Part shown: positions 1 to 64,000 of the stretch, piece by piece | How positions within the stretch are numbered: position 1 is the stretch's first letter | How the letters are laid out: each line of letters begins with the position of its first letter | From: a virus | Direction: 5' to 3' (one strand) | Virus record (IMG/VR): IMGVR_UViG_3300025853_000033 | Length of the DNA stretch: 64,000 bases | Position numbers and translations under genes: made by a program | Notes under the pieces: generated by a model | What the model was told of the DNA's origin: nothing | The model's input: only the letters and a program-made list of their open reading frames with translations | The model's database searches: none

Positions 1-593
1 ACAACTATAACGCATCTATAGTAATCTTCAGCAACTATTGGTGGAGGCATAGCTGGTTGATGATTGATATGAGAGTGATGTATTAATAAAGAATTTTCAT
101 CTCCAGGTACGATAATTTCTCTACCACCATTTTCAATTAAGGTTCCATATATTCTAGATGGATTCTTAAGATAAAATATCATTCCCAAATCAAAATATTC
201 ATGCTTATGAGTATTACCGTAATTTATATATAATTCTTCATTATAGTTTTCTATTTTTGTTCCCTTGAATCTTTTTGCCCAATAAGATTGTACTTCAAGT
301 TGAGAATACCATGGATTGTCCGAAATTGCAGCATAGTTATATAAGTGCGATTTGACTAATCTAAAGAAATTAGTCCAACTTACTTTATGCTGCAAAGTTC
401 TATTTGGAAGCTCATGTGTTGCCTCAACAGACATATCCCATTTATTTACAGACACCTCCAACTCATTATCAATTTCATCAAGTAAATTATGAATATCATA
501 TTTACTGAGTAAATTGTATGCTTTATAGATTAAATTGCCACAAAAATAGAAGGATTCAAAATTTCTTGGATCATCAGGATATTGTAATTCCAT
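1..593 (-). CDS. 2OG-Fe(II) oxygenase-like protein, runs off the left edge of the window (not in ORF track)
   Basis: Hand translation from ATG at 593: MELQYPDD...SYWAKR...THKHEYFDLGMIFYLKNP...LLIHHSHINHQPAMP...YYRCVIV. Jelly-roll oxygenase pattern (HxH, Y-L, distal H, R); no stop before the window edge. Confidence 0.6.
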   Translation of the reverse strand, partial: MELQYPDDPRNFESFYFCGNLIYKAYNLLSKYDIHNLLDEIDNELEVSVNKWDMSVEATHELPNRTLQHKVSWTNFFRLVKSHLYNYAAISDNPWYSQLEVQSYWAKRFKGTKIENYNEELYINYGNTHKHEYFDLGMIFYLKNPSRIYGTLIENGGREIIVPGDENSLLIHHSHINHQPAMPPPIVAEDYYRCVIV

Positions 594-598
594 ATTCT

Positions 599-1156
599 TT
601 AAAAATTTGCAGACAGTATTATCCTTTGATCTTCAGTAGTATTTGTGGGGGCATAATGAGACAAGGCAGATGGAAAAAAGATGATGGTTCCCTCATCAAC
701 TCCCTCTGGTTCATATTCCAATACATTACCATCAATCATAGAAACAAATGGGGCAATAAAAGTAGTTGGTAAATGACTTGACGGATTATAGTTTATATAA
801 CAAACCATACTAAATCCACCAAGTCCATGATTATGAACTCCATGGTAATGTGCTTTATTATATGCTTGGAACCAAGCAGATTTAATTTTAGTTTGATTAA
901 GATTTAGGGAATCAAAAAATTTTTTTATATCATCATATAAGATAGATTCAACAAATTGTGTGTAATTATTCGTCTTTTCAACATCATAATCACTAAATTG
1001 TTCATCAAATTTTTGTTTTGTTAATTTTGCCGAGTTATTATATATTTTCAGTAAATATTGTTTCTTTTTCTCCCAACTAATTACTTTAGACTGATAGAAT
1101 GGGATTGCGAACTCTTTAATAAAAAAATCAGTTGAACTCGGCATTTCTCCTTCCAT
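599..1156 (-). CDS. Putative 2OG-Fe(II) oxygenase (TIGR02466-like)
   Basis: SAWFQAYNKAHYHGVHNHG...MVCYINY...FFPSALSHYAP...RIILSAN. The start may be the ATG at 1144. Confidence 0.75.
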   Translation of the reverse strand: MEGEMPSSTDFFIKEFAIPFYQSKVISWEKKKQYLLKIYNNSAKLTKQKFDEQFSDYDVEKTNNYTQFVESILYDDIKKFFDSLNLNQTKIKSAWFQAYNKAHYHGVHNHGLGGFSMVCYINYNPSSHLPTTFIAPFVSMIDGNVLEYEPEGVDEGTIIFFPSALSHYAPTNTTEDQRIILSANF

Positions 1157-1307
1157 CTAGATGAAATAAAACCTCACTTCTCCACTCCATCAATTCATAA
1201 AAGCATTCTTGTTCATGTGCCACTTGACGTAGTTCGTGATCTGGTTTTAAAACGCTCTCATAAAAAAGATTAAATGCATCGCGGCGTTTTTGTAGTTTAT
1301 CGTCCAT
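1128..1307 (-). CDS. Conserved cyanophage hypothetical protein, 59 aa (below track cutoff)
   Basis: Hand translation MDDKLQKRRDAFNLFYESVLKPDHELRQVAHEQECFYELMEWRSEVLFHLDGRRNAEFN. Fills the gap between two oxygenase genes with short overlaps. Confidence 0.75.
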   Translation of the reverse strand: MDDKLQKRRDAFNLFYESVLKPDHELRQVAHEQECFYELMEWRSEVLFHLDGRRNAEFN

Positions 1308-1818
1308 AAGATTCTCTCTTAATTTTTAATCCACCAACAAGTACTTTTTTAGAGTTCGAATAATTTGAACTATGTACTATCTCTGAGGAAAACAGTAAAA
1401 CTTTACTTTTAACAGGTTTTACTTCTTTGGTGGTATGTGTGTATTTTAACACGGTTTCCCCATCAGTACATGTATTTAGATATAAAATGTAACTAAAATC
1501 TTCTGCATGTTTATGACTATGGGGAGACATAATCCCACCATTACTGTAATCTACAAGATGTAGATAAGTATATTCTAATTCAGATTCTAGAATCTTTGAG
1601 CATATTAGTTGAAGTTCTGCTACTAATTCATAGAATATTTCTTCTTGTTGATACTTAAGAAGATTTACTGTAGCAAAGCAGTTTTTACTCAAGGAACTAA
1701 GTTTTGTTTCTTCTAAAAACTCAAGTGAATATGCAGAATGAAAGTATTCATTAAAAAAATCAACAAACTTAGAATCTACAAAAAATTCTTTATTCATCAA
1801 TATATCCATCAAATTCAA
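1297..1818 (-). CDS. Putative 2OG-Fe(II) oxygenase
   Basis: YSNGGIMSPHSH...FSYILYLN...GET...LLFSSEIVHSS motif order. Confidence 0.65.
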   Translation of the reverse strand: MNLMDILMNKEFFVDSKFVDFFNEYFHSAYSLEFLEETKLSSLSKNCFATVNLLKYQQEEIFYELVAELQLICSKILESELEYTYLHLVDYSNGGIMSPHSHKHAEDFSYILYLNTCTDGETVLKYTHTTKEVKPVKSKVLLFSSEIVHSSNYSNSKKVLVGGLKIKRESYGR

Positions 1819-1984
1819 ACTCTTCTATGTCGCTAACAGGAACTTCGTATTCATTAGCAACCAAATACCAATGTTCTCCGTCACGGATACCAAGGTACTT
1901 CATTTGATCTTCATCAAAATGATTCTCTCGCATCGCTGCTTGTATTTTTAAATGAATTAGTTCTGATTGACTAGGAACCTCCAT
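1790..1984 (-). CDS. Conserved cyanophage hypothetical protein
   Basis: ORF track; tightly packed with neighbours; acidic small protein. Confidence 0.6.
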   Translation of the reverse strand: MEVPSQSELIHLKIQAAMRENHFDEDQMKYLGIRDGEHWYLVANEYEVPVSDIEEFEFDGYIDE

Positions 1985-2211
1985 TAAAACTCTCCATAAA
2001 CTTCTTCGTATTTTGCCATGAGAGCATCCTTCATTTCATGATACGGACCAACATCCGTATCGTACTCATCACCCATGTTAAAGTCATTTGACCACTGAAT
2101 AGCAGCAGTTGCTGCTTGTATCATAATTCGCAATCCTTCACGATCACATGTAATTTGTACAAGTGTCTTTGGATCTGTCATTGTTCCAATTTTCATCGAA
2201 TAATCCTCCAA
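1984..2211 (-). CDS. Hypothetical protein
   Basis: ORF track; operon-like packing. Confidence 0.55.
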   Translation of the reverse strand: MEDYSMKIGTMTDPKTLVQITCDREGLRIMIQAATAAIQWSNDFNMGDEYDTDVGPYHEMKDALMAKYEEVYGEF

Positions 2212-2387
2212 TTAGAGTCCTTTTCTTTGTTAACTGAGAAATAATATTCTTTATTGAGAGATTCTAGGTAATAAACATCATTCTCTTCATGCTTTACCCT
2301 ACAAGAATGAAGACCCATCATGTCAAATTCAAAGTCAATTTTTGCCTTTGAACTAATGGGAGATACACAGACAAATTTAGTTTTCAT
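2193..2387 (-). CDS. Conserved cyanophage hypothetical protein
   Basis: MKTKFVCVSPISSKAK...LHSCRV; ATGA-type overlap with the upstream gene. Confidence 0.6.
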   Translation of the reverse strand: MKTKFVCVSPISSKAKIDFEFDMMGLHSCRVKHEENDVYYLESLNKEYYFSVNKEKDSNWRIIR

Positions 2388-2605
2388 TGTACAAAAATAG
2401 TTCCAGATTTGGGTTTGGTACGATGCTTTTTAATGAAGTTCATCGCAGATGATTGAGTTCTACATTGTTTAAGATGCTCGCCATAGTATACTACCATATA
2501 TCCTTTTTGACAAGGTACAGCAGCGTATCCATCTTTAGTTACAAAACCATCACTACAATCCTTGTAAAAATTGTAAATTTCCTTTAGTTCTTTATCAGTA
2601 GTCAT
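2384..2605 (-). CDS. Conserved cyanophage hypothetical protein
   Basis: DGFVTKDGYAAVP; 4-nt overlaps on both sides. Confidence 0.6.
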   Translation of the reverse strand: MTTDKELKEIYNFYKDCSDGFVTKDGYAAVPCQKGYMVVYYGEHLKQCRTQSSAMNFIKKHRTKPKSGTIFVQ

Positions 2606-3849
2606 CGTTTGATAGTGGAGATTGCTGGTTGACCTTTTACAAATACGGTATCTACAACGTCCTGAAGACGCTTAATAGTAGAGATACCCACGTTGTCGTA
2701 GACAGGGACATGGACAAGACCAAATGATTTAGTGTAATCTTCCAGTTTGCCAGGAGTAAGAGTTCCATTCTGAATCCTCTTGATGTCATCAAGATGAAGG
2801 CGAATAACCCTACCAACAGACTGACACATCTCAATAACATTCATCTGACGCATGAGGATCAGAGAAGTGAGACCAGGAACAGAGATGCCTTCACTGAGAA
2901 TAGAATAGTGCATAACAATGAACTTCTTGTCTGGATCTGCACCAAACTCTTGAATCAGACTAAAGAATTCTTCGCGGGTAATCTTCCTATCGTTTAAGAA
3001 GGCACCATGCTTGCTAGTGATCCAAAGAAGGTCATACCCCATAGACTGCACTTCTGTCATGAAGTCTGTCTCAGCAAGCATCCGCAGCATTACCTTTGTG
3101 TTTGGTGCTGCGATCAGAACCTTCTCCATATGATCTTCATTGTAGATGGTATCAAGCAGGGTCATACAGTCCCTCTCTGCCGCCTCCTCGCCCTTCAGAC
3201 GGTCGGAACCGACGCGAATGGTGTTGATCTTAGGAGGAAGGATTGAACCGTCGTTAATGAGGCGTGGAGCGGGCACGTTGTAAATGATACGGTTGTAAAC
3301 CTCAGTATCATTCATGCCAGGTTTGGAAGAAGTGTGAGAATACTTAGGAGTAGCAGTGAAGAAATAGCAGCGGTTAGAATTAAGAGAGAGATTCCTGGTA
3401 GCACCAAAGAAGTTTTTCTTGATTGAGTTGTGCGATTCATCAAAGTAAACTGTGTCAACATGAATATTGGAATCTACAACTTTATGAAGAGAGTTGTAGG
3501 TGGTAAAGATTATACAGGACTCTGATGCTGCACGGGCAGTATTGTTAAAAAGTGCAATCTTTTCTGGTTTAGTGGTATTGAAGTAAACGGTCTCTCCCGT
3601 ATGAACATGACAAACATGGACCCAGGTAGAGGGAAGAAACTTCATAAAGTCTTCACGCAATTGCTTTGCTAGAAGAATGCGAGGAGCAACAACAACGATA
3701 GTCTTAGGACCAGACTTAAGTTGCTCAAGTGCATCTGCAACCATCGTGAAGGACTTACCTGCCCCAGTGGGCATAACGATGATTCCTTTGCGAACTCGAT
3801 CCATGATGGATCGTGCTTCTGCCTGTGTCGGTCGGAGGTTAAGGGTCAT
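2602..3849 (-). CDS. SF2 DEAD/DEAH-box helicase (type III restriction Res-subunit-like)
   Basis: Q motif LRPTQ, Walker A MPTGAGKS, DESH, FTATP, motif VI QSVGRVIR. Confidence 0.9.
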   Translation of the reverse strand: MTLNLRPTQAEARSIMDRVRKGIIVMPTGAGKSFTMVADALEQLKSGPKTIVVVAPRILLAKQLREDFMKFLPSTWVHVCHVHTGETVYFNTTKPEKIALFNNTARAASESCIIFTTYNSLHKVVDSNIHVDTVYFDESHNSIKKNFFGATRNLSLNSNRCYFFTATPKYSHTSSKPGMNDTEVYNRIIYNVPAPRLINDGSILPPKINTIRVGSDRLKGEEAAERDCMTLLDTIYNEDHMEKVLIAAPNTKVMLRMLAETDFMTEVQSMGYDLLWITSKHGAFLNDRKITREEFFSLIQEFGADPDKKFIVMHYSILSEGISVPGLTSLILMRQMNVIEMCQSVGRVIRLHLDDIKRIQNGTLTPGKLEDYTKSFGLVHVPVYDNVGISTIKRLQDVVDTVFVKGQPAISTIKR

Positions 3850-3882
3850 GGGTCGTGTGCGTTGAACATACTATACAGCAAA

Positions 3883-3903
3883 ATCCCCCCGTTTGGGGGG
3901 GAT
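3883..3903 (-). terminator. GC-rich hairpin, probable intrinsic terminator after the small MTase gene
   Basis: Minus strand ATCCCCCC-CAAAC-GGGGGGAT followed by TTTG. A TATAGT -10-like hexamer lies at 3870-3875 with no good -35. Confidence 0.65.
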
Positions 3904-3907
3904 GCGA

Positions 3908-4324
3908 TCAATCCATAAATTGGTCTAATGTGATTGGTCCCATTGTACCATCAAAACGATAATGATATTCTAAAGCATTTGCACAAACATAATGATGATG
4001 GTCTGTTGGGACACCCAACCTCCTACACAACTCCTTGTGGTTATCTTCCATGAGTTCAACTGCATAAAGCATGTTATTGAGCACATGCTCTTCAGAATGG
4101 TATTTTGTCAGGACTTCAAACAGTTCAACTAAGAAGTTACCATCACCAGCACAGTTGTCGATAAAGGAAGATTCTGGATCTTTAAGAACTTTTTCTGGAA
4201 GATCACCAATCATCTTCCGAATAAGTGCAGGAGGAGTAAATACCTCCTGCGTTTGCTTGATACGCTCATCTGAGCGTTCAAGTTTAGATCCATGCTCCTT
4301 GTTGTGACTGTTCTTAGATGACAT
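3908..4324 (-). CDS. Small N6-adenine methyltransferase fragment (SAM-binding half)
   Basis: Motif X EVFTP, motif I FIDNCAGDGNFL, YAVEL, CANAL. No NPPY/DPPY catalytic motif before the stop. Confidence 0.8.
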   Translation of the reverse strand: MSSKNSHNKEHGSKLERSDERIKQTQEVFTPPALIRKMIGDLPEKVLKDPESSFIDNCAGDGNFLVELFEVLTKYHSEEHVLNNMLYAVELMEDNHKELCRRLGVPTDHHHYVCANALEYHYRFDGTMGPITLDQFMD

Positions 4325-7300
4325 TCTTTTCCTCCAAATATTTTACCTCCTCTTCAGTAAAATTGAATTGATCAACAAGGTTGTTATAGTCCTTAATGTG
4401 AGGTACTTCCGCATTCTTAATAGCAGCAGTATATCCCGCAGTTTTTTTATAGTTATCAATATAAAACTGAATGAGTTTATTATCAAAAATCTTACTAAGG
4501 GCATTCCCCTCTTCTTCTGAAGTAATAGGACACCAAACATTAAGCATACCAACATATCCATTTGAGATAAACTTGTGCTTTTTGTACGTGCGGGAGTATC
4601 CTACAATAAACTTCAACACTTCACCAGTAGTAGGAATGACATTTGTACGAGCAATAAAATTACCAGATTGATAAACCTCATACTTACCATCAGGAACATA
4701 TTCACTCTTGGCAATGTCCTGACCCATCTTCAAGGGAATGCGAGGATGCATTGAATTGGCAATTTTGTTGAGAATAGAATGCTTAAGTGCAGCATCTCCA
4801 ATGAGAGGAAGACCATCTCGCAAATCCCAAGTAAAAGAACCATCATGAGTAATAACATGAGTTTTACCTTGATATGGTTCATTTGTAAGATGCCAACGGC
4901 AAATGGCAACACCTTCGACAAAATAATCATTTGCAGTATAATCGATCAGTTTTAGATTATACTTTGTAGAGAACAATTTAAGGAACTTCTTACCTTTACC
5001 AGTTGTACCCAGAACAGAGGAAGGAGTAACCTCACACATGTCTCCACCAGGAGCAGTAAGTTCAAGATGTTGCTCTACAATAATTGGCCAAAGTTTATTG
5101 TTTTTTGCCTTCTTAGTGGGATCTTTATAGGGTGGATTAGCAATAATAGCAGTGAACTTCATATCAGGATTCGAATCAACAATATCTACAACATCATTTA
5201 TATATTTTACACGATTACGGTGACTATCACAACTCTCCCAAACAGTAATACTATTTGGATCCAGGTCCCTTTCAAGAAGGCGAGCAGTATGAGATCCACT
5301 AGGATCTCCAAACATATAAATTTTAGATAGATCTTTACAATCATCAAGCATAGAATCCAAAAGATCTGTGGGAATATGCCTTTGCATTTGTGAAGACACA
5401 CTGTACTTATCTAATGTTTTTGCCTTAGACTCTTTAAACTGCATTTTTATAGAAGAACTAAGCATCAGGATTTTGCCATTGATTGCATTCTTACCACTAG
5501 GATTTTTGGCAATAACTTTTTCAAGAATTTTATAATGATCGCTAGTAATATTTTTATAAACTTCAGTTTCAATAATAGAGTTAATTGTACACACTTTAAT
5601 GTCTTCAGAAATAAGATAAGTCATAACAAGAGGAATAGACTCTAAAAGTGCCTTAACCGTCTTTACCCGTTGTGTTTCTGGATTGTCCGATTTTTCTTTA
5701 TTTTCTTTTTGCCTGGATTCACAACTTTTATTATTAACACCCACATTATTAGTATTAAGTTGACTGTTATCAATCTCATCGATTAGATTTGTTTCCAAAG
5801 CAAAATCGGAAAAATCAATATCATTAAGATCAAGTCTACTTACAATATTAGCAAAACTAGAATTTGTATCATCACAAATTGTACACAAAATTTCATCAAT
5901 CTTATTCTGATCTAATTGGATAAACCCATTCATCCAATCATTAATACTATCAACAAAGTCTAGCATTTCATATTGTGCCAATTCTGGTTCAATATCAGTT
6001 GCTTTTTGATAGGATTCGCAAATAACACGAAGTCCACGTTCTGCATCAAAATCAATAACATCCCAATCATGATCTGCAGATCCTCCACGAAAAGAAAATT
6101 GCTCCCAAAACTCTTTTGATTCTCCTCCACGGCAATTGATAACAGTATCAATGTATTTGCAAGTCATACCAAGAACATTAGCACTACATGTAAGAATAAG
6201 TGCTTTAGAATTGCGGGCACAAAAATTATTGATCGTATCTTGATCTTCATTAGTATCTCCAGTAACCACAAGAGTTGGAATGTAACATTCTACAATTTTT
6301 TTAAAGGCATGACACTCACCAACTCCTTTCATCGCCATCATTTGATAGTTACCTTGAAACAAACGATTATTAAGTCGAAGTCTAGATGTTTCTGGTCCAT
6401 AAAATTTTACAGCGTAAGCACGAGGAAGAGAATCATAAAGAAACTCAGAATCTTTTCCTTTTTTCTTTTCTTTCAGAGTAAAAATATTACTCATGGCATC
6501 TGGATCATCACCAAAAATCTTTTTATATTCTTCACATTCATACTTAGCAAAATGAATCCTCATCTTAGGACGAGGTTTTTCAAAAAGTCCCTTACGAACA
6601 TCCAATTGCTCATGCCAATACGAATATACAAAACTATTTTCATTGTTAAAATCAGGAGACAGTTTATCTGCTGTGCCAGTGATTAAAAGAAGTTTAACTG
6701 TCTCACCATTGGCAGCATTGAGTTTTTCATGCACAGTTGTAAATTGTTCTGCCCTACCACCAACATGTGCCTCATCAAGTGCAATGAAGTCAATTTTATA
6801 GTTACAAATGGTATTAATACGATTAGAGATGCTTTGAACTGTTCCCCAAAGAACAATATTTACACCATCATGTTCCATCCAGAACTCAAGTTCCTCTTCC
6901 CATTTACTGTCTTGAACATTAATAAGTTTAACAGATGGAAAATATTCTTGATCATCAATCCAACCTTCTTCTGGAGAAGTTGTCCGACAACAAAGAAGAG
7001 TCAACTTATAATTAGCACTTACGATATGACTGAGTGTCATGATACATTTCCCAGAACGACATTTAGCGTTCAGGAGAAACTCTTTCCAAATTTCCCATGC
7101 AGATTTAATTTTTACAAGAAATTTTTCTTGAAAATGCATAAGATTGAGTTCTTTTGCAGGTTCAACAAAAACTTCATCAAATAATTTACGAACAATAAAA
7201 GAACAAGTTTGCACAATTTGATCTACAGAATACCCAGTGAGAATAAAACATTCATTTGACCCCCTACCAGGATTTGAAACGCAATTTGGGAACAATTTAA

Positions 7301-7565
7301 GATCTTTATGACATTTTTTATCACAACCAGATCCAGTTGCAGAAATTCCAAACCAAAAAGTTGTATGTTTTTCACCAATAAGATTCCAATATCCAATGAG
7401 TTTTGTATACTCTACATCATTATGCCGCTTTTCTTTCCTAGAATCTTTAGTTTGTCCAAAAAAGAATGCTTTACTATCCAAATTAATTAGCAAATAAATC
7501 CAAGTATTAATCTTGCCACCACTAAGGTCAAACTCTGTTTGATTTTGAAGAAGAGAAGTAATCAC
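4314..7565 (-). CDS. Multidomain RM-like protein: GIY-YIG-like nuclease / SF2 helicase / N6-MTase catalytic region / putative TRD
   Basis: WIYLLIN...FFFGQT...R..RH (GIY-YIG-like), NAKCRSGKC, DEAH, ITGTA, QFSFRG, IIANPPY. The track start (TTG at 7619) lies inside a -35 box; the GTG at 7565 is a more plausible start. Confidence 0.75.
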   Translation of the reverse strand: MITSLLQNQTEFDLSGGKINTWIYLLINLDSKAFFFGQTKDSRKEKRHNDVEYTKLIGYWNLIGEKHTTFWFGISATGSGCDKKCHKDLKLFPNCVSNPGRGSNECFILTGYSVDQIVQTCSFIVRKLFDEVFVEPAKELNLMHFQEKFLVKIKSAWEIWKEFLLNAKCRSGKCIMTLSHIVSANYKLTLLCCRTTSPEEGWIDDQEYFPSVKLINVQDSKWEEELEFWMEHDGVNIVLWGTVQSISNRINTICNYKIDFIALDEAHVGGRAEQFTTVHEKLNAANGETVKLLLITGTADKLSPDFNNENSFVYSYWHEQLDVRKGLFEKPRPKMRIHFAKYECEEYKKIFGDDPDAMSNIFTLKEKKKGKDSEFLYDSLPRAYAVKFYGPETSRLRLNNRLFQGNYQMMAMKGVGECHAFKKIVECYIPTLVVTGDTNEDQDTINNFCARNSKALILTCSANVLGMTCKYIDTVINCRGGESKEFWEQFSFRGGSADHDWDVIDFDAERGLRVICESYQKATDIEPELAQYEMLDFVDSINDWMNGFIQLDQNKIDEILCTICDDTNSSFANIVSRLDLNDIDFSDFALETNLIDEIDNSQLNTNNVGVNNKSCESRQKENKEKSDNPETQRVKTVKALLESIPLVMTYLISEDIKVCTINSIIETEVYKNITSDHYKILEKVIAKNPSGKNAINGKILMLSSSIKMQFKESKAKTLDKYSVSSQMQRHIPTDLLDSMLDDCKDLSKIYMFGDPSGSHTARLLERDLDPNSITVWESCDSHRNRVKYINDVVDIVDSNPDMKFTAIIANPPYKDPTKKAKNNKLWPIIVEQHLELTAPGGDMCEVTPSSVLGTTGKGKKFLKLFSTKYNLKLIDYTANDYFVEGVAICRWHLTNEPYQGKTHVITHDGSFTWDLRDGLPLIGDAALKHSILNKIANSMHPRIPLKMGQDIAKSEYVPDGKYEVYQSGNFIARTNVIPTTGEVLKFIVGYSRTYKKHKFISNGYVGMLNVWCPITSEEEGNALSKIFDNKLIQFYIDNYKKTAGYTAAIKNAEVPHIKDYNNLVDQFNFTEEEVKYLEEKNVI

Positions 7566-7589
7566 AAGAGAATGATTCAGAACACCGTC

Positions 7590-7625
7590 ACTATAACCCA
7601 TAAAAAAGGGGGGTGTCAACCCCCC
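7590..7625 (-). promoter_or_regulatory. Sigma70-type promoter whose -35 is the loop of a terminator hairpin
   Basis: Minus strand GGGGGG-TTGACA-CCCCCC-TTTTTT, then TATAGT at 7590-7595 (18-bp spacer). Confidence 0.75.
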
Positions 7626-7634
7626 TGTTCCACC

Positions 7635-10600
7635 TCAAAGACTGTCCAATCGCGCCTTGAGTTCATTGATTTGCTCTTGTTGCTCCTTGATTGCCTCAAT
7701 TAAGACAGCAACCATGTTCTGATATGCAACAGACTTGACACCATCTGGTCCCTCATGTATCACTTCTGGAAGAATCTTCTCAACTTCTTGTGCAATAACA
7801 CCAATCTCACGTTCTGGTTGACCAATACGATTGAAGTATACACCTCTCATACCAAGAACCTTACTGAGAGCATTGCCAATTCCAACAACATTCTCCTTCA
7901 ATCTAGCATCAGAATTTGCAGTAACTGATTGTGCAAATATAGCAGTACCAGTATGGGTAATTCTGAATCTTTCTGTAGCTACTCCAGCACCCGAAGATTG
8001 AGTACCAAAAGATATTCCAAATTGTCCAGCAGAACCTTCAGATACGCCTTTAATGAATCCCCTAATTCCATCATTACCAACATCATTACCTTCAAATTGA
8101 AGTCCACCGTAGAAATATGCTGATGTCAGTGCCGTATCTGTTTGCCTAAACGTTATATATTGTCCAGGTTCATTAAGTGCTCCACTTATCAGTGGATTGG
8201 TAGTTACAATAACCTCATTTACAAATGTCGAGACACCTGTATGATTTGTGGTATTAAAATTAACCTGTTGATTAAATGTACTAATACCAGTCTCAACAAT
8301 CCAACCATTAGGAATGTTCCAAGTTAGAGAATCAGTTCTAAACTCTACATTATTCTCAAACAATACAGGACCACTTGCATATAGAGAATACCCTGGTTTT
8401 GCAGATGTAGTTTCAATACCAACATTTGTTGTAGTAGAGATTCCTACCCCATCAAATACCCAAACATCAGAGACGTTTGCTAATCCAGAACCATCACCTC
8501 TAAAAGTACCACTCCAAAGACCAACATAATAGTTATCAGAAGTCGATTTTATTGGACCAAATTCATTCCAATTATTGTCTTCAGTGTATACCCATCCAAA
8601 AGTTCCACCAGATTGTGGTTCTGCATTTATTTTAGAATCACCAATATTACCAGCAATCTCTGGTGTTCCAACACCTACACTTATTTCCCTAGCAATTGTT
8701 TCTTCACCTTGAATAAGAATACTATTACTTTCAATTGCATCATTGATCGTTACTTTTTCATTAAAAATAGCTGGTCCATTAAATTCTGAGATAATATTAT
8801 TATCTTTACCACCATCTACTTTAATTCCTCTATTAACAGTTAATTGTTCTGTGGATAAAATATCATATCCAACTGAAGAATTATCACTGGTTATATCTTC
8901 ACCTCTAACGGTAGGAACAGGTGCATTAGTAAGTAAATCAACACCAGTAGAACCACTAGTAAACTTATTGACCGTATATGCATTTCCCTTATCATCTAGT
9001 CCATTGTAGAATGGAGTACCACCATTAATAGCAGATGATTGAGATAGAATCCTCTCAATATTCTTAAATTGTCTATCTTGTCTAGAAGGAAGAGCAGTAG
9101 AGTAGTTTCCAGGACCATATCCAAGATATTCAAAAGTATGACCAGATGCACGAATAATAGAATTTCTTCTAAGTTCAGTTGGTATAAATTTAACTCTTCT
9201 AATTACAGATCCTACTGGGTGAGTTTCTTTTCTTGTCCCAAAAAGTCCACGGAATACACTCAAAGAATTGTCATTTAGAACACTTTGATTAATACGCATT
9301 ATCTCTTTATTGACAATAATATAGTCACCAACGTTCCAACCTCTATGAGTTGCATTAGTCACTGCAATAGTGTTAATTGCAGGATCGTCCAATAAAATAG
9401 TTGAAGTAGTGGTTATGCCAGCATATCTTGCAACAAGTCTTGATGAATCATATTCTCTATCAAAATCAATAATATCTTTTTGGTCATCAAAACCTACAGG
9501 ATAGATATATCCACCTTGAGCTGGTGATAGTACAGTATTTCCTGCTCCAGCAACAACATTAATAGTATTATTGTCAATTACACTTCTAACATAATAAGTT
9601 CTATTATATTGACCAACTAACTCCACATCACTCACAACTATCTTATTACCAGCAGACAATCCATGAGAATTGAATGTTGTTATAGTTGTAATTCCTGTTA
9701 CATTATTATAATATGTTGAATTGATTCCAATAGATGCTCCAGTTTGATACAAAGTAACATCAGAAAGAATCGCTGAATTGATAGCATTCAATCCATTAGT
9801 ATTGATTCCACTTATGACTTCAGGAGTTCCATAATCAGGTTTGGAATAAATTGTAGTCGCAGAAGAAACATTTACAATATGATCATTTCCATTTACTACC
9901 GAAGTAATTCTGTATAGATTGTTATATTCAGAGAATCTAGAATCTCGTATTCCCTCTATTCTAAGTACATCACCAACATTATTATAAATTTGATCTACTT
10001 GAACATATCCAGCAACCCAACCAGTTGTAGTTCCAACACCGACTACCGTGAGTGTATTACCTATACCATAAGCAGATCCACCATCTACTATTTTAACATC
10101 AGTAATACTTCCATTTACATCAACCTCCACATTTGCTGTTGCATGTTTACCAACAACAGATCCAGCAGATCCAACTAAAGTTGCATTATATAAAACTTGA
10201 ACACCCCCAGATCCATCACCATAATTAAGTCCTGGATTAATAACAGATACTTTAGTAACTGGATTTAATCCATGATCTGGTTTTGTGGTAATAGTATGAG
10301 ATGTTCCAGATTGAGAATGTATATCTAATATACCAATATTATAATTAAAAGAACTAATTTTATTTTCAATGACTTCTCTAGTCAAACTATGTTGAGGATC
10401 ATCAATCTCAGTTAATCCAATTGGAGAAGGTAGTGCAAAAGTTCTAGTTTTGTCTGGATTATTTTCTGGATTGTCTCTGTCTAGTTGAGGATATAAGTTT
10501 TTTAATGGTTGGGAGAACTTTAAATCTGTAAATGGATTTACTGTAGGTGAACTAGAAGAATCAATTATAGTTAAATGGTATACACCATCTCTAGAACCTG

Positions 10601-13451
10601 GAATATAGTCTTGTATTTCTTCTGTCTTATAAATCCAGAATGTTTTATTTAATTCTTTTGTTTTAAAATTAGGTAAATCTAGATTTCTTATATTAATAGG
10701 AGATCTAAACAATCCAGTATTAGTGGTTATACCAATACTAAAGGACTTTCTTGTTGGTGTATCTAATACTTCATAAACACCATTATATCCAGTATTAGCA
10801 ATTCCAGTAGTATTTTCGGTAGAAATAATATTTTGAATTTCTACTTTAGATCCAATAGATAATGAGTGAGGAATATCTGTATATACTGTCGCAACTCCAA
10901 CACTAGAATCATGAACTGCATTACTAATAAATTTTGGATTCCTAAGTTCTGAAGTATTGCTCAAAGTTACTGATCCAATATTCATGAATTTTGCAACTTC
11001 CGAATCACTAAACCCAGTAGTTGTGTTTGACTCTTGAATAACAAAAGAATCCTCAGGAGGTCTAGCAGTAACAGTACTGTCCTTAGGTATTACATATCTT
11101 ACCTTATAAATTTTACTATCTAAAGATCTATTGTCTGGTGTTCTAGAAATATATGATTTTGAGGTTGCTTTACCTAGAGCAGGAAATCCTAGTCCTACAA
11201 TAGTGCTGTAAATATCATTTTCAGTAGAACTTACAGTAACATACCACTGACCTCTAGATTCATCATATTGGATTGGATGACCAATATCTCCAGATTTTTT
11301 ATCAGAAACTCTAGATTCTATTCTTAAAATTCCACCTTTGTTATTAACAGTTATAGAAGATTCACTAGTGCTATCATCAAGTGTTCTTGCTAACTTAATT
11401 TGATCTGTATTAATACCAGATGTAATAGCATAATATACATTATTATTAGAGATTCCATCAGGAAGTTCACCATCATCACTTAAAATACGAATAGTTTCTC
11501 CAGTATCAAATAAATGAGGTTCTGTTAAAGTAAGAATATTTGAACTTATACTATTAATACCAATATTAGTTCTTCCAACCGTTGATACTTTAATAGAACT
11601 AGACTCAAATATGCCAGATCCTTGAGTATCTGGCATTATTATTTTGGCAAGTCTTTCCTGATTAGCAATTACAACTTTAAGTTTATCATTAAACTTAGAT
11701 CCTATTCTATATCCCTCAATGACAGATTTTGGTGGTATATCTTGGTTTAACTCATTATAAAGGTATAACCTAGTAGGATCTGCCTGTCCTATTGTGCTCT
11801 CAACATCAATTGCACCATATTCAACAGTTACTTCTTCAGAATCTATTGTTTGTGGGGGCAAAATATGGGTAATATATCCAGTATCGTCCCTTGGGAATGC
11901 ATCTCTCCTAAAACCTTTACAAACTAAAGCTTTTGCACCAAAGTTTGAGTTTGAGTTTGTAATTGATAGGTCACCACCAGACTCAGAAATATAATGATTA
12001 CCGAATCCAATTGAGAATACAGATACTAACTGTAAGAATGCATTATTAGATGCTTTAATATGGAACGTATCATAATCTGGTTTATATATTGCTAGAGAAT
12101 TTGTATGTAAATTTGTTACACTAACAGAATCCTCATATGCACCAGAAATAGAATTATATTTTACAAAGGCATTATCATCTTTTTGAAGTCCAATTGCAGT
12201 AAATTGTGCAACAACCATGGATCTAAATCCATCAGCTTTAGATCCATCTGCATGTAGACCATTCATACCATAAACTGATCTCAATGAACAGTTAAAGATA
12301 TATGGAGAAGCAGAAGTTACAGTATCTACAGTAATGTTTAATGTTGGTGATCCAGAAATAATTGTTGGTAAAGGATCTACTGGTGGGTTTGATACCCTAT
12401 ATGTAATTGTTGTTGGATCTTCAACACTTCTAATAACAAAAGAACCATTATACCCAGATGCTGGAATTCCTTCGATTCTTATTGGAGTATCTACATCAAG
12501 ACCATTAATAGGTTCTAAAATATCTACTGTAATTACATTTGATGTGTTAACACCATCACCAGATTTAATGCTAGTTATACCGATATTTTGTCCCGTTGAA
12601 CCAACAATACGATATTCATCAATTTTTGACTGAATATCAACATTAGCACTTGGAAATACTGGTGTAATTTCTCTTCCGCTAGAAGGACCATAAACTAGAG
12701 CAATTTTTTCATAATATAAATCTAGGTCAGTTTTTGTTGTATTATAATTTAAATCATCATTATCAAATCCTACAGGATTAACACCATCAGCATATTCAAA
12801 ACAAGTAAGCTTATGGTGAGAATAATTTGGTACTGATAGATTCAATCCATAGTTTTTATATACTACACTATTTGGATCAGCATCAAAGAAAGTAAATTGA
12901 TTAAAGTAACAAGTTCCTGTTACCCTAAACAAACAAGTTGAATCAACAGAATCATCCTCTGGATCGGGAACAAATTTGGGTCTGATTTTTGTTTTACGAA
13001 GATCCAATCCAACAATAGATGTTCCACGAGGAATAATTACTCCACCGTAAACAGAATTCATTTTATAGAGAGAATTATTCTCGCTATTTACATCAAAATT
13101 AGTTTCTAAATTAAATCCTTCAAGAGCATTTGAATAAGATCCTCCTCTAGTTAACCAATTATTCCCACTAACAGGAGCATCATGAATGGGTATCCATCCA
13201 GGTCTATTATCAATTAAATGCTCACCTGGGTAAACAATAATTGTTGTTCTACTAAACCTATCATTATCTAAACCAACTTGATAAGAAAATCTGGCAGCTT
13301 CAATTAATGCCCTTTGAATTGTCTTAAAAGGTCTAACCAAAGAGTTACCTTGATTTTCAATACTATCTGTGGAATCAATACTTGAGGGATCTACGTAAAG
13401 AATGTCCCCTCTACTATTCTTTAGAAAATTATCTAAGCGACTAAGACCCAT
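7635..13451 (-). CDS. Large virion structural / tail-fibre protein with C-terminal peptidase S74 chaperone
   Basis: N-terminal YVDP...PFKTIQRAL pattern, beta-rich body, C-terminal NSDARLKENV...IGVIAQEVE...LIEAIKEQQ coiled coil. Confidence 0.85.
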   Translation of the reverse strand: MGLSRLDNFLKNSRGDILYVDPSSIDSTDSIENQGNSLVRPFKTIQRALIEAARFSYQVGLDNDRFSRTTIIVYPGEHLIDNRPGWIPIHDAPVSGNNWLTRGGSYSNALEGFNLETNFDVNSENNSLYKMNSVYGGVIIPRGTSIVGLDLRKTKIRPKFVPDPEDDSVDSTCLFRVTGTCYFNQFTFFDADPNSVVYKNYGLNLSVPNYSHHKLTCFEYADGVNPVGFDNDDLNYNTTKTDLDLYYEKIALVYGPSSGREITPVFPSANVDIQSKIDEYRIVGSTGQNIGITSIKSGDGVNTSNVITVDILEPINGLDVDTPIRIEGIPASGYNGSFVIRSVEDPTTITYRVSNPPVDPLPTIISGSPTLNITVDTVTSASPYIFNCSLRSVYGMNGLHADGSKADGFRSMVVAQFTAIGLQKDDNAFVKYNSISGAYEDSVSVTNLHTNSLAIYKPDYDTFHIKASNNAFLQLVSVFSIGFGNHYISESGGDLSITNSNSNFGAKALVCKGFRRDAFPRDDTGYITHILPPQTIDSEEVTVEYGAIDVESTIGQADPTRLYLYNELNQDIPPKSVIEGYRIGSKFNDKLKVVIANQERLAKIIMPDTQGSGIFESSSIKVSTVGRTNIGINSISSNILTLTEPHLFDTGETIRILSDDGELPDGISNNNVYYAITSGINTDQIKLARTLDDSTSESSITVNNKGGILRIESRVSDKKSGDIGHPIQYDESRGQWYVTVSSTENDIYSTIVGLGFPALGKATSKSYISRTPDNRSLDSKIYKVRYVIPKDSTVTARPPEDSFVIQESNTTTGFSDSEVAKFMNIGSVTLSNTSELRNPKFISNAVHDSSVGVATVYTDIPHSLSIGSKVEIQNIISTENTTGIANTGYNGVYEVLDTPTRKSFSIGITTNTGLFRSPINIRNLDLPNFKTKELNKTFWIYKTEEIQDYIPGSRDGVYHLTIIDSSSSPTVNPFTDLKFSQPLKNLYPQLDRDNPENNPDKTRTFALPSPIGLTEIDDPQHSLTREVIENKISSFNYNIGILDIHSQSGTSHTITTKPDHGLNPVTKVSVINPGLNYGDGSGGVQVLYNATLVGSAGSVVGKHATANVEVDVNGSITDVKIVDGGSAYGIGNTLTVVGVGTTTGWVAGYVQVDQIYNNVGDVLRIEGIRDSRFSEYNNLYRITSVVNGNDHIVNVSSATTIYSKPDYGTPEVISGINTNGLNAINSAILSDVTLYQTGASIGINSTYYNNVTGITTITTFNSHGLSAGNKIVVSDVELVGQYNRTYYVRSVIDNNTINVVAGAGNTVLSPAQGGYIYPVGFDDQKDIIDFDREYDSSRLVARYAGITTTSTILLDDPAINTIAVTNATHRGWNVGDYIIVNKEIMRINQSVLNDNSLSVFRGLFGTRKETHPVGSVIRRVKFIPTELRRNSIIRASGHTFEYLGYGPGNYSTALPSRQDRQFKNIERILSQSSAINGGTPFYNGLDDKGNAYTVNKFTSGSTGVDLLTNAPVPTVRGEDITSDNSSVGYDILSTEQLTVNRGIKVDGGKDNNIISEFNGPAIFNEKVTINDAIESNSILIQGEETIAREISVGVGTPEIAGNIGDSKINAEPQSGGTFGWVYTEDNNWNEFGPIKSTSDNYYVGLWSGTFRGDGSGLANVSDVWVFDGVGISTTTNVGIETTSAKPGYSLYASGPVLFENNVEFRTDSLTWNIPNGWIVETGISTFNQQVNFNTTNHTGVSTFVNEVIVTTNPLISGALNEPGQYITFRQTDTALTSAYFYGGLQFEGNDVGNDGIRGFIKGVSEGSAGQFGISFGTQSSGAGVATERFRITHTGTAIFAQSVTANSDARLKENVVGIGNALSKVLGMRGVYFNRIGQPEREIGVIAQEVEKILPEVIHEGPDGVKSVAYQNMVAVLIEAIKEQQEQINELKARLDSL

Positions 13452-13481
13452 TTTTATACACTAGTTGCTGTTATTATAATT

Positions 13482-13489
13482 TATTTATT
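13482..13489 (-). promoter_or_regulatory. T4-type late promoter variant AATAAATA
   Basis: About 30 nt upstream of the structural gene start at 13451. Confidence 0.55.
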
Positions 13490-13498
13490 CATAAGAAA

Positions 13499-13669
13499 CT
13501 ACTGATTATTATTTTCTAACATATATTCTACAGTGTTTGCAATATCATTCATTGCATCTCTTAAATCTGGTCTTTGTCCAGATTCTTGGCGATTTATTGG
13601 TCTCTTATCATCACTAAGAGTCCAACGCCACATTTTCATGCCACTACAATACCAGAGTTTAATGTTCAT
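13499..13669 (-). CDS. Conserved cyanophage hypothetical protein, 56 aa (below track cutoff)
   Basis: Hand translation MNIKLWYCSGMKMWRWTLSDDKRPINRQESGQRPDLRDAMNDIANTVEYMLENNNQ. Confidence 0.7.
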   Translation of the reverse strand: MNIKLWYCSGMKMWRWTLSDDKRPINRQESGQRPDLRDAMNDIANTVEYMLENNNQ

Positions 13670-14759
13670 AAGATGGGTTACTCCAATCAGACGTGAAACT
13701 TCTCAAATGTTCTATCTTATGTAGTATACTCTCATCATACAAAACAAACTCTTCATTTGCAAAATGCAATTTACAATTATTTTTCAAAGCAAGTTTTAAG
13801 AGATACATACGCCTATCATAATCATCAGGTAAAGAGTATATACTAAACATCAAAATATGATCTAAATTTTTTTCTTTTAAAAGATATTCAAGATAAGAGT
13901 GATTTCTACCTTCATTATCTCCAGTTTGATGGGGGAATATATACCCCATCCTAGTACAATAATCCTTAACGGTTAACGTCTGAAAATGGAGATCTATATT
14001 TTTAGTTTTAAATCCTTCATATTCAGCATAAGTAACTACATTTTCATAGTCCTCTATCTTTATTTTTCTAGATGATATTTTACTATCTCCCAAAATTCTA
14101 AAATAAGATCCAGGCCACTTCCTATGAGGTTGACCATTTTTAAGCAAAACCCTAACATCTATACTTATTCTAGTTTTTCCAGTTCTATTAGGAACTCCAC
14201 CATGAATATTTTCTTGAGTGAATAATAAATATTGACCCTTCTTTATATTTACTGGGTAACTGTTATCAATACAAACATTTTGAAGTCTTTCATAATTCCA
14301 ATTCTCTTCTGTAGATTTTTTTGTAATTTCTCTACTTTTTTCTATTCCAATTATTTGAAGAGAATTTGAAGAATATGCATCAGTAAATGGAACCCAAATA
14401 GTTCTTAATCCAAGACCATTACCAACCCATCTTCCTTGATGATATGGTAAGACAGTTCCTGTTTTATCTTGATCTGGTATTGTTATTCTAATATTACCAA
14501 ATTTTTGTATAAGAACTTCAGTATTTAATGATGGGAGAATACATTCTTCAACCAATTCATCAAATATTGAATAAAAATTAGTGTCTGCAAGATCTTTACC
14601 CACAAGTTTTACAAGTTCACCTATTTTTTTGGGATGAACATCCTCATGTAAAACAGAAAGATCTTTAACAGTTGGGTAGTACTTTTGGATACAACTTATA
14701 ATATAATGATCTAAGTTGTACTTCTTAATATCATAATCGTATACATTTGCATCAAACAT
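13659..14759 (-). CDS. Fused phytanoyl-CoA-dioxygenase-like 2OG-Fe(II) oxygenase + 'sporadic carbohydrate cluster' LIC12192-like domain
   Basis: N-terminal LPYHQGRW...RTIWVPFTD...NIHGGVPNRTGKTRISIDVR; C-terminal Q.L.VKDYC...HILMFSIYSLPDD...KLHFANE. Confidence 0.65.
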   Translation of the reverse strand: MFDANVYDYDIKKYNLDHYIISCIQKYYPTVKDLSVLHEDVHPKKIGELVKLVGKDLADTNFYSIFDELVEECILPSLNTEVLIQKFGNIRITIPDQDKTGTVLPYHQGRWVGNGLGLRTIWVPFTDAYSSNSLQIIGIEKSREITKKSTEENWNYERLQNVCIDNSYPVNIKKGQYLLFTQENIHGGVPNRTGKTRISIDVRVLLKNGQPHRKWPGSYFRILGDSKISSRKIKIEDYENVVTYAEYEGFKTKNIDLHFQTLTVKDYCTRMGYIFPHQTGDNEGRNHSYLEYLLKEKNLDHILMFSIYSLPDDYDRRMYLLKLALKNNCKLHFANEEFVLYDESILHKIEHLRSFTSDWSNPSYEH

Positions 14760-14762
14760 ACT

Positions 14763-15047
14763 TTAATCAAGTTCAGCAAGAAGTTCTTCGTTTTCTAATT
14801 CCATCTCAAAAAAACAGGGGTGGCATTCTTCCATTACCAAATATCCAGATGCTCTAAACATATATTCATTATCAAAGATTCTTCCATAATCATTTGCCCA
14901 TGCCTGAAAGTATGCTATATTATCTTCCTCATCATCAGTCAAATCATCCCATGTAAAAGGAACATTGTTTATAAAATACATCTTCACAACTCTTTTCATT
15001 GATTCAACTTCTAACCAACAATAAGATTTTGTGAGTTTGTATTTCAT
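14763..15047 (-). CDS. Conserved cyanophage hypothetical protein
   Basis: MKYKLTKSYCW...MYFINNVPFTWDDL...CHPCFFE. The track start at 15167 falls inside tRNA-Leu, so the start was moved to the ATG at 15047. Confidence 0.65.
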   Translation of the reverse strand: MKYKLTKSYCWLEVESMKRVVKMYFINNVPFTWDDLTDDEEDNIAYFQAWANDYGRIFDNEYMFRASGYLVMEECHPCFFEMELENEELLAELD

Positions 15048-15126
15048 ACTACTAAATCCGTTTTTAATATTTAGTTTTGTAGGAGGGCGCTCCCATATAA
15101 GAAAGACCTTTAATATTCCCCCCAAG

Positions 15127-15210
15127 TGCGAGTAGGGAGACTTGAACTCCCACGGGATTACTCCCAACAGATTTTAAGTCTGGTGCGTCTACCGATTCCG
15201 CCATACTCGC
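15127..15210 (-). tRNA. tRNA-Leu(UAA), copy 1, CCA not encoded
   Basis: GCGAGTA/TACTCGC acceptor stem, anticodon arm CCAGA-CTTAAAA-TCTGT, long variable arm GGGA-GTAA-TCCC, GTTCAAG T-loop. Confidence 0.95.
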
Positions 15211-15214
15211 ATTT

Positions 15215-15289
15215 TGGTAGGACTGGAGGGAATTGAACCCTCTTCACACCGTTATAAGCAGTGGGCCTTAACCAATAGGCGACAGTCCC
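15215..15289 (-). tRNA. tRNA-Ile(UAU), CCA encoded
   Basis: GGGACTG/CAGTCCT acceptor stem, anticodon arm CACTG-CTTATAA-CGGTG, GGTTCAATT T-loop, 3' ACCA. Confidence 0.93.
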
Positions 15290-15292
15290 GTT

Positions 15293-15380
15293 TGGTAGGA
15301 GTAGGGAGACTTGAACTCCCACGGGCGTAATGCCCAACAGATTTTAAGTCTGGTGTGTCTACCGATTCCACCATACTCCC
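15293..15380 (-). tRNA. tRNA-Leu(UAA), copy 2, CCA encoded
   Basis: GGGAGTA/TACTCCT acceptor stem, same anticodon arm as copy 1, variable arm GGGC-ATTAC-GCCC, 3' ACCA. Confidence 0.95.
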
Positions 15381-15397
15381 GTGAAGTTGACTTGACT

Positions 15398-15426
15398 ATC
15401 ATAGGATAGGATCTTACGATTGTCAA
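15398..15426 (-). promoter_or_regulatory. Sigma70-type promoter of the tRNA cluster, inside a 13-bp inverted repeat
   Basis: TTGACA (15421-15426), 17 bp, TATGAT (15398-15403). IR arms at 15388-15400 and 15418-15430 match 12/13. Confidence 0.85.
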
Positions 15427-15435
15427 GTCATTGTA

Positions 15436-15642
15436 TCATTCCTCGTATGTGGGTGGATGATACTTCAAGTATTCCCAGAAGGTCAACTTCATTTCCTTAT
15501 GGGTCATTCCACAATGTTTTGCGGCAGCAGGTAAAGTCATTGTGCAGTTGAACAATGACTCATTTGCCTCTTGAACGTTTTGTGGTGTTGTTTTTACCTT
15601 TTGTTCAATTAGTGAACTTTTGTCAATTCTTTGATACATCAT
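15436..15642 (-). CDS. Conserved cyanophage hypothetical protein (possible small HTH-like)
   Basis: LPAAAKHCGMTHKEMKLTFWEYLKYHPP. Confidence 0.7.
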   Translation of the reverse strand: MMYQRIDKSSLIEQKVKTTPQNVQEANESLFNCTMTLPAAAKHCGMTHKEMKLTFWEYLKYHPPTYEE

Positions 15643-15818
15643 AGTGGAGCATAGGCAAGGACATCTTCTTCCACTGTAGCACGAACAAATTGTAGGACAT
15701 TCATGAACTGATCTGTGGTTTCACACACAAGTTCCTGTTCTGTACCTTCATTAGAATAGATGTAAATTGTTTTGCGGGTTGGATCTACTACACATCGTGT
15801 CAGGTACTCATCTTGCAT
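15639..15818 (-). CDS. Conserved cyanophage hypothetical protein, 59 aa (below track cutoff)
   Basis: Hand translation MQDEYLTRCVVDPTRKTIYIYSNEGTEQELVCETTDQFMNVLQFVRATVEEDVLAYAPL. ATGA overlap with the next gene; promoter directly upstream. Confidence 0.75.
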   Translation of the reverse strand: MQDEYLTRCVVDPTRKTIYIYSNEGTEQELVCETTDQFMNVLQFVRATVEEDVLAYAPL

Positions 15819-15847
15819 TTGGAGTGCTTTGCGTTGAATGCCCTGTC

Positions 15848-15876
15848 ATTGTAGCAGACCTTTGAGCGGTAGTCAA
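15848..15876 (-). promoter_or_regulatory. Sigma70-type (early) promoter
   Basis: TTGACT (15871-15876), 17 bp, TACAAT (15848-15853). The -35 contains the TGA stop of the tail-fibre gene. Confidence 0.8.
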
Positions 15877-18800
15877 CCACCCAGTTTTTCCATGAGTGCC
15901 TCGACTTGCTTGGTCAACAAATCTATTTTAGCATTTTGTTCTTCAATTGTCTTCTGTTGCTCTTTAAATGCTTCAATAAAAACACCAGCGAAATTACCAT
16001 ATGCAACAGATTTAATTTCATCACCTTGCCCATTTACTAACTCAGGGAATACTTTTTCAACTTCCTGTGCAATCACACCAATTTGGTGTGGATTATCTTC
16101 TAAATCATTTCTATCATATTCAACACCTCTTAAAGATAAAACTTTATCAAGAGCATTGTCAATTTGTTTTACATTATCCTTAAGTCTAGCGTCAGAGTTT
16201 GCAGTAACACTACCACCAACATTTAAGTTACCAGTTGATGGATTAATTGTATAATTTACATTGGTAAAGTAAGACTCCGCTGTTCCTGGTGCTGCATTAT
16301 TACTATTAACAAAGGTAGGATAAAAAGTTGCATTTGTTGTAGTTAGTTGGGTTAATAGTGCATCTGAAGTCTGTGAATTAGATGGAGTAAATGTATTTAC
16401 AGATACTGCAGTAACTCTTCCCTTTGTATCAACAGTAATTGTTGGAATTTCCGTTGCAGAACCATAATTACCAGCGGCTAATCCTGCAAAAGTGGGAAGA
16501 CTCACTGCCAAATTAACATCGGCAGTTCCATCAAAAGATACTGGACTTGCTGTAGATACGTCACCACTAACACTGAAGTTCCTAGCAGTTTGTAATTTTG
16601 TTGCACTATCAGCATTTCCAGTAATTGGCGCTGATATATTTGTTGCTGTTATATTATCAGCGTAGATATGATTCCATCTTATTGTATTTGTTCCCAAGTC
16701 AAACGTAGAATCTGCAGATGGTCTAACTCCAGATTCATTGATCCTCATAATTGAAGTGAGTTGTCCTGCGGTAACTGCAGAAGCACCAGTTTTTAGATAA
16801 AAGTCCAAATAAACTGGATTAGACAAATCATCAGTATTACAAACTATTCTTGCAGAGTTTCCAGTCTGACCAGTATTAGTAGGATCTTCAGCTAAACCAT
16901 CTTTATGATTAAAGGTGATGTTTGCATTACCATATCCATCATTAATTGTAAGGGCAACTCCACGATTATTTCTTCCAGCAACTAAATCACCATAACATAT
17001 TAAGTCATCTCCACTGGGATTCCATCTGAGACCAGTATCTACTTTTATATCTTGATAATTTCCACCACCACCATCCGTAAAACAAAGATATCTTTCTGTT
17101 GTTCCAGTGCTTTCCGTGGTTACCTTTACTTTATCTGCCTGAGCAACAGTAGCAGTACCAAAATTAACACCAACAGCTGTTACTCCAGTAATTCTTCCCT
17201 TTGCATCAACAGAAAAAGTAGGAATTTGTGTTGAAGATCCATAACTAGCAGAAGTAACTCCAGTATTTGTTAAACTTCCATTCAATACAACAGGACCAGT
17301 ACCATCAAAAGATACTGTTGGAGATGTTAAATCATTACCAAGACTAAAGTTCTGAGCATTAGTTAATGCATCAGCAAAAGCAACTGTAGCAGCAGAGAAA
17401 TTAATATCTAACTCTTGAGCACTTGTAATTCTTCCTTTAGCATCTACGGAAATTTGAGCAACTTTTGATGTTGTTCCATAAGTTGCAGATGTAACACCAG
17501 TAGTAACTAAATTACCCTGCAATACAACAGGACCAGTACCATCAAAAGATACTGTTGGAGATGTTAAATCATTACCAAGACTAAAGTTCCTAGCAGTTTC
17601 TAATGCTGTTGCTGTATCAGCATTTCCAGTAATTTGTCCACTAAATGTAGTTGCATATACAGTTGCCCACTTAGCACTAGAAGTTCCAAGATCTAAAGCA
17701 TTATTACTTAGCGGTCTAAAAGCATCATTATTAGAATCTAATCTGACTCCTTGAGTGTATGCTACTGCATCATTAGCATTAGCACCTTGTCCAGCTACTT
17801 GAATGTCAACTAAACCACTACTTCCATCAGAGGTTAAAGTAATTTTTGCCGCACCATCATTGGCAAGAACGTATTTATCTCCTCCCGAATTATAATAAGA
17901 TCCAGATCTAAGTGTTAAATTTCCACCACCATCATTCCAAGAAAGTCTTTTTTGTCCAACATTATCTAACAACAATGCTCCAGATATACCATTTAACCAG
18001 ATAGCAGCTTCATCCTTTTGTCTGGCATCTGTATTGCTAAGTATTAAAGTATCTTTAGATGGATTATATGTAATCCCACTATCAGTATATAAAGCCTCAT
18101 AAACGGCAGGACTAGCTGCATTATTACCATCAACAAAAGTTATATTAAAACTAGCATCTGTTGCAATAGATTGTGTTCTTATATTATCTGCATTATTAAC
18201 AGTAGCAGTGCCAAAATCAATAAGAGTATCAGTTACACCAGTTATTCTTCCTTTTGCATCAACATCAAATACGGGAACTTGTGTGGAAGATCCATAAGTT
18301 GCAGATGTAACTCCACTAGTAACTAAATTACCCTGCAACACAACATCACCAGTTCCATTAAAGGATACTACAGGAGAAGTTAAATCATTACCAAGACTAA
18401 AACTTCTAGATGTTGTTAATGCATCAGCAAAAGCAACTTGTGCTTGAGTTACATCAAGAAGAGTTTCAGTTACTCCAGTAATTCTTCCCTTTGCATCAAC
18501 ATCAAACACAGGGATTTGTGTTGATGATCCATAGGTATCAGATGTAACTCCAGTATTGACAAGATTTCCATTCAAAACAACATCATCAGTACCATTAAAT
18601 GATACTATAGGAGAAGTTAAATCATTAGCAAGACTAAAGTTTCTCGATGTTGTTAAAGAATCTGCTTTTGCAACTTGAGATTCTGCAAAGTTTACTAAAG
18701 TATTTGTTACACTAAGAATTCTTCCTTTTGCATCGACATCAAATACTGGTATTTCAGTTTGTGATCCATAGGTAGCAGACGTAACACCAGTGTTATCTAA

Positions 18801-21800
18801 AGTTGCAACTAACTGTACATTATCAGTTCCGTCAAAAGATACTGATGGAGCATCAACATCACCAATAATACTGAAGTTTCTAGCAACACTCAAAGAATTT
18901 GCAGTTGCTACACTTGCGGTTCCAAAATCAATTGCAACATTTATTGCACTAGTAATTCTTCCCTTTGCATCAACAGAAAATTGTGGTATTGCAGTAGATG
19001 TACCATATGTATCAGATGTAACGCCAGTAGTAACTAAATTACCATTCAAAACAACATCATCAGTACCATTAAATGATACTATAGGAGAAGTTAAATCATT
19101 AGCAAGACTAAAGTTTCTTGATGTTGTTAATGAATCTGCTCTTGCAACTTGAGATTCTCCAAAATTAATATTAGTGTTAACTACATTTGTTATTCTACCT
19201 TTTGCATCGACATCGAATACAGGAACAATAGTAGCAGAACCATAACTAGCAGAAGTAACTCCACTATTAACAAGATTAGCATTTAATATAACATTATCAG
19301 TTCCATCAAAAGATACTGTTGGAGATGTTAAATCATTAGCAAGACTAAAATCTCTTGCATTCTTTAATGAATCTGCAGTTGCAACATTTGCTTCACTAAA
19401 ATCAATAGCAACGTCTACTGCACTAGTAATTCTTCCCTTTGCATCAACAGAAAAGGTAGGAATTTGTGTTGAATTTCCATAACTACCTGATGTAACTCCA
19501 GTATTAACCAGATTAGCATTTAATATTACATCATCAGTACCATTAAATCCAACTGCTGGAGAAGTAAGATCATTAGCAAGACTAAAGTTTCTTGATGTTG
19601 TTAAAGAATCTGCTCTGGATACTTCTGTAGTGGATACATTTGTTATTCTACCTTTTGCATCAACAGTAATTATTGGTATAGATATTGGATTACCATAAAT
19701 TGCAGATGTAACCCCAGTATTAACTAGATTAGCATTTAATATGACATTAGCAGTTCCATCAAAAGATACTACTGGGGATGTTAGATCATTAGCAAGACTA
19801 AACTCTCTTGCAGTCTCTAATTTAGTTGCAGAATCAGCATTTCCAACGAGATCACCATCTAAAGTTTCTGCCCAAACAGTATTCCATTTAAGCGCCGAAG
19901 TTCCTAAAGTATAAGTTCCAGGAATGGATGGTGTTACAGTACCAGCAATAGTTACTATTGAAGAGGAATCAATTACTGTTGTTCCAATTCCAACCTTACC
20001 ATCAGTTCTATTAACTATTAAATATGGATCATTACTTAAATCAGAATCACCATCAATTGCCCACCAATCAGCAAAATTGACAAGTCCTGCCCACATAGAT
20101 CCAGAACTGTTTTTATATTCAATTGCCGATACACCAGTATTTTTTCTTTCTAAGACTAATGGAATACTGTCTGGAGATATAATATTTACTTCTCCCGTAG
20201 ATGGATTAAATGTTATACCACCATCAGATGCTCCATCTGCAGTATATAAATTTTCATACTGAGCTGGACTATTATCACTATCAACAAATGTAATATAATG
20301 TGTGGCATTATCAGATCTTCTTTGCGTTCTTATTTGATTTGCAGTTCCTGCTGCAAGTTGATCCTGATCCGTCCAGTTTGTGCCAGTTATTGTCGATAAT
20401 AAAACTTGCCCATTACCACCAGAATCAAAAGTAGAATCAATAAAAGCACCACGAATAGATATGTCACCTTCAAAAGTAGCATTACCAGTTACTCTTGATG
20501 TTCCACCAACAAAAAATCTATCAGTAGGATCTATACTATTAATTCCAACATTACCATCTCCACGTAAAGTTAATACTCTACTTGCCTGATTTGTAGTTCC
20601 ATTATGAACATCAAATCCCATATAATTACCACCTGGAGCGGAATCATTATATGTTCTAATATAAAAAGGTCTTGATGTCGTATCCTGTCTATCAAATCTT
20701 ATTGAACCTTCATCCTGGAAGGTTGTCATAATATCGAATCTTGGTTCTCCAGATACATGTAATTTTGCTGCAGGTTCTGACTTACCTATACCAAAATTTC
20801 CAGTGCTAGGTTGATATGCCAGAAAAGCATTAGTATATAACTGCTCAAAATCTGGTGTATCATTATTAGAATCTAAAAAGCTAGGATAAAAATAAGCAGC
20901 ATTTGATGTAGATTGACTTAATACCCTATTTGCCTGTGCTACGGTTGCGTTTGCAAAATCAATACCAACATTTACTGCTGTAGTAATTCTTCCCTTTGCA
21001 TCAACAGTAATTTGTGGTACATTGGTAGAAGAACCATAAGTATTTGGAGTAACTCCAGTATTATTTAAAGTAAGTGCTAATCCAACATTAGCAGTACCAT
21101 CAAATAATACTGAAGAAGCAACAGCATCACCACTAATGCTAAATTCTCTTGCAGTTTCTAATTGAGTTGCAGTATTTGAATTTCCAGTAAAAGAAATTCC
21201 ATAAACAGTTGCCCACTGAGATCCAGTTGCTCCAATATCTCTAGATGCATCACCAGTAGGAATTAAATTTGTATCAATTTTTGACAGTATATTTACGGTA
21301 TCATTTATATCATCACCAATAAGTACATTTCCTCTAAAAGTTGTTACACCAGTGATTATTGTATTTGGTAAAAATATTGTTTGTGATCCTGGGTTATAGT
21401 ATAGGTTATTATTAGTATAATATGATTCATATGGATTTAGTGCAGTAGTAGGATTATTACTATCAACAAAAGTCAAAAACCTATTAACGTTAGTAATATC
21501 TGTTACTGTTTTTAGTGTATCAGCTTTTAAAGATACTCCATCAATAGTATTTGCATAGACTACATCCCACTTTAAAAGAGCATTACCAAGATCAAATTGA
21601 CCTGGAGATTTGGGAATTATATCACTATTAATTTTGGAATTAAACTCTACTATTTTATTATTATCTGTACCAAAACCAACATCCCCATAAAATGTCGCAT
21701 TTGTTGCATGGATTGTATTCCACCTAATACTATCCTTTCCCAGATCGTAATTATTATCAAGAGATGGTACTAATGCACCTTGAATACTAGTAATTCCAGA

Positions 21801-22844
21801 TAAAGTGACAATACCATTAATATCTAAGGTGTTTGTATCTACATCAGTAAATAAAGCATTAACACCATAAACATTATTCCAAGTATTAATATTAGAACCC
21901 AAATCATATGTGGATGCTACTGAAGGTATAAAATTACTTTGTATATTAGACTGAAATTCTACATTATTATTAAATGTTGCAATACCAGATACAAAAATAT
22001 TCCCTTCTAATAAAGCGTCTCCTCTAAGATCAAAGGTTTGTCTTGGAGTTGAAGTACCCACACCAACCCTTTCAGTCAGTGGATTATAGTAAAAAGTCTC
22101 TGCACTAACTACAGTTCCTGTTGCGCTCTTATACTGAACACCATAAACTGGGCCCACACTAAAGAAGCTTAGTTCATCATTGGGTAACCACTCAACCCCA
22201 CCAAAAGTATTAGAAACTAGAACACTTGGTTCGGCAGTTCCATTATTATTATAATAATCATATATTGTTCCAGTCAATCTCATATCCCCATTAATATGGA
22301 GAGTTCTTTCTGGTTGTGTTGTTGCTATTCCAACTCTTGCATCATCAAGTGCTGTTATAATAGTTCCACCAGCACCTACTTTTAATTCTGCTTCTATAGT
22401 TAAAAGGGGATCTAATGGATCAAACGTGAATCCAGAAGAAGTTGCAAAATCACCATTATTTTTAAATAGAACTTCAGTATCATTACCTGGGGGAGATACT
22501 GTAATTGTAGATATATTACTAAAATTCTCTGCTGTTGCTACAATAGAATTTCCTTTAAAGTTTAATCTAGTAATACTATTACCAGTACCTACAATAAAAT
22601 TTTCATCAAATATACTCAAACCAATTGAGTTAAATCCGATGGGAGGAACCTGCCAATATCTATCATAGGTATCCCCATCATCAAAAGTAACCAATTGATA
22701 ATAATTTGGTTTTAATGGCAAAGTTTTTTCTGTAGGAAACCCAAGATTTGGTTCCGCTTCTTCGATTCTTAATTGTCTATATCTACCAGTACTAAGACCA
22801 GAGAATCTGGCAATTCTTTGTCTTCCAGATATATGCTTTGCCAT
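15873..22844 (-). CDS. Long tail-fibre protein with ~79-aa repeats and C-terminal peptidase S74 chaperone
   Basis: Eleven copies of A..L..AR.FS...D..S..VSF.GT..V.L...L..TGVT...YG....P...VDAKGRIT; C-terminal NSDARLKDNV...IGVIAQEVE. Confidence 0.9.
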   Translation of the reverse strand: MAKHISGRQRIARFSGLSTGRYRQLRIEEAEPNLGFPTEKTLPLKPNYYQLVTFDDGDTYDRYWQVPPIGFNSIGLSIFDENFIVGTGNSITRLNFKGNSIVATAENFSNISTITVSPPGNDTEVLFKNNGDFATSSGFTFDPLDPLLTIEAELKVGAGGTIITALDDARVGIATTQPERTLHINGDMRLTGTIYDYYNNNGTAEPSVLVSNTFGGVEWLPNDELSFFSVGPVYGVQYKSATGTVVSAETFYYNPLTERVGVGTSTPRQTFDLRGDALLEGNIFVSGIATFNNNVEFQSNIQSNFIPSVASTYDLGSNINTWNNVYGVNALFTDVDTNTLDINGIVTLSGITSIQGALVPSLDNNYDLGKDSIRWNTIHATNATFYGDVGFGTDNNKIVEFNSKINSDIIPKSPGQFDLGNALLKWDVVYANTIDGVSLKADTLKTVTDITNVNRFLTFVDSNNPTTALNPYESYYTNNNLYYNPGSQTIFLPNTIITGVTTFRGNVLIGDDINDTVNILSKIDTNLIPTGDASRDIGATGSQWATVYGISFTGNSNTATQLETAREFSISGDAVASSVLFDGTANVGLALTLNNTGVTPNTYGSSTNVPQITVDAKGRITTAVNVGIDFANATVAQANRVLSQSTSNAAYFYPSFLDSNNDTPDFEQLYTNAFLAYQPSTGNFGIGKSEPAAKLHVSGEPRFDIMTTFQDEGSIRFDRQDTTSRPFYIRTYNDSAPGGNYMGFDVHNGTTNQASRVLTLRGDGNVGINSIDPTDRFFVGGTSRVTGNATFEGDISIRGAFIDSTFDSGGNGQVLLSTITGTNWTDQDQLAAGTANQIRTQRRSDNATHYITFVDSDNSPAQYENLYTADGASDGGITFNPSTGEVNIISPDSIPLVLERKNTGVSAIEYKNSSGSMWAGLVNFADWWAIDGDSDLSNDPYLIVNRTDGKVGIGTTVIDSSSIVTIAGTVTPSIPGTYTLGTSALKWNTVWAETLDGDLVGNADSATKLETAREFSLANDLTSPVVSFDGTANVILNANLVNTGVTSAIYGNPISIPIITVDAKGRITNVSTTEVSRADSLTTSRNFSLANDLTSPAVGFNGTDDVILNANLVNTGVTSGSYGNSTQIPTFSVDAKGRITSAVDVAIDFSEANVATADSLKNARDFSLANDLTSPTVSFDGTDNVILNANLVNSGVTSASYGSATIVPVFDVDAKGRITNVVNTNINFGESQVARADSLTTSRNFSLANDLTSPIVSFNGTDDVVLNGNLVTTGVTSDTYGTSTAIPQFSVDAKGRITSAINVAIDFGTASVATANSLSVARNFSIIGDVDAPSVSFDGTDNVQLVATLDNTGVTSATYGSQTEIPVFDVDAKGRILSVTNTLVNFAESQVAKADSLTTSRNFSLANDLTSPIVSFNGTDDVVLNGNLVNTGVTSDTYGSSTQIPVFDVDAKGRITGVTETLLDVTQAQVAFADALTTSRSFSLGNDLTSPVVSFNGTGDVVLQGNLVTSGVTSATYGSSTQVPVFDVDAKGRITGVTDTLIDFGTATVNNADNIRTQSIATDASFNITFVDGNNAASPAVYEALYTDSGITYNPSKDTLILSNTDARQKDEAAIWLNGISGALLLDNVGQKRLSWNDGGGNLTLRSGSYYNSGGDKYVLANDGAAKITLTSDGSSGLVDIQVAGQGANANDAVAYTQGVRLDSNNDAFRPLSNNALDLGTSSAKWATVYATTFSGQITGNADTATALETARNFSLGNDLTSPTVSFDGTGPVVLQGNLVTTGVTSATYGTTSKVAQISVDAKGRITSAQELDINFSAATVAFADALTNAQNFSLGNDLTSPTVSFDGTGPVVLNGSLTNTGVTSASYGSSTQIPTFSVDAKGRITGVTAVGVNFGTATVAQADKVKVTTESTGTTERYLCFTDGGGGNYQDIKVDTGLRWNPSGDDLICYGDLVAGRNNRGVALTINDGYGNANITFNHKDGLAEDPTNTGQTGNSARIVCNTDDLSNPVYLDFYLKTGASAVTAGQLTSIMRINESGVRPSADSTFDLGTNTIRWNHIYADNITATNISAPITGNADSATKLQTARNFSVSGDVSTASPVSFDGTADVNLAVSLPTFAGLAAGNYGSATEIPTITVDTKGRVTAVSVNTFTPSNSQTSDALLTQLTTTNATFYPTFVNSNNAAPGTAESYFTNVNYTINPSTGNLNVGGSVTANSDARLKDNVKQIDNALDKVLSLRGVEYDRNDLEDNPHQIGVIAQEVEKVFPELVNGQGDEIKSVAYGNFAGVFIEAFKEQQKTIEEQNAKIDLLTKQVEALMEKLGG
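18190..19840 (-). repeat. Seven tandem ~237-bp coding repeats within the tail fibre (boundaries approximate)
   Basis: Recurring atcattagcaagactaaa and attcttccctttgcatc segments at about 237-bp spacing. Further copies near 20930-21180, 17130-17620 (two) and 16390-16610. Confidence 0.85.
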
Positions 22845-22846
22845 AA

Positions 22847-23500
22847 TTATACAATACTATTTTCTAGGATGCTACAAATAAATTCTAATTCTATAGGAGA
22901 AACTTTTCCTCCCTGAACATATGTATGGGTAATGCCTGCGCCAACACCAGTATTAGTTATAAACACATTTGCTGCATCTATTTGCTCAACAGTAAAAGTA
23001 CTTTGTGGTGCTGGGAATATAGTTGTAGTTATTCCAGAGGAGTATCCAGCACAAGTAAATTCTAATCCACTCATCGTAATTTCATCACCAGCAACAAAAT
23101 TATGATTTTGCAAAGTCGTAACGGTTGCAATTCCACTAATATGATCATAAACACAATTTGTTATGGTGACTACTCCAGGATTAGAATCACTCTTAACAAC
23201 AAGAGAATCGGAATATAATGCTGTTCTTTCCAGAATCAATCTACCATCAAGAACAACTAAAGAATCATTGGGAAATACTTCTGCTTCTTTAATAATTCTA
23301 ACATCCCTAACATTACCAAATCTAGATTTTCTCCTTTGTACCACAGTAACTTTTGGGTATGCAACTTCTTTTGCAACGTTTGAGACCTGAGCATACAAAA
23401 CAATAGAAGCTACTCCAGTTGGTGTAGTATAAACTACTTGTTCTCCAGGAGCAACTGGAACAGATATATTAAGAAACTTATTAAGTGGTGCTACTGCCAT
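22847..23500 (-). CDS. Virion structural protein (cyanophage conserved)
   Basis: MAVAPLNKF...VYTTPTGVASIVLYAQVSN; lies in the tail gene array. Confidence 0.7.
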   Translation of the reverse strand: MAVAPLNKFLNISVPVAPGEQVVYTTPTGVASIVLYAQVSNVAKEVAYPKVTVVQRRKSRFGNVRDVRIIKEAEVFPNDSLVVLDGRLILERTALYSDSLVVKSDSNPGVVTITNCVYDHISGIATVTTLQNHNFVAGDEITMSGLEFTCAGYSSGITTTIFPAPQSTFTVEQIDAANVFITNTGVGAGITHTYVQGGKVSPIELEFICSILENSIV

Positions 23501-23504
23501 ATTA

Positions 23505-26018
23505 TTATCTTGCGGAACTGCTTAATGCTAGGATTAGTGGTGTTAATTCTGCCTGAATTGCTTTACTGAATGACCTTCCACGAATAGTAGATGTTGGTTG
23601 ATTAATTTGGAATCCTTCACCAATATCAAAATTACCTTTTTGGTCCGTACTCGTAAAAGGAATTTGTGCTCCAGCAAGAGCAACTATTTCATTCTCCTTG
23701 ATAGGAACAGCTCCTTGAAGGGGAGTCACTGTATTTATACTAGTACCAGCACCAACATATTCAAATGAATGAGAACTGGTCAAAATCCTAGAAATTCTTT
23801 TTATGTCAACATCAACTCCAGCATCAATCAAATATGGAACAAATTCGTTAAAAGTTACAGTAGTAGTTCCAGATCCATCTGGTTCTGTTGCTTCAGACAC
23901 TGTATAATATATTGGTTCCATATTAACTTTTATAAGAGAAGGATCAATAATGGTTCCGTTTATCTGAACTCTCATATTTTCAACTTGAGTTGGAAGATAA
24001 TTTCTACCACTATTAATAATATCAATAGCAACTAGTCTTCCACTGATTGGATCTATAGTGGGACTAACTTCTGCAGTAATACCTTCTGGACCTAAAGGAG
24101 TTGTACTTCCATTAGTTGCATCTACAAGAAGTACACTTGGTGGAGCAGTAGCACTAAACTGATTTATACTCCCAAATGCACCAGAAGGAATAGTCACACT
24201 ACTAACAAGTTGTAATGGTGCTGTCAATATACCAGCAACTGTATTAATTTTAAAGAATAATGCTTGACCATCATAAGGTCTTTTATATTGACCAAAAGTA
24301 TCTATGGTATTTGTAAGAATAACAGTATCAGTTTGATCCGTAGTTGCTTGACTTACAGTTGCAGTAAATTCTGTTCTTCCAAGTCCAACAGCATATAAAC
24401 CAAAATTACCAAAAGACGTGTTTGAGTTTGTTAAATCACAAGAACCTCCAGTATCACAATATATTCCAATATTAGAATTAATTGTAAAAATTGAAACTAA
24501 TTGTGCGTATCCACTATTGGTAATAGAAACTCCAATTCCAGCTTCGTTATATTGTGTGAACGAATCACAGACCATGGATTTTAAGTCTGCTCCCGAACCT
24601 GGAATAGATGCGCTTGCATGATCACCATTTATTTTCATACCAATACTTTTTGGCATAAAATTAGTACAATTTCTTACGTATGGACTTCTCCATCTACCAG
24701 TTTCACCCTCAAATGTGGGTCCAAGACCAATAAATCCACTATTTGCTTGCTCAGTAACTGAAGTTGGAGGAAAAGCTACAGCAGCTCCTCCTGGATTATC
24801 GACAAATCCACCAAAACCGTCTGATTCACAAGTAAAAGACAAATTCTCAACTAGACATCCTCTTCTTACATGGAAAAAATCTAGTCCTTTATTATCTGGA
24901 ATTAAATTCACCAATCTAAGATCTTGTCCAGTAACTGACACATCACTACGGAGACCAATTGGATTGTTTTCAGTGTAAGTTCCAGACCTTATGAATATAG
25001 TATCTCCAGGTTGTGCTATTTCTGCTGCTGCACCTATAGTTCTTTTAGCATCACCTTCCAATAATCCAGTATTGGCATCATCACCATCCATAGTGACCCA
25101 GATAGTGTTTTCTGTCTCTACACCTGCAGGTCTCCATGATACGCCAGTTCCTACAGAAGACAATCTATAATCTTTATTAGTTGGTCCAACACTATCATTT
25201 ATATCTTGTAGTGTTGACCTAACTTCAATTCTTTGATTAAAAGTAGATATTCCACCAACACTTAATCCACTATTAATCCCAACTTCATTATCAAAATCGG
25301 CTCTACCAATAACTCTAAGTGGTCCTATAGTGGATATTCCACTCACTGTAAAGTTACTGCCTATACCAACTTCGGCATAAAAAGTCGATATACCAGAAAC
25401 AGTAAAATTACTAGCAAGTGTAGCGATACCAAGAACTTCAAGATCCTTTTCTATTATCAGATCATCCTTAAATGTTGATAATCCAATAACCTCTGCACCT
25501 TCAGTAATACGAACATTGCCAATAACATCTAATGATGTTTGGGGAAATTGGGTATTAATTCCAACATTACTATCTCTATAGATATTATTTCCACTTAATG
25601 CCCATCTATCAGATATTGTAATAGTAGCAACTCTACTTGTTTCAGATACTGCTGCAGATACTAAGTTATTTTGATCATTGCCATCATAAAAATCAAGTCT
25701 ATTTGCCAGTCCTTGCTCTACTCCCTCATCATAAATATCGATTGCAAGAATAGGAGTAGATGCAGATCCAACATTTCCCCAATATACACCGTTGACATCA
25801 GCAATGAGTACGTCACCAGGATTACCAGTATTACCAAACTGGTCAGTCAAATATGCATCAACAAAGAGATTATCTATTGCCTTCAAATTATCTGCCTGAA
25901 GATCTATCAAAACTTCTGGTACAGAATAGGCAACATCAAAATTTGTATCCGCTACTGATACAAACTCTATTTCATTAGATACAGAATATTTTTTAGTATA
26001 CTGGAAAGTATGTGGCAT
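23505..26018 (-). CDS. Virion structural / fibre protein with pectin-lyase-like beta-helix region
   Basis: TIWVTMDGDDANTG...KRTIGAA...GDTIFIRSGTYTE, and VSGIST repeats. Confidence 0.7.
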   Translation of the reverse strand: MPHTFQYTKKYSVSNEIEFVSVADTNFDVAYSVPEVLIDLQADNLKAIDNLFVDAYLTDQFGNTGNPGDVLIADVNGVYWGNVGSASTPILAIDIYDEGVEQGLANRLDFYDGNDQNNLVSAAVSETSRVATITISDRWALSGNNIYRDSNVGINTQFPQTSLDVIGNVRITEGAEVIGLSTFKDDLIIEKDLEVLGIATLASNFTVSGISTFYAEVGIGSNFTVSGISTIGPLRVIGRADFDNEVGINSGLSVGGISTFNQRIEVRSTLQDINDSVGPTNKDYRLSSVGTGVSWRPAGVETENTIWVTMDGDDANTGLLEGDAKRTIGAAAEIAQPGDTIFIRSGTYTENNPIGLRSDVSVTGQDLRLVNLIPDNKGLDFFHVRRGCLVENLSFTCESDGFGGFVDNPGGAAVAFPPTSVTEQANSGFIGLGPTFEGETGRWRSPYVRNCTNFMPKSIGMKINGDHASASIPGSGADLKSMVCDSFTQYNEAGIGVSITNSGYAQLVSIFTINSNIGIYCDTGGSCDLTNSNTSFGNFGLYAVGLGRTEFTATVSQATTDQTDTVILTNTIDTFGQYKRPYDGQALFFKINTVAGILTAPLQLVSSVTIPSGAFGSINQFSATAPPSVLLVDATNGSTTPLGPEGITAEVSPTIDPISGRLVAIDIINSGRNYLPTQVENMRVQINGTIIDPSLIKVNMEPIYYTVSEATEPDGSGTTTVTFNEFVPYLIDAGVDVDIKRISRILTSSHSFEYVGAGTSINTVTPLQGAVPIKENEIVALAGAQIPFTSTDQKGNFDIGEGFQINQPTSTIRGRSFSKAIQAELTPLILALSSSAR

Positions 26019-26029
26019 TTAGATTCTCC

Positions 26030-26713
26030 TTAAGATCTTATATCATAATTCCAACCAACCACAGAATATTGACTATCATCTCCAGGGTAATCTGCAGGAG
26101 ACTCACCTTCATATTCAACAATTAATTTTTCACCATCTTTTCTTTCACCTTGAACTAAGTAGCTACAATTAATAGTACTTCCAGCATTATTAGATACTTT
26201 AATCTTTGTTCCCCACTCTACAATTTCATAAAAAAGTTCCTGATAATGACCTATGGATGTTAGTTGTACTGTTATTGATTCTGGATCAACCAACCCACTC
26301 CAGTATTCTGGAAGAGTTATGTATGATTCTTCCTTTATTTTACCTCTAACATAAACACCATTTTCTGGACCCTCTAAGCAAGTATGTCTAAGTCTCCAAC
26401 CTTTTTTAGTTGGGTGCGGGATATCAAAATTTTTCTTAGCGGATAACCTATGGGCTCCACCACCAGAATATACTTCAGAAGCCAAGACCCTACCTAAAGC
26501 AGTTACATTTTCCTGAACCTGAAGATCACCAACTTTCATATAATAATACTTATACTGATCACACTTTACAAATGGGATATCTGCTGGAAGAGGATCAGAA
26601 TCCTGATTTTCAAACTTAACTACCCAATCATAAAAAGTATTATTTACACCAGATACTGGTTTTTCCGCACAATCAATTTTACCGCTGCTTTTAGGTTGTA
26701 ATGAATATGCCAT
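26030..26713 (-). CDS. Tail-associated protein with intramolecular-chaperone-like C-terminal domain
   Basis: SAKKNFDIPHPTKKGWRLRHTCLEGPENGVYVRG...LPEYWSGLVD. Confidence 0.6.
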   Translation of the reverse strand: MAYSLQPKSSGKIDCAEKPVSGVNNTFYDWVVKFENQDSDPLPADIPFVKCDQYKYYYMKVGDLQVQENVTALGRVLASEVYSGGGAHRLSAKKNFDIPHPTKKGWRLRHTCLEGPENGVYVRGKIKEESYITLPEYWSGLVDPESITVQLTSIGHYQELFYEIVEWGTKIKVSNNAGSTINCSYLVQGERKDGEKLIVEYEGESPADYPGDDSQYSVVGWNYDIRS

Positions 26714-26717
26714 AATT

Positions 26718-27497
26718 TTAATCTCTTAAGTCGTAATTCCATCCAACAATAGATCTTTGATTATTATCTCCAGGATAATCTTCAATATCTCCCTCATATT
26801 CAACTATAAGTTTTTCAGTATCAATCCTTTCGGCATAAACATGGTAATAACAATTTATGTCTAAACCTTCTTTTTCACTCAAATAAATTATATTATTTTC
26901 TATTTTAGTAACAATTATATTTTGATGATACTTTTTGGGAGTGATGTTAACTGTAATACTATCTTCGTCAACTAATTTTGTCCAATATTCTGGAAGATGT
27001 ATTTGATTATTATTTATCAGAGATCCTCTATGATACACTGCAGCTTCTGGTCCTTCGACACAAGCATGTGTTAATCTCCACCCTTCTTTTGTTGGGTGAG
27101 CAATATCAAAATCTTTCTTAATTGATAGAATATGTGGTCTTCCCAATACTCTGGCAACAACTTCTCCCTGAGCAATCAAATTGGATCCAACTTCTACCTG
27201 CTGATTAACTGTAAGATTATTAAATATACATGCATCACCGTCTACAGCAAGAGAATATGGACTATGATTGAATCCAGCAATTGCTCCAGGAATAAATGGT
27301 GGTTGAATAACGTCACTATTTTTTAATTTTGCAATAGCAACATTTGCCACCGTAAATGGTGGTGGTGCTCCAAAAACAGCAGGACCTTCTAAATAAGCTC
27401 CACCTCTAACTTGAGTTGGTCCCTTACCCAAAGTAAGAGTTGGATCTCCAATACCAACATATAATGTTTTTTTAACTTCCAAATCAGGTACTTTCAT
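26718..27497 (-). CDS. Tail-associated protein, paralogue of the 26030-26713 gene
   Basis: SIKKDFDIAHPTKEGWRLTHACVEGPEAAVYHRG...LPEYWTKLVD...GWNYD. Confidence 0.6.
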   Translation of the reverse strand: MKVPDLEVKKTLYVGIGDPTLTLGKGPTQVRGGAYLEGPAVFGAPPPFTVANVAIAKLKNSDVIQPPFIPGAIAGFNHSPYSLAVDGDACIFNNLTVNQQVEVGSNLIAQGEVVARVLGRPHILSIKKDFDIAHPTKEGWRLTHACVEGPEAAVYHRGSLINNNQIHLPEYWTKLVDEDSITVNITPKKYHQNIIVTKIENNIIYLSEKEGLDINCYYHVYAERIDTEKLIVEYEGDIEDYPGDNNQRSIVGWNYDLRD

Positions 27498-28084
27498 TAA
27501 AGTAGTCCTCCAGTTTTTTGCTGTCCCTCAAATAAAGATACACCTTTAGATGGTTTTAATGTTGTGCAAGAATCTGCACAATCGATTAATCCACCAAAAA
27601 AATTCAATGTTCCATTACCAACAATTTCACATACACCAGACGATATAAATTTAGCAACAGAATCACCATTAACTTCTATATTTTTTGATCTAATATTAAT
27701 TTTTTCATTAGATTCAATATTAATATATCCAGTTTTATTATTGGATCCAGTAGCAATTAAATCAATATCTCTTGCTTCTATTCTAACTCTTCCAAGAGGT
27801 GCCTGTAAGATAATATCACCATCTGAGGCTCTCAAAACAAATGATGTATTATTTACTGGACTTTCTCCACAATGTATTTGATATACTCCAGGACAACGAT
27901 TTATAGTTCCACCATTCATTATACCACTAGACATGAACATTGAATAATGCTCTGATGGTTTTCCTGGATCACCATTTCTTAGTAACATCCCCGCAAGGGT
28001 ATTATTTGGATTTATGTGACCAAATTTTATATGACCAAAATCGTTACCCAGTTCTACTGGATTATGTACTCTAGGTTTTGCCAT
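27497..28084 (-). CDS. Baseplate-associated protein (gp5 C-terminal beta-repeat-like)
   Basis: Beta-strand repeats (GDIILQAPLGRVRIEARDIDL); directly downstream of gp5. Confidence 0.5.
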   Translation of the reverse strand: MAKPRVHNPVELGNDFGHIKFGHINPNNTLAGMLLRNGDPGKPSEHYSMFMSSGIMNGGTINRCPGVYQIHCGESPVNNTSFVLRASDGDIILQAPLGRVRIEARDIDLIATGSNNKTGYINIESNEKINIRSKNIEVNGDSVAKFISSGVCEIVGNGTLNFFGGLIDCADSCTTLKPSKGVSLFEGQQKTGGLL

Positions 28085-30663
28085 TAATTAAACTTCCCCA
28101 CACAATCTACAACCGTAATTAAACCTTCTTTTTCATCATCAGTCAATTCTCTTTGATCAGATCCCAATCCATCACTGTCACCATCACCAACACTACTTAC
28201 ACAGAATATTGGATATAGTTTAGCATTATATCCTGTTTCTGACTGGATATAAATTATTGGAGTTTCAGTAAATCCACTACCAGAATTCACAATTTTTAAT
28301 CTATCTACTACACCAAATGGTCCATATTCAACTTCAATCTCAGCTCCAAAATTTGGTTCTATAACTACTTTATCTCCAGGAGAATAATTAATACCTCTAT
28401 TTTTTATATAAACATCACAAAGATATAATTTTGTTGGATAACTACCAACATTTATGGTTGGGAAAGAATTAAAGTCTGTTGATCCATTAACACCAGTTCC
28501 AGGAATAGATGTAATCCCCTTTATTGCAGCAACTTCTTCATCATATGTCAAATTGTCTGGAAGATCATTATAACCTTGACCAGTTCCTGATGCTACATTA
28601 TTTCCAGGTCCAATTAAATTCTCAGATCCAGATCCATTTAAAACTAACTTATCTTCTGGAGTAATAATTAAATCACCATCTCTTTCGGGCAAAGCAGCTC
28701 CTGGTAAATATTGTTCCCATCTACCATCTTCAGTTTTAATTATAGTATTATCTTTAGGTGCCCAAACCCTTCCATCTCCACCAACATCACCATTTGGAGA
28801 AGCTAAGTATCCACTTCCAGAATCTTCGATAACAACAGCAATAACAGTATAAGTTTCTTCTCCAGTATAGTTTATACCACCAATAGAATCTCCACTTACT
28901 CCAGAAGTACTAATAACATTATCTGCGATATTATTATTAGATAAATTGGTAGTTGTTGTTATACCAGAATCACCAGCACCAGTACCACCACCAGAACCAG
29001 TACCAGCACCACCACCAGTACCAGCACCACCACCAGCACCAGTACCACCAGTGCCACCTCTAGGTTCTTTTCTCATAATTGCTATGGCATTTGCACCAGA
29101 ACCCTTACCACAAGAATCTTCAATAGTAACAAAAGGTGCTTTAGTATAACCAGTTCCTCCAGCAATAAGATCTACACCCAACAAATCTCCAGAAGCACTA
29201 ATAATAGCATTACCTTTTGCTCCACTTCCACCACCACCCCAGAAAGTAACTGTTGGTGGTCCACAGAATATAGGTCCAATATTACAAGAATTTGCAGAAT
29301 TAACGGCAGTATTAATTAAATTGGAAAAATCAACAGCTGCTGATGCAGTATCGATCAAATCCCTACCATCATCAATAACACCTTTTGCTTGGTTTGCAAC
29401 TTGCTTTGCACCATTTAATATACTATCAAGGTCAAATGACAGTTTTGGTTTTGCACCATCAAAAATACTCCATTCAGTTGTCTCTGGACATTCTTGATCT
29501 TCTTCACAAGCAAAAAATCCAGCAATAGCCTTAATTAGATTAAGAATGCTGTCGGCAAGACTAAAAGCACCACCAATCAAACTAGATACTGAAGAAATTG
29601 CTTTATCTATGGTTTTAGACACTGCACCTAAAGTATTTCCAATTAAACTAGCAACAAAATTTTGAACAGCACAAGCAGGTACGTTGATATACCTATCAAG
29701 CATTTTTCCAAGAAAATTTCCAATCAAATACTTTAAATTACCTGTTATTTTATTAAACAAACAAGTAATAAGCTCCATTAGAGCATCATGCCCCAATTTA
29801 GCCTTATCTCTATCTGGTGGATTTATTAACTCATAGACTTTTTTTACCTTCTTATTAATCTGTTCTTCAGTAGCTTTTCTAATTTCTTTAAAAACAGATT
29901 TCAATCCCTTACTAATAAATTCAGTTGCTTTTTGTACCTTTAATCTAATCCACTCTTGTTTTTGACTAACCCACCCCTGAGCTGCATTTTCCCAAAGTTG
30001 CATTTGGTTCTGTGCTTTCTCAATATTTTGAATTAAAGCCCGCATGGACTTTGTAATTGAACCTAAAGGAATTTTTTCACAATCAGTTGGAGATGCAATA
30101 CCAAAAGCTGGTTCATCCATCATCCATTTATCGGATAATCCCCAAATATTTGGATTTAGTATAGATTCTCTAGGTTGTCCTTGAGATAAAGGCATATCAC
30201 GACCAGAAACTGTATCTTCTGGTCTGTATCCACTATAGGATGCAAAACCATCAGAGATTGGTTGTTCTTTTGGAAGTGGAGTATCCTCATTGTTTGCAAG
30301 GGTTCCCAAAATTATTGGTCCACTTTTAGTTAAAGGATTTTCCCATATTCCATAAACCCTAGTTCCTTGAGTAACACCTATCGCTAATCCAGTTCCCTTA
30401 TGACCACTACCAACAGATCCCATTCTCACTTCTGCCCAAGGAAGTTTATCATCAGAGAGTATTTTTTTACTAGGTGGGTGTACTCCTTGAATTCTAACCT
30501 TAACTCTCTTTCCCCAATTTTCTAATTGTTGAACTGAAGATAAACCTTCTTCCTGAGAATTTGTTGACCAAAAATTTCTTGGCGCAACAATTCCCTCCCA
30601 CCACCAAAAAGTGTTTTCTAAAATATTAAATGGTTGTGACAGTTCTGATCCGTATAATTCCAT
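28084..30663 (-). CDS. gp5: Baseplate hub / central spike gp5-like protein
   Basis: N-terminal OB-fold signature WWWEGIV...KRVKVRIQGVH...LPWA...GTRVYG.W; position in the baseplate module. Confidence 0.8.
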   Translation of the reverse strand: MELYGSELSQPFNILENTFWWWEGIVAPRNFWSTNSQEEGLSSVQQLENWGKRVKVRIQGVHPPSKKILSDDKLPWAEVRMGSVGSGHKGTGLAIGVTQGTRVYGIWENPLTKSGPIILGTLANNEDTPLPKEQPISDGFASYSGYRPEDTVSGRDMPLSQGQPRESILNPNIWGLSDKWMMDEPAFGIASPTDCEKIPLGSITKSMRALIQNIEKAQNQMQLWENAAQGWVSQKQEWIRLKVQKATEFISKGLKSVFKEIRKATEEQINKKVKKVYELINPPDRDKAKLGHDALMELITCLFNKITGNLKYLIGNFLGKMLDRYINVPACAVQNFVASLIGNTLGAVSKTIDKAISSVSSLIGGAFSLADSILNLIKAIAGFFACEEDQECPETTEWSIFDGAKPKLSFDLDSILNGAKQVANQAKGVIDDGRDLIDTASAAVDFSNLINTAVNSANSCNIGPIFCGPPTVTFWGGGGSGAKGNAIISASGDLLGVDLIAGGTGYTKAPFVTIEDSCGKGSGANAIAIMRKEPRGGTGGTGAGGGAGTGGGAGTGSGGGTGAGDSGITTTTNLSNNNIADNVISTSGVSGDSIGGINYTGEETYTVIAVVIEDSGSGYLASPNGDVGGDGRVWAPKDNTIIKTEDGRWEQYLPGAALPERDGDLIITPEDKLVLNGSGSENLIGPGNNVASGTGQGYNDLPDNLTYDEEVAAIKGITSIPGTGVNGSTDFNSFPTINVGSYPTKLYLCDVYIKNRGINYSPGDKVVIEPNFGAEIEVEYGPFGVVDRLKIVNSGSGFTETPIIYIQSETGYNAKLYPIFCVSSVGDGDSDGLGSDQRELTDDEKEGLITVVDCVGKFN
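28970..29060 (-). repeat. Gly/Ala/Thr low-complexity linker in gp5
   Basis: GGTGGTGAGGGAGTGGGAGTGSGGGTGAGDSG, encoded by accagtaccaccaccagc-type repeats. Confidence 0.8.
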
Positions 30664-30671
30664 TAGATTAA

Positions 30672-30887
30672 TCAGTCTTCATAAATTTTGCATTCTGAAG
30701 CATCTGGATTTTCATCACAATACATTTCAAATGCTGTTGGATCATGATGATCTTCTGGATGATTTTTATGATAAGTCTCTAAATGCTTTAACTCATCTGC
30801 AGTATGACGACGCATTTGCGGAGACAATGTTGGGTCTTGAAGCAATTCTTTATCCTTTTCAATATGATCTTCAATTGATCTTTCCAT
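30672..30887 (-). CDS. cp12: CP12 Calvin-cycle inhibitor protein
   Basis: HHDPTAFEMYCDENPDASECKIYED C-terminal CP12 motif with one Cys pair. Confidence 0.9.
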   Translation of the reverse strand: MERSIEDHIEKDKELLQDPTLSPQMRRHTADELKHLETYHKNHPEDHHDPTAFEMYCDENPDASECKIYED

Positions 30888-32201
30888 TTAACTTCCTCCT
30901 TTACTTGGATTTCTTCCAAATGAATCTCTAATTAGATTCATTTTAGTTAGACTACTACCTGGGGTAATATGGTGACATATATCACATATCATATATATTC
31001 CACTTAATTCCCTATCAGTTTCAATATTCCTTTTTGATGATTGTTCTGGAAAATCACAATAAACCAGTTGTCCAGATCTTAAAGAAAAATCTCCAGGTAT
31101 TGTAACGTCAACAGATAATGAGAATATCTTATTATAACTCATTGCAGACTGAACAATAACATCTTTTGAATTTAGATTTTCCTTTTTTCTATTTTTCAAT
31201 TGTTCAGTTTTATTGCCAGATGGAACTTGTCCAACATCCATTCTATGATAATATCTTCTAGATAATGAACCATAAAAAGAAAAATCTGGAGATATTTTTG
31301 AAAATTCTAATCCACCTTTAGTCTCTTGGTCTTCATTTTCAACATTTTTACTCACAGGATTGAATTTGTGTGTATATGGATTAAAAGTCTCCAATCTACC
31401 ACCATAAGCACCAGATTTCAAATTTTCTTGTACATCTATTGTCTTTTTAGACTTATATGATATTATTTTTGCATCATATTCTTTTGGTAATAAAGTAGTA
31501 GAATTATATATAAAAGATTTTACAACTGGACTTTTAAACAATGCATCTATAGATCTAAAATTAAAACCATTATAATTTTCAAATATAAAATATCCTGCGG
31601 TAGATTCACCTCCTTGAGGAACTCCTTTTGTTCCAATTTCACTTATTAGAGTGAAAGGTTTTTTTCCAGAACCATAAAAATTCAAAGTATTAGAAGTTGG
31701 GTCTGATATAATATCTTTTTCAGTGTTTAATATATCGGAAAGTATAGATCTAACTGAAGTAGATATCTCACCATCAAATCTTTGATAAACTTCGGATTTT
31801 AAAAATTCATTAGCAAGATATTCTTTAGATACCAAATCAATAGTAAATATTGTCTTCTCAGAGTGACTAATAATATTTCTTATTTTATTAATATATAATG
31901 CATTATTTCCACTAAAATCCAGTTTGTTATCAAAATTATCAGTAAAACTTAAATCAACCTTCTCAAATCCAGATAATTTTAATTTATATAAAACTGCCTC
32001 ACTGTTTGTAGATTCCGTACTATTTCCAGTATCTACTATAACTATAGAAAATCTAACAGTTGTATCTAAAACACTCTCAAAATAAGAAAAATCAACTATT
32101 CCAGGAGATACGTCTTGAGATCCACTACCTCTGTTTGAATAAATTAAACATTTTGTTATATTAGATGATTCTGCAGTTTGATTTGGAGTATTTACTGCCA
32201 T
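30888..32201 (-). CDS. Baseplate hub / tail protein (T4 gp27-like position)
   Basis: YFESV...GYFIFENYNGFNFRSIDAL...IPGDFSLRSGQLV...SGIYMI..ICH...NLIRDS hub-type pattern. Confidence 0.65.
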   Translation of the reverse strand: MAVNTPNQTAESSNITKCLIYSNRGSGSQDVSPGIVDFSYFESVLDTTVRFSIVIVDTGNSTESTNSEAVLYKLKLSGFEKVDLSFTDNFDNKLDFSGNNALYINKIRNIISHSEKTIFTIDLVSKEYLANEFLKSEVYQRFDGEISTSVRSILSDILNTEKDIISDPTSNTLNFYGSGKKPFTLISEIGTKGVPQGGESTAGYFIFENYNGFNFRSIDALFKSPVVKSFIYNSTTLLPKEYDAKIISYKSKKTIDVQENLKSGAYGGRLETFNPYTHKFNPVSKNVENEDQETKGGLEFSKISPDFSFYGSLSRRYYHRMDVGQVPSGNKTEQLKNRKKENLNSKDVIVQSAMSYNKIFSLSVDVTIPGDFSLRSGQLVYCDFPEQSSKRNIETDRELSGIYMICDICHHITPGSSLTKMNLIRDSFGRNPSKGGS

Positions 32202-32234
32202 TATAATTTACCTTTATAATTAGTATTTAACAAA

Positions 32235-34679
32235 TTATCCAATAGTGACATACTTTGTTTTTTCAACAACCGCTATAGTAGTTGTTGATGGTTGTTCATA
32301 GGATGCATTGGAACTAACTTTATCTGCTGTTGATTTTTTATCTGCTGTTTCTATATTTGCTTTGTTATCTTTTTTAAGTGGGTGAGTATTTACCCAATTT
32401 CCAGGATCAATTTCAGATCCTTGTGGTCCAATCTCCCAATGGACGTGAGGACCTTCACTTTTTCCTGTACTACCTACTCTACCAAGAGAATCTCCCTGTT
32501 TAAATTCCTGCCCAACTTTTAATGGGGATGGTCCAACCATGTGTCCATAAAAATGAGTCTGTCCATACACAGAATCTTTCCACTCAATATAATAACCATA
32601 TGAACGATCGTATGCAGCCCTAGTAACTTTTCCTGGTAAATAAGCATATAAAGGTGTTCCTGAAGGTGCAGCAATATCATATCCTCTATGATTGCTCCTA
32701 GTGCTTCTTCTATAACCCTTTCCAGATATTAAACTTGCATTGGCTCCCTTTCCAAAAGGACTATATGAAACTGTCAATGGAGCATTTTCTCTTCCACCAT
32801 ATGCTACAGTTCCACTAGTTCCAGATATTCTAGCAAATTTATCACTTCCAGACAGTGGTGCAGCAGAAGGAAGTGTCGATCCTGGTCTTCTTCTTCCACT
32901 AGTTCCTCTAGTTGCCCTATCAAATCTCACCCCCGTCAATCTTTCAAAAAATGAAGTAAATGCATCAGAGATTCCATATTCTTTTTTTCCAAAAACTTTT
33001 ACATCCATAAAAGCATTGTTTATTTCATCATTAAACTTACTCTTTAATGATTTAAATATTATCTTCTTTCTTTCCGTTTCAATACTCTCTACAGATCCAC
33101 CAGATGAAAGTTTTTGTGTAGTATTGAGAGGATCTCTATAAAAATCTATAATTGATGCAAAAGATTCCGATAAATCAGAGATTGATCTATCAGATGGTTT
33201 TTGTCCCAGAGACAAATCTAAACCAATAGACGCAATTTTGGATAGGAAGGTATTGTCTTTTTTCTTTAACCTTTTTGATGCTTTAGATATTCCAGTTATT
33301 AAAGAATAATTGTCATCATAAAGTTCATTTAAATTGTTTCTACCAATACTCTTTCCTGGAATAGTATCATCTGGTTTAAAATCTTTTATTGTTTTCTTAG
33401 TCTTAGTCTTATTATCTTTGACTTTTTTATTTGTACTTCCTCCACCAGACTTTGATTGAACTTCTTTAGAATCAGATCCAACAAGGACATTATAAAGACT
33501 TACGCCTATCTGATCACCAATCAATCCACCAAGCAATGAACCAATAGCTACTCCAGCAGAACCAGCAATTATATTGCCAATAAAAGGAACAACACTACCA
33601 GCAACACCACCTATAGTACCTCCTATCCAGGCACCAAGTGCTTGTCCAGCAGCAGCTCCAACTGCACCTGCAGCTGCTTTACCAAGTGGTTCCTTAAATA
33701 TAAGAGTTCTTATACCAAAATCAATAAGTGGACCAACAATTGGAATCTTGCCAGCGATTTTACCAGCAGTCTTTCCAGCAACTTTAGTAACTCCTTTTTG
33801 AACAGCTTTTTGAACACCGCTCTGAGGTACTCTTCCAGGTGCTCCTCCAGTTGGTGTTGGTGCTCCTCCAGTTGGTGTTGGTGTTCTGGACGGTCTGTTT
33901 AATCTATCTAAATTCCTTCCACCAAATCTTTCCCTAAATGCCCTATCACCATATCTTTGCCTATATCTTTGCTGAGTTCTAGTGTTTACTCTCCTACCAC
34001 TTCTATCAAAACCCTTCCTTTCTGGTCCGTTAAATCTTCTATTGAGAGGATTACTTCCCCCAGAAGAGACCATCATTGCAATTATAGCAATGTTAGCAAA
34101 TTTTGTAAAAGCACTTAAAAAGTTATTTAATTTTTTCTGAGCATCTTCACCAAAAACATTTTTAACTGTGTTTGATATTGTATCAATAGTATTATAAGCA
34201 AATTCTATTCCTGTTGCTACTTTATCAAGAATTCCAGCAGCAAAATCAAATATAAATTGACCTACTGGTTTCAAAAACTTAATTATTCCAAGTAATTTTG
34301 GTAATAATTTTACCAACCTAAGAACCAAAAATCCAGCTAATATAGAACCCAAAAATTGTTTTGCTCTATCAATTAAACTCAAACCAGGAATAAACTTTCT
34401 AAATTTATCAAATTTATTAACTTTTTTTCTACTTTCCTTTTTGTCTTCTCTAGTATTCCTTCGCGTTCTTTCAAGATCTCTTCTAGACAACTCCAATTGT
34501 CTTACATTTATTTTTATACTTTTTTTAAGTACATCTTCAATTTTTACTACATTTTCCTTTATGTTGGATATATCTTCAGCAACTTTAAAAAAACCAGAAG
34601 AATAAAAAGTATTAGATCCACTAGAAGCAGAAGGATCTTTAGATGGATTTAATAATTTTTTGGGATCTATAACTGCCAT
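32235..34679 (-). CDS. Tail/baseplate protein with C-terminal M23 peptidase
   Basis: HRGYDIAAPSGTP...HFYGHM...GSTGKSEGPHVHWE (HxxxD / HxH), preceded by a Gly/Ala-rich hydrophobic segment. Confidence 0.8.
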   Translation of the reverse strand: MAVIDPKKLLNPSKDPSASSGSNTFYSSGFFKVAEDISNIKENVVKIEDVLKKSIKINVRQLELSRRDLERTRRNTREDKKESRKKVNKFDKFRKFIPGLSLIDRAKQFLGSILAGFLVLRLVKLLPKLLGIIKFLKPVGQFIFDFAAGILDKVATGIEFAYNTIDTISNTVKNVFGEDAQKKLNNFLSAFTKFANIAIIAMMVSSGGSNPLNRRFNGPERKGFDRSGRRVNTRTQQRYRQRYGDRAFRERFGGRNLDRLNRPSRTPTPTGGAPTPTGGAPGRVPQSGVQKAVQKGVTKVAGKTAGKIAGKIPIVGPLIDFGIRTLIFKEPLGKAAAGAVGAAAGQALGAWIGGTIGGVAGSVVPFIGNIIAGSAGVAIGSLLGGLIGDQIGVSLYNVLVGSDSKEVQSKSGGGSTNKKVKDNKTKTKKTIKDFKPDDTIPGKSIGRNNLNELYDDNYSLITGISKASKRLKKKDNTFLSKIASIGLDLSLGQKPSDRSISDLSESFASIIDFYRDPLNTTQKLSSGGSVESIETERKKIIFKSLKSKFNDEINNAFMDVKVFGKKEYGISDAFTSFFERLTGVRFDRATRGTSGRRRPGSTLPSAAPLSGSDKFARISGTSGTVAYGGRENAPLTVSYSPFGKGANASLISGKGYRRSTRSNHRGYDIAAPSGTPLYAYLPGKVTRAAYDRSYGYYIEWKDSVYGQTHFYGHMVGPSPLKVGQEFKQGDSLGRVGSTGKSEGPHVHWEIGPQGSEIDPGNWVNTHPLKKDNKANIETADKKSTADKVSSNASYEQPSTTTIAVVEKTKYVTIG
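33841..33882. repeat. Perfect 21-bp tandem duplication (TPTGGAP x2)
   Basis: gctcctccagttggtgttggt repeated twice. Confidence 0.9.
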
Positions 34680-37312
34680 TACCTTACACCATAAATTCCA
34701 TAGGTTTGTATAAGCATGGATCTAGTATTACTTGGATATACTGCAGGGAAACTTGTATCAAGATCTCTCTTACCAACACTCTTTTGTGATCTTAATTTTT
34801 GAATTTCTTCATTTGCAATATGTACCACATTTACTTTGGGTTTTGGTGGGGGAGGAATGGTTTGAGTTGCCACACTCTTTTCTTTACTGATAGTTGCTGG
34901 TAAAACTTTATTAGCAGTTTGATTTATGGTAGAAGAAGTAAATTGATTTTTATTTTGAAGTGATACTTTACCAGAATCAATTCTATTTGATTCTGTACTT
35001 TGCACTATATTTTGATTTTGTTCTTGTTTGCTATTGTCAACAGAAACCATTTTTGTAAATGGTTGTATGTACTTATCTGCAGATAAAGATTTCTCAATCC
35101 CTCCAAGAGATTCTTTACCAGATAATGTCGTAGTATCTTGATTATTGATATTATTGATTACTGATGTTGATTTATTTAAAGCACTTTTATAATCCGAACT
35201 TACAAATTTATTAGTATCTATCCTATTATTCACTTCTCTATTATTGATATTGGTAGATAAATTATTAAAGATATCCCCACCAATAAAATTACTATTCCTA
35301 ATATTTTTTACATTTGATACTTGATCCGATTCAAAAGTATTATTTACATCTGCATTAAAATTATCAACTTTTTTATTAGTAGTTAAATTTAGATCAGACA
35401 AATATGAAGGATTATTTGAAGATATGTTTTGAATATTATTCACAAAATATTTTGAAATATTATTATTTTGTGAATCAAATCCCATTTGAGTTGGTCTAAT
35501 TTTACTAATATTGGAAATATTATTATTTACATTTTCAATTATACTTCTATTATTTGTAGAAGGACCTATCATTCCTCCACCAGAAGCTAGTTGTATTCCA
35601 CTTGCGATTTTAGGAGCATTTGTTCCGCCACCAGATTTATTTAAAGATAAGAAGAAATCAGAACCATACTTATTAACAGCAGAATTTGATATTACAATCT
35701 CTCCTGGTTCCAGTGCAGTAAGTTGGGTATCTTTTCCTGCACCCTTTATCCTTACACCAGTTTGATTAGTAACTTTCCCGCCAGGGAATTTCGAAATTGT
35801 TTCTTGTGGTGATTTTGGTATCTCTCCACCACCAGAATATTTTTTAGTCTCTCCCGTCTCCAATCTATAAATCTGCTCATCAATTTCTGATCCAACTCCT
35901 TGCATTTTTTGCATTGGATTCAGATTTTCTTTCTGTTTTTTTAATGCTTCTATTTTTTCTTCTTTAGTGCCAGGAGCAGATTCTGTTTTTCTCTCTTCGG
36001 AATCAACAGTACCTGGGAACAACATTGGTATAGTTGCTCCTGCTGTAAATAATCCAACCGCTGCTGCTGCTTTTGGATTCTTCTTAATCAAATTCATAGC
36101 AGCAGGTATTCCCTTCCGCAATATTGTGAAGGTTAGTTTAACCAAAGTTCCAATAACAGTTCTTACAAGTTTTCCTATTGTAGTTCCAAATAACAAATAT
36201 CCTGCAATTAAAGCAGGTCCCCAATCTTTTAAAAATCTAAGAATAGCATCAACTTTTCCCTTATTTTTAGGGTCACTCATCCATCTGAATAATTTTAATA
36301 CAATTCTTCCAAGAATTACTGTAGTTATAAACTTCAGCAATTTCTCAAATATATTTTTTACTGGTCCAAGAACCTTATTAGCTAATTTTAATGCTCCCTT
36401 ACCAATAGACTCTAATCTAGATTCATTTTTCTGCCTTTTACCCCTCTCTGAAGATTTGCGAACATTATCTATCTGTTTTTTAAATAAATCACTCTGTTTT
36501 TGCATCAATTCAAGTATGTTAGCAACAGAATCTCTGATTGCTGCAATATCTTCTGCAAATTTAGAAAAACCAGTTTGGTTTTGATTTTGCTGCTCTAAAT
36601 CTGGAGTTTTTACAGATTCTGGATTTATAATTGCACTTGATGCAAGTGTTATAGGACTTCCAAATTGATCCCTATATTTTTTATTGATTTTAAATCTACC
36701 AACAAGTCCTTTAACTCTAACATATTCATCCCTCAATAACATCTGCTCTTCTCTAGGAAGAGAATCAGTCCCCATATTAACTCTAACCAGATACTCCTTT
36801 AAAAGAGTTCTGTAAGTTGCATAGTCAATATCAAAGGTATCTTCTAGTCCAAGAATTCTCAAAATTCTTTCATCAATTTCCTCATTAACTAAATCTTCCT
36901 CACGAACACCATCATACATCCTGTCTTCTCCTTCATCTGGAGATTTATTTACAGGAACGATTGTAGAAGAATCTATCTTTTCTGTAGATTCAGTTGGTTC
37001 TTCTGGCAGTTCTATTTTATCATTATCATTTACATAATATTCCCAAAGATAAATTATGTACTTATTATATGACTCATACTCTTCTGGAGAAGATGGTCTT
37101 GAAAATTTTGGAGAAGGATAATCTTTTTCAGACTTATCCCAAGAAGACATGAATATATCAACTACTCTATCAGCATCTATATTGAATGTATTTTCAAGTA
37201 AGTATTTTGAATATTCAAGTTTAGATAATATTATAGCTCTCCACATTCCCATACGCCTACTAATGGTGGCGTATGGTATATACTCTTCAATATAGTCTGG
37301 TTTAAGATCCAT
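34679..37312 (-). CDS. Tape-measure-like / baseplate hub-associated long helical protein
   Basis: Helical amphipathic middle region and Asn-rich C-half; lies between gp51 and the M23 gene. Confidence 0.5.
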   Translation of the reverse strand: MDLKPDYIEEYIPYATISRRMGMWRAIILSKLEYSKYLLENTFNIDADRVVDIFMSSWDKSEKDYPSPKFSRPSSPEEYESYNKYIIYLWEYYVNDNDKIELPEEPTESTEKIDSSTIVPVNKSPDEGEDRMYDGVREEDLVNEEIDERILRILGLEDTFDIDYATYRTLLKEYLVRVNMGTDSLPREEQMLLRDEYVRVKGLVGRFKINKKYRDQFGSPITLASSAIINPESVKTPDLEQQNQNQTGFSKFAEDIAAIRDSVANILELMQKQSDLFKKQIDNVRKSSERGKRQKNESRLESIGKGALKLANKVLGPVKNIFEKLLKFITTVILGRIVLKLFRWMSDPKNKGKVDAILRFLKDWGPALIAGYLLFGTTIGKLVRTVIGTLVKLTFTILRKGIPAAMNLIKKNPKAAAAVGLFTAGATIPMLFPGTVDSEERKTESAPGTKEEKIEALKKQKENLNPMQKMQGVGSEIDEQIYRLETGETKKYSGGGEIPKSPQETISKFPGGKVTNQTGVRIKGAGKDTQLTALEPGEIVISNSAVNKYGSDFFLSLNKSGGGTNAPKIASGIQLASGGGMIGPSTNNRSIIENVNNNISNISKIRPTQMGFDSQNNNISKYFVNNIQNISSNNPSYLSDLNLTTNKKVDNFNADVNNTFESDQVSNVKNIRNSNFIGGDIFNNLSTNINNREVNNRIDTNKFVSSDYKSALNKSTSVINNINNQDTTTLSGKESLGGIEKSLSADKYIQPFTKMVSVDNSKQEQNQNIVQSTESNRIDSGKVSLQNKNQFTSSTINQTANKVLPATISKEKSVATQTIPPPPKPKVNVVHIANEEIQKLRSQKSVGKRDLDTSFPAVYPSNTRSMLIQTYGIYGVR

Positions 37313-37469
37313 TCTGCTGCTGCTTTAATTTTTCTTCTTCAAGATGAGCCGCTAATAGAGCAACATAAACATCTCTCTCCCATGGAATCAGATTTTCAAT
37401 TTCAGTTAATGAGTATTTATGGTATTGTAAGAGAGCAAAATTTAATTTATAATAATTCTCCAAATCCAT
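37302..37469 (-). CDS. gp51: Baseplate hub assembly catalyst, 55 aa (below track cutoff)
   Basis: Hand translation MDLENYYKLNFALLQYHKYSLTEIENLIPWERDVYVALLAAHLEEEKLKQQQNGS; directly after gp26. Confidence 0.85.
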   Translation of the reverse strand: MDLENYYKLNFALLQYHKYSLTEIENLIPWERDVYVALLAAHLEEEKLKQQQNGS

Positions 37470-37480
37470 GTGAGCGAGAG

Positions 37481-38203
37481 CTATGCGAAAAAATCAGATA
37501 GACCCTCCAATACTACTTTGCTTTTAACGCTTGTATTTGGATTAGTAATTTCAATCTCGTGAGTTAGTTTTGGCATTGTCTCAAAAAATAACTCAATTTT
37601 TTTAAACTGTTCAGAATTCATTTGTTCCAAAAAAGAAATAAGTTCTTTTTTAGTTGTATCTGATGCAGCCCAACTTTCTTCTTCTGTGTAAATTTGATCT
37701 ATACACGAAGCAATCAAATCAAAAGATTGCTCGATACTATTTTTTGCATTAAAATCAAAATTATTTTTAATGAATTGATCCAGTGAAGGATACTTCATCT
37801 CCATTGCAATGGTATCATCTATTTTAATTTGATTTGTGTGTTCATCCAATTTTTTCACTGAAATATCGTCAATATTGATTTTAACTGGTACTACAGTTTC
37901 ATTATCATCTGGACATATAATATTTACATCCAACTCTTCACCAACTGACTTACCTCTAATATTCAAAAATAAATATTCAATATCAAAAGTTGGAAGTTTT
38001 TCAACCTTTACGTTTTTAGTAAGAACACAATTTCTTATAACATTTTTAATTGCAGAAGTGATTTGTTTGGTATCTTCACTTTCCAATGCAATTACTAAGA
38101 GTTTTTCCTCTTTTACCAAAAAAGGTCTGTATTCAATCAAATCTCCAGTAGAAGGAATTTCAAGCTCATATGTTGGAGTAGATATTGTAGGCAATGGCAT
38201 AAT
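37481..38203 (-). CDS. gp26: Baseplate hub subunit
   Basis: MPLPTISTPTYELEIPSTG..IEYRPFLVKEEK...FDIEYLFLNIRGKSVGE...LEGLSDFF. Confidence 0.9.
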   Translation of the reverse strand: MMPLPTISTPTYELEIPSTGDLIEYRPFLVKEEKLLVIALESEDTKQITSAIKNVIRNCVLTKNVKVEKLPTFDIEYLFLNIRGKSVGEELDVNIICPDDNETVVPVKINIDDISVKKLDEHTNQIKIDDTIAMEMKYPSLDQFIKNNFDFNAKNSIEQSFDLIASCIDQIYTEEESWAASDTTKKELISFLEQMNSEQFKKIELFFETMPKLTHEIEITNPNTSVKSKVVLEGLSDFFA

Positions 38204-38229
38204 TTTCAAAATAAAAATCAGGTTATATT

Positions 38230-38237
38230 TATTTATA
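38230..38237 (-). promoter_or_regulatory. T4 late promoter TATAAATA
   Basis: Exact consensus about 27 nt upstream of gp26. Confidence 0.8.
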
Positions 38238-38251
38238 ACTGATTTTTTAAA

Positions 38252-39091
38252 TTATCTACCACTTGGTCTAATTGAACCCCTAGGTGCGCTAGCAGCATCC
38301 CTATTTTGAGCAGATTGTCTTAAAGAGTTCTCTCTTGCTTGTTTTCTAGCATCTTCAAGTTGTTGCTGACTATATCTCCAAGAATTGCTCTGTTCTTCTC
38401 CATCTACTCCTGGAGTTGAAGGTCTATCAGTTTGTGGTTGAGATAACTCAGTACTATAAACTTCTCTTTTAATATAATATCTACTATAACTAATACTAAC
38501 AGTAGCTTTTAAGGTATCAGATGCATCATAACTAATTGGCATAGATGATATTGATAATGGAAATGCTTCTGTAAAATAATATCCTAAAAACTCTTTAGAT
38601 CCCGAAGTTACTTTTGATCCCAAATCTCTTTCATATTTTGCAATTCTAATCTCAGATTTATAGTCTGTAGGATATCTTATCCTAGTATAAAAATCTGGAC
38701 CATCCATTCTACCAATAATATCTTCACCAGAAGCATACTTCATCCACATTTCAAAAAATCTAATTTGTTGGTAGTTACTATCTTTAGTAACTAAAAAAGT
38801 AAGATCTATAGAATTATCATACATTCTTCTATAAATGTTTTTTTGGGAAACTCCCATATAATCATTATCAATATCTATTGTCGCTAGTTGAGATCCTGGT
38901 AAAGAAGCTTCTATACAAGTCAATTCAAATAGTTCTTTATCATAGTCTAACCCCAATTCAGAATTTATCTGACTTAATAAATTTGATGGAGGTACAATAT
39001 CAACACTATAAAAAGATGTAAGAGCTGGATTCAATATCCTGCTCTTAAGAGTGCTCATATTAACACCAGGATTTACTGGTATATTTGACAT
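38252..39091 (-). CDS. Tail tube / baseplate tube initiator (gp19/gp54 family)
   Basis: CIEASLPG...YRRMYD.SIDLTF...FFEMWM...AFPLSI..MPISY.....LKATVS.SY. Confidence 0.75.
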   Translation of the reverse strand: MSNIPVNPGVNMSTLKSRILNPALTSFYSVDIVPPSNLLSQINSELGLDYDKELFELTCIEASLPGSQLATIDIDNDYMGVSQKNIYRRMYDNSIDLTFLVTKDSNYQQIRFFEMWMKYASGEDIIGRMDGPDFYTRIRYPTDYKSEIRIAKYERDLGSKVTSGSKEFLGYYFTEAFPLSISSMPISYDASDTLKATVSISYSRYYIKREVYSTELSQPQTDRPSTPGVDGEEQSNSWRYSQQQLEDARKQARENSLRQSAQNRDAASAPRGSIRPSGR

Positions 39092-39133
39092 CTAAATACA
39101 AGTGTATACGTTATATTATATGTAGACAACTTA

Positions 39134-39577
39134 ATGAACGAAAGTATTAAAAGTAAGTATAAACCTTCATATCCCAAAAAATATAAGGGAAATCCCAACA
39201 ATATTATTTGTAGGAGTAGTTGGGAGAGAAAATTTTGTTCTTACTGTGACTTAAATGAAAATATAATAGAATGGGCAAGTGAAGAATTCTTTATTCCTTA
39301 CGTCTCTCCAATAGACAACAAAGTCCATAGATATTTTCCAGATTTTATTATAAAAGTTAAAGAGAGTAAAGGTTCAATAAAAACCTATGTTGTCGAAATA
39401 AAACCCAAAAGGCAAACTATTGCACCAGTAAAAAAATCAAGAGTCACAAAATCTTTTATACATGAATGCAAAACTTATGCCATAAATCAAGCAAAATGGA
39501 AAGCAGCAGATGAATGGTGTAAGGATAGATTGTTGGAATTTAAAATAATAACAGAAGATAACCTAGGTATAAAGTAA
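39134..39577 (+). CDS. gp4: Head completion nuclease
   Basis: YKGNPNNIICRSSWERKF...WASEE...HRYFPDF...VEIKP...AINQAKWKAA. Confidence 0.92.
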   Translation: MNESIKSKYKPSYPKKYKGNPNNIICRSSWERKFCSYCDLNENIIEWASEEFFIPYVSPIDNKVHRYFPDFIIKVKESKGSIKTYVVEIKPKRQTIAPVKKSRVTKSFIHECKTYAINQAKWKAADEWCKDRLLEFKIITEDNLGIK

Positions 39578-40219
39578 ATGCCAAAAAATACTCTTTTCGA
39601 AGATCTAAGAGAAGAAGTGCAGTATGAAGAAGGAAGGTCTCCTTTCTTTTATAGGAGAGCATTTAAAAGATTAACTCAAAAATATATTGGTAGAGAAAAT
39701 AAACTAATACTTGAAGAAAAATTAGACTCTACAGAAGAAGAAGAAAATCAAGATAAAAATGTATTAAGAAGATATCCAAGAACTGGTCACATATACTTAT
39801 TTGAATACAAAACAGAAGAAAAAAATTTAAGTATATTTGACCCCTTTCCTTTAGTATATGTAATCAAGTTTAATAGTAAAGAATTTACAGGATGCAATTT
39901 ACACCTAATACATCCAAATAAAAGAAAATATGTAATAGATAATTTAAAAAACGATAAAATTACTTTACCGTATAATACAATATCTAAATATATAATATCA
40001 CAAGTTGATGGTTTATTATTGGATATTGCATTTGATGAGTGGGAAGTTGCATCAAATTTACCTATAGAAAATTTGATCTCTATAAAAGATGGTAAAAGAA
40101 GAGATCTTCCTTTATTTGATGTTTGGAAAGAAAAAAACAAAACATTTAGAAAAATGTTAGTTGGAACTAGGATCTATAAATCTTATGGATCAAAAGAACA
40201 AAACTTTAAAGGCAATTAA
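39578..40219 (+). CDS. gp2: DNA end protector protein
   Basis: YLFEY...FDPFPLV...FTGCNLHLI; follows gp4. Confidence 0.75.
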   Translation: MPKNTLFEDLREEVQYEEGRSPFFYRRAFKRLTQKYIGRENKLILEEKLDSTEEEENQDKNVLRRYPRTGHIYLFEYKTEEKNLSIFDPFPLVYVIKFNSKEFTGCNLHLIHPNKRKYVIDNLKNDKITLPYNTISKYIISQVDGLLLDIAFDEWEVASNLPIENLISIKDGKRRDLPLFDVWKEKNKTFRKMLVGTRIYKSYGSKEQNFKGN

Positions 40220-40221
40220 AA

Positions 40222-41598
40222 ATGGCTGAACCAGCAGCAAAAGAAGTAACTATAGACGGAAAAAAGGCTTGGGTATCAAAACCAAGACCATTAAAAAATA
40301 CTGGTGCAAAAGTATCAACGGTATTTTTTCCAGATACTGGAAGAACAGTATTGGTACAAAGAACCTACGCGGCTTTTGGTGGGTTGTTGGATGTAGATCT
40401 TAACAAAACTCTTGCCGAAAAAAAGGATGATACATGGGAACCAGGACCAAATGCAGCAAACGATTATTTGGGTGTAAAAAAAGATTTAGAAGAAGATTCA
40501 AATTATACTAGCGCATTAAATTCTTCGGTAGAAAGCACTATAAAAACAGTGTATGCAGAAAAAAATGATGGTAAACTACCGACCCCAAATCAAATAACAT
40601 TAATATCAAAAGGAAAGGGGGTAGTAAATGCAGATGAAAAAGATTCTAAAGACAACCAAGATCCTGATCAACAAGAACCAGCAACTATAAATGATGGAGT
40701 ATCTGGTTTAACTGATGTAACCGATGCTTTTTCTGCGTTATCAGAACAAATTAAAGCAGAATCTGCATCAGTAAGATCTTTAGATAGATTATCCTATCCA
40801 GAAAATTTTCCAGAAAACATGGATTACATAATATTTGAATCCAAATCTTATGGAACAAAAACATTTGATTCATCTACATTCGGATTCGGATCAAGAACAA
40901 ACGAATCTATAGGTGAATCTATAAAATTACCAATACAACCATCAATATCTGATGGAAATAGTGTTGGATGGAATGAACAAACAATGAATCCAGCACAAAT
41001 AGCAGGGGCTGATCTTGCTATAGGTGGGATAACTGGTGGAGCAGAGGGTTTTATAAATTCACTATCAAATAAAATTGCAGCTGGTCAAGGTGCATCTACA
41101 GATGTAGAAGCTGCTATTATCGCATACTTTACACAACAAGCAACTGGTGCTCAAATATTACCCAAACTTGGTGGAGCAGTATTTAATCCAAATACCGAAT
41201 TGTTATTCCAAGGTCCACAATTAAGACCTTTTAATTTTACATTTAAACTGACACCAAGATCAGATACGGAATCAGAAAGAGTTAAGAAAATAATAGGATT
41301 TTTTAAGCGTAATATGGCAGCAAAAACCAGTAACTCTCAACTATACTTAAAAGCACCAAATGTATTTGGAATAAGATATTATTTAAATGGACAAGAAGAT
41401 CATCCTGGAATTAATTTAATTAAAGATTGTGCTTTGCAATCATGTGTAGTAAATTACACTCCACAAGGAAGTTATATGGCATATAAAGATGGTGGAATGG
41501 CATCATATGACATATCATTACAGTTCATGGAGTTAGAACCAGTATACTCCAAAGATTATGATGATGATAGAGCAGCAAACCATCTAATAGGATACTAA
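40222..41598 (+). CDS. gp48: Baseplate tail tube cap
   Basis: IKLPIQ.SISD.NSV.W...NPNTELLFQGPQLRPFNFTFKLTPRS...CAL.SC.VNYTP...L.FMELEP. Confidence 0.88.
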   Translation: MAEPAAKEVTIDGKKAWVSKPRPLKNTGAKVSTVFFPDTGRTVLVQRTYAAFGGLLDVDLNKTLAEKKDDTWEPGPNAANDYLGVKKDLEEDSNYTSALNSSVESTIKTVYAEKNDGKLPTPNQITLISKGKGVVNADEKDSKDNQDPDQQEPATINDGVSGLTDVTDAFSALSEQIKAESASVRSLDRLSYPENFPENMDYIIFESKSYGTKTFDSSTFGFGSRTNESIGESIKLPIQPSISDGNSVGWNEQTMNPAQIAGADLAIGGITGGAEGFINSLSNKIAAGQGASTDVEAAIIAYFTQQATGAQILPKLGGAVFNPNTELLFQGPQLRPFNFTFKLTPRSDTESERVKKIIGFFKRNMAAKTSNSQLYLKAPNVFGIRYYLNGQEDHPGINLIKDCALQSCVVNYTPQGSYMAYKDGGMASYDISLQFMELEPVYSKDYDDDRAANHLIGY

Positions 41599-41599
41599 A

Positions 41600-43960
41600 A
41601 TGACCCAAGAATATTTTAAAAAAGTACCAAATTTCGAATATATCAGTAGAGATTCGAATAACTCTCCACTGTCAGACTATACCGAAGTAAAAAACTTATT
41701 TAAAAGAGCAAAAATAAGAGATGATATTTTTCAAAATTTAAGTTATTTTGAAAAATATACAATTGTCGGTGAAGAGCGTCCAGATGATGTAGCGTATAAA
41801 TTCTATGATGACCCAACACTTGACTGGGTAATTTTACTTGCAAACAATATACAAAATCTCTATGACGAATGGCCAAAGTCACAATCATGCCAAAATGAAT
41901 ATTTACTAGAAAAATATGGAAGTTATGACAATCTATATAATGGAATACATCATTATGAAACTATAAATGTGACAGATTACTTAGGTAAGTTAATTATAGA
42001 AAAAGGTGTTACAGTAACTGAATCATATTATAATGCTCCAGAATTTATTGTAGAAACAGATAAATCAATTAATCTACCAATTACAGTTCCAGGAATACCT
42101 GCACAAATATCTGCACAAGCATCTAATGGAAGATTAACAAATTTAACTCTAGTATCTACAGGTTTAGGATACACAGGATCTGTAGAGGTTTTCATATCTC
42201 CACCAAATGATCCAGTTCAAGCATTAGTAGAGTTTGAATTAAATGATCCTCCAGCAAATAGGGAAGTTGGAGATTTTACAATAATTGATTCAGGATCTGG
42301 ATATACTGTCCAACCAGCAATAACATTTAGTGATCCAGAGGAAACAATACCATGCCAACTAGAAGCTGTAATTGATGGTTCTGGAGCTTTAACTTCTATT
42401 AATATATTAAATCCTGGAGAAGGATATACTTTTTTACCCACAATTACTATTGATACTCCAAGTGACATATTCTCAAATGCAATCTTAGATACAACATCAA
42501 CTCTTACCGTAGAGGCAAGTGGTTGGGAAGGATTTTACCTTGATCCTTCAGGAACTAGAGCATACACATGTCATGGTAATAATTCATACACTGAAGGAAT
42601 AGTAGAATATTATACATTCAATTCATCTTTTGATATTTCAAATGGAACAAAAATATCAGAACTAGACTTATCATCAAGTTTTGAGTACTTAACTGGAATA
42701 GAATTTAGACCTGATGGTTCAAGATTCTATGTGACGGGATTGACTTCAAGTGGATTCTTTATTCATCAATATAATCTGTCTGCAAGATGGAATATAACAA
42801 CAGCTACACTTTCTGGAACATTTGCGATTTCGGAGTGTGCAGGAATTAGATTTAGAGATACTGGATCAAGTTTTTTTGTAGTTGATTTAGCAAACCCAGA
42901 TACTATCAAAGAGTATGAACTTTATGATGATTGGAATATTAATGCAACATTTGCCAACCCAGTAAGAACTGTAGATATTAATGACATTACTGGAGAATCT
43001 TCAGTAAGAGGATTTTCCTTCAAAGATGATGGTTCAAAAATGTTTGTGTCTGGAACGGATACAAACTCTGTTCATATACTAGAATTAAGCACTAACTGGG
43101 ATTTAGGTACGTTAACTTTAATAGGAAGCAAAAATACATCCTCAGAAGATAGTATTCCATTGGATGCTTACATGGATCCCACAGAAACTGTAATTATAAC
43201 TGGTGGTTCAAATACAAATAAATTTTATGCTTATGATACAGATATCAGAGCAACTGCTACTGCTGTTTTGGGAATAGGAACTACTTCAGAGCAAGTTACA
43301 GACATAATAGTAACAAAACAGGGATCAGGTTACAGTCAAGAAAATCCCCCATCTGTAACTATACAACCACCAGTAAGAGCAAGAAGAGCAGTTGGTTTTG
43401 TTCTAATTGATAATAACCAAGTAAAGGATATTATTATTACTGATCCTGGTTATAACTATAAATCTCCACCAACTGCAGTAATTGATGAACCTCTTCCAAG
43501 AATTACTGCAAAAGGATACGCAACCGTACAATCTGGAAAAATTGTACAAATTGCATTGACAAATCCAGGTTTTGGTTATACAACTAATCCAACAGTAACA
43601 TTATCAGATCCAGGACCACTATATCAACCAGAAAAAGATGAAATTTTTATCTCCAATGGTCAGGAGTGGAAATATGATGGATTTGATTGGACTAGAAGAT
43701 TATCTTATGGAACTTTATATACAGATACTTTCCTAAATTCAAGAATAGAGGTTCCTGGTAATAAATCTTCTATTCCAGTAACAAACTTTATGTATGAAGA
43801 AAGATTAGAGACTAAAAAAAGATCAATCTTTATATTAAAGAGAGAATATTTAAACTTAGTCCTAGATGACATTGAATCTATAATGGAATATAAAAAGGGT
43901 TCTGAACAATATGTGTCCAGAACCCTTAAAAGAGGATATAATCCTTTCTTCTTTAATTAA
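41600..43960 (+). CDS. gp53: Baseplate wedge protein with a large internal insertion
   Basis: N-terminal YF..VPNFEY...ERPDDVAYKFY.DP.LDWVILLAN...IHHYET and C-terminal VTNF.YEERLETKKRSIFILK; about 570 aa of extra beta-rich sequence between them. Confidence 0.85.
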   Translation: MTQEYFKKVPNFEYISRDSNNSPLSDYTEVKNLFKRAKIRDDIFQNLSYFEKYTIVGEERPDDVAYKFYDDPTLDWVILLANNIQNLYDEWPKSQSCQNEYLLEKYGSYDNLYNGIHHYETINVTDYLGKLIIEKGVTVTESYYNAPEFIVETDKSINLPITVPGIPAQISAQASNGRLTNLTLVSTGLGYTGSVEVFISPPNDPVQALVEFELNDPPANREVGDFTIIDSGSGYTVQPAITFSDPEETIPCQLEAVIDGSGALTSINILNPGEGYTFLPTITIDTPSDIFSNAILDTTSTLTVEASGWEGFYLDPSGTRAYTCHGNNSYTEGIVEYYTFNSSFDISNGTKISELDLSSSFEYLTGIEFRPDGSRFYVTGLTSSGFFIHQYNLSARWNITTATLSGTFAISECAGIRFRDTGSSFFVVDLANPDTIKEYELYDDWNINATFANPVRTVDINDITGESSVRGFSFKDDGSKMFVSGTDTNSVHILELSTNWDLGTLTLIGSKNTSSEDSIPLDAYMDPTETVIITGGSNTNKFYAYDTDIRATATAVLGIGTTSEQVTDIIVTKQGSGYSQENPPSVTIQPPVRARRAVGFVLIDNNQVKDIIITDPGYNYKSPPTAVIDEPLPRITAKGYATVQSGKIVQIALTNPGFGYTTNPTVTLSDPGPLYQPEKDEIFISNGQEWKYDGFDWTRRLSYGTLYTDTFLNSRIEVPGNKSSIPVTNFMYEERLETKKRSIFILKREYLNLVLDDIESIMEYKKGSEQYVSRTLKRGYNPFFFN

Positions 43961-44916
43961 CTGTTAGCAAGGCGTTGGAAGAAACTCATAGCATCATCAT
44001 CTTCAGAATCAACCGAAGAAGTTGAAGACATTGAATCCAACTCATCTTTCATAGATTGTGGCATAGAAGGTGCTGGTTTTGATTCTTTACGAGATTCAAA
44101 ACTTGGAGTGAAGGATCCGCGATCAACATCTTCACCTTCAAGTTCTTCATCAATGTTTTGAAGGCGGGGAGTTCCTTTCTTACCAAGAACATAATCCAAA
44201 CGTGTTTGGAGTTCTTCGTAACTCTTGAATTGCTTAGGATCTACAAGTTCAGTGAGAGAATACTGCTTCTTCCAAATTGCTTCAAGAGCATCATCATCAT
44301 CCAGAAGAGCACCAGGACGATCAAACTCAGAAGAATCATAGTTCCAGTAACCTGCAACTTTTTTGATCTTCAGTTTAAAGTTGGCACCTTGCCAGAAGTC
44401 AAAGGGATTGATTGGAGTTTCATCTTCAAATTCAGGTTGCATTGCTTCCATAATCTTATCAAAGATCTTCTTACCGTATTTAAAGAGGAAGACACGACCT
44501 TCGTTTTCTGGATGCGCCTTATCTTGAACAACGTAAATATTGCTATAGTAAGACAGTTTACGCTTTTGCTTTTGACTTACAATGTCCTTTTTAGATTGCT
44601 CCCCACTGTTCCAGAGTTCGCGATTCAGTTCTGAGACAGGATCTTTTTGACCCAGAGTTGTGAGAGAATTTTCAATATACCATCCACCAGGGCCTTGGAA
44701 TGCATGGGTCCAAAGTTTTGCCCAGGGAAGATCTTCCTGATTAGGAGCAGGAAGGAAGCGGATTACTGCATAACCATTACCAGTTTTATCGAGTTCTGGT
44801 TTCCAAAGGCGATCATCAGCACCACCAGAACTATTACTCATTTTTTCGACTTCTTTGACCAGTTTTTGGGTCAAAGAACCGAGAGAAGATTGTTTTTTGA
44901 GATCAGAAAAAGACAT
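43957..44916 (-). CDS. gp32: Single-stranded DNA-binding protein
   Basis: GNGYAVIRFLP...WTHAFQGPGGWYIENSLTTLGQKDPV...GANFKLKI...YWNYD; acidic C-terminal tail. Confidence 0.97.
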   Translation of the reverse strand: MSFSDLKKQSSLGSLTQKLVKEVEKMSNSSGGADDRLWKPELDKTGNGYAVIRFLPAPNQEDLPWAKLWTHAFQGPGGWYIENSLTTLGQKDPVSELNRELWNSGEQSKKDIVSQKQKRKLSYYSNIYVVQDKAHPENEGRVFLFKYGKKIFDKIMEAMQPEFEDETPINPFDFWQGANFKLKIKKVAGYWNYDSSEFDRPGALLDDDDALEAIWKKQYSLTELVDPKQFKSYEELQTRLDYVLGKKGTPRLQNIDEELEGEDVDRGSFTPSFESRKESKPAPSMPQSMKDELDSMSSTSSVDSEDDDAMSFFQRLANS

Positions 44917-44990
44917 TGATAAACCTCAGATTTTTTTGTACGTATTTGGCTTTTGTGTACTCTTAGGGCACTTGCGGCGAGTACAGACCT

Positions 44991-45019
44991 ATAATAGAGC
45001 AAGTGCCCGCAGGTGTCAA
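44991..45019 (-). promoter_or_regulatory. Sigma70-type promoter of gp32
   Basis: TTGACA (45014-45019), 17 bp, TATTAT (44991-44996). A 10-bp IR GGGCACTTGC/GCAAGTGCCC lies at 44966-44975 and 44999-45008. Confidence 0.85.
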
Positions 45020-45360
45020 CCCTCGCTTTGAATCCTGTCCTTCATTTTTTCTACCATTTTTTCCATATTAGCAAAAAGAACTGTCATATCAACATTTTCT
45101 GGAAGTCCCATACTAGCAGCAGAAGTCCTTATATTATTTTTCATTTCCACAGCTTTGGGATCATCAGAGAGTTTAATTCTAGTATAGAGAATTTTTTGTT
45201 TTTCTAACAAAGATTCTAAAATGCCAACATGTTCTAACTTTTGATCTTTGTTCATGGTATAAAAATTAAACATACTAGCATAAAGCCTTTCTTGAAGGTT
45301 ATTAATACTATCAATTTCTCCTTTTATTATATCAGATTCAAAAAAACTCATAGCACACAA
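45016..45360 (-). CDS. Conserved cyanophage protein (DUF1825-like)
   Basis: FFESDII...LLEKQKILYTRIKLSDDP.A..MK; usual position between gp59 and gp32. Confidence 0.7.
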   Translation of the reverse strand: MCAMSFFESDIIKGEIDSINNLQERLYASMFNFYTMNKDQKLEHVGILESLLEKQKILYTRIKLSDDPKAVEMKNNIRTSAASMGLPENVDMTVLFANMEKMVEKMKDRIQSEG

Positions 45361-45938
45361 TCCTTTATCATTTTTCGGTACTTAAAGATATCAATATTTA
45401 TGAAAGGATCATATTTTTTAATAATTTTAGATATTAATCCCCAAACTGGATCATCTGGCATTTTTTTATTAAAATCTTTTGTAAAATATAAAATTTTATC
45501 AATTATAACAACAGTTTCTAGACAAATACTACCATCTAGATATTTTTTTAGTATAGGGGGATGACCTGAAGAACAATCAAATAAAGATTCTATATTAAAC
45601 TGACTAAGAAGAGTTTCTACTTCATTAGAAAAAACATAAGATAGTGACTGATTTCTCATTTTCCAAGAAGAATACACAGATTCACCATTTCTTATAATAT
45701 CACCAATCCAAAGAGAATTTGGATCCTGGGATTGGACAAAATTTGAGACAAAGAAATTTATTACCTCTTTTTCATTTTTTTGTCTACTTAGTTTTTCAAA
45801 CCAATATCTATCCTTTCTTTTATAAAAAGACTGTATTGATGCATTTGTTTTACCACAGTATTTGTGGTAGTCATATTTATCTTTCGTAAAATGATTTTTT
45901 ATTGAAAGATATGTCTTGTATACTTCAAAGGGTGTCAT
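45348..45938 (-). CDS. gp59: Helicase loader
   Basis: MTPFEVYKTYLSIKNHFTKDKYDYHKYCGK...FYKRKDRYWFEKLSR. Confidence 0.9.
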   Translation of the reverse strand: MTPFEVYKTYLSIKNHFTKDKYDYHKYCGKTNASIQSFYKRKDRYWFEKLSRQKNEKEVINFFVSNFVQSQDPNSLWIGDIIRNGESVYSSWKMRNQSLSYVFSNEVETLLSQFNIESLFDCSSGHPPILKKYLDGSICLETVVIIDKILYFTKDFNKKMPDDPVWGLISKIIKKYDPFINIDIFKYRKMIKDCVL

Positions 45939-45998
45939 AATTATAAAAAGGGGTTTTTGCGAAAAATTGTCGGGATAAATTTTCCGACCTTTTTCGAA

Positions 45999-46268
45999 TT
46001 AAAAAACTAATTTCGCCCTGGATGTTCTCTTTAAAAAGTTTAATTCTATTGCATCGTACTTTAATTTTTCTTTTAATGGTTTTGATATAAGTTTTGGTAC
46101 AGATTCAATATCAATATTATTTTTACTACAAAAATGAATTATTGCATCAATATAATTCATATCTTTGTTATCTCTTACCAATATTTCAATTTCTGTTGAA
46201 AATTTTGAAGGACAAAAAAATTTTTTATCCAATGCTTTTTGTAATTCTTCTTCTATTTTAACTGACAT
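45999..46268 (-). CDS. gp33: Late promoter transcription coactivator
   Basis: KFSTEIE...YIDAIIHFC..N.IDIESVPKLISKPLKEKLK..A..LNFLK. Start moved to the ATG at 46268. Confidence 0.85.
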   Translation of the reverse strand: MSVKIEEELQKALDKKFFCPSKFSTEIEILVRDNKDMNYIDAIIHFCSKNNIDIESVPKLISKPLKEKLKYDAIELNFLKRTSRAKLVF

Positions 46269-46935
46269 AGGATTCAAGTCTAAAGTTGACGAACTCTCTG
46301 ATGTACTCTGTAAGTAATCTAATATACTTTTCTTTATCGTATTCTTCATAAACAACACACTCTCCATTTTCACAAGACATGATAATTACTAGTTTTTTTA
46401 CAGATATTCCTGTTAATTCATACAACATACAACCATAAGCCATACACTGTACAAAATAATGTTCAATCCATTCTTTTGGTTTTGGTTTTTTTGAAGTTTT
46501 GAAGTCTATTATTGCTAATTCTCCGTTGTACTCAGCAATACAATCTACTGTTCCAGCTACACCAAGAACTTTACTATACAAAGATCCTTCAAGAGCATGA
46601 ATATTATTTATCTTACCTAATTCATACTTTGCTATTTTGAATAGATACTCTGACAAAGGTTGAACTTTTGGTAATTCCTCATTCTTAAGATGATACTCAA
46701 CAAGAGTGTGCATATCAGTTCCACGACTTGTTGCTGCTCTTGTAATTTTGTCCGCTTTTTCTTCACCTATTTTTTTACGCCAGTTTGCAAAAAACTGGCG
46801 ATTTTTATGACTGGTTACTGAGGTAATAGAAACTAATTTAATTAGTTCTTCTTCTGTAGGTACTTTATAGTACCTAACTCCATCAATAGTCTCCCTCTCA
46901 AGACGAGGGAGGTCCAATTCAACATGATTAAACAT
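46258..46935 (-). CDS. Exonuclease (PD-(D/E)xK, cyanophage exonuclease A type)
   Basis: SITSV...RGTDMH...AGTVDCIAEYNGELAIIDFKTS...YFVQCMAY. Confidence 0.85.
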   Translation of the reverse strand: MFNHVELDLPRLERETIDGVRYYKVPTEEELIKLVSITSVTSHKNRQFFANWRKKIGEEKADKITRAATSRGTDMHTLVEYHLKNEELPKVQPLSEYLFKIAKYELGKINNIHALEGSLYSKVLGVAGTVDCIAEYNGELAIIDFKTSKKPKPKEWIEHYFVQCMAYGCMLYELTGISVKKLVIIMSCENGECVVYEEYDKEKYIRLLTEYIREFVNFRLESYVS

Positions 46936-47693
46936 TAAAATCCTAATTCATTTTTTGCAATAAGGTATTCTTTACACAATCCAGAACGTACAATATCTTC
47001 AAGACCAAACTCAATAATATCAAACGACGGCATTGCTCTAAGAATCTTCATAAAATCGATGATACCATTCCTTTCATTTGTTTTTTGTAAATCAGATTGA
47101 GTAGCATCTCCACAAAAACAAATTTTAGTATGCTCACCTGCCCTAGTAATTATACTATCAAGTTCATGAAAATTCAAATTTTGAAACTCATCAACGATGA
47201 TAATAGACTTATCTAAAGTAGTGCCTCTGAGAAAAGAAGTTGACCAAAAACTAATAGTTCCCTGAGTTTTTAAATTTCCATACAACATTTCAAACTCAGA
47301 GTCAGTTGCCATTTGGAACATATATTTAACCATATTTTTGTAAGGAATCTGATAGATATCAGCCTTATCTTCATGGGTTCCAGGTAAAAATCCAATCTCT
47401 CTAGTAGCAACTAAAGACCTAACAATATAAATTTTTTCATATGGAGTATGTTCATCAAGAACATCCTTCAATGCATTAAAAAGAGTGATAAAAGTTTTAC
47501 CTGTACCTGCTGCACCATAAGCAACTAGATTTTTATCATCATCAAAACTATCAAACAATCTTTCTTGGTTATCAGTTAATGGTTCAACATTAAGAAGATA
47601 ATCTGAATTAATTGGTTTCCTTCTTTTCATTTGCTTTGCAGTCATTCCAACACCAATTGGTTGTAACTCAGATCCTCTTTTTTTTCTTGGCAT
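46935..47693 (-). CDS. phoH: PhoH family ATPase
   Basis: GAAGTGKT, RSLV, GFLPG, SFLRGTTL, DEFQN, GDATQSD. Confidence 0.95.
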   Translation of the reverse strand: MPRKKRGSELQPIGVGMTAKQMKRRKPINSDYLLNVEPLTDNQERLFDSFDDDKNLVAYGAAGTGKTFITLFNALKDVLDEHTPYEKIYIVRSLVATREIGFLPGTHEDKADIYQIPYKNMVKYMFQMATDSEFEMLYGNLKTQGTISFWSTSFLRGTTLDKSIIIVDEFQNLNFHELDSIITRAGEHTKICFCGDATQSDLQKTNERNGIIDFMKILRAMPSFDIIEFGLEDIVRSGLCKEYLIAKNELGF

Positions 47694-47698
47694 GTGCT

Positions 47699-47941
47699 TT
47701 AAATTTTGGTAACTTTTGATTTGGGAGCTTTTGATGCTTTTTCTAATACATCATTCCATCCAGGATGCTTTTTAATTAATTGGTCTTTCCACTCACCCAA
47801 CTCTCCCAAAGAAGCGCAACCTTCAGACCAGTCTCTATGCCATTCTGGATTGTCTTGATACCACTGAGTGATATCATGCACACTCATTTCAATAACCTTT
47901 TTTTCACCTGTAACTTTATTAACTATTGGATACTGTGCCAT
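47699..47941 (-). CDS. Conserved cyanophage protein (FmdB-like N-terminus)
   Basis: MAQYPIVNKVTGE...GWNDVL.KASKAP; late promoter upstream. Confidence 0.65.
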   Translation of the reverse strand: MAQYPIVNKVTGEKKVIEMSVHDITQWYQDNPEWHRDWSEGCASLGELGEWKDQLIKKHPGWNDVLEKASKAPKSKVTKI

Positions 47942-47963
47942 GCTATTTAATGATCTAATGATT

Positions 47964-47971
47964 TATTTATA
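47964..47971 (-). promoter_or_regulatory. T4 late promoter TATAAATA
   Basis: Exact consensus overlapping the end of thyX. Confidence 0.75.
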
Positions 47972-47972
47972 A

Positions 47973-48725
47973 TTAAGGCGCTAACCTAGCACGATACAAA
48001 CGTTTTTGTTCATAGTAACTCCAAACGTTAGGTGCCCAATCTTTAATGTGGTCGGTAATCTGTTCACACAAACATTGAATTTCTAGTTGTGCATCAAGTT
48101 TTGATCGAAGGTCTAAAAGATGAAGAGCCGAACGAAGATTAAAAGAAACAACAAAATTTTGTCTAATTGCTTGTGGAAGATAATCTCTTAGATGCTCTTC
48201 ACACATTCCCATTTTATAATAATGCTCATATTCTTTACATTCAATCAGAATACGAGCAAGTTTTTGTTGCCTATGTTCTTCAGTCCACTCGTACTTTTTA
48301 CCCTTTCGATTTGTATAAAATCCAGCTGGGCGAACATAAAAAACTTCTTCAGGATCAAGTTCCATTTTTGCAACTTGACGTACTCTTTTTCCAGTATACC
48401 TCTGAGATTGAACATCGAAGGTGACTCCAACTCGATGAGTTCTTGCTTGAACAATCACATTATGAACATATCCAGAACAAGATAATGTAATTGAAGGATG
48501 TTCAATTGGACCCCAATGACCGCGATCATTACCCAAGAGTTGATCAACAATCCACTCACCACATTTTTGAGGATCAGGTAATTCTACGGTGTGAATTGGA
48601 ACTTCAGAGTAATCACACTTTCCTGCTTGCCAAATAACTTGTTCTGGATTTTCGTAAGCATTTAATTTTACAACACTAAGATGTTTATCTAGAGCAAGAA
48701 GATCTTTTGCTTTGATTGGTTTCAT
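47973..48725 (-). CDS. thyX: Flavin-dependent thymidylate synthase
   Basis: GHWGPIEH, QARTHRVGVTFDVQSQRY (RHRx7S-like), E..R..LP, NLRS..H...LR...AQ.EI. Confidence 0.92.
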   Translation of the reverse strand: MKPIKAKDLLALDKHLSVVKLNAYENPEQVIWQAGKCDYSEVPIHTVELPDPQKCGEWIVDQLLGNDRGHWGPIEHPSITLSCSGYVHNVIVQARTHRVGVTFDVQSQRYTGKRVRQVAKMELDPEEVFYVRPAGFYTNRKGKKYEWTEEHRQQKLARILIECKEYEHYYKMGMCEEHLRDYLPQAIRQNFVVSFNLRSALHLLDLRSKLDAQLEIQCLCEQITDHIKDWAPNVWSYYEQKRLYRARLAP

Positions 48726-48759
48726 ATTTTATAATTAATTCCTTTTAATTTTAATTTAA

Positions 48760-48936
48760 CTAGTCACAATAACCATCATCATCTTCCCAAATCTCATCAT
48801 AGTCAGTTATTTTGCTATGAGTTTGTTCATAATTAGAAATATAATAGTTATCAACATTAGAATAAATTTCACATTCTAATTCATTAACTACTTCTTTCAA
48901 TTTAGAGAGTAGACTTTTTAATTTTTCTTCTTCCAT
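48760..48936 (-). CDS. Conserved cyanophage hypothetical protein
   Basis: MEEEKLKSLLSKLKEVVNELECEIYS...DYDEIWEDDDG. The track start lies inside the upstream promoter, so it was moved. Confidence 0.65.
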   Translation of the reverse strand: MEEEKLKSLLSKLKEVVNELECEIYSNVDNYYISNYEQTHSKITDYDEIWEDDDGYCD

Positions 48937-48958
48937 AAAACATGTCTGCTTCTCCACA

Positions 48959-48995
48959 ATTTTAGCATAAAAAAAGGAAGGGATCAACCCTTCCT
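48959..48995 (-). promoter_or_regulatory. Terminator hairpin whose loop forms a -35 box; extended -10 promoter
   Basis: AGGAAGGG-TTGAT-CCCTTCCT-TTTTTT; TTGATC, 17 bp, TAAAAT preceded by TG. Confidence 0.7.
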
Positions 48996-49073
48996 GTTTA
49001 ACAGCATGACTTCCAAATAAATTAAGAGTATAAAAATCATTGATGCTGCAGTAATAGCTGCAACTACAATCAT
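48984..49073 (-). CDS. 29-aa single-pass membrane peptide
   Basis: Hand translation MIVVAAITAASMIFILLIYLEVMLLNRKG; ATGA overlap with the upstream ORF. Confidence 0.55.
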   Translation of the reverse strand: MIVVAAITAASMIFILLIYLEVMLLNRKG

Positions 49074-49189
49074 TTTTTTGCTACCTGGCAGTGACCTGCC
49101 ATACACATTTGTGCATCTTTAAGTTTTTGATCTTTGACTTGCTTTGCCTTAATGACAGAGAGCCAATTGGAAGTTTGATTTGTTTTCAT
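49070..49189 (-). CDS. 39-aa basic peptide
   Basis: Hand translation MKTNQTSNWLSVIKAKQVKDQKLKDAQMCMAGHCQVAKK; ATGA overlap with the DUF4278-like gene. Confidence 0.6.
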   Translation of the reverse strand: MKTNQTSNWLSVIKAKQVKDQKLKDAQMCMAGHCQVAKK

Positions 49190-49329
49190 TTTGCAACCTC
49201 TACTTTTTTAGTGAACTTCATTCCACGGTAAGTTAAAGTAAATTCTTTTACTTCAGTATTATTTTGAGGTTGTTCGATGTCATAATCGACACCGCGATAT
49301 GTTGTTTTTGTGCTGTAAAGATTAAGCAT
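49186..49329 (-). CDS. DUF4278-like small protein (47 aa)
   Basis: MLNLYSTKTTYRGVDYD...FTLTYRGMKFTK with two TYRG motifs; SD AGGAG before the ATG at 49329. The track start at 49458 reads through the RNA element. Confidence 0.8.
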   Translation of the reverse strand: MLNLYSTKTTYRGVDYDIEQPQNNTEVKEFTLTYRGMKFTKKVEVAK

Positions 49330-49386
49330 TGTTTTACTCCTAAAGAAATGAGATTTAACCTTCTCTGCTAAGCAGGATCCGTTTTC

Positions 49387-49608
49387 CCGTTCCTTCAGTC
49401 GTGTGCGTCCTATGAGTCTTCTAGTTGAAAACATACAGGATCTGTATGATCCATCCATTTGAAGACTAGACTAACCTTTTCAGATACACTAAAAAGCTCA
49501 GATTCTAACAATCCCTGACTTAAAAACTCAAAATCTTCACATCGAAGATAATTCGATTGAGGGACATGTGTTGCTAAAAGCAAGGAGAGTAAAAACATAG
49601 GATGAACG
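49387..49608 (-). ncRNA. Glutamine-riboswitch-like aptamer 2 with an ORF inserted in P2
   Basis: CGTTCA-TCCTATG-[181 nt]-CATAGGA-CGCA-N10-GGAACGG; same frame as aptamer 1. Confidence 0.7.
49410..49598 (-). CDS. 62-aa hypothetical protein nested in the aptamer-2 P2 loop
   Basis: MFLLSLLLATHVPQSNYLRCEDFEF...KWMDHTDPVCF; hydrophobic N-terminus and two Cys. Confidence 0.7.
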   Translation of the reverse strand: MFLLSLLLATHVPQSNYLRCEDFEFLSQGLLESELFSVSEKVSLVFKWMDHTDPVCFQLEDS

Positions 49609-49610
49609 CT

Positions 49611-49650
49611 CCGTTCCGCGACTTACTTGCGACCCAGAAGGGTTGAACGT
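49611..49650 (-). ncRNA. Glutamine-riboswitch-like aptamer 1 (glnA / Downstream-peptide family)
   Basis: CGTTCA-ACCC(TTCT)GGGT-CGCA-AGTAAGTCGC-GGAACGG; P1 is CGTTC/GAACG; begins right at the predicted TSS. Confidence 0.78.
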
Positions 49651-49658
49651 ATAAATGC

Positions 49659-49687
49659 ATTATAACATGTACTATCTATATAGACAA
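49659..49687 (-). promoter_or_regulatory. Extended -10 sigma70 promoter driving the riboswitch leader
   Basis: TTGTCT, 17 bp, TG-T-TATAAT (49659-49664). Confidence 0.75.
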
Positions 49688-49694
49688 CCAGTTT

Positions 49695-49710
49695 TGTATA
49701 ATACTATACA
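49695..49710. promoter_or_regulatory. NtcA-type binding site TGTA-N8-TACA
   Basis: TGTA-TAATACTA-TACA within the palindrome TTGTATA-ATAC-TATACAA (49694-49711). Confidence 0.6.
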
Positions 49711-49713
49711 ATT

Positions 49714-50043
49714 TTACAAAAACATTCCTCTGTCACTCATGTACTGTAAAGTATCTTTCATACTACCAATATGCCTATTGCCTATTGCAACTTGAGGAAA
49801 CTCTGCATCAAGACCAAACTCAGAAACAAATTGCTTGATAGTAAAATCTTTTTCTAGTACGTATTCATGGAATTCACCACCTAAAGATTTTAAGAGCATT
49901 GACATACGCTGACACTCTTGACTACCATTACTATAGATTACTGCTGTCTCTAACATTTTACTTAAAATAAACTGTCTACTTTTTTGGCACCAAACAAAGT
50001 GAGATTCTGTTCCATCTTTGTGAATTACACTATAATAACTCAT
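49714..50043 (-). CDS. Glutaredoxin-like protein lacking CxxC (SQEC)
   Basis: AVIYSNGSQEC...FPQVAIGNRHIGS. The true start may be MLETAV. Confidence 0.65.
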   Translation of the reverse strand: MSYYSVIHKDGTESHFVWCQKSRQFILSKMLETAVIYSNGSQECQRMSMLLKSLGGEFHEYVLEKDFTIKQFVSEFGLDAEFPQVAIGNRHIGSMKDTLQYMSDRGMFL

Positions 50044-50258
50044 TCAAATACTGGAAGAGGTTTAGAAAAGAATTCATCTCTCATTTTTTTGAGAGCATCT
50101 AAATCATTACCATAATAACCCATGTTCATGTAAACACAATCAAGATACCTAAGGTCTTCACGATTACTATCCAGTGTAAGATAATCACAATAATATAAAA
50201 TTTCTTGTGGTACTTCTATTTTATTGTAGTTTTGCTCAATATAAAATGGAATTGTCAT
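50040..50258 (-). CDS. Conserved cyanophage hypothetical protein
   Basis: DLRYLDCVYMNMGYYGND. Confidence 0.6.
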   Translation of the reverse strand: MTIPFYIEQNYNKIEVPQEILYYCDYLTLDSNREDLRYLDCVYMNMGYYGNDLDALKKMRDEFFSKPLPVFE

Positions 50259-50434
50259 AGAAAATTTTTAGAATATTCTTCAAGCATTTTTGGTGATACA
50301 CAAAATAATTCTCCTTCAGTAATACTTTTAGAAAATTCTGCTTTCATATCACTGCGACCAGAAATAAATCCAACAACAGATATGGTAATACCAGCAAGTA
50401 CTAGCAATCCAGTTTTAATATAAGTTTTATTCAC
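50255..50434 (-). CDS. 59-aa hypothetical membrane protein (GTG start, below track cutoff)
   Basis: Hand translation MNKTYIKTGLLVLAGITISVVGFISGRSDMKAEF...; 4-nt overlaps on both sides. Confidence 0.5.
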   Translation of the reverse strand: MNKTYIKTGLLVLAGITISVVGFISGRSDMKAEFSKSITEGELFCVSPKMLEEYSKNFL

Positions 50435-50736
50435 TTTACTTCCTCAAAATTACAATCCACTTCTTCAAAATTACACTTCTTGTAAACATCAAAAAGTTTT
50501 CCCATCAATTTTTTAGAACACTTATATTCAAGTAGAGTATCATCTTTATCATCCATCTCTGAAGAAGACATCAGGTTCAATAAAAGCTCTGCTTCTTCTT
50601 TAGAAAGCATAATGTTCATTTCAGTAATAATGTCAGTCACGTTGTCTCCAATCATCAGGTTTATCTTGTTTAAACCAATCTGCAATCTCATCTGCTGATG
50701 AAAATCCAGTTCGGTGATTTGATGGATCAGGATCAC
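50431..50736 (-). CDS. Hypothetical protein (true start probably near 50640)
   Basis: ORF track; the first third overlaps the upstream gene. Confidence 0.4.
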   Translation of the reverse strand: MILIHQITELDFHQQMRLQIGLNKINLMIGDNVTDIITEMNIMLSKEEAELLLNLMSSSEMDDKDDTLLEYKCSKKLMGKLFDVYKKCNFEEVDCNFEEVK

Positions 50737-50950
50737 CTAATCCCATCTTATTCATAAAATCATCCAGACTACCTTCTTGCATATCTGGATTGGCTGCTTT
50801 TCTTCTTGCTTTATTTAACCAGTCTTTAGCAGTGGTATTTGCTTTAGCAAGTTTTTCTGCCCAAATAATGTCTTCGAGTTTTACCTCTTCTCCATTAACA
50901 ATGCACTTACAAATGAATTCTAAACGTAATCTGTATTGTGTGGATAACAT
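50633..50950 (-). CDS. Conserved cyanophage hypothetical protein
   Basis: MLSTQYRLRLEFICKCIVNGEEVKLEDIIWAEKLAKAN...MGLGDPDPSNH...DWRQRD. Confidence 0.75.
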   Translation of the reverse strand: MLSTQYRLRLEFICKCIVNGEEVKLEDIIWAEKLAKANTTAKDWLNKARRKAANPDMQEGSLDDFMNKMGLGDPDPSNHRTGFSSADEIADWFKQDKPDDWRQRD

Positions 50951-50951
50951 G

Positions 50952-51152
50952 TTATTCCTTTGCTTTAGTTAACCAATTTTCTAATTCATTTAATTTTGTA
51001 AATTCTTTGTATGCTGCCTCAGAGCGTTCACTAAGAATTTCTAAAATGTCATTAATGATGAGATTATTCTCAACATAATCGTCTAAGTATTTATCAATGG
51101 CTTCTTTAAGATATCTCTTACGATGCCATTCAGGAGAATACGGTTTGTACAT
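50952..51152 (-). CDS. Conserved cyanophage hypothetical protein
   Basis: MYKPYSPEWHRKRYLKEAIDKYLDD; promoter immediately upstream. Confidence 0.75.
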   Translation of the reverse strand: MYKPYSPEWHRKRYLKEAIDKYLDDYVENNLIINDILEILSERSEAAYKEFTKLNELENWLTKAKE

Positions 51153-51174
51153 AACAAAAAAATTTCATACCAAT

Positions 51175-51203
51175 ATATTAGCAGAGACCTTTGTCAATGT
51201 CAA
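51175..51203 (-). promoter_or_regulatory. Sigma70-type promoter with tandem TTGACA
   Basis: TTGACA (51198-51203) followed by a second TTGACA; 17 bp from the first to TAATAT (51175-51180). Confidence 0.7.
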
Positions 51204-51331
51204 TGCTCTTTGTATTTCTCTGGATTTTTTGCTGAGTCGTAAATAAAATACGCAAATGGAAATAGAAGCAGTCCACCCAAAATAGAAGAGACTACAGGAA
51301 CATTTATAGAACTGTAAAAAGAATGTATCAT
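51200..51331 (-). CDS. 43-aa membrane peptide
   Basis: Hand translation MIHSFYSSINVPVVSSILGGLLLFPFAYFIYDSAKNPEKYKEH; ATGA overlap with speD. Confidence 0.55.
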   Translation of the reverse strand: MIHSFYSSINVPVVSSILGGLLLFPFAYFIYDSAKNPEKYKEH

Positions 51332-51654
51332 CTTTCTATATAACTTAAAGTGTGAGATGTGCAGTGTAATTGTTTTACTATTAAGTCACAACCAACTTGT
51401 GGATCTGCATTTCCGCAGGTAAATATATCAACTGCGGCTTCTCCTCTCTCTGGCCAAGTATGTATACTAATGTGACTTTCAGACAGAAGAATTAATACAG
51501 TAACTCCTTGGGGTTCAAATTTTTTATGTACTGTAGTTATTACAGTAGCACCACTTACTATAGCGGCATATGATAATAAATTAATTAAACCATTTTCATC
51601 ATTGAGAATCATATATGGACAACCATATAGATTCAATAAGTAATGCTTACCCAT
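51328..51654 (-). CDS. speD: S-adenosylmethionine decarboxylase proenzyme
   Basis: GKH.L..LYGC...KFEPQGVT.LILLSESHISIHTWPE.G.AAVDIFTCG (E|S self-cleavage site). Confidence 0.93.
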   Translation of the reverse strand: MGKHYLLNLYGCPYMILNDENGLINLLSYAAIVSGATVITTVHKKFEPQGVTVLILLSESHISIHTWPERGEAAVDIFTCGNADPQVGCDLIVKQLHCTSHTLSYIER

Positions 51655-51674
51655 TTGAATTACAAAGTAAAATT

Positions 51675-52529
51675 TTAATTAATTATATTAGGTGGAATTG
51701 GAAGACTTTCTGCTATTTTAATTGCTTTATAACCAGTTTCTACCAATATTTTTAAATCTTTTGGGAAGTTATCATCAGCAGGGTGAACATCAAATTTTAT
51801 TTTAGAATAAACATTGCCAATCAGATTGAGATACATTGTGTTGAGTTTTACAATTTTACTTTTAGTCTCATCAGAGAATTTATAATCAAAAACTTTTGTC
51901 AAATATTCAAAATGCTCTCCTGGGGTTGGATGATTATCAGTGTAATGTTTATGAACAGAAATTCTGTTCCAGGAACTTCCCCCCCAAAGAACTTCTTCAA
52001 AACTTGGTTCAATATAATCAAAAATATTATTGTATAATTTAAATAATTTATGAAAACTTGTCCTATTCATTTTCAAACCCTTACTTTTTTTAATGGTATC
52101 CATTGCTAGAAAATGAAATTGAGTCTTATCTTTTAGAAGATTATGAATCAACTTAATAGTTGCAAGATCTCTCATTAAAAAATGACAATCATCTGCTATT
52201 ACTTTAGCAAATCTTACACTCCAAAGTTTATTATCATTATAGTATATATTTCCAGCGTTGAACCACCTATCTGCTTTATATCTATCCTCTCTTTGAATCC
52301 CAGACCAACAAACAATGACAAGATCTTCTTCATTAAAATTAAAATGTTGATCTGCTTGACAAACCATGTTTGATATGTACACGTTTCCAGATCCAGCTTG
52401 ACCAAAATTATAATATTCACAATCCAATTCATGGGCAAGAATATCTGCCCATGTTAACCAAGAATAATTAGTAAAGCTACATCCAAAAGTAAATAATCTT
52501 TTGGGTTTATTAAAAAATAATTTTTTCAT
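51675..52529 (-). CDS. SGNH/GDSL-like hydrolase-fold protein
   Basis: FTFGCSFT, GQAGSGN, WS...R.D, DNHP. Confidence 0.6.
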   Translation of the reverse strand: MKKLFFNKPKRLFTFGCSFTNYSWLTWADILAHELDCEYYNFGQAGSGNVYISNMVCQADQHFNFNEEDLVIVCWSGIQREDRYKADRWFNAGNIYYNDNKLWSVRFAKVIADDCHFLMRDLATIKLIHNLLKDKTQFHFLAMDTIKKSKGLKMNRTSFHKLFKLYNNIFDYIEPSFEEVLWGGSSWNRISVHKHYTDNHPTPGEHFEYLTKVFDYKFSDETKSKIVKLNTMYLNLIGNVYSKIKFDVHPADDNFPKDLKILVETGYKAIKIAESLPIPPNIIN

Positions 52530-52789
52530 TTCTTATTTTTCTTTTTATCTGGATGATCCCAAAGTTTTGGATTTACTCTACCTTCTGTTTGAGTAAATCT
52601 AATTAATCCTTCTCTATAATTATCCCAATAGTAATCAAAAATATCCACTTTTTTATTGCAGATAACAACATCATAATGTACTGTCCCATCAACAAGATAC
52701 TCTACCAAATAAGAAGTATATGGTAGAGATCTATCTTGTGCAAACTCAGGGAGGCAGTCTTTTTTTACAAATTTTAATTTAGAACTCAA
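52526..52789 (-). CDS. Conserved cyanophage hypothetical protein
   Basis: DRSLPYTSYLVEY...DIFDYYWD.Y...TEGRVNPKLW. Confidence 0.7.
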   Translation of the reverse strand: MSSKLKFVKKDCLPEFAQDRSLPYTSYLVEYLVDGTVHYDVVICNKKVDIFDYYWDNYREGLIRFTQTEGRVNPKLWDHPDKKKNKK

Positions 52790-53358
52790 CTTCTACCACC
52801 CCACTGAATATCAGTATATGCTTTAGTAACAGCATCTTTTGTAATATTATATCTTGTCTGAAGTTTTTTGTCTTTAACCAGAACCATGATTTCTGCTTCT
52901 CTTGGGTGAAGACCCTCAAGCATTTGTATAAACATTGTTTCTCTTCTTAAACTAGATAAAGTAGGATTACCACCAAGAAGATAATTATAAAAATTTTGAT
53001 ATTCTTTTCTAATAGAAGTTGCTCTTTTACGAACAAACTCATCTGCGTTAGATAATCCTTTAACAGTGTTTAGTTTTTCTACAGAAGTAGATAATGTATC
53101 ATTAAAAGCAGATTGTTCTTCTACTCTAGAATAAGGAACATCCCCTTCTGGAAGGAGTGATACAATTGACTCATCAAAATTCCAGATTAGTAAAGAAACA
53201 AGTCCATCATTTCTGTATTTTTGAAGTACTTCTGCTTTTTTTGCAATAGATCTTTGCTTTGAAGCTAAATCTAAAATTTCAAATTGGAATGCATTTGGTT
53301 GAAGTTCTTCAATCTTCGTCGTCTTCTTCGTCTTCGTAGTAGTCATTAGTGTTTTCAA
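52786..53358 (-). CDS. Conserved T4-like cyanophage hypothetical protein
   Basis: SLLPEGDVPY...RRETMFIQMLEGLHPREAE...KDK.L. Confidence 0.75.
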   Translation of the reverse strand: MKTLMTTTKTKKTTKIEELQPNAFQFEILDLASKQRSIAKKAEVLQKYRNDGLVSLLIWNFDESIVSLLPEGDVPYSRVEEQSAFNDTLSTSVEKLNTVKGLSNADEFVRKRATSIRKEYQNFYNYLLGGNPTLSSLRRETMFIQMLEGLHPREAEIMVLVKDKKLQTRYNITKDAVTKAYTDIQWGGRS

Positions 53359-53536
53359 ATCGTACAGCTAAAATTTCATCAGGAAGAATATTCCCGTTCT
53401 CATCAAACATTTCTGGATGAGCGTAAATTGGAGTTGACTCATAAACATATGTTCTAGTAATCCAACCTACTACACCACCCAAAACTAAAAACATTATACA
53501 AAATAATGCTGAAAATGTTAGGGTTACTGCTAGCAT
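53309..53536 (-). CDS. Conserved membrane protein
   Basis: N-terminal TM helix, then HPEMFDENGNILPDEILAVRF. Confidence 0.7.
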   Translation of the reverse strand: MLAVTLTFSALFCIMFLVLGGVVGWITRTYVYESTPIYAHPEMFDENGNILPDEILAVRFENTNDYYEDEEDDED

Positions 53537-53555
53537 GTTACTTCTCCCGATGCCC

Positions 53556-53807
53556 CTATGGTTTTTTCTTTACTGATAAGGAAATGTCAAATCGAAAGTC
53601 TATCTCTCGTTTAAGGAGAGAGATAACCTTTTGAATCTTTATTCCAAATGTTTTAGATTCTGGTCTTTTCTCCCTCCTGCTACGATGTCGTAACATTAAT
53701 TCAAATCCTCTATTGATATCAGTAGTATCAGAATTCGAGGATTTACTATTATTTATTTGATTTTTTTCTCCTTCCTGGCCTTTTGTCATATGTGTATCTC
53801 CTCGCAT
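53556..53807 (-). CDS. Conserved cyanophage hypothetical protein
   Basis: INRGFELMLR.R.RR. Confidence 0.55.
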   Translation of the reverse strand: MRGDTHMTKGQEGEKNQINNSKSSNSDTTDINRGFELMLRHRSRREKRPESKTFGIKIQKVISLLKREIDFRFDISLSVKKKP

Positions 53808-54126
53808 CTTCTAAAATATCATTTAAATAATTTCTTATTTTTCTTGCTTGTGGTTTTGAGATATGTCCATAGGCTTCCCTAAGAATTTTATGTTGAGAAT
53901 CTTGCCCACCTTTTAGGTATTCATCCAAATCATCAATCAAAAAATTTATACTAGAAGCAGTTTGACTATTAATAAAATCTTCTGCTTGCTTTCTTTTTAC
54001 ATTGTTTGATTTTAAATAATCATAAAGTCTCAGAATAAATTTACCTTCAAATGCATAATCTATCGCCTTTTCCACATCATAGTGGACAGTGATAAATTGA
54101 TTTTCCATACAAGCAAGTGCTGACAT
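53749..54126 (-). CDS. Conserved cyanophage hypothetical protein
   Basis: VEKAIDYAF.GKF...LREAYGHISKPQARKIRNYL. Confidence 0.7.
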   Translation of the reverse strand: MSALACMENQFITVHYDVEKAIDYAFEGKFILRLYDYLKSNNVKRKQAEDFINSQTASSINFLIDDLDEYLKGGQDSQHKILREAYGHISKPQARKIRNYLNDILEDARRYTYDKRPGRRKKSNK

Positions 54127-54139
54127 TTTAAATTATATA

Positions 54140-55780
54140 TCAAATAGGGGATTTAAACAACTGTTTGGTTTGATAAAACCACAGATAATCTAAGGTAGAA
54201 TTTCTTAGAGTATCAAAAGCCTGATCAGGAGATTCTACTAAAGGTTCCCCTGAAAGATTTAGACTTGTATTCAGTAGTATACCATGACCTGACAATTTTT
54301 TAAACTCTTGTAAAATATCATAAAGATGACCACCACTAACAGTTTGAACTCTACATGTTTTATCGACATGAGTTACGCCAGGAATCAAATTAGTTTTTAC
54401 AGGAAAACAAACTGTCATAAATTCATTATCAAATATATCATCAAAGTATTTGCTAGCATCTTCTTTTAAAACTATAGCAGCAAAAGGTCTATACCACTCT
54501 CTCTTTTTTATTGCATTAACTATATCTTTAGCATTTGGATTAAGTGCATTGAAGAGAATTGACCTATTACCCAATGCTCTTTGTCCAGATTCAGATATTC
54601 CCCCGTAAATACCTACAGATTTATTTTCAAATAGAAGTCTAGATATATCTTTTGAATTAGCTACTTGATCAGAATTATATTTTGACAGGTCGTGATTAAA
54701 TCCATGATTAAAAGTATCTTTTATTTTGAGTATGGTTTTATCTTTTGATATTCTTCGATAAAAATACATGGATGAACCAACTGCCAAACCACTATCATCA
54801 CACAGTGGTTCAAAATAAAATTCTACATCTGGATATCTTTTTACCAATTCATAATTGGTCACTATATTCATTGCATATCCACCACTCAAACAAACTTTTT
54901 TTATGTTTGTCTTTTTAATAGCATCACCAATTATTTTACAAACATAGTCAGTAGTCTGAATTTGAACTTCATAACAATAATCAGATATCTTTTTATAGTT
55001 TGACTCTGTAATATTTGGAGTATCAAGTCTCTCAGTCCTAAACTCAAGATAATCTACAAATTTACTTTCTTCAGAAAAATAATCCATTATAAGTTCTCTT
55101 CCTTTTATTCCCAGAAGATCAAAACTCTTATCTATGGACTCTCCATATGAGGACAACCCCATTGCTTTACCACAATCGTTTACACTTCCTCCAGAAGCAA
55201 GAGCAGCAGAATTGTATAGGTTTCCAATAGTAATGTAATTGGTTATAGAAGAAATATTATAAGTACAATCTCCAATTAGTTTTCTTTCTTTTTTATTTTT
55301 TAATCTCAATCCTGTCCAATAATTTTTTAATATGGGTTTAAACTTACATGGATATTCGGCAATATAAACAGATTCGGACTCAAAAGTTTCCTCATCATTA
55401 ATACTAATTGGAGCTCCACTAGCATCAGCAACAAAAACTATTGCTTTTTCAAACCCACTATTATAGAAAGCATTTGAAGCATGATATAAATGATGTTGAT
55501 ATGCATTATATGTAATTTGCTTAGATCCGTAAAGTAAAGACCTCAATATCTCTAAGTCTTGATGGCACATGTTCTCAATGTGCTCATTTATACTAAAATT
55601 AAAGTAATCAATATCTCCAATAAGATTATAATTATCAACCAAAATCTTTATAAGATTTTTGATACTTTCATCCTTTTTTATTCTAGAATACCTTTCTTCT
55701 TTAAAATAATATTCTATATTACCATCATTTAATATAGTAGCAGATGCATCATGTCCACTTCGAAGACAAAGAATTCTCAT
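54140..55780 (-). CDS. Carbamoyltransferase (NodU/CmcH family)
   Basis: GHDAS...KEER.SR.K, HH..HA..AFY.SGF, GK.MGLS.YG, SGG.AMN, E.G.RALGNRS, K.REWYRPFA, LLNTSLN..GEP.VE. Confidence 0.92.
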   Translation of the reverse strand: MRILCLRSGHDASATILNDGNIEYYFKEERYSRIKKDESIKNLIKILVDNYNLIGDIDYFNFSINEHIENMCHQDLEILRSLLYGSKQITYNAYQHHLYHASNAFYNSGFEKAIVFVADASGAPISINDEETFESESVYIAEYPCKFKPILKNYWTGLRLKNKKERKLIGDCTYNISSITNYITIGNLYNSAALASGGSVNDCGKAMGLSSYGESIDKSFDLLGIKGRELIMDYFSEESKFVDYLEFRTERLDTPNITESNYKKISDYCYEVQIQTTDYVCKIIGDAIKKTNIKKVCLSGGYAMNIVTNYELVKRYPDVEFYFEPLCDDSGLAVGSSMYFYRRISKDKTILKIKDTFNHGFNHDLSKYNSDQVANSKDISRLLFENKSVGIYGGISESGQRALGNRSILFNALNPNAKDIVNAIKKREWYRPFAAIVLKEDASKYFDDIFDNEFMTVCFPVKTNLIPGVTHVDKTCRVQTVSGGHLYDILQEFKKLSGHGILLNTSLNLSGEPLVESPDQAFDTLRNSTLDYLWFYQTKQLFKSPI

Positions 55781-56013
55781 AAAATATTATTTTCTTTTAA
55801 ATATGAGATAGTATCAATACATCCACCAATATATTTTCCATCAGCAATAATTTGTGGGAAAGTAGATCCCATACCAAATTTTTCATAAAACTCTTCCCTA
55901 TCAAAATCAACATCTAATTTATAAACTTGATGTTGAACTTCTAATCTTTCAAGAACGTATTTAATTTTTGTACAATAAGGACAATTGTCTTTCGTATAAA
56001 CAATAAAATTCAT
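55777..56013 (-). CDS. grx: Glutaredoxin
   Basis: CPYC, TFPQI, IGG. Confidence 0.92.
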   Translation of the reverse strand: MNFIVYTKDNCPYCTKIKYVLERLEVQHQVYKLDVDFDREEFYEKFGMGSTFPQIIADGKYIGGCIDTISYLKENNIL

Positions 56014-56025
56014 AGTTCAATAATC

Positions 56026-56382
56026 TCAATTAACTAGTTCTAAATCCCCTACATTGTAGTAAGTACCGCTCTTATTATTTCTTAAGAACTTAAATGCAAC
56101 TCCTATTGGTTTAATATTTTCTGGATATGGTAGAGACTTATCTTCAACATAATAAGTGTCTTCTTTGCGGAACACAAAAGAAGTAATCTCTACATGTTTA
56201 TTACTTCTTTTTGTACCATCATTTAAATTATAAACCTCACCTATTGTTATTGTTTTATATTTTACTTGTCCTGGTTTTGGACTATATGAAAACAAATAGC
56301 TGGGACGAGTGGAAGATAACTCCCTAAGATCAAACTCTTGGCATTGCTCAAGTGTTGGTTTCCTTTCTTCTTTTTGTGGCAT
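56026..56382 (-). CDS. Hypothetical protein
   Basis: ORF track; late promoter upstream. Confidence 0.55.
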   Translation of the reverse strand: MPQKEERKPTLEQCQEFDLRELSSTRPSYLFSYSPKPGQVKYKTITIGEVYNLNDGTKRSNKHVEITSFVFRKEDTYYVEDKSLPYPENIKPIGVAFKFLRNNKSGTYYNVGDLELVN

Positions 56383-56405
56383 TTTATGATCCTAAGGTTT
56401 AATTA

Positions 56406-56413
56406 TATTTATA
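56406..56413 (-). promoter_or_regulatory. T4 late promoter TATAAATA
   Basis: Exact consensus 24 nt upstream of the ORF starting at 56382. Confidence 0.75.
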
Positions 56414-56417
56414 AAAT

Positions 56418-56684
56418 TTAAGGCCAAAAAGGAAGAGGTTTATCTTCAGACTCTACTAATTCAAGGTGTTTTTTTAAATCATTTGTATAGTTTGATTGTG
56501 GTACAACATGATTAGTAGGAAGCTCTTTATTATTAAGAGCTTCTACAGTAACAGTTTCTTTCCACTGCAAACGGTTTGTTTTGTATGTTCCTTGACGACT
56601 ATTTGCTAAGAACTTAGCGTCTCTTTCATTACCACAATCTGCAATTTTTTTACCACTAGAATCATATACAGTATAATAAATCAC
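56418..56684 (-). CDS. Conserved cyanophage hypothetical protein
   Basis: YTVYDSSGKKIADCGNERDA; overlap with the talC stop. Confidence 0.65.
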   Translation of the reverse strand: MIYYTVYDSSGKKIADCGNERDAKFLANSRQGTYKTNRLQWKETVTVEALNNKELPTNHVVPQSNYTNDLKKHLELVESEDKPLPFWP

Positions 56685-57376
56685 ACATCTACCTCAGTGT
56701 CTTTAACAACAGAATTAGTAGCAACCTTCCAATCAATATTAAATTGATCAAGTCCTTTATCAGTCATTACATTTTTATACATTGCCCAGAATACTTTTGG
56801 AGGAATAGTTACTACATCTGCTCCATTGATTGCACACTGTTCAACCTGTCGAACATCACGAACAGATGCTCCAAGGATATATGGGATATGATAGTTGTAG
56901 TGAGTAGGAGATTGATCATACACTTTACGAATCCTTGCAATAAGATCTAATCCATCAACAGAGTTGTCTTCCCACCTTCCAACAAAAGGAGAGATGAAAG
57001 TAGCGCCAGCTTTAGCAGCAAGGATTGCTTGAGCAACAGAAAATACTAATGTAACATTAGTTTGGACATCTTTCTTGTACAATTCCTTACATGCTTTAAG
57101 TCCTTCTACTGTACATGGAAGTTTGATAGTCATTGATGGAGAAATATCAATGTAATATTGTGCCTGTTGAAGCATCTCTTCTGCAGTATCAGCAACAACT
57201 TCACAAGAAATACTATCAAGTTCTGGGCATTGTGTATTAAGAAGAATAGCAACTGATTGAAGAGTGTTACCACTCTTCATGATAAGTGTCGGGTTTGTAG
57301 TTACACCATCAATTAAACCAGTATCATATGCTTTGATAATTTCAGGAATCTCTGCAGTATCGATAAAAATTTTCAT
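56681..57376 (-). CDS. talC: Transaldolase (TalC / MipB family)
   Basis: MKIFIDTAE, GVTTNPTL, IKLP, TNVTLVFS, FISPFVGR, ASVR, GADVVTIPP. Start moved to 57376. Confidence 0.95.
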   Translation of the reverse strand: MKIFIDTAEIPEIIKAYDTGLIDGVTTNPTLIMKSGNTLQSVAILLNTQCPELDSISCEVVADTAEEMLQQAQYYIDISPSMTIKLPCTVEGLKACKELYKKDVQTNVTLVFSVAQAILAAKAGATFISPFVGRWEDNSVDGLDLIARIRKVYDQSPTHYNYHIPYILGASVRDVRQVEQCAINGADVVTIPPKVFWAMYKNVMTDKGLDQFNIDWKVATNSVVKDTEVDV

Positions 57377-57382
57377 AAAAAA

Positions 57383-57429
57383 GAGGATCTCTCGATCCTC
57401 AGTATAACACATAAATTTACAATTGACAA
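57383..57429 (-). promoter_or_regulatory. Promoter abutting a terminator-like hairpin upstream of talC
   Basis: TTGTCA, 17 bp, TG-T-TATACT, then GAGGATC-GAGA-GATCCTC-TTTTTT-ATG. Confidence 0.65.
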
Positions 57430-58320
57430 TTATATTGTTGCCCTAATACGAGCATAATCAAATACTTTTTTAGGAACATTAATATCTAACGCTGCCTCAA
57501 ACCCCTTAAATCCAGGTGCGGAGTTTGCTTCACAGATTCGGTATCCGTCAGGATGAAATAATAAATCGACACCAGCAATATCAAGATCGAGAACTTTTGC
57601 AACTTGAATGCTAAGCATTTCCATTTCGTCGTCAACATCGTATGCTTCCCCTTGACCTCCACGGGAAATATTGGCTTTAAATGAACCATCGACAGAGGTA
57701 CGTTGCATAGCACCAACTACCCTGCCACCAATAACAATAACCCTAAGATCTCTTCCCTCAGAGTATTGAATATACTCTTGAACAATCATAGAATTTTTAA
57801 AGTCCAATGAAGAAATGAGTTCCGAAAGGTCTTCAAACTGCTTGGCGTTCTCACACAAATATACACCAGCACCATGAGATCCAGTTACTACCTTAATCAC
57901 ACAGGGAAACCCTACTTGTTTTTCAACTAACTCCGCTTTACATGGAAAACGAGTAAGCATCGTCTTTGGGATAGGAAGTCCTGCCTGAGCCAGAATCTGG
58001 TTGGCATACATCTTATCCTTTGATGCTTCAATAGCAGCAGAGTTTGGGAGGGTAGGTACGTTTAGTCTTTCAAACTGTCTGAGAACAGACAAGTTAAAAT
58101 AACCAGTACCACTCCCAGTCCTAGCAAGTAGAGTATCTGGGAGAGCAACAATATCATTACGATATCGAATGGATTTGCGATCATCTCTGGAAACAATCAA
58201 GTCGATTTCATCAGCAAATGCTACTGTGAAATCTATACCATATTTATCTGCTTCTTCGATAAAACGTTCTCGTTCATATGTTTCTGTTGTCAAACGATTA
58301 CCAAGCATCCAGAGTTTCAT
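57430..58320 (-). CDS. RimK-family ATP-grasp ligase
   Basis: ASKDK...IPKT...VIK...GSHGAGV...IVQEYI...DLRVIVIGG...FKANISRGG...AGVDLL...CEANSAPGF. Confidence 0.9.
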   Translation of the reverse strand: MKLWMLGNRLTTETYERERFIEEADKYGIDFTVAFADEIDLIVSRDDRKSIRYRNDIVALPDTLLARTGSGTGYFNLSVLRQFERLNVPTLPNSAAIEASKDKMYANQILAQAGLPIPKTMLTRFPCKAELVEKQVGFPCVIKVVTGSHGAGVYLCENAKQFEDLSELISSLDFKNSMIVQEYIQYSEGRDLRVIVIGGRVVGAMQRTSVDGSFKANISRGGQGEAYDVDDEMEMLSIQVAKVLDLDIAGVDLLFHPDGYRICEANSAPGFKGFEAALDINVPKKVFDYARIRATI

Positions 58321-58327
58321 ACAAAAA

Positions 58328-58376
58328 AAGAGGGTCTTAACCCTCTTAGTATATCAGACATAAATCATTCCTGCAA
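58328..58376 (-). promoter_or_regulatory. Promoter abutting a terminator-like hairpin upstream of the rimK-like gene
   Basis: TTGCAG, 17 bp, TATACT, then AAGAGGG-TTAAGA-CCCTCTT-TTTTTGT-ATG. Confidence 0.6.
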
Positions 58377-58446
58377 CCATGATTCCAAAAGCAAAGATGG
58401 TGAAGAGCATGATGCCAATAAGCAACCACCAACACCATCTTGGCAT
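58354..58446 (-). CDS. 30-aa membrane peptide downstream of psbD
   Basis: Hand translation MPRWCWWLLIGIMLFTIFAFGIMVAGMIYV; an alternative GTG start lies at 58467. Confidence 0.5.
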   Translation of the reverse strand: MPRWCWWLLIGIMLFTIFAFGIMVAGMIYV

Positions 58447-58450
58447 AGGT

Positions 58451-59512
58451 TCATAGCGCGTTGCCACGAGGGAGAACTTCCTCTGGAAAAACAAAGTTTT
58501 CGTGTGGTTGGTCTACTGGTGCCATCCAGGCACGAAGTCCTTCATTCAATAGAATGTTCTTTGTGTAGAAGGTCTCAAACTCTGGATCTTCTGCTGCTCG
58601 AACCTCTTGCGATACAAAATCATACGCACGCAAATTAAGTGCCAAACCAATAATACCAATAGAAGAGACCCAAAGACCCATAACTGGAACAAAAAGCATA
58701 AAGAAATGCAACCAGCGTTTATTGCTGAACGCAATACCAAAGATTTGAGACCAGAACCTATTGGCAGTAACCATAGAATAAGTTTCTTCTTCTTGTGTGG
58801 TATCAAATGCTTTAAATGTATTTGATTGTTCACCATCTTGATACAGAGTATTCTCTACTGTCACTCCATGAATTGCTGAGAGAAGTGCTCCACCCAGTAT
58901 ACCCGCTACACCCATCATGTGGAAGGGGTTGAGCGTCCAGTTGTGGAAACCTTGGAGGAATAGGAGGAATCTAAATATCGCTGCAACACCAAACGACGGC
59001 GCAAAGAACCAACTGGACTGTCCGAGAGGATACAAGAGAAAGACAGACACAAAGACAGCAATGGGACCAGAAAACGCGATTGCATTGTACGGACGGATAC
59101 CTACTAGACGTGCGATTTCAAATTGCCTGAGCATAAAACCTATAAGGGCAAAGGCTCCGTGGAGCGCCACAAAATTCCAGAGTCCCCCAAGTTGGAACCA
59201 GCGGATGATATCTCCTTGAGACTCAGGACCCCAAAGTAGAAGAAGAGAATGACCCATAGCATCAGCAGGAGTTGACACAGCTGCCGTGAGGAAATTAGCA
59301 CCCTCAAGATAACTAGACGCCAGTCCGTGGGTATACCAGCTCGTAACAAACGTTGTGCCAGTAAGCCAGCCACCAATTGCCAAATAAGCAGTGGGAAAAA
59401 GTAATAGTCCAGACCAACCCACAAATACAAAGCGGTCTCGTTTAAGCCAGTCATCCAAGACATCGAACCATCCTCTCTGTGAAATGGGTGGGGAAAGTGT
59501 TGAAGTAGTCAT
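58451..59512 (-). CDS. psbD: Photosystem II reaction centre protein D2
   Basis: [23 protein letters not shown]...[17 protein letters not shown]...[10 protein letters not shown]; uninterrupted; SD AAGGAG. Confidence 0.99.
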
Positions 59513-59538
59513 AACTCCTTTGTTAACTTCTCATATTT

Positions 59539-59567
59539 AGTTTACAATACTTTACAAAAGAAGTCAA
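59539..59567 (-). promoter_or_regulatory. psbD promoter with overlapping HLR1-type direct repeat
   Basis: TTGACT, 17 bp, TAAACT. Plus strand TTTACAAT-AC-TTTACAAA at 59541-59558. CTAAATA late-like motif at 59534-59540. Confidence 0.8.
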
Positions 59568-59576
59568 TAGAGAAAT

Positions 59577-60044
59577 CTAAATTATTTTTGCGTATCTAAG
59601 AACAAGACTGTCATAATCAATTTGATTTGGAATAAACCCACATAGATCTTTTTTAACAAAGATATTAAATTTTTTAGATGTGTATTTTGCACCATCAGGT
59701 TTATCTATTATACACTGACCATAATGAAGTCCACAATAAACAACATCTTTTAAATCATTTTTGATCATATATCTCAAAAATTTATTGTGATCATTCTCAA
59801 AATTAATATATTCATTAAAGTATGGATGCAAGTAAACTTTTTTAAATATGTTAAGGTCTTTATCATTTACAAAAAGAGGACAAGAAACACAAACATGATT
59901 TAAATTTTTAAGATAATTTTTTATTTTTTCAAAAACTAATAAATTTCTTTGGTCTAGATCTGGATATTGAATAAGATCACTTTTGTATGGAGTCTTTATC
60001 CAAGGATCCATTATTATCCAAAGAGCATTTTTTTCTAGACTCAT
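59577..60044 (-). CDS. Cysteine-hydrolase / isochorismatase-like protein
   Basis: LWIIMDPW...VVYCGLHYGQCI...DLC. Start moved to MSLEK. Confidence 0.45.
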   Translation of the reverse strand: MSLEKNALWIIMDPWIKTPYKSDLIQYPDLDQRNLLVFEKIKNYLKNLNHVCVSCPLFVNDKDLNIFKKVYLHPYFNEYINFENDHNKFLRYMIKNDLKDVVYCGLHYGQCIIDKPDGAKYTSKKFNIFVKKDLCGFIPNQIDYDSLVLRYAKII

Positions 60045-60123
60045 CTTTAGAAAATTTAAAAAGTTGTGGCCAAGTATCTTGAATAATCTCAGCAAGTTTA
60101 TATGGTGTTTGTGAAGTAATCAA
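59977..60123 (-). CDS. Conserved cyanophage peptide (TTG start, 48 aa)
   Basis: ITSQTPYKLAEIIQDTWPQL; its start overlaps the ndhP stop. Confidence 0.5.
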   Translation of the reverse strand: MITSQTPYKLAEIIQDTWPQLFKFSKDESRKKCSLDNNGSLDKDSIQK

Positions 60124-60248
60124 TGTGCTGTACCATTCCCATCGTAATCATCACTATCATAATATACAGTCTCTCCTTTGTAAAATCCAAAGAAGAGAGT
60201 TGTAAGTACAAATGGAATGCAAACCCAGAAGAGTATATTACCGAACAT
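60120..60248 (-). CDS. ndhP: NdhP-like NDH-1 small subunit (42 aa, below track cutoff)
   Basis: MFGNILFWVCIPFVLTTLFFGFYKGETVYYDSDDYDGNGTAH: one TM helix plus the C-terminal YD.D.Y.GNG.AH signature; SD GGAGG. Confidence 0.8.
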   Translation of the reverse strand: MFGNILFWVCIPFVLTTLFFGFYKGETVYYDSDDYDGNGTAH

Positions 60249-61272
60249 CGTGTCCTCCAAACATTGCTCTCATACCATTCAAGACTTTATTTGCAAATCT
60301 TCCAAGTTGTCTTGATCCGAATCGTTCATATAATGCACTGCTAATGACAGGAGCGGGAACACCGAGATCCACAGCAGCGTGAACAGTCCAACGACCCTCA
60401 CCACTATCGCTAACTCCCCCATCGAACTCGCTAAGCTCTCTATCGCGGCGTAATACAGTAGCGGTAAGATCAAGTAACCAAGACCCAACCACAGAACCAC
60501 GACGCCACAACTCAGCCACCTCAGCAACATTAATATCGTAGCAGTAGTCTTTTGGATTATCCATTGGAGCGACTTCTGCGTCTCCTGCTTTGACATACTT
60601 TGCTCCCGCATTTGCTTCATGTAGGATATTAAACCCTTCTGCGTATGCTTGCATGATTCCATACTCAACACCATTGTGAACCATCTTCACAAAGTGCCCA
60701 GCACCAGGACCACCACAGTGCAACCAACCTAACTCAGACTGCCTAACATAGTCGCCAGGTTGTGTACGTTCGGCGGCATCAATTCCTGGGGCGAGGGCGT
60801 TAAAAATGGGACTACAAGTGGCGACCGCAGTATCTCCGCCACCAACCATAAGACAGTATCCACGCTCCAGACCGTAAACACCACCACTAGTGCCACAGTC
60901 AATATACGCGATGCCAAGTTTTGCAAGGCGCTCTGCTCTTTTCCGACTGTCCTTAAAATTGCTATTGCCATGATCAATAATAATATCGCCTTCACGACAA
61001 TATCGTAGTAACTCATTGATCGTCTCCTCTACTGTTTCTGCTGGTACAACCATCATGAAGACTCCTGGTTTTTTATCAGAAGTTTTAGATCTATGAATTA
61101 CTTGAACAAGGCTTTCAATAGAAGTGGTACATCCACTAATATAACCCGCTTCATATTGTTTATTAGCTTTTTCATAATTGTTTCTATAACCCCATACTTC
61201 GTGTCCGTTTGCAATAAGACGGCGGGACATACCTTCACCCATCCGTCCAAGTCCAATCATTCCGACTTTCAT
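60238..61272 (-). CDS. gnd: 6-phosphogluconate dehydrogenase (short form)
   Basis: IGLGRMG, IIDHGNS, DCGTSGG, GAGHFVKMVHNGVEYG, DSGEGRW. Confidence 0.96.
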   Translation of the reverse strand: MKVGMIGLGRMGEGMSRRLIANGHEVWGYRNNYEKANKQYEAGYISGCTTSIESLVQVIHRSKTSDKKPGVFMMVVPAETVEETINELLRYCREGDIIIDHGNSNFKDSRKRAERLAKLGIAYIDCGTSGGVYGLERGYCLMVGGGDTAVATCSPIFNALAPGIDAAERTQPGDYVRQSELGWLHCGGPGAGHFVKMVHNGVEYGIMQAYAEGFNILHEANAGAKYVKAGDAEVAPMDNPKDYCYDINVAEVAELWRRGSVVGSWLLDLTATVLRRDRELSEFDGGVSDSGEGRWTVHAAVDLGVPAPVISSALYERFGSRQLGRFANKVLNGMRAMFGGHDVR

Positions 61273-61280
61273 AAATCCTC

Positions 61281-62615
61281 CTACTTAAGTTTTATTGGGT
61301 AATCCCATTTAGTAATGCGATCAACTTTATATCCTGGTCCCCAAAGACCACTATGGTATATGTAAGGCACTGTTCTTATAGGACAACTATCACCCTTACA
61401 CAAAAGATCATCGACTATTCTCCAAGACTCCAACACTTCCTCAGAATGTACAAAGTGAGATTGATCTTTATAAATTGCATCATAAAGAAGTTTTTCATAT
61501 CCATCAACAGATTTTTCAAGTGGATAATGATACTGCAATATTGCTGGTTCAACACGATCATTGAGACCAGGAGCTTTAATATCAATTCTCATATCCAAAT
61601 GAGGATCTGGTTGCAATCTCATAACAATACGATCATTACAATCGTGACCTTCAAATAATGTTTGTGGTGGTGACTTGAATTTAATAACTACTTCAACACA
61701 GTCAACAGGCATTTTTTTACCTGTCATAAAATGAAATGGAACTCCTTCCCATCTCCAGTTATCAATATAAAGATCACCAGCAACAAATGTAGGAGTATTA
61801 CTTTCTGGATCAACTCCCTCCTCATCTTTATATCCTATGTACTGTCCACACACTAACCTCTCACCCAATCTAGTTGCAGCAAGAACTTTAGTTTTTTCTC
61901 TACGTATTTCTCTTGCATCAATTTTACATGGAGGTTCCATAGCAATCAATGCAAGAACCTGTAGCAAATGATTTTGAAGCATGTCACGAACTGCTCCAGC
62001 AGTCTCATAGTATTGTGAGCGTCCTTCACATCCCAGAGTCTCTGTAGCAAAGATCTGAACTTCTTCTATGTACTGCCTGTTCCAAAGTGGTTCCAGTAGA
62101 ATATTGCTAAAGCGGGTGGCAAGGATATTATTAACAGTATCTTTGCCGAGATAATGGTCAATGCGATAGACTTGTTTCTCGCGTAAATGTCCAGCCACCA
62201 CAGATTGTAGATGATTAGCAGATTGAAGATCGTACCCAAAGGGTTTTTCAATAACCACACGCGATTTTTCTGGGTCATTTAATTTTCCTGCTGCCTTAAG
62301 GTTTATAATTGCATTATTATATCGTTCTGGTGGAACAGATAAAAAGTAAGTTACATCATATCCTTCGCCTGGCAAATTCTCCAATGTTTGTGCATTATCA
62401 AGGTCAGCAGAAACATAATCAAGATGATACCTAAACTCTTCGGGATAATCTCCTAAACTATTCTTCCAGTCTTTTGGTGAAGGTGATCTTCTTGCACAAC
62501 CAGTTATTAAAAAATTTGAAGGAAGTAGATTTTTTTGCCACAACTTGTATAGTGACGGTATCAATTTTCTTTTGCAGAGGTCTCCTGTTGCACCAAATAT
62601 TACTATGGCTTCCAT
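61281..62615 (-). CDS. zwf: Glucose-6-phosphate 1-dehydrogenase
   Basis: IFGATGDL, EKPFG, YRIDHYLGK, RDMLQNH, RWEGVPF..TGK. Start moved to MEAIV at 62615. Confidence 0.96.
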   Translation of the reverse strand: MEAIVIFGATGDLCKRKLIPSLYKLWQKNLLPSNFLITGCARRSPSPKDWKNSLGDYPEEFRYHLDYVSADLDNAQTLENLPGEGYDVTYFLSVPPERYNNAIINLKAAGKLNDPEKSRVVIEKPFGYDLQSANHLQSVVAGHLREKQVYRIDHYLGKDTVNNILATRFSNILLEPLWNRQYIEEVQIFATETLGCEGRSQYYETAGAVRDMLQNHLLQVLALIAMEPPCKIDAREIRREKTKVLAATRLGERLVCGQYIGYKDEEGVDPESNTPTFVAGDLYIDNWRWEGVPFHFMTGKKMPVDCVEVVIKFKSPPQTLFEGHDCNDRIVMRLQPDPHLDMRIDIKAPGLNDRVEPAILQYHYPLEKSVDGYEKLLYDAIYKDQSHFVHSEEVLESWRIVDDLLCKGDSCPIRTVPYIYHSGLWGPGYKVDRITKWDYPIKLK

Positions 62616-62782
62616 TATACTTTCTCCTTGCAATGAGGACAAATCCATCCTTCGTCTGATAGTAGTAGTGCGGAGTGAAATGCTCCAGGTTCACAGAAGG
62701 GTCTGACAGCTTCACCTATTTCGGCGCTAACTAAACTCTTCGAACACTTTGGACAATTCCTCAGGGTTAATTTCTCGTTCAT
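62615..62782 (-). CDS. 55-aa zinc-ribbon-like protein (below track cutoff)
   Basis: Hand translation MNEKLTLRNCPKCSKSL...WICPHCKEKV; two CxxC motifs; TAATG coupling to zwf. Confidence 0.65.
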   Translation of the reverse strand: MNEKLTLRNCPKCSKSLVSAEIGEAVRPFCEPGAFHSALLLSDEGWICPHCKEKV

Positions 62783-62917
62783 TTATGGATTGTGATTCTT
62801 AGAATCTTTAATCTTATTATATCCCCAGACCGCTAGGGTGCCGATACCTAGACCAGCAATACAGCAAAGAAACATATGAATAAGGTGTTCGTAAGTTGAG
62901 TGATCTGCGTGATTCAT
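62783..62917 (-). CDS. 44-aa membrane peptide
   Basis: MNHADHSTYEHLIHMFLCCIAGLGIGTLAVWGYNKIK; TAATG coupling to petE. Confidence 0.6.
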   Translation of the reverse strand: MNHADHSTYEHLIHMFLCCIAGLGIGTLAVWGYNKIKDSKNHNP

Positions 62918-63240
62918 TAGGATACGTGAACGGTTCCAATCATGCCCGCACCTTTGTGGGGGGCACACCAGTAAGTATAGTCCCCTGCCTCAGGGAATGC
63001 AACCGAAAAGTCTTCGCCTGGTAACATAGCAAGACCTTCGTGGGAGAGTTCAGGATGATTCTCAACGATCACATTGTGAGGGGGAAGCATGTTATTAATA
63101 AAATGCACAGATTCGCCAGCAGCAATTGATACCTCGGCAGGTTCAAATACTAGATTGCCATTAGCGCCCATCTGAACGTCTACTGCCCAAGCAGGAAGAG
63201 CAAAGAAAAGAGTTGCGATAAACGCAAAAAAGAACTTCAT
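62917..63240 (-). CDS. petE: Plastocyanin with signal peptide
   Basis: Signal ALPAWA, LVFEP, PHNV, YTYWCAPHKGAGM (His/Cys/His/Met Cu ligands). Confidence 0.96.
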   Translation of the reverse strand: MKFFFAFIATLFFALPAWAVDVQMGANGNLVFEPAEVSIAAGESVHFINNMLPPHNVIVENHPELSHEGLAMLPGEDFSVAFPEAGDYTYWCAPHKGAGMIGTVHVS

Positions 63241-63246
63241 AAAAGT

Positions 63247-63462
63247 TTATATAACTTTATTATGTATATCACTTAGGTTTTTATACTTATCATTTGTTAG
63301 GTATTCCTGATGAATCATTTCAGAGAACTCATCTGAACATTTTATCCAAGTTTTTCTTGCTGTTGGCTCTAATGGATTTTTATCCTCCATCATATCATAC
63401 CAGATATTCCATAATATCTTACACTCTTCAGACTTCTTCTGAAGATGTGGTTCCCTATACAT
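63247..63462 (-). CDS. Conserved cyanophage hypothetical protein
   Basis: MYREPHLQKKSEECKILW..W...R..W..C.DEF. Confidence 0.65.
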   Translation of the reverse strand: MYREPHLQKKSEECKILWNIWYDMMEDKNPLEPTARKTWIKCSDEFSEMIHQEYLTNDKYKNLSDIHNKVI

Positions 63463-63500
63463 TGGAACATTTTGGGATGTGTGCCCGTGACTGTAACTAT

Positions 63501-63974
63501 TTACACAGAATACAATCCTGTAATAGTATCAACATCTGCAGGTCTAAATGCTCTCACTGGAGCAATCCAGTTGTAAGACATTACTGTGTCTTTGGTGCTC
63601 GTATCATTCCATACATCACCGTCTGTGTCATCATGAGGATGCTCAAGTCCTAGTGCATGGCCCCACTCATGAAGGTATATCCACTTTTTATCGCCAGCAA
63701 ATTTCTTAACTAGGATAGTGTATCCTTTCTCTGTTGGTATACACAGACCAGAAGCATACCAATATGGTTCTGGCATACTCCTTCTTTCATAGAATGCAAC
63801 CTCAGCATGTTTTGGTTTTTTCAGAACCTTAATATCAAATGATACCATTTCATCTGTGGTTGCAATCATGTTGCGAGTGAACCTCGTTGGACTATCAACA
63901 TACACCTTGAGAAGGTTATCATTTAGAAATTGAGAGGTGTGTTGATAGTTATAAGGAGAAATTAGTTCTTCCAT
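63501..63974 (-). CDS. Metzincin-type zinc metallopeptidase (M10/matrixin-like)
   Basis: HEWGHALGLEH, Met-turn TVMSY, D...I..LY. Confidence 0.85.
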   Translation of the reverse strand: MEELISPYNYQHTSQFLNDNLLKVYVDSPTRFTRNMIATTDEMVSFDIKVLKKPKHAEVAFYERRSMPEPYWYASGLCIPTEKGYTILVKKFAGDKKWIYLHEWGHALGLEHPHDDTDGDVWNDTSTKDTVMSYNWIAPVRAFRPADVDTITGLYSV

Positions 63975-64000
63975 TACTCACCTTTTACAACATGAGACCA

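Follow-up and report, generated by a model that had tools for sequence, protein, structure and literature searches.

A minus-strand gene pair of a T4-like cyanophage encodes a Type ISP-like motor-methylase followed by a free-standing SAM-binding half

Why does a phage encode a free-standing SAM-binding half directly behind a gene for a large protein that carries the catalytic NPPY motif of an adenine methyltransferase? This arrangement is found in the window, the 64,000-nucleotide stretch of IMG/VR virus record IMGVR_UViG_3300025853_000033 that we analyzed, in a module whose source is a T4-like cyanophage. An earlier note on this DNA proposed a split, two-subunit methylase, as an RM-like or anti-restriction/exclusion system, in which the SAM-binding motifs of the large protein are degenerate and the SAM-binding half is supplied in trans by the small protein. 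The large and small genes form a two-gene unit on the minus strand with a hairpin at each end, and the locus has the following features.

7590-7626, minus strand: upstream boundary; terminator-like G/C hairpin plus T-run after the tail-fibre gene, with TTGACA as the hairpin loop
4314-7619, minus strand: open reading frame of the large gene, with possible starts at TTG 7619, ATG 7601 and GTG 7565
4314-7601, minus strand: large gene as called, 1095 aa from ATG 7601; single-chain Type ISP-like fusion
7182-7505, minus strand: N-terminal domain, T5orf172/MUG113-like (GIY-YIG superfamily), residues 33-140 of 1095; motifs WIY-x10-FFGQT, KRH, D..xH and NECF
5877-7154, minus strand: SF2 helicase-like motor, residues 150-575; Walker A AKCRSGKC (7044-7067), DEAH (6765-6776), TGT and QxxFRGGS
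5406-5681, minus strand: helical linker ("coupler") from motor to methyltransferase, residues 641-732; helices in the AlphaFold2 model, within the stretch covered by the LlaBIII alignment (model residues 127-934)
5163-5381, minus strand: cis SAM-binding half, residues 741-813; motif X helix, strand 1 with DPSGSH (5289-5306), strand 2 with WE, strand 3
4317-5162, minus strand: catalytic half and target recognition domain (TRD), residues 814-1095, starting at an invariant Met (ATG 5160-5162); NPPY at 5127-5138
4331-4335, minus strand: Shine-Dalgarno-like GGAGG, 6 nt 5' of the small-gene ATG, within the 3' end of the large gene
3908-4324, minus strand: small gene, 138 aa; free-standing SAM-binding half
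3883-3903, minus strand: downstream boundary; terminator-like G/C hairpin plus T-run immediately past the small-gene stop, followed by TATAGT ahead of the helicase gene
2602-3849, minus strand: third gene, SF2 helicase of 415 aa (ResIII and Helicase_C), a conserved module member in most related loci

The two genes overlap by 11 nt (4314-4324), the small gene starting before the large gene ends. The recorded call for the large gene (product P0010) starts at ATG 7601. The earlier note placed the 5' end at GTG 7565, and this start would be favoured over the other two by a promoter-like element, TTGACA-18-TATAGT, which occupies 7619-7590 at the upstream end of the unit.

Fold comparisons support the large protein as a Type ISP-like chain, predicted to comprise a nuclease-like domain, an SF2 motor, a coupler, a gamma-class N6-adenine methyltransferase and a TRD. 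Its AlphaFold2 model has a mean pLDDT of 75.9, rising to ~90 in the N-half of the methyltransferase, and the top Foldseek match is LlaBIII (4xqk; E 1.7e-14, 1050 columns), with LlaGI (5ffj) also among the best, in keeping with the Type ISP-like build in one chain that the earlier note had described. Using VIA-align, the model matched RadD (Z 19.0 over model residues 151-699), Snf2-type remodellers (Z ~17), LlaBIII (Z 17.5), CamA (Z 18.0; model residues 736-1081 against chain 26-577) and TaqI (Z 17.6; model residues 741-1053 against chain 21-398). In PHROGs the protein matches phrog_22930 (E 1e-149) and phrog_3689 (E 4e-32).

All of the motifs previously listed are present in the sequence: in the large protein NPPY, HIP, MFGDPSGSH, the helicase motifs and a GIY-YIG-like N-terminus, and in the small gene motifs X/I/II/III and an end before NPPY, together with the overlap. 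The ATPase motifs of the motor are complete, and across 46 homologues the helicase motifs, DPSGS and NPPY (here within motif IV, IANPPYKD) are at least 90% conserved. The "variant Walker A" (RSGKC) is there as described, but the family consensus, AKCRAGKS, is a regular [AG]x4GK[ST] in which only the last Ser is replaced by Cys in the window; GKC is seen as well in the relative closest to the window and, as an independent case, in another contig. For the N-terminal domain, we obtained no Pfam match with the window's own sequence at E up to 10. Two relatives (L075 and L082) match T5orf172 (PF10544) at the same position with 26.3 and 25.6 bits (cut-off 20), a third (L064) matches MUG113 (PF13455) with 20.9 bits, under its 22.3 cut-off, and an ESM feature search places the window's domain at 0.91 to T5orf172/MUG113 clusters. 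The predicted order of secondary structure, beta-beta-alpha-alpha-beta-alpha, fits a GIY-YIG core. Of the signature residues, the family keeps the first Tyr, the Glu and an Arg-His pair, but has Phe in place of the second Tyr, which speaks against a nuclease function. The T5orf172 matches of relatives and the protein-language features point to a GIY-YIG-superfamily-like domain, putatively of nuclease type.

Is the large protein's own SAM half dead, so that the full-length chain depends on the small protein for SAM binding in trans, the two forming an obligate heterodimer as the methylase part of a restriction-like enzyme? Several features point that way. The cis half has a motif X-like RHIPTD and a motif I-like MFGDPSGSH, departing from the canonical (D/E)PxxGxGxF, and Pfam Eco57I (PF07669; 31.7 bits, cut-off 25.3) aligns over profile positions 60-171 only. 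The motif III position varies (D/G/A/N) among relatives of the large protein while staying D/N in the small-protein family, some partner families (Bellamy gp86, S-SKS1 215, KpV477 030) have a cis segment lacking any glycine loop, and the small gene is not lost beside large-protein relatives, since among 65 loci found via the large protein it follows in all with sufficient sequence, bar one. Against this, the motif I pattern DPxGxH is variant yet invariant among relatives: D, P, G, H, W, E, H and the Met before strand 4 are invariant among cis halves 23-76% identical to that of the window, and DPxGxH, WE and H are kept even at 23-33% identity, unlike decayed sites. Moreover, the segment is modelled with confidence as strands 1-3 (residues 761-808; pLDDT ~90, segment range about 83-93), and the cis half superposes on the SAM halves of TaqI (the alignment starts at chain residue 21) and CamA (at residue 26); in the predicted model a single chain thus holds all seven strands of the fold, arranged as X, I-III, IV-VIII, TRD. 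Because the cis segment forms strands 1-3 in the model, the slot that the small protein would need is already filled. We therefore consider a dead cis half unlikely. As judged from the invariance of its variant motifs in divergent relatives and from a modelled TaqI/CamA-like half, the SAM half of the large protein is a family-specific variant rather than a decayed one, the large protein itself is not split, and the small protein is not required to complete its fold, which has no vacant slot in the model.

What, then, is the small protein? By its sequence it is a canonical, free-standing SAM-binding half, CamA/BseCI-like, with motifs X (EVFTP, 4232-4246), I (FIDNCAGDGNF, of which DNCAGDGNF lies at 4133-4159), II (AVELMEDN) and III (VCANALEY) only; the chain stops after motif III and contains neither motif IV nor a TRD. 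A profile of its family finds CamA (E 2e-11), M.BseCI, HsdM and BrxX, in each case in the N-terminal half (the first 110-160 residues of CamA and BseCI), and the protein itself scores 19.0 bits with Pfam N6_Mtase (PF02384), just below the 20.4 cut-off, and matches phrog_4376 (E 5e-59). A profile comparison of the small-protein family with the cis half of the large protein detected no relationship. Its end just short of the expected motif IV could mark a decaying remnant of a former full-length methylase gene. However, homologues are numerous (1005 representatives at E <1e-3, mostly 100-200 aa), hundreds of the same length retain the invariant SAM-site residues (in a set of 23 free-standing homologues, P31, G60, G62, D94 and F124 never vary), the gene has its own strong ribosome-binding site and its dN/dS is 0.07, so that a remnant is close to excluded. 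The domain can exist in other contexts, as homologues are fused to regions without motif IV in P0088, P0175 and P0089. Single-chain relatives also occur, in permuted order (P0084, P0162) and in gamma order (P0087). The fused permuted forms are singletons and may be artefacts; the fold prediction for P0084, a possible frameshift artefact, has a pLDDT of ~30 in its catalytic half.

The surroundings of the small gene bear on its partner. Among 78 IMG/VR loci found via the small gene, it nearly always follows directly after a motif-IV gene, and in most cases the two overlap. The ORF directly upstream contains N[PY]P[YF] in 58 of the 78 loci (within its first 25 residues in 26), and most of the others have a motif-IV variant (NAPY, NSPF, NFPF or NFPY) or the methylase one gene further upstream. 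Because this linkage is tight and almost universal, the small-gene homologues, far from being mostly partnerless, give no ground for rejecting the pairing of the two genes. The same evidence bears on a counter-defence role apart from the adjacent methylase, in which the small protein would sequester SAM or, as a dominant-negative mimic, poison host methylases or restriction complexes. Phages are known to counter host defence by depleting SAM (T3 SAM lyase), and the family is small, abundant, phage-borne and annotated as of unknown function. We regard such a role as very improbable, given that synteny and start/stop overlap with the motif-IV gene hold strictly from Kyanoviridae to a Klebsiella T4-like phage and that PADLOC and anti-defence families give the small protein generic methylase matches only.

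Sister phages show a true split. In loci L030-L036, which occupy the same genomic slot as in the window, the gene order is tail fibre, an ORF of 279-284 aa that begins almost at NPPY ("NPPY-first"), small gene and helicase, with identities to the window of 61% for the NPPY-first ORF (window residues 820-1101), 63-67% for the small protein and 70% for the helicase. A tblastn search of these loci for the cis half returned nothing at E up to 10. In a complete sister genome of 246.5 kb the only matches are one NPPY-first ORF and one small gene, and the large protein, its own SAM half included, finds nothing there beyond the NPPY-first ORF. Both genes are under purifying selection: at dS ~0.74, the catalytic-only ORF has a dN/dS of 0.064 and the small gene one of 0.071. 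A catalytic polypeptide without a SAM half next to a SAM-half gene is thus a property of these loci and of ~20 P-SSM2_036-like loci, and not of the window's large protein. The NPPY-first partners, the purifying selection and the lack of any other SAM half in the complete genome together make it well supported that a two-piece methylase exists within the family, with the small protein as the sole available cofactor half in sister phages. The earlier idea of a two-subunit split methylase is supported in the sister phages, whose partners have no N-half at all, and is not supported for the window, where the large protein has its cis half.

These sister loci also weigh on a possible accessory or regulatory role, in which the small protein would bind SAM, perhaps as a sensor or to switch the system from methylation to translocation or cleavage and back, while docked on a complete methyltransferase or on the downstream SF2 helicase and without completing a fold. 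Enzymes of Types I, III and IIG do respond allosterically to SAM. The small gene pairs with complete methylases as often as with truncated ones, the 415-aa helicase follows it in most loci and directly precedes it in two (L043 and L046), and P0217 has two tandem N-halves ahead of a single catalytic half. Yet a purely accessory role leaves unexplained the NPPY-first genes, the lack of an N-half in the complete genome and the strong purifying selection beside the small gene, and a three-stranded half-Rossmann with an exposed strand-1 edge would be a poor candidate for a stable stand-alone sensor; we judge this role unlikely.

The reading that we favour, and hold to be rather probable, is that the two-gene unit encodes a complete Type ISP-like motor-methylase together with a functional, trans-acting SAM-half subunit, the true two-piece form being that of the NPPY-first phages. 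In those phages two separate polypeptides are conserved together, the catalytic/TRD half (IV-VIII/TRD), which is coded first, and the small SAM half (X, I-III), and the small protein would act as the SAM-binding subunit of the neighbouring methyltransferase, completing its Rossmann sheet with strands 3-2-1 beside 4-5-7-6. In the window, one catalytic/TRD module would have two possible SAM halves, a variant one in cis and a canonical one that is free, and the free half may either pair with a catalytic-only product or serve as an accessory subunit docked on the complete enzyme. N6-methyladenine in DNA would be the likely product, and the presence of a motor and a nuclease-like domain suggests that an activity of restriction type, with translocation, would share the same specificity.

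How could a catalytic-only product arise from the large gene? An invariant Met lies 7-10 residues ahead of NPPY in every fused partner gene examined, preceded by 60 to 830 residues, and coincides with the start of the NPPY-first ORFs in sister phages. If translation also began at this Met, the resulting catalytic-only isoform could combine with the free small half into a motor-less, modification-only methylase. The full-length chain would rely on its own variant half and act as the nuclease-type form that translocates. One catalytic/TRD module would then serve two SAM halves, and the split would be a device for obtaining restriction and modification activities from one operon with a shared DNA-reading domain. 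We offer this internal start tentatively, as a possibility that is on the whole rather doubtful.

In our literature search, no N6-adenine (amino) methyltransferase was found described as naturally split. The family may therefore include the first natural two-piece amino-methyltransferase, broken exactly between the cofactor and catalytic halves and with its genes permuted. Single-chain, permuted and split relatives coexist, which would make the family a living example of the fission/fusion route proposed for methyltransferase circular permutation. Both halves are labelled as of unknown function in PHROGs (phrog_4376 and phrog_5172), implying that hundreds of cyanophage genomes and some of enterobacterial T4-like phages are under-annotated for DNA modification. 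The window would add a phage-carried Type ISP-like motor-methylase with a GIY-YIG-type domain, raising the question whether phages turn enzymes of restriction type against the DNA of hosts or rivals, and methylase halves that assemble by themselves around a shared TRD could be of practical interest for targeted methylation.

Compared with known systems, the large protein is most like the Type ISP enzymes LlaGI and LlaBIII (5ffj, 4xqk), in which one chain carries a nuclease-type domain, an SF2-like motor, a coupler, a gamma-class methyltransferase and a TRD. These are its best whole-chain fold matches, at a sequence identity of merely 11-13%. It differs from them in its N-terminal domain, which by motifs, relatives' profiles and protein-language features is T5orf172/GIY-YIG-like and not an Mrr-type PD-(D/E)xK domain; in being phage-borne and known here from sequence and predicted fold; and in the company it keeps, a separate gene for a SAM half and another for a second SF2 helicase, both of them absent from Type ISP systems. 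Residues 736-1081 superpose on whole M.TaqI and CamA, TRDs included. M.TaqI, CamA and M.BseCI are single chains with one canonical SAM half, whereas the window has a free-standing canonical half as well as a compact variant (DPxGxH) cis half that is absent in sister phages.

The natural splits that the literature search turned up, and the others known to us, are cytosine-5 enzymes. M.AquI is one such naturally split methyltransferase, and split C5 enzymes are divided at a different point, near motif IX or the TRD. The phage family resembles them in that two adjacent genes, each translated into its own polypeptide, contribute to one methyltransferase fold, but here an amino-methyltransferase is broken between motifs III and IV, the gene order is permuted, and nuclease-like and motor domains are often joined to the catalytic piece. 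M.EcoHK31I is likewise presented as a naturally split cytosine-5 methyltransferase (PMC3439449). The coding order IV-VIII/TRD and then X, I-III is shared with circularly permuted amino-methyltransferases of the beta class, and a permuted M.EcoKI-like Dam has been described in jumbo phages (PMC7824862). In contrast to the beta-class permuted enzymes, the parts found in the window are separate genes, and they are Eco57I/N6_Mtase-like rather than N6_N4_Mtase-like.

The window encodes a 1938-aa tail fibre ending in an S74 chaperone and has numerous structural genes and a small cluster of tRNA genes, a gene content that clearly points to a T4-like cyanomyovirus as the source. Its protein relatives are restricted to Synechococcus and Prochlorococcus myoviruses, and a search of the phage collection returned no DNA near-identical to it. 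The tRNA cluster comprises Leu(TAA), Ile(TAT) and Leu(TAA) (window 15126-15380, minus strand), and G+C content is 41% at 2-4 kb as against 31-36% in the surroundings. All of the motifs quoted in the earlier note are present in two overlapping ORFs, one for a large, Type ISP-like fusion protein (recorded product 1095 aa, from ATG 7601) and one for a small, free-standing SAM-binding half.

Genes and signals of the locus
7626-7607, minus strand: G/C hairpin and T-run immediately 5' of the large gene
7590-7626, minus strand: that same hairpin together with the minus-10-like element after it
4314..7619, minus strand: large ORF; candidate starts TTG 7619, ATG 7601 and GTG 7565
3908..4324, minus strand: small ORF, 138 aa, overlapping the large ORF by 11 nt
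3903-3883, minus strand: C7/G6 hairpin and T-run right after the small-gene stop
2602..3849, minus strand: 415-aa SF2 helicase (ResIII and Helicase_C) without a nuclease domain, next after the small gene

Flanking hairpins, and a GGAGG 6 nt ahead of the small gene's ATG, make the pair look like a single bicistronic unit with linked translation. A TATAGT stands after the 3' hairpin and T-run, ahead of the helicase start (3860-3903, minus strand), in the same layout as at 7590-7626. The 415-aa helicase comes after the small gene in most related loci too, and it appears to be the third conserved member of the module.

To describe the large protein we used 59 homologues of 605-1927 aa, 46 of which were aligned, and an AlphaFold2 model (mean pLDDT 75.9, pTM 0.65); the structural statements made here all derive from one predicted model. 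Its domains and fold matches are as follows.

Predicted domains of the large protein (residues) and fold matches of the model
33-140: N-terminal domain, beta-beta-alpha-alpha-beta-alpha
about 150-575: two RecA-like lobes
601-639: disordered stretch
641-732: helical bundle
from 741: Rossmann-type domain
C-terminal end: beta-rich domain
LlaBIII (4xqk): Foldseek E 1.7e-14 over 1050 columns; VIA-align Z 17.5, model 127-934
LlaGI (5ffj): among the Foldseek matches
RadD: VIA-align Z 19.0, model 151-699
CamA: VIA-align Z 18.0, model 736-1081 against chain 26-577
M.TaqI: VIA-align Z 17.6, rmsd 2.8 over 180, model 741-1053 against chain 21-398

On the basis of these Foldseek and VIA-align matches, those to LlaBIII and LlaGI in particular, the Type ISP comparison drawn in the earlier note is the best description available of the predicted architecture. 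A search of PDB sequences with the large protein's methyltransferase domain gave no match, and PADLOC and NCBIfam assigned the protein to no defence system and no named family. The motor motifs conserved among the 46 aligned homologues are Walker A AKCRAGKS, DE(A/C)H, (S/T)GTA and QxxFRGGS. What had been called a variant Walker A (7044-7067, minus strand) differs from the family form only in its final residue, ending GKC instead of GKS. The window shares this Ser-to-Cys change with its nearest relative, and one other contig (L121) acquired it independently; two loci have GKN.

The N-terminal domain had been described as GIY-YIG-like, a reading that we accept as a likeness to that superfamily from its motif pattern and from matches in relatives, although Pfam detects no GIY-YIG-clan match in the window's own domain. 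In the equivalent place, distant relatives score 26.3 and 25.6 bits against T5orf172 (Pfam cut-off 20), and one relative matches MUG113 at 20.9 bits, below the cut-off of 22.3. A protein-language feature search with residues 30-160 assigned T5orf172/MUG113 clusters at 0.91, which is suggestive but falls short of proof. The family alignment retains (N/W)IY, F..G(Q/E)T, an Arg-His pair, D..(I)H and E.F, which is the T5orf172/GIY-YIG ("Uri") pattern but with Phe in place of the second signature Tyr; T5orf172 is classed as a Uri endonuclease family (PMC7824862). Any nuclease activity is putative. In Klebsiella phage KpV477 (genes 030-028), a canonical GIY-YIG domain is fused to an NPPY gene; a 110-aa ORF comes next, and after it a 153-aa small-half gene. 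As KpV477 is a T4-like enterobacterial phage, the module extends beyond cyanophages.

The SAM-binding motifs of the large protein had been judged degenerate, a view that conservation of this segment (residues 741-813, hereafter the cis half) contradicts. In an alignment of cis halves that share 23-76% identity with the window's, invariance covers all four fixed letters of DPxGxH (D, P, G and H), W and E in strand 2, one His, and a Met and a Phe ahead of strand 4. The pattern QxxIPxxL...(F/V)GDPSGS(H/C)...VWE...H...M-KFT...NPPY is kept even between clades that are ~30% identical overall. The motif III position is variable (D/G/A/N). The model gives the cis half a pLDDT of about 83-93 and the order helix X, strand 1, helix, strand 2, helix, strand 3, and the cofactor halves of TaqI and CamA can be superposed on it. 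Pfam Eco57I aligns to the large protein at profile positions 60-171 only, and hhalign of the small-protein family against the cis half gave no significant link (probability 1%). Alignment and model together indicate that the cis half is compact and divergent, not decayed, with putative SAM binding, and that the window's large protein is complete. The proposal that the small protein replaces a non-binding cis half is, given the complete methyltransferase fold predicted for the large protein and the invariant cis-half residues, the least compatible of the three roles that we consider for it.

The small protein belongs to phrog_4376. Scanning 1.8 billion representatives with its family returned 1005 matches at E below 1e-3, the majority of them free-standing proteins of 100-200 aa. 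Among 23 family members, P31, G60, G62, D94 and F124 are invariant and R21, E27, F29, T30 and N95 nearly so; these residues map to motifs X, I and II. The family profile aligns with the N-terminal 110-160 residues of CamA (E 2e-11), M.BseCI, HsdM, BrxX and BsaXI, stopping in each just short of motif IV. Fused forms also occur: the homologue P0087 is an ordinary single-chain enzyme with a small-like half followed by FDVIVGNPPF, P0217 has two tandem small-like halves before NPPY, and several other small-like halves are fused to regions without motif IV. Two permuted fusions, P0084 and P0162, have NPP(Y/F) at about residue 10 and the small-like half at the C-terminus; both are singletons and may be frameshift artefacts. 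P0084, which has no full-length relatives, was folded as a stand-in for a catalytic half plus small protein; the model was confident only in the small-like domain (pLDDT about 95, against about 30 for the catalytic half) and gives no evidence on assembly either way; deeper MAFFT alignments were discarded, since their catalytic segments landed on the small-domain region. Because the large protein already appears complete, the window's small protein reads as a second, canonical cofactor half beside the variant cis half.

Homologues of the small gene mostly adjoin an NPPY partner, whereas a majority standing without one would, by the earlier note's own criterion, have refuted its reading. A survey started from the small gene returned 80 IMG/VR loci, 78 of them usable, and in 58 of the 78 the ORF ending at the small-gene start contains N[PY]P[YF], which lies within the first 25 residues in 26 of the 58. 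The other 20 loci comprise those in which the upstream ORF has a motif-IV variant (NAPY, NSPF, NFPF or NFPY), those with the methylase one gene farther 5', behind a 190-aa ORF or the helicase, those with the methylase ORF outside the distance window because the first possible start of the small ORF is farther upstream, and contig ends. Only L043 lacks a methylase match despite having plenty of sequence upstream. Methylase and small gene typically overlap by 11-26 nt. Conversely, across 65 loci surveyed with the large protein, the small gene lies 3' of the methylase part wherever downstream sequence suffices, except in L135. A frequent extra member is a 187-200-aa protein of unknown function, phrog_7683 (L006, Bellamy gene 87; L008, ACG-2014f gp052; L043, L046, L048 and L076), encoded between methylase and small gene or, in L043 and L046, at the upstream end of the cluster. 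It matched no known family or structure. The idea that the 187-aa Bellamy gp87-type neighbour is Mrr-like was dropped, since neither Pfam nor PDB sequences nor its PHROG function supported it. In other phages the large-type protein is divided over two genes at different points, with the break between motif X and motif I in L047 and L083 and between motor and coupler in L021-L029; in one case this puts the motif X helix at the end of the helicase-coupler protein.

A genuinely split form is found in sister phages. Loci L030-L036 share the order tail fibre, 279-284-aa NPPY-first ORF (one that begins at motif IV), small gene and helicase. This matches the slot and gene order of the window with all that precedes motif IV removed. 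The NPPY-first ORF has NPPY at residues 8-12 and is 61% identical to window residues 820-1101; the small gene is 63-67% and the helicase 70% identical to the window's. Tblastn queries taken from the window's N-domain, motor, coupler and cis half had no match in any of these loci, even with E allowed up to 10. One such genome, of 246.5 kb with terminal repeats and rated 100% complete, contains the NPPY-first ORF as its only match to the large protein, together with one small gene. Comparison of the two subtypes (dS 0.74) gave dN/dS values of 0.064 in the catalytic-only ORF and 0.071 in the small gene. These ratios and the 246.5-kb genome indicate that selection maintains a catalytic half lacking a cis cofactor half, in every case next to the small gene. 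In about twenty more loci the small gene comes after a 186-202-aa ORF whose NPPY is at residue 9-17, and a like arrangement is seen in P-SSM2 genes 036/037 and S-CAM7 gp076/gp077. Both split halves are labelled "unknown function" in PHROGs. The 64-kb window itself has no NPPY-first gene.

The simplest account of these sequences is a two-piece N6-adenine methyltransferase at the level of the family, in which the catalytic/TRD gene would come first and the cofactor-half gene second. The interpretation in the earlier note is partly supported: the split enzyme that it proposed would fit the sister phages L030-L036, and not the window's large protein, which has a SAM half of its own. A Met lies 7-10 residues N-terminal to NPPY in every fused partner examined (L011-L090), whatever stands upstream; its codon in the window is 5160-5162 (minus strand). 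The gamma-order single-chain or solved relatives examined (P0087, P0217 and CamA) lack it. This Met could mark an internal start or be left over from a gene fusion. It falls exactly where the NPPY-first ORFs of sister phages start, an observation that bears on the hypothesis of pairing between the small protein and a catalytic-only product. A Shine-Dalgarno motif was looked for upstream of it and not found, which decides nothing, as genuine NPPY-first starts are also without one. Alternatively, the small protein could dock elsewhere, as an accessory or SAM-sensing subunit.

Searches of the full-text literature found neither a split amino-methyltransferase of this kind described nor a Type ISP-like chain carrying a T5orf172 domain. 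Naturally split C5 enzymes are described (M.EcoHK31I; PMC3439449), and a circularly permuted M.EcoKI-like Dam is mentioned in jumbo phages (PMC7824862). The module is a variant within known kinds, namely Type ISP-like enzymes and split or permuted methyltransferases.

Follow-up and report, generated by a model that had tools for sequence, protein, structure and literature searches.

Riboswitch aptamers are usually viewed as compact, contiguous, non-coding units lying 5' of the gene that they control. The locus described here raises the question of how two glutamine-riboswitch-like cores and an entire protein-coding gene share one RNA of 263 nt, and whether the gene takes part in the switch. 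The window, the whole 64,000-nt stretch analysed, resembles part of a T4-like marine cyanophage genome (relatives of the nested gene occur in 41 Synechococcus myophage records), and its nearest contig is an IMG/VR virus at 98%. The element and its operon lie on the minus strand throughout, with the following features in the direction of transcription.

49696-49709, minus: NtcA-type box GTA-N8-TAC, 8 nt 5' of the -35 hexamer
49659-49687, minus: sigma70 promoter
49387-49649, minus: RNA element with both cores (263 nt), at the 5' end of a small operon
49644-49649, minus: outer P1 5' strand and A6, pairing with 49388-49392
49632-49643, minus: outer P2 hairpin, 4 bp here
49624-49631, minus: outer junction CGCA and loop E 5' strand AGTA; the third base of CGCA is the linchpin partner of 49387
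49619-49623, minus: P3 5' strand, common to both cores, pairing with 49397-49401 across the gene, with compensatory changes
49603-49617, minus: inner permuted core; P1' hairpin of 49612-49616 with 49604-49608, linchpin G at 49611
49596-49602, minus: inner P2 5' arm, with the ATG at offset 4
49410-49598, minus: nested gene, 62 codons, phrog_13397, pN/pS 0.27
49408-49414, minus: inner P2 3' arm, holding the TAG stop in the window's subtype
49402-49407, minus: inner junction CGCA and 2-nt linker, without loop E; CGCA is the linchpin partner of 49611
49397-49401, minus: P3 3' strand
49387-49396, minus: loop E 3' strand GAA, a G, the outer P1 3' strand and linchpin G 49387
49186-49329, minus: DUF4278 gene (IF17-like, YRG motifs), 47 aa, with AGGAG at 49337-49341
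49070-49189, minus: 39-codon ORF, with an ATGA overlap with the DUF4278 stop
48975-48995, minus: intrinsic terminator-like hairpin and T run at the end of the operon

Architecture of the two cores

The sequence-only reading had described two units sharing the frame CGTTCA-[P2]-CGCA-N10-GGAACGG, and both are present on the minus strand, with CGTTCA at 49649 and 49608. CGCA-N10-GGAACGG occurs exactly twice in the window (49611-49631 and 49387-49407) and in none of 100 dinucleotide shuffles. The two P2 stems are likewise as described: a 4-bp hairpin at 49632-49643 and a 7-bp stem without mismatches, formed by 49596-49602 and 49408-49414, that encloses the 62-codon ORF at 49410-49598. A chance motif match, or a spurious ORF within a non-coding RNA, could account for native Rfam scores under threshold and for the absence of the ORF from some genome annotations. 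It is scarcely credible, however, given the empty shuffles, the conservation of the motif across hundreds of phage records, and the pN/pS of 0.27 and codon-position pattern of the ORF.

From 5' to 3', the element is composed of P1 strand a, the P2 hairpin, CGCA, AGTA, a 5-nt strand, GGAACGG, a 2-nt loop, CGTTCA and the gene-closing stem, followed by CGCA, the complement of the 5-nt strand, GAA and the final GGAACGG. On comparative sequence evidence, two glutamine-riboswitch cores make up the element, the P3 loop of one containing the other. The outer core forms a three-way junction (P1-P2-P3) in which every helix is paired with compensatory changes, and its P1 has pair probabilities of 0.87-0.97 in the native fold. 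Its loop E (AGUA/GAA, 49624-49627 and 49394-49396) sits at the base of P3, where every locus has GAA or AAA as the 3' strand. In the inner core, which is circularly permuted, P1 is a hairpin and entry runs via P3; no loop E was found in it, and linkers of 2 nt and 1 nt take that place.

The ligand-contact bases reported for the glutamine riboswitch (PMC6698751) are invariant in both cores across 54 distinct, full-length loci picked by the nested protein alone, and all 54 retain an intact double core. Four protein-picked loci were not parsed: three are cut by a contig end and one has a degenerate inner core. In the latter (L098:2400, minus-strand numbering), the 3' strand of the inner P1' is degenerate whereas the outer core and the 3' half are kept, which may be a loss of the inner core.

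Nested and tandem pairing across related loci

The sequence-only reading had proposed two independent aptamers in series, the second carrying the gene in its loop. In the window, the four P1 strands do not differ in sequence and neither do the two linchpins, so a tandem fold is possible there; the 5' unit alone reaches 25.9 bits in Rfam, and Weinberg's alignment handles related reads as tandem-type units. Relatives of the element do not bear this topology out: P1 position 5, the shared P3 and both linchpins covary in nested register. The main set comprises 196 distinct related elements; here and in the other sets, counts refer to related sequences, not independent events. In a 46-row alignment, the nested structure pairs 99.7% of cells, with two-sided changes at 11 pairs; none of 500 shuffles scored as high and slid controls gave 29-53%. 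The tandem structure in the same alignment has zero compensatory P1 changes and 11 mismatches in each P1.

The 5-nt P3 strands pair in all 196 elements, with changes including G-C to A-T and G-C to T-A, and in gene-bearing loci 945/945 P3 cells are paired (shuffle maximum 920). Covariation of the inner P2 arms, proposed earlier as a check, is present as well, with 756/756 cells paired in gene-bearing loci against a shuffle maximum of 709. No selection acted on the inner P2, P3 or far linchpin partners when loci were collected; the pairing count of the outer P2 is circular, because its positions 1-3 served to locate the 5' strand. The middle P1 strands swap jointly from C-G to G-C in 16/196 loci and the outermost strands change to T-A in 2, so that tandem pairing would mismatch both helices. 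The middle swap occurs in members of two gene families that are scattered over the family trees, reflecting repeated change or recombination. Two candidate breakers of the outer P1, L131 and L134, were parsing artefacts.

The linchpin is a long-range pair that joins the base following GAACG to the third base of CG(C/G)A; it is promoted by ligand binding (PMC6212724) and lines the binding pocket (PMC6698751). In the main set, the two linchpins are Watson-Crick in 195/196 and 194/196 elements. Two linchpin-variant scans, in which only the middle of the element was fixed and the far partners were free, yielded 101 distinct loci. The outer linchpin is Watson-Crick in every one (82 G-C, 19 C-G) and the inner in 88 (75 C-G, 12 G-C, 1 T-A), with 13 broken, while the tandem linchpin pairings hold in 2/101 and 4/101. 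S-CREM1 has a G-C linchpin in its outer core and a C-G linchpin in its inner core. The linchpin covariation therefore points to selection of both cores for a ligand-bound geometry, less strict in the inner core.

Every variant locus breaks tandem pairs and keeps nested pairs, and the nested fold is 7 kcal/mol more stable than the tandem fold in the loop-deleted window. The tandem arrangement also leaves the covarying P3 and loop E strands unexplained, with AGTA and GAA, the two glutamine-I loop E strands, falling in different units. A tandem riboswitch forms each aptamer from its own contiguous sequence, and covariation places the strands of this element otherwise. Two aptamers in series are thus very improbable, and the tandem fold could be a folding intermediate. 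At the level of aligned sequences, covariation shows the outer glutamine-I junction, the shared P3, the permuted inner core, the gene-closing P2 and both linchpins, supporting an aptamer that spans a whole gene with a permuted second core inside.

The assignment of both units to the glutamine-riboswitch type held up, through their structural features and through gene-less relatives over the RF01739 threshold. The native element itself scores 25.9 bits on both glutamine families with only its 5' half matched, below the Rfam thresholds of RF01739 (35 bits) and RF01704 (33 bits), and the RF01704 match has a broken pseudoknot helix; the suggested covariance-model search on the native sequence thus came out negative. 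Its loop-deleted counterpart succeeded with natural gene-less loci standing in for an artificial sequence: five loci reach 38.4-43.6 bits on RF01739, and for one gene-less locus, L058, Rfam reported no RF01739 match. Rfam's own RF01739 alignment of the gene-less relatives covers both cores in nested register. The window element minus its gene is identical at 73/81 positions to L023, one of these five gene-less loci, and the published 99-nt 'glnA' match of S-CREM1 is a gene-less form of the element. The RF01739 search missed the gene-bearing relatives; since standard Rfam scans miss such forms, phage riboswitches are undercounted, and other riboswitch families may be hidden likewise.

The enclosed gene

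By its substitution pattern, the nested gene is real and under purifying selection. Its family, phrog_13397, has a pN/pS of 0.27 with differences mostly at third codon positions, four nested-gene families range over 0.24-0.35, and the insert length is a multiple of 3 in 179/189 cases. The gene is present in 41 cultured phage records. All nested families share a hydrophobic N-terminus and exactly two cysteines; profile comparison interlinks the main inner-loop families, with a weaker link to the outer-loop family. The AlphaFold model of the window's protein is a helical hairpin (pLDDT 81), without a match in Pfam or among solved structures, with matches only to uncharacterised cyanophage proteins in a viral structure library and with all Atlas matches below 0.8. 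No paralogue of the gene was found elsewhere in the 64 kb window. The protein may be a small exported or membrane-anchored one, closed by a disulfide.

Within the main set, a gene sits in the inner P2 in 145 elements, in both loops in 44, in the outer loop only in 1 and in neither in 6, so that the outer P2 carries a second nested gene in 45/196 relatives. In Syn9, gp196 and gp197 occupy the two loops and gp198 lies downstream. Part of the element is matched in more than 400 records of cultured phages and, by these matches, the layout is widespread in marine cyanomyophages, among them Syn9, a laboratory model.

Start and stop codons had been described as paired with each other. Both do lie in the P2 arms, but a single base pair, between the A of AUG and the U of UAG, joins the codons directly; otherwise ATG pairs with CAT and TAG with CTA. 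Start-stop pairing is not a general conserved feature, the stop falling in the P2 arm in 11/180 loci. The AUG is fully paired in 40/180 loci, with the stem extended over it in 9/11 loci of the window's subtype vs 31/169 others. The conserved inner P2 measures 4 bp and ends immediately before the AUG; it pairs in every gene-bearing locus and shows changes at each of its four positions. The AUG stands at an offset of 4 nt in the stem in 161/168 loci, and it is next to the stem at a fixed offset in both P2 loops.

The 3' end of the gene is built into the fold. In 151/168 loci the nested gene crosses the 3' half of the RNA (tail e.g. DAND) and its stop codon is composed of the last P3 base and the first two loop E bases; synonymous sites are frozen in the last codons overlapping the RNA core. 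Whichever the subtype, a ribosome at the stop codon covers P3, loop E or outer P1. At the 5' end, the inner P1' loop completes a GGAG 10 nt 5' of the nested ATG. In the window's clade, GGAG in this loop accompanies 165/189 gene-bearing loci and 0/7 gene-less loci. Another clade has it in 1/55, which rejects GGAG as a universal ribosome site.

The main rival explanation takes the double aptamer to switch DUF4278 only, with the gene an unregulated passenger in a tolerant P2 loop downstream of a strong promoter, much as homing endonuclease genes occupy intron loops. The P2 loops vary freely in length and hold zero, one or two genes, the AUG is fully paired in only the 40 loci noted above, and the GGAG correlation is absent in another clade. 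Against this stand the fixed offset of the AUG by the stem in both P2 loops, the stop codon made of P3 and loop E bases in 151/168 loci, so that ribosomes must cross the core, and the intact double core in 54/54 distinct full-length protein-picked loci. On balance, a passenger gene is unlikely.

A second clade of IMG/VR loci (L274-L393) has an 8-bp P3 with two C-A mismatches, a G-C outer linchpin and a different nested family of 50-53 aa ending in DAKAD or DAKVD. Gene-less forms make up 46/101 loci in the other clade, so a nested gene is not required for the sensor to work. A GTDB scan for the element returned 15 matches, 9 chance-like and 6 real; the real ones come from contigs of MAGs or draft genomes assigned to unrelated taxa and are probably phage DNA. 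The contigs of L217, L219, L223, L224 and L228 are labelled Synechococcus, Verrucomicrobiales, Nonlabens and Euryarchaeota and are probably misbinned phage DNA.

Nitrogen context and the proposed switch

Downstream of the element, the predicted link to DUF4278 is confirmed in the window, where the gene starts 80 nt 3' of the nested-gene stop and is identified by Pfam at E 3e-7, above cut-off. A YRG/DUF4278 gene follows the element in 190/196 loci of the main set, and a YRG gene does so in 90/96 loci of a further set. The 39-codon ORF, probably in the same operon, matches phrog_545 weakly (E 0.03). The DUF4278 gene resembles the C-terminal part of phrog_545 and the 39-codon ORF, weakly, its N-terminal part; the fused protein of other phages thus appears at 49070-49329 (minus strand) as two genes in reversed order. 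Upstream, the distance from the end of the -10 hexamer to the first core is 7-9 nt in most related loci, and of 191 related loci 110 have an exact NtcA box, against 4.6 in shuffles. In the hosts, both glutamine riboswitch types turn on DUF4278 genes and NtcA controls the promoters (PMC6212724, PMC6316151).

Glutamine-I (glnA RNA, RF01739; the Synechocystis gifB leader, PMC6212724) shares with the element the three-way junction, loop E, core bases and linchpin, the site upstream of a DUF4278 gene and an NtcA-linked promoter. Unlike glutamine-I, the element is phage-borne and 263 nt long, its P3 loop is a second permuted core, its P2 encloses a whole gene and its native sequence scores under the family threshold. 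The failing native score and the inner core without loop E set it apart from plain glutamine-I membership. Glutamine-II (Downstream-peptide, RF01704; PMM1846/yfr6 of marine picocyanobacteria; PMC6698751, PMC6316151) has the same core bases, C-G linchpin polarity, a short YRG/DUF4278 peptide downstream and an NtcA promoter motif. The element, by contrast, has no pseudoknot helix to a strand 3' of the core; its linker pairs with the linker of the other core instead of a glutamine-II pseudoknot partner, and its P3 is nested and common to two cores.

Tandem glutamine riboswitches are known as 157 doublets and 4 triplets (PMC9481103) and likewise place two same-type cores in one leader, whereas the cores of the element are back to back and nested; the words 'nested' and 'interdigitated' are absent from that review. 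Glutamine riboswitches are also known in the T4-like marine phages S-CREM1 (PMC9964418) and Melnitz (PMC9004378), annotated as one ordinary aptamer, with no description of a second core or nested genes. The 2010 glnA alignment (PMC2864571, supplement) includes reads with the element, only its 5' half aligned and the gene in the flank. In NC_006884.1, a row of a supplementary alignment of PMC2864571, a conserved structured RNA of another motif lies just 5' of an element with an outer-P2 gene. We found no description of a nested permuted core or enclosed genes in the literature, where a partial earlier mention is possible.

Other structured RNAs carry ORFs in their loops, including group I introns with homing endonucleases and tmRNA with its tag, and the c-di-AMP riboswitch is pseudo-symmetric with two ligand pockets in one RNA. 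Unlike group I introns and tmRNA, the element has a metabolite-sensor-type fold, a start codon abutting a stem and a stop codon usually in the core.

Taken together, we read the element, with a probability of roughly 0.6, as the nitrogen-status module of the host (NtcA box, glutamine-sensor RNA and DUF4278 gene) copied in a cyanophage, its sensor being a nested aptamer of two cores that encloses a gene. Going by their family, both cores, or at least the outer one, probably bind L-glutamine, which would stabilise the folded state. That a core can be put together from strands far apart is indicated by a two-piece glutamine-II aptamer, which binds its ligand.

The anatomy suggests how the gene might enter the switch. 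Bound glutamine would stabilise the fold, and the inner core would then mask the site where ribosomes load onto the nested gene and lower its expression; a ribosome passing through the gene would disrupt inner P2 and P3 together with loop E and outer P1, resetting both cores. We give this part slightly better than even odds. By homology, the folded state may favour DUF4278 translation, a step we rate at a little under even. The outcome would be a reciprocal switch, with the nested gene expressed at low glutamine and DUF4278 at high glutamine. As a whole, a ribosome-gated two-site glutamine switch, in which the ligand silences the enclosed gene and its translation dismantles the pockets and sets the IF17-like output, is a tentative proposal. 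Against the reading of the element as a nitrogen-status module with a reciprocal switch stand the native score under both Rfam thresholds, the inner core without loop E, the 13/101 broken inner linchpins, the clade-limited GGAG link and the frequent gene-less forms of the other clade.

Folding models comparing the linchpin base free and blocked revealed no consistent change at the DUF4278 Shine-Dalgarno sequence, which is unpaired at 0.41 vs 0.40 on average and at 0.41 vs 0.52 in the window. A helix or anti-SD switch 3' of the linchpin G likewise gave no consistent signal. The direction of the effect on DUF4278 therefore rests on homology.

A riboswitch-derived fold might instead now shield the transcript's 5' end, act as a protein-binding site or respond to a ligand other than glutamine. 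The inner core without loop E would suit this, as would a covarying hairpin directly 5' of the core, suggestive of a stability role. Such a function is quite unlikely, however, with the PMC6698751 ligand-contact bases invariant in both cores of the 54 protein-selected loci, both linchpins covarying, and the NtcA box and DUF4278 gene indicating nitrogen control. If the glutamine switch holds, an infecting phage would pick between two proteins from one transcript by the nitrogen state of its host. The element offers a direct test case for cyanophage sensing of host glutamine and for competition between a ribosome and a ligand over one RNA.

The hairpin 5' of the first core, at 49650-49670 (minus strand) in the window, is variable in sequence, abuts the 5' side of the core and recurs in most related loci, often with the -10 hexamer in its loop. 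Its mean z is -3.7, below -2 in 90% of loci and weak in the window, and only transcripts started at an upstream or late promoter would form it. In about one-third of loci, TATAAATA-like sites are present 19-28 nt upstream. An additional small hairpin at 49340-49385 (minus strand) separates the outer core from the ribosome site of DUF4278, and about one-sixth of relatives have a similar insert before DUF4278 (spacing 55-63 nt vs 29-40). Elsewhere in the window, 15126-15380 (minus strand) encodes three tRNAs, of which two are Leu(TAA) and the third has the anticodon TAT.
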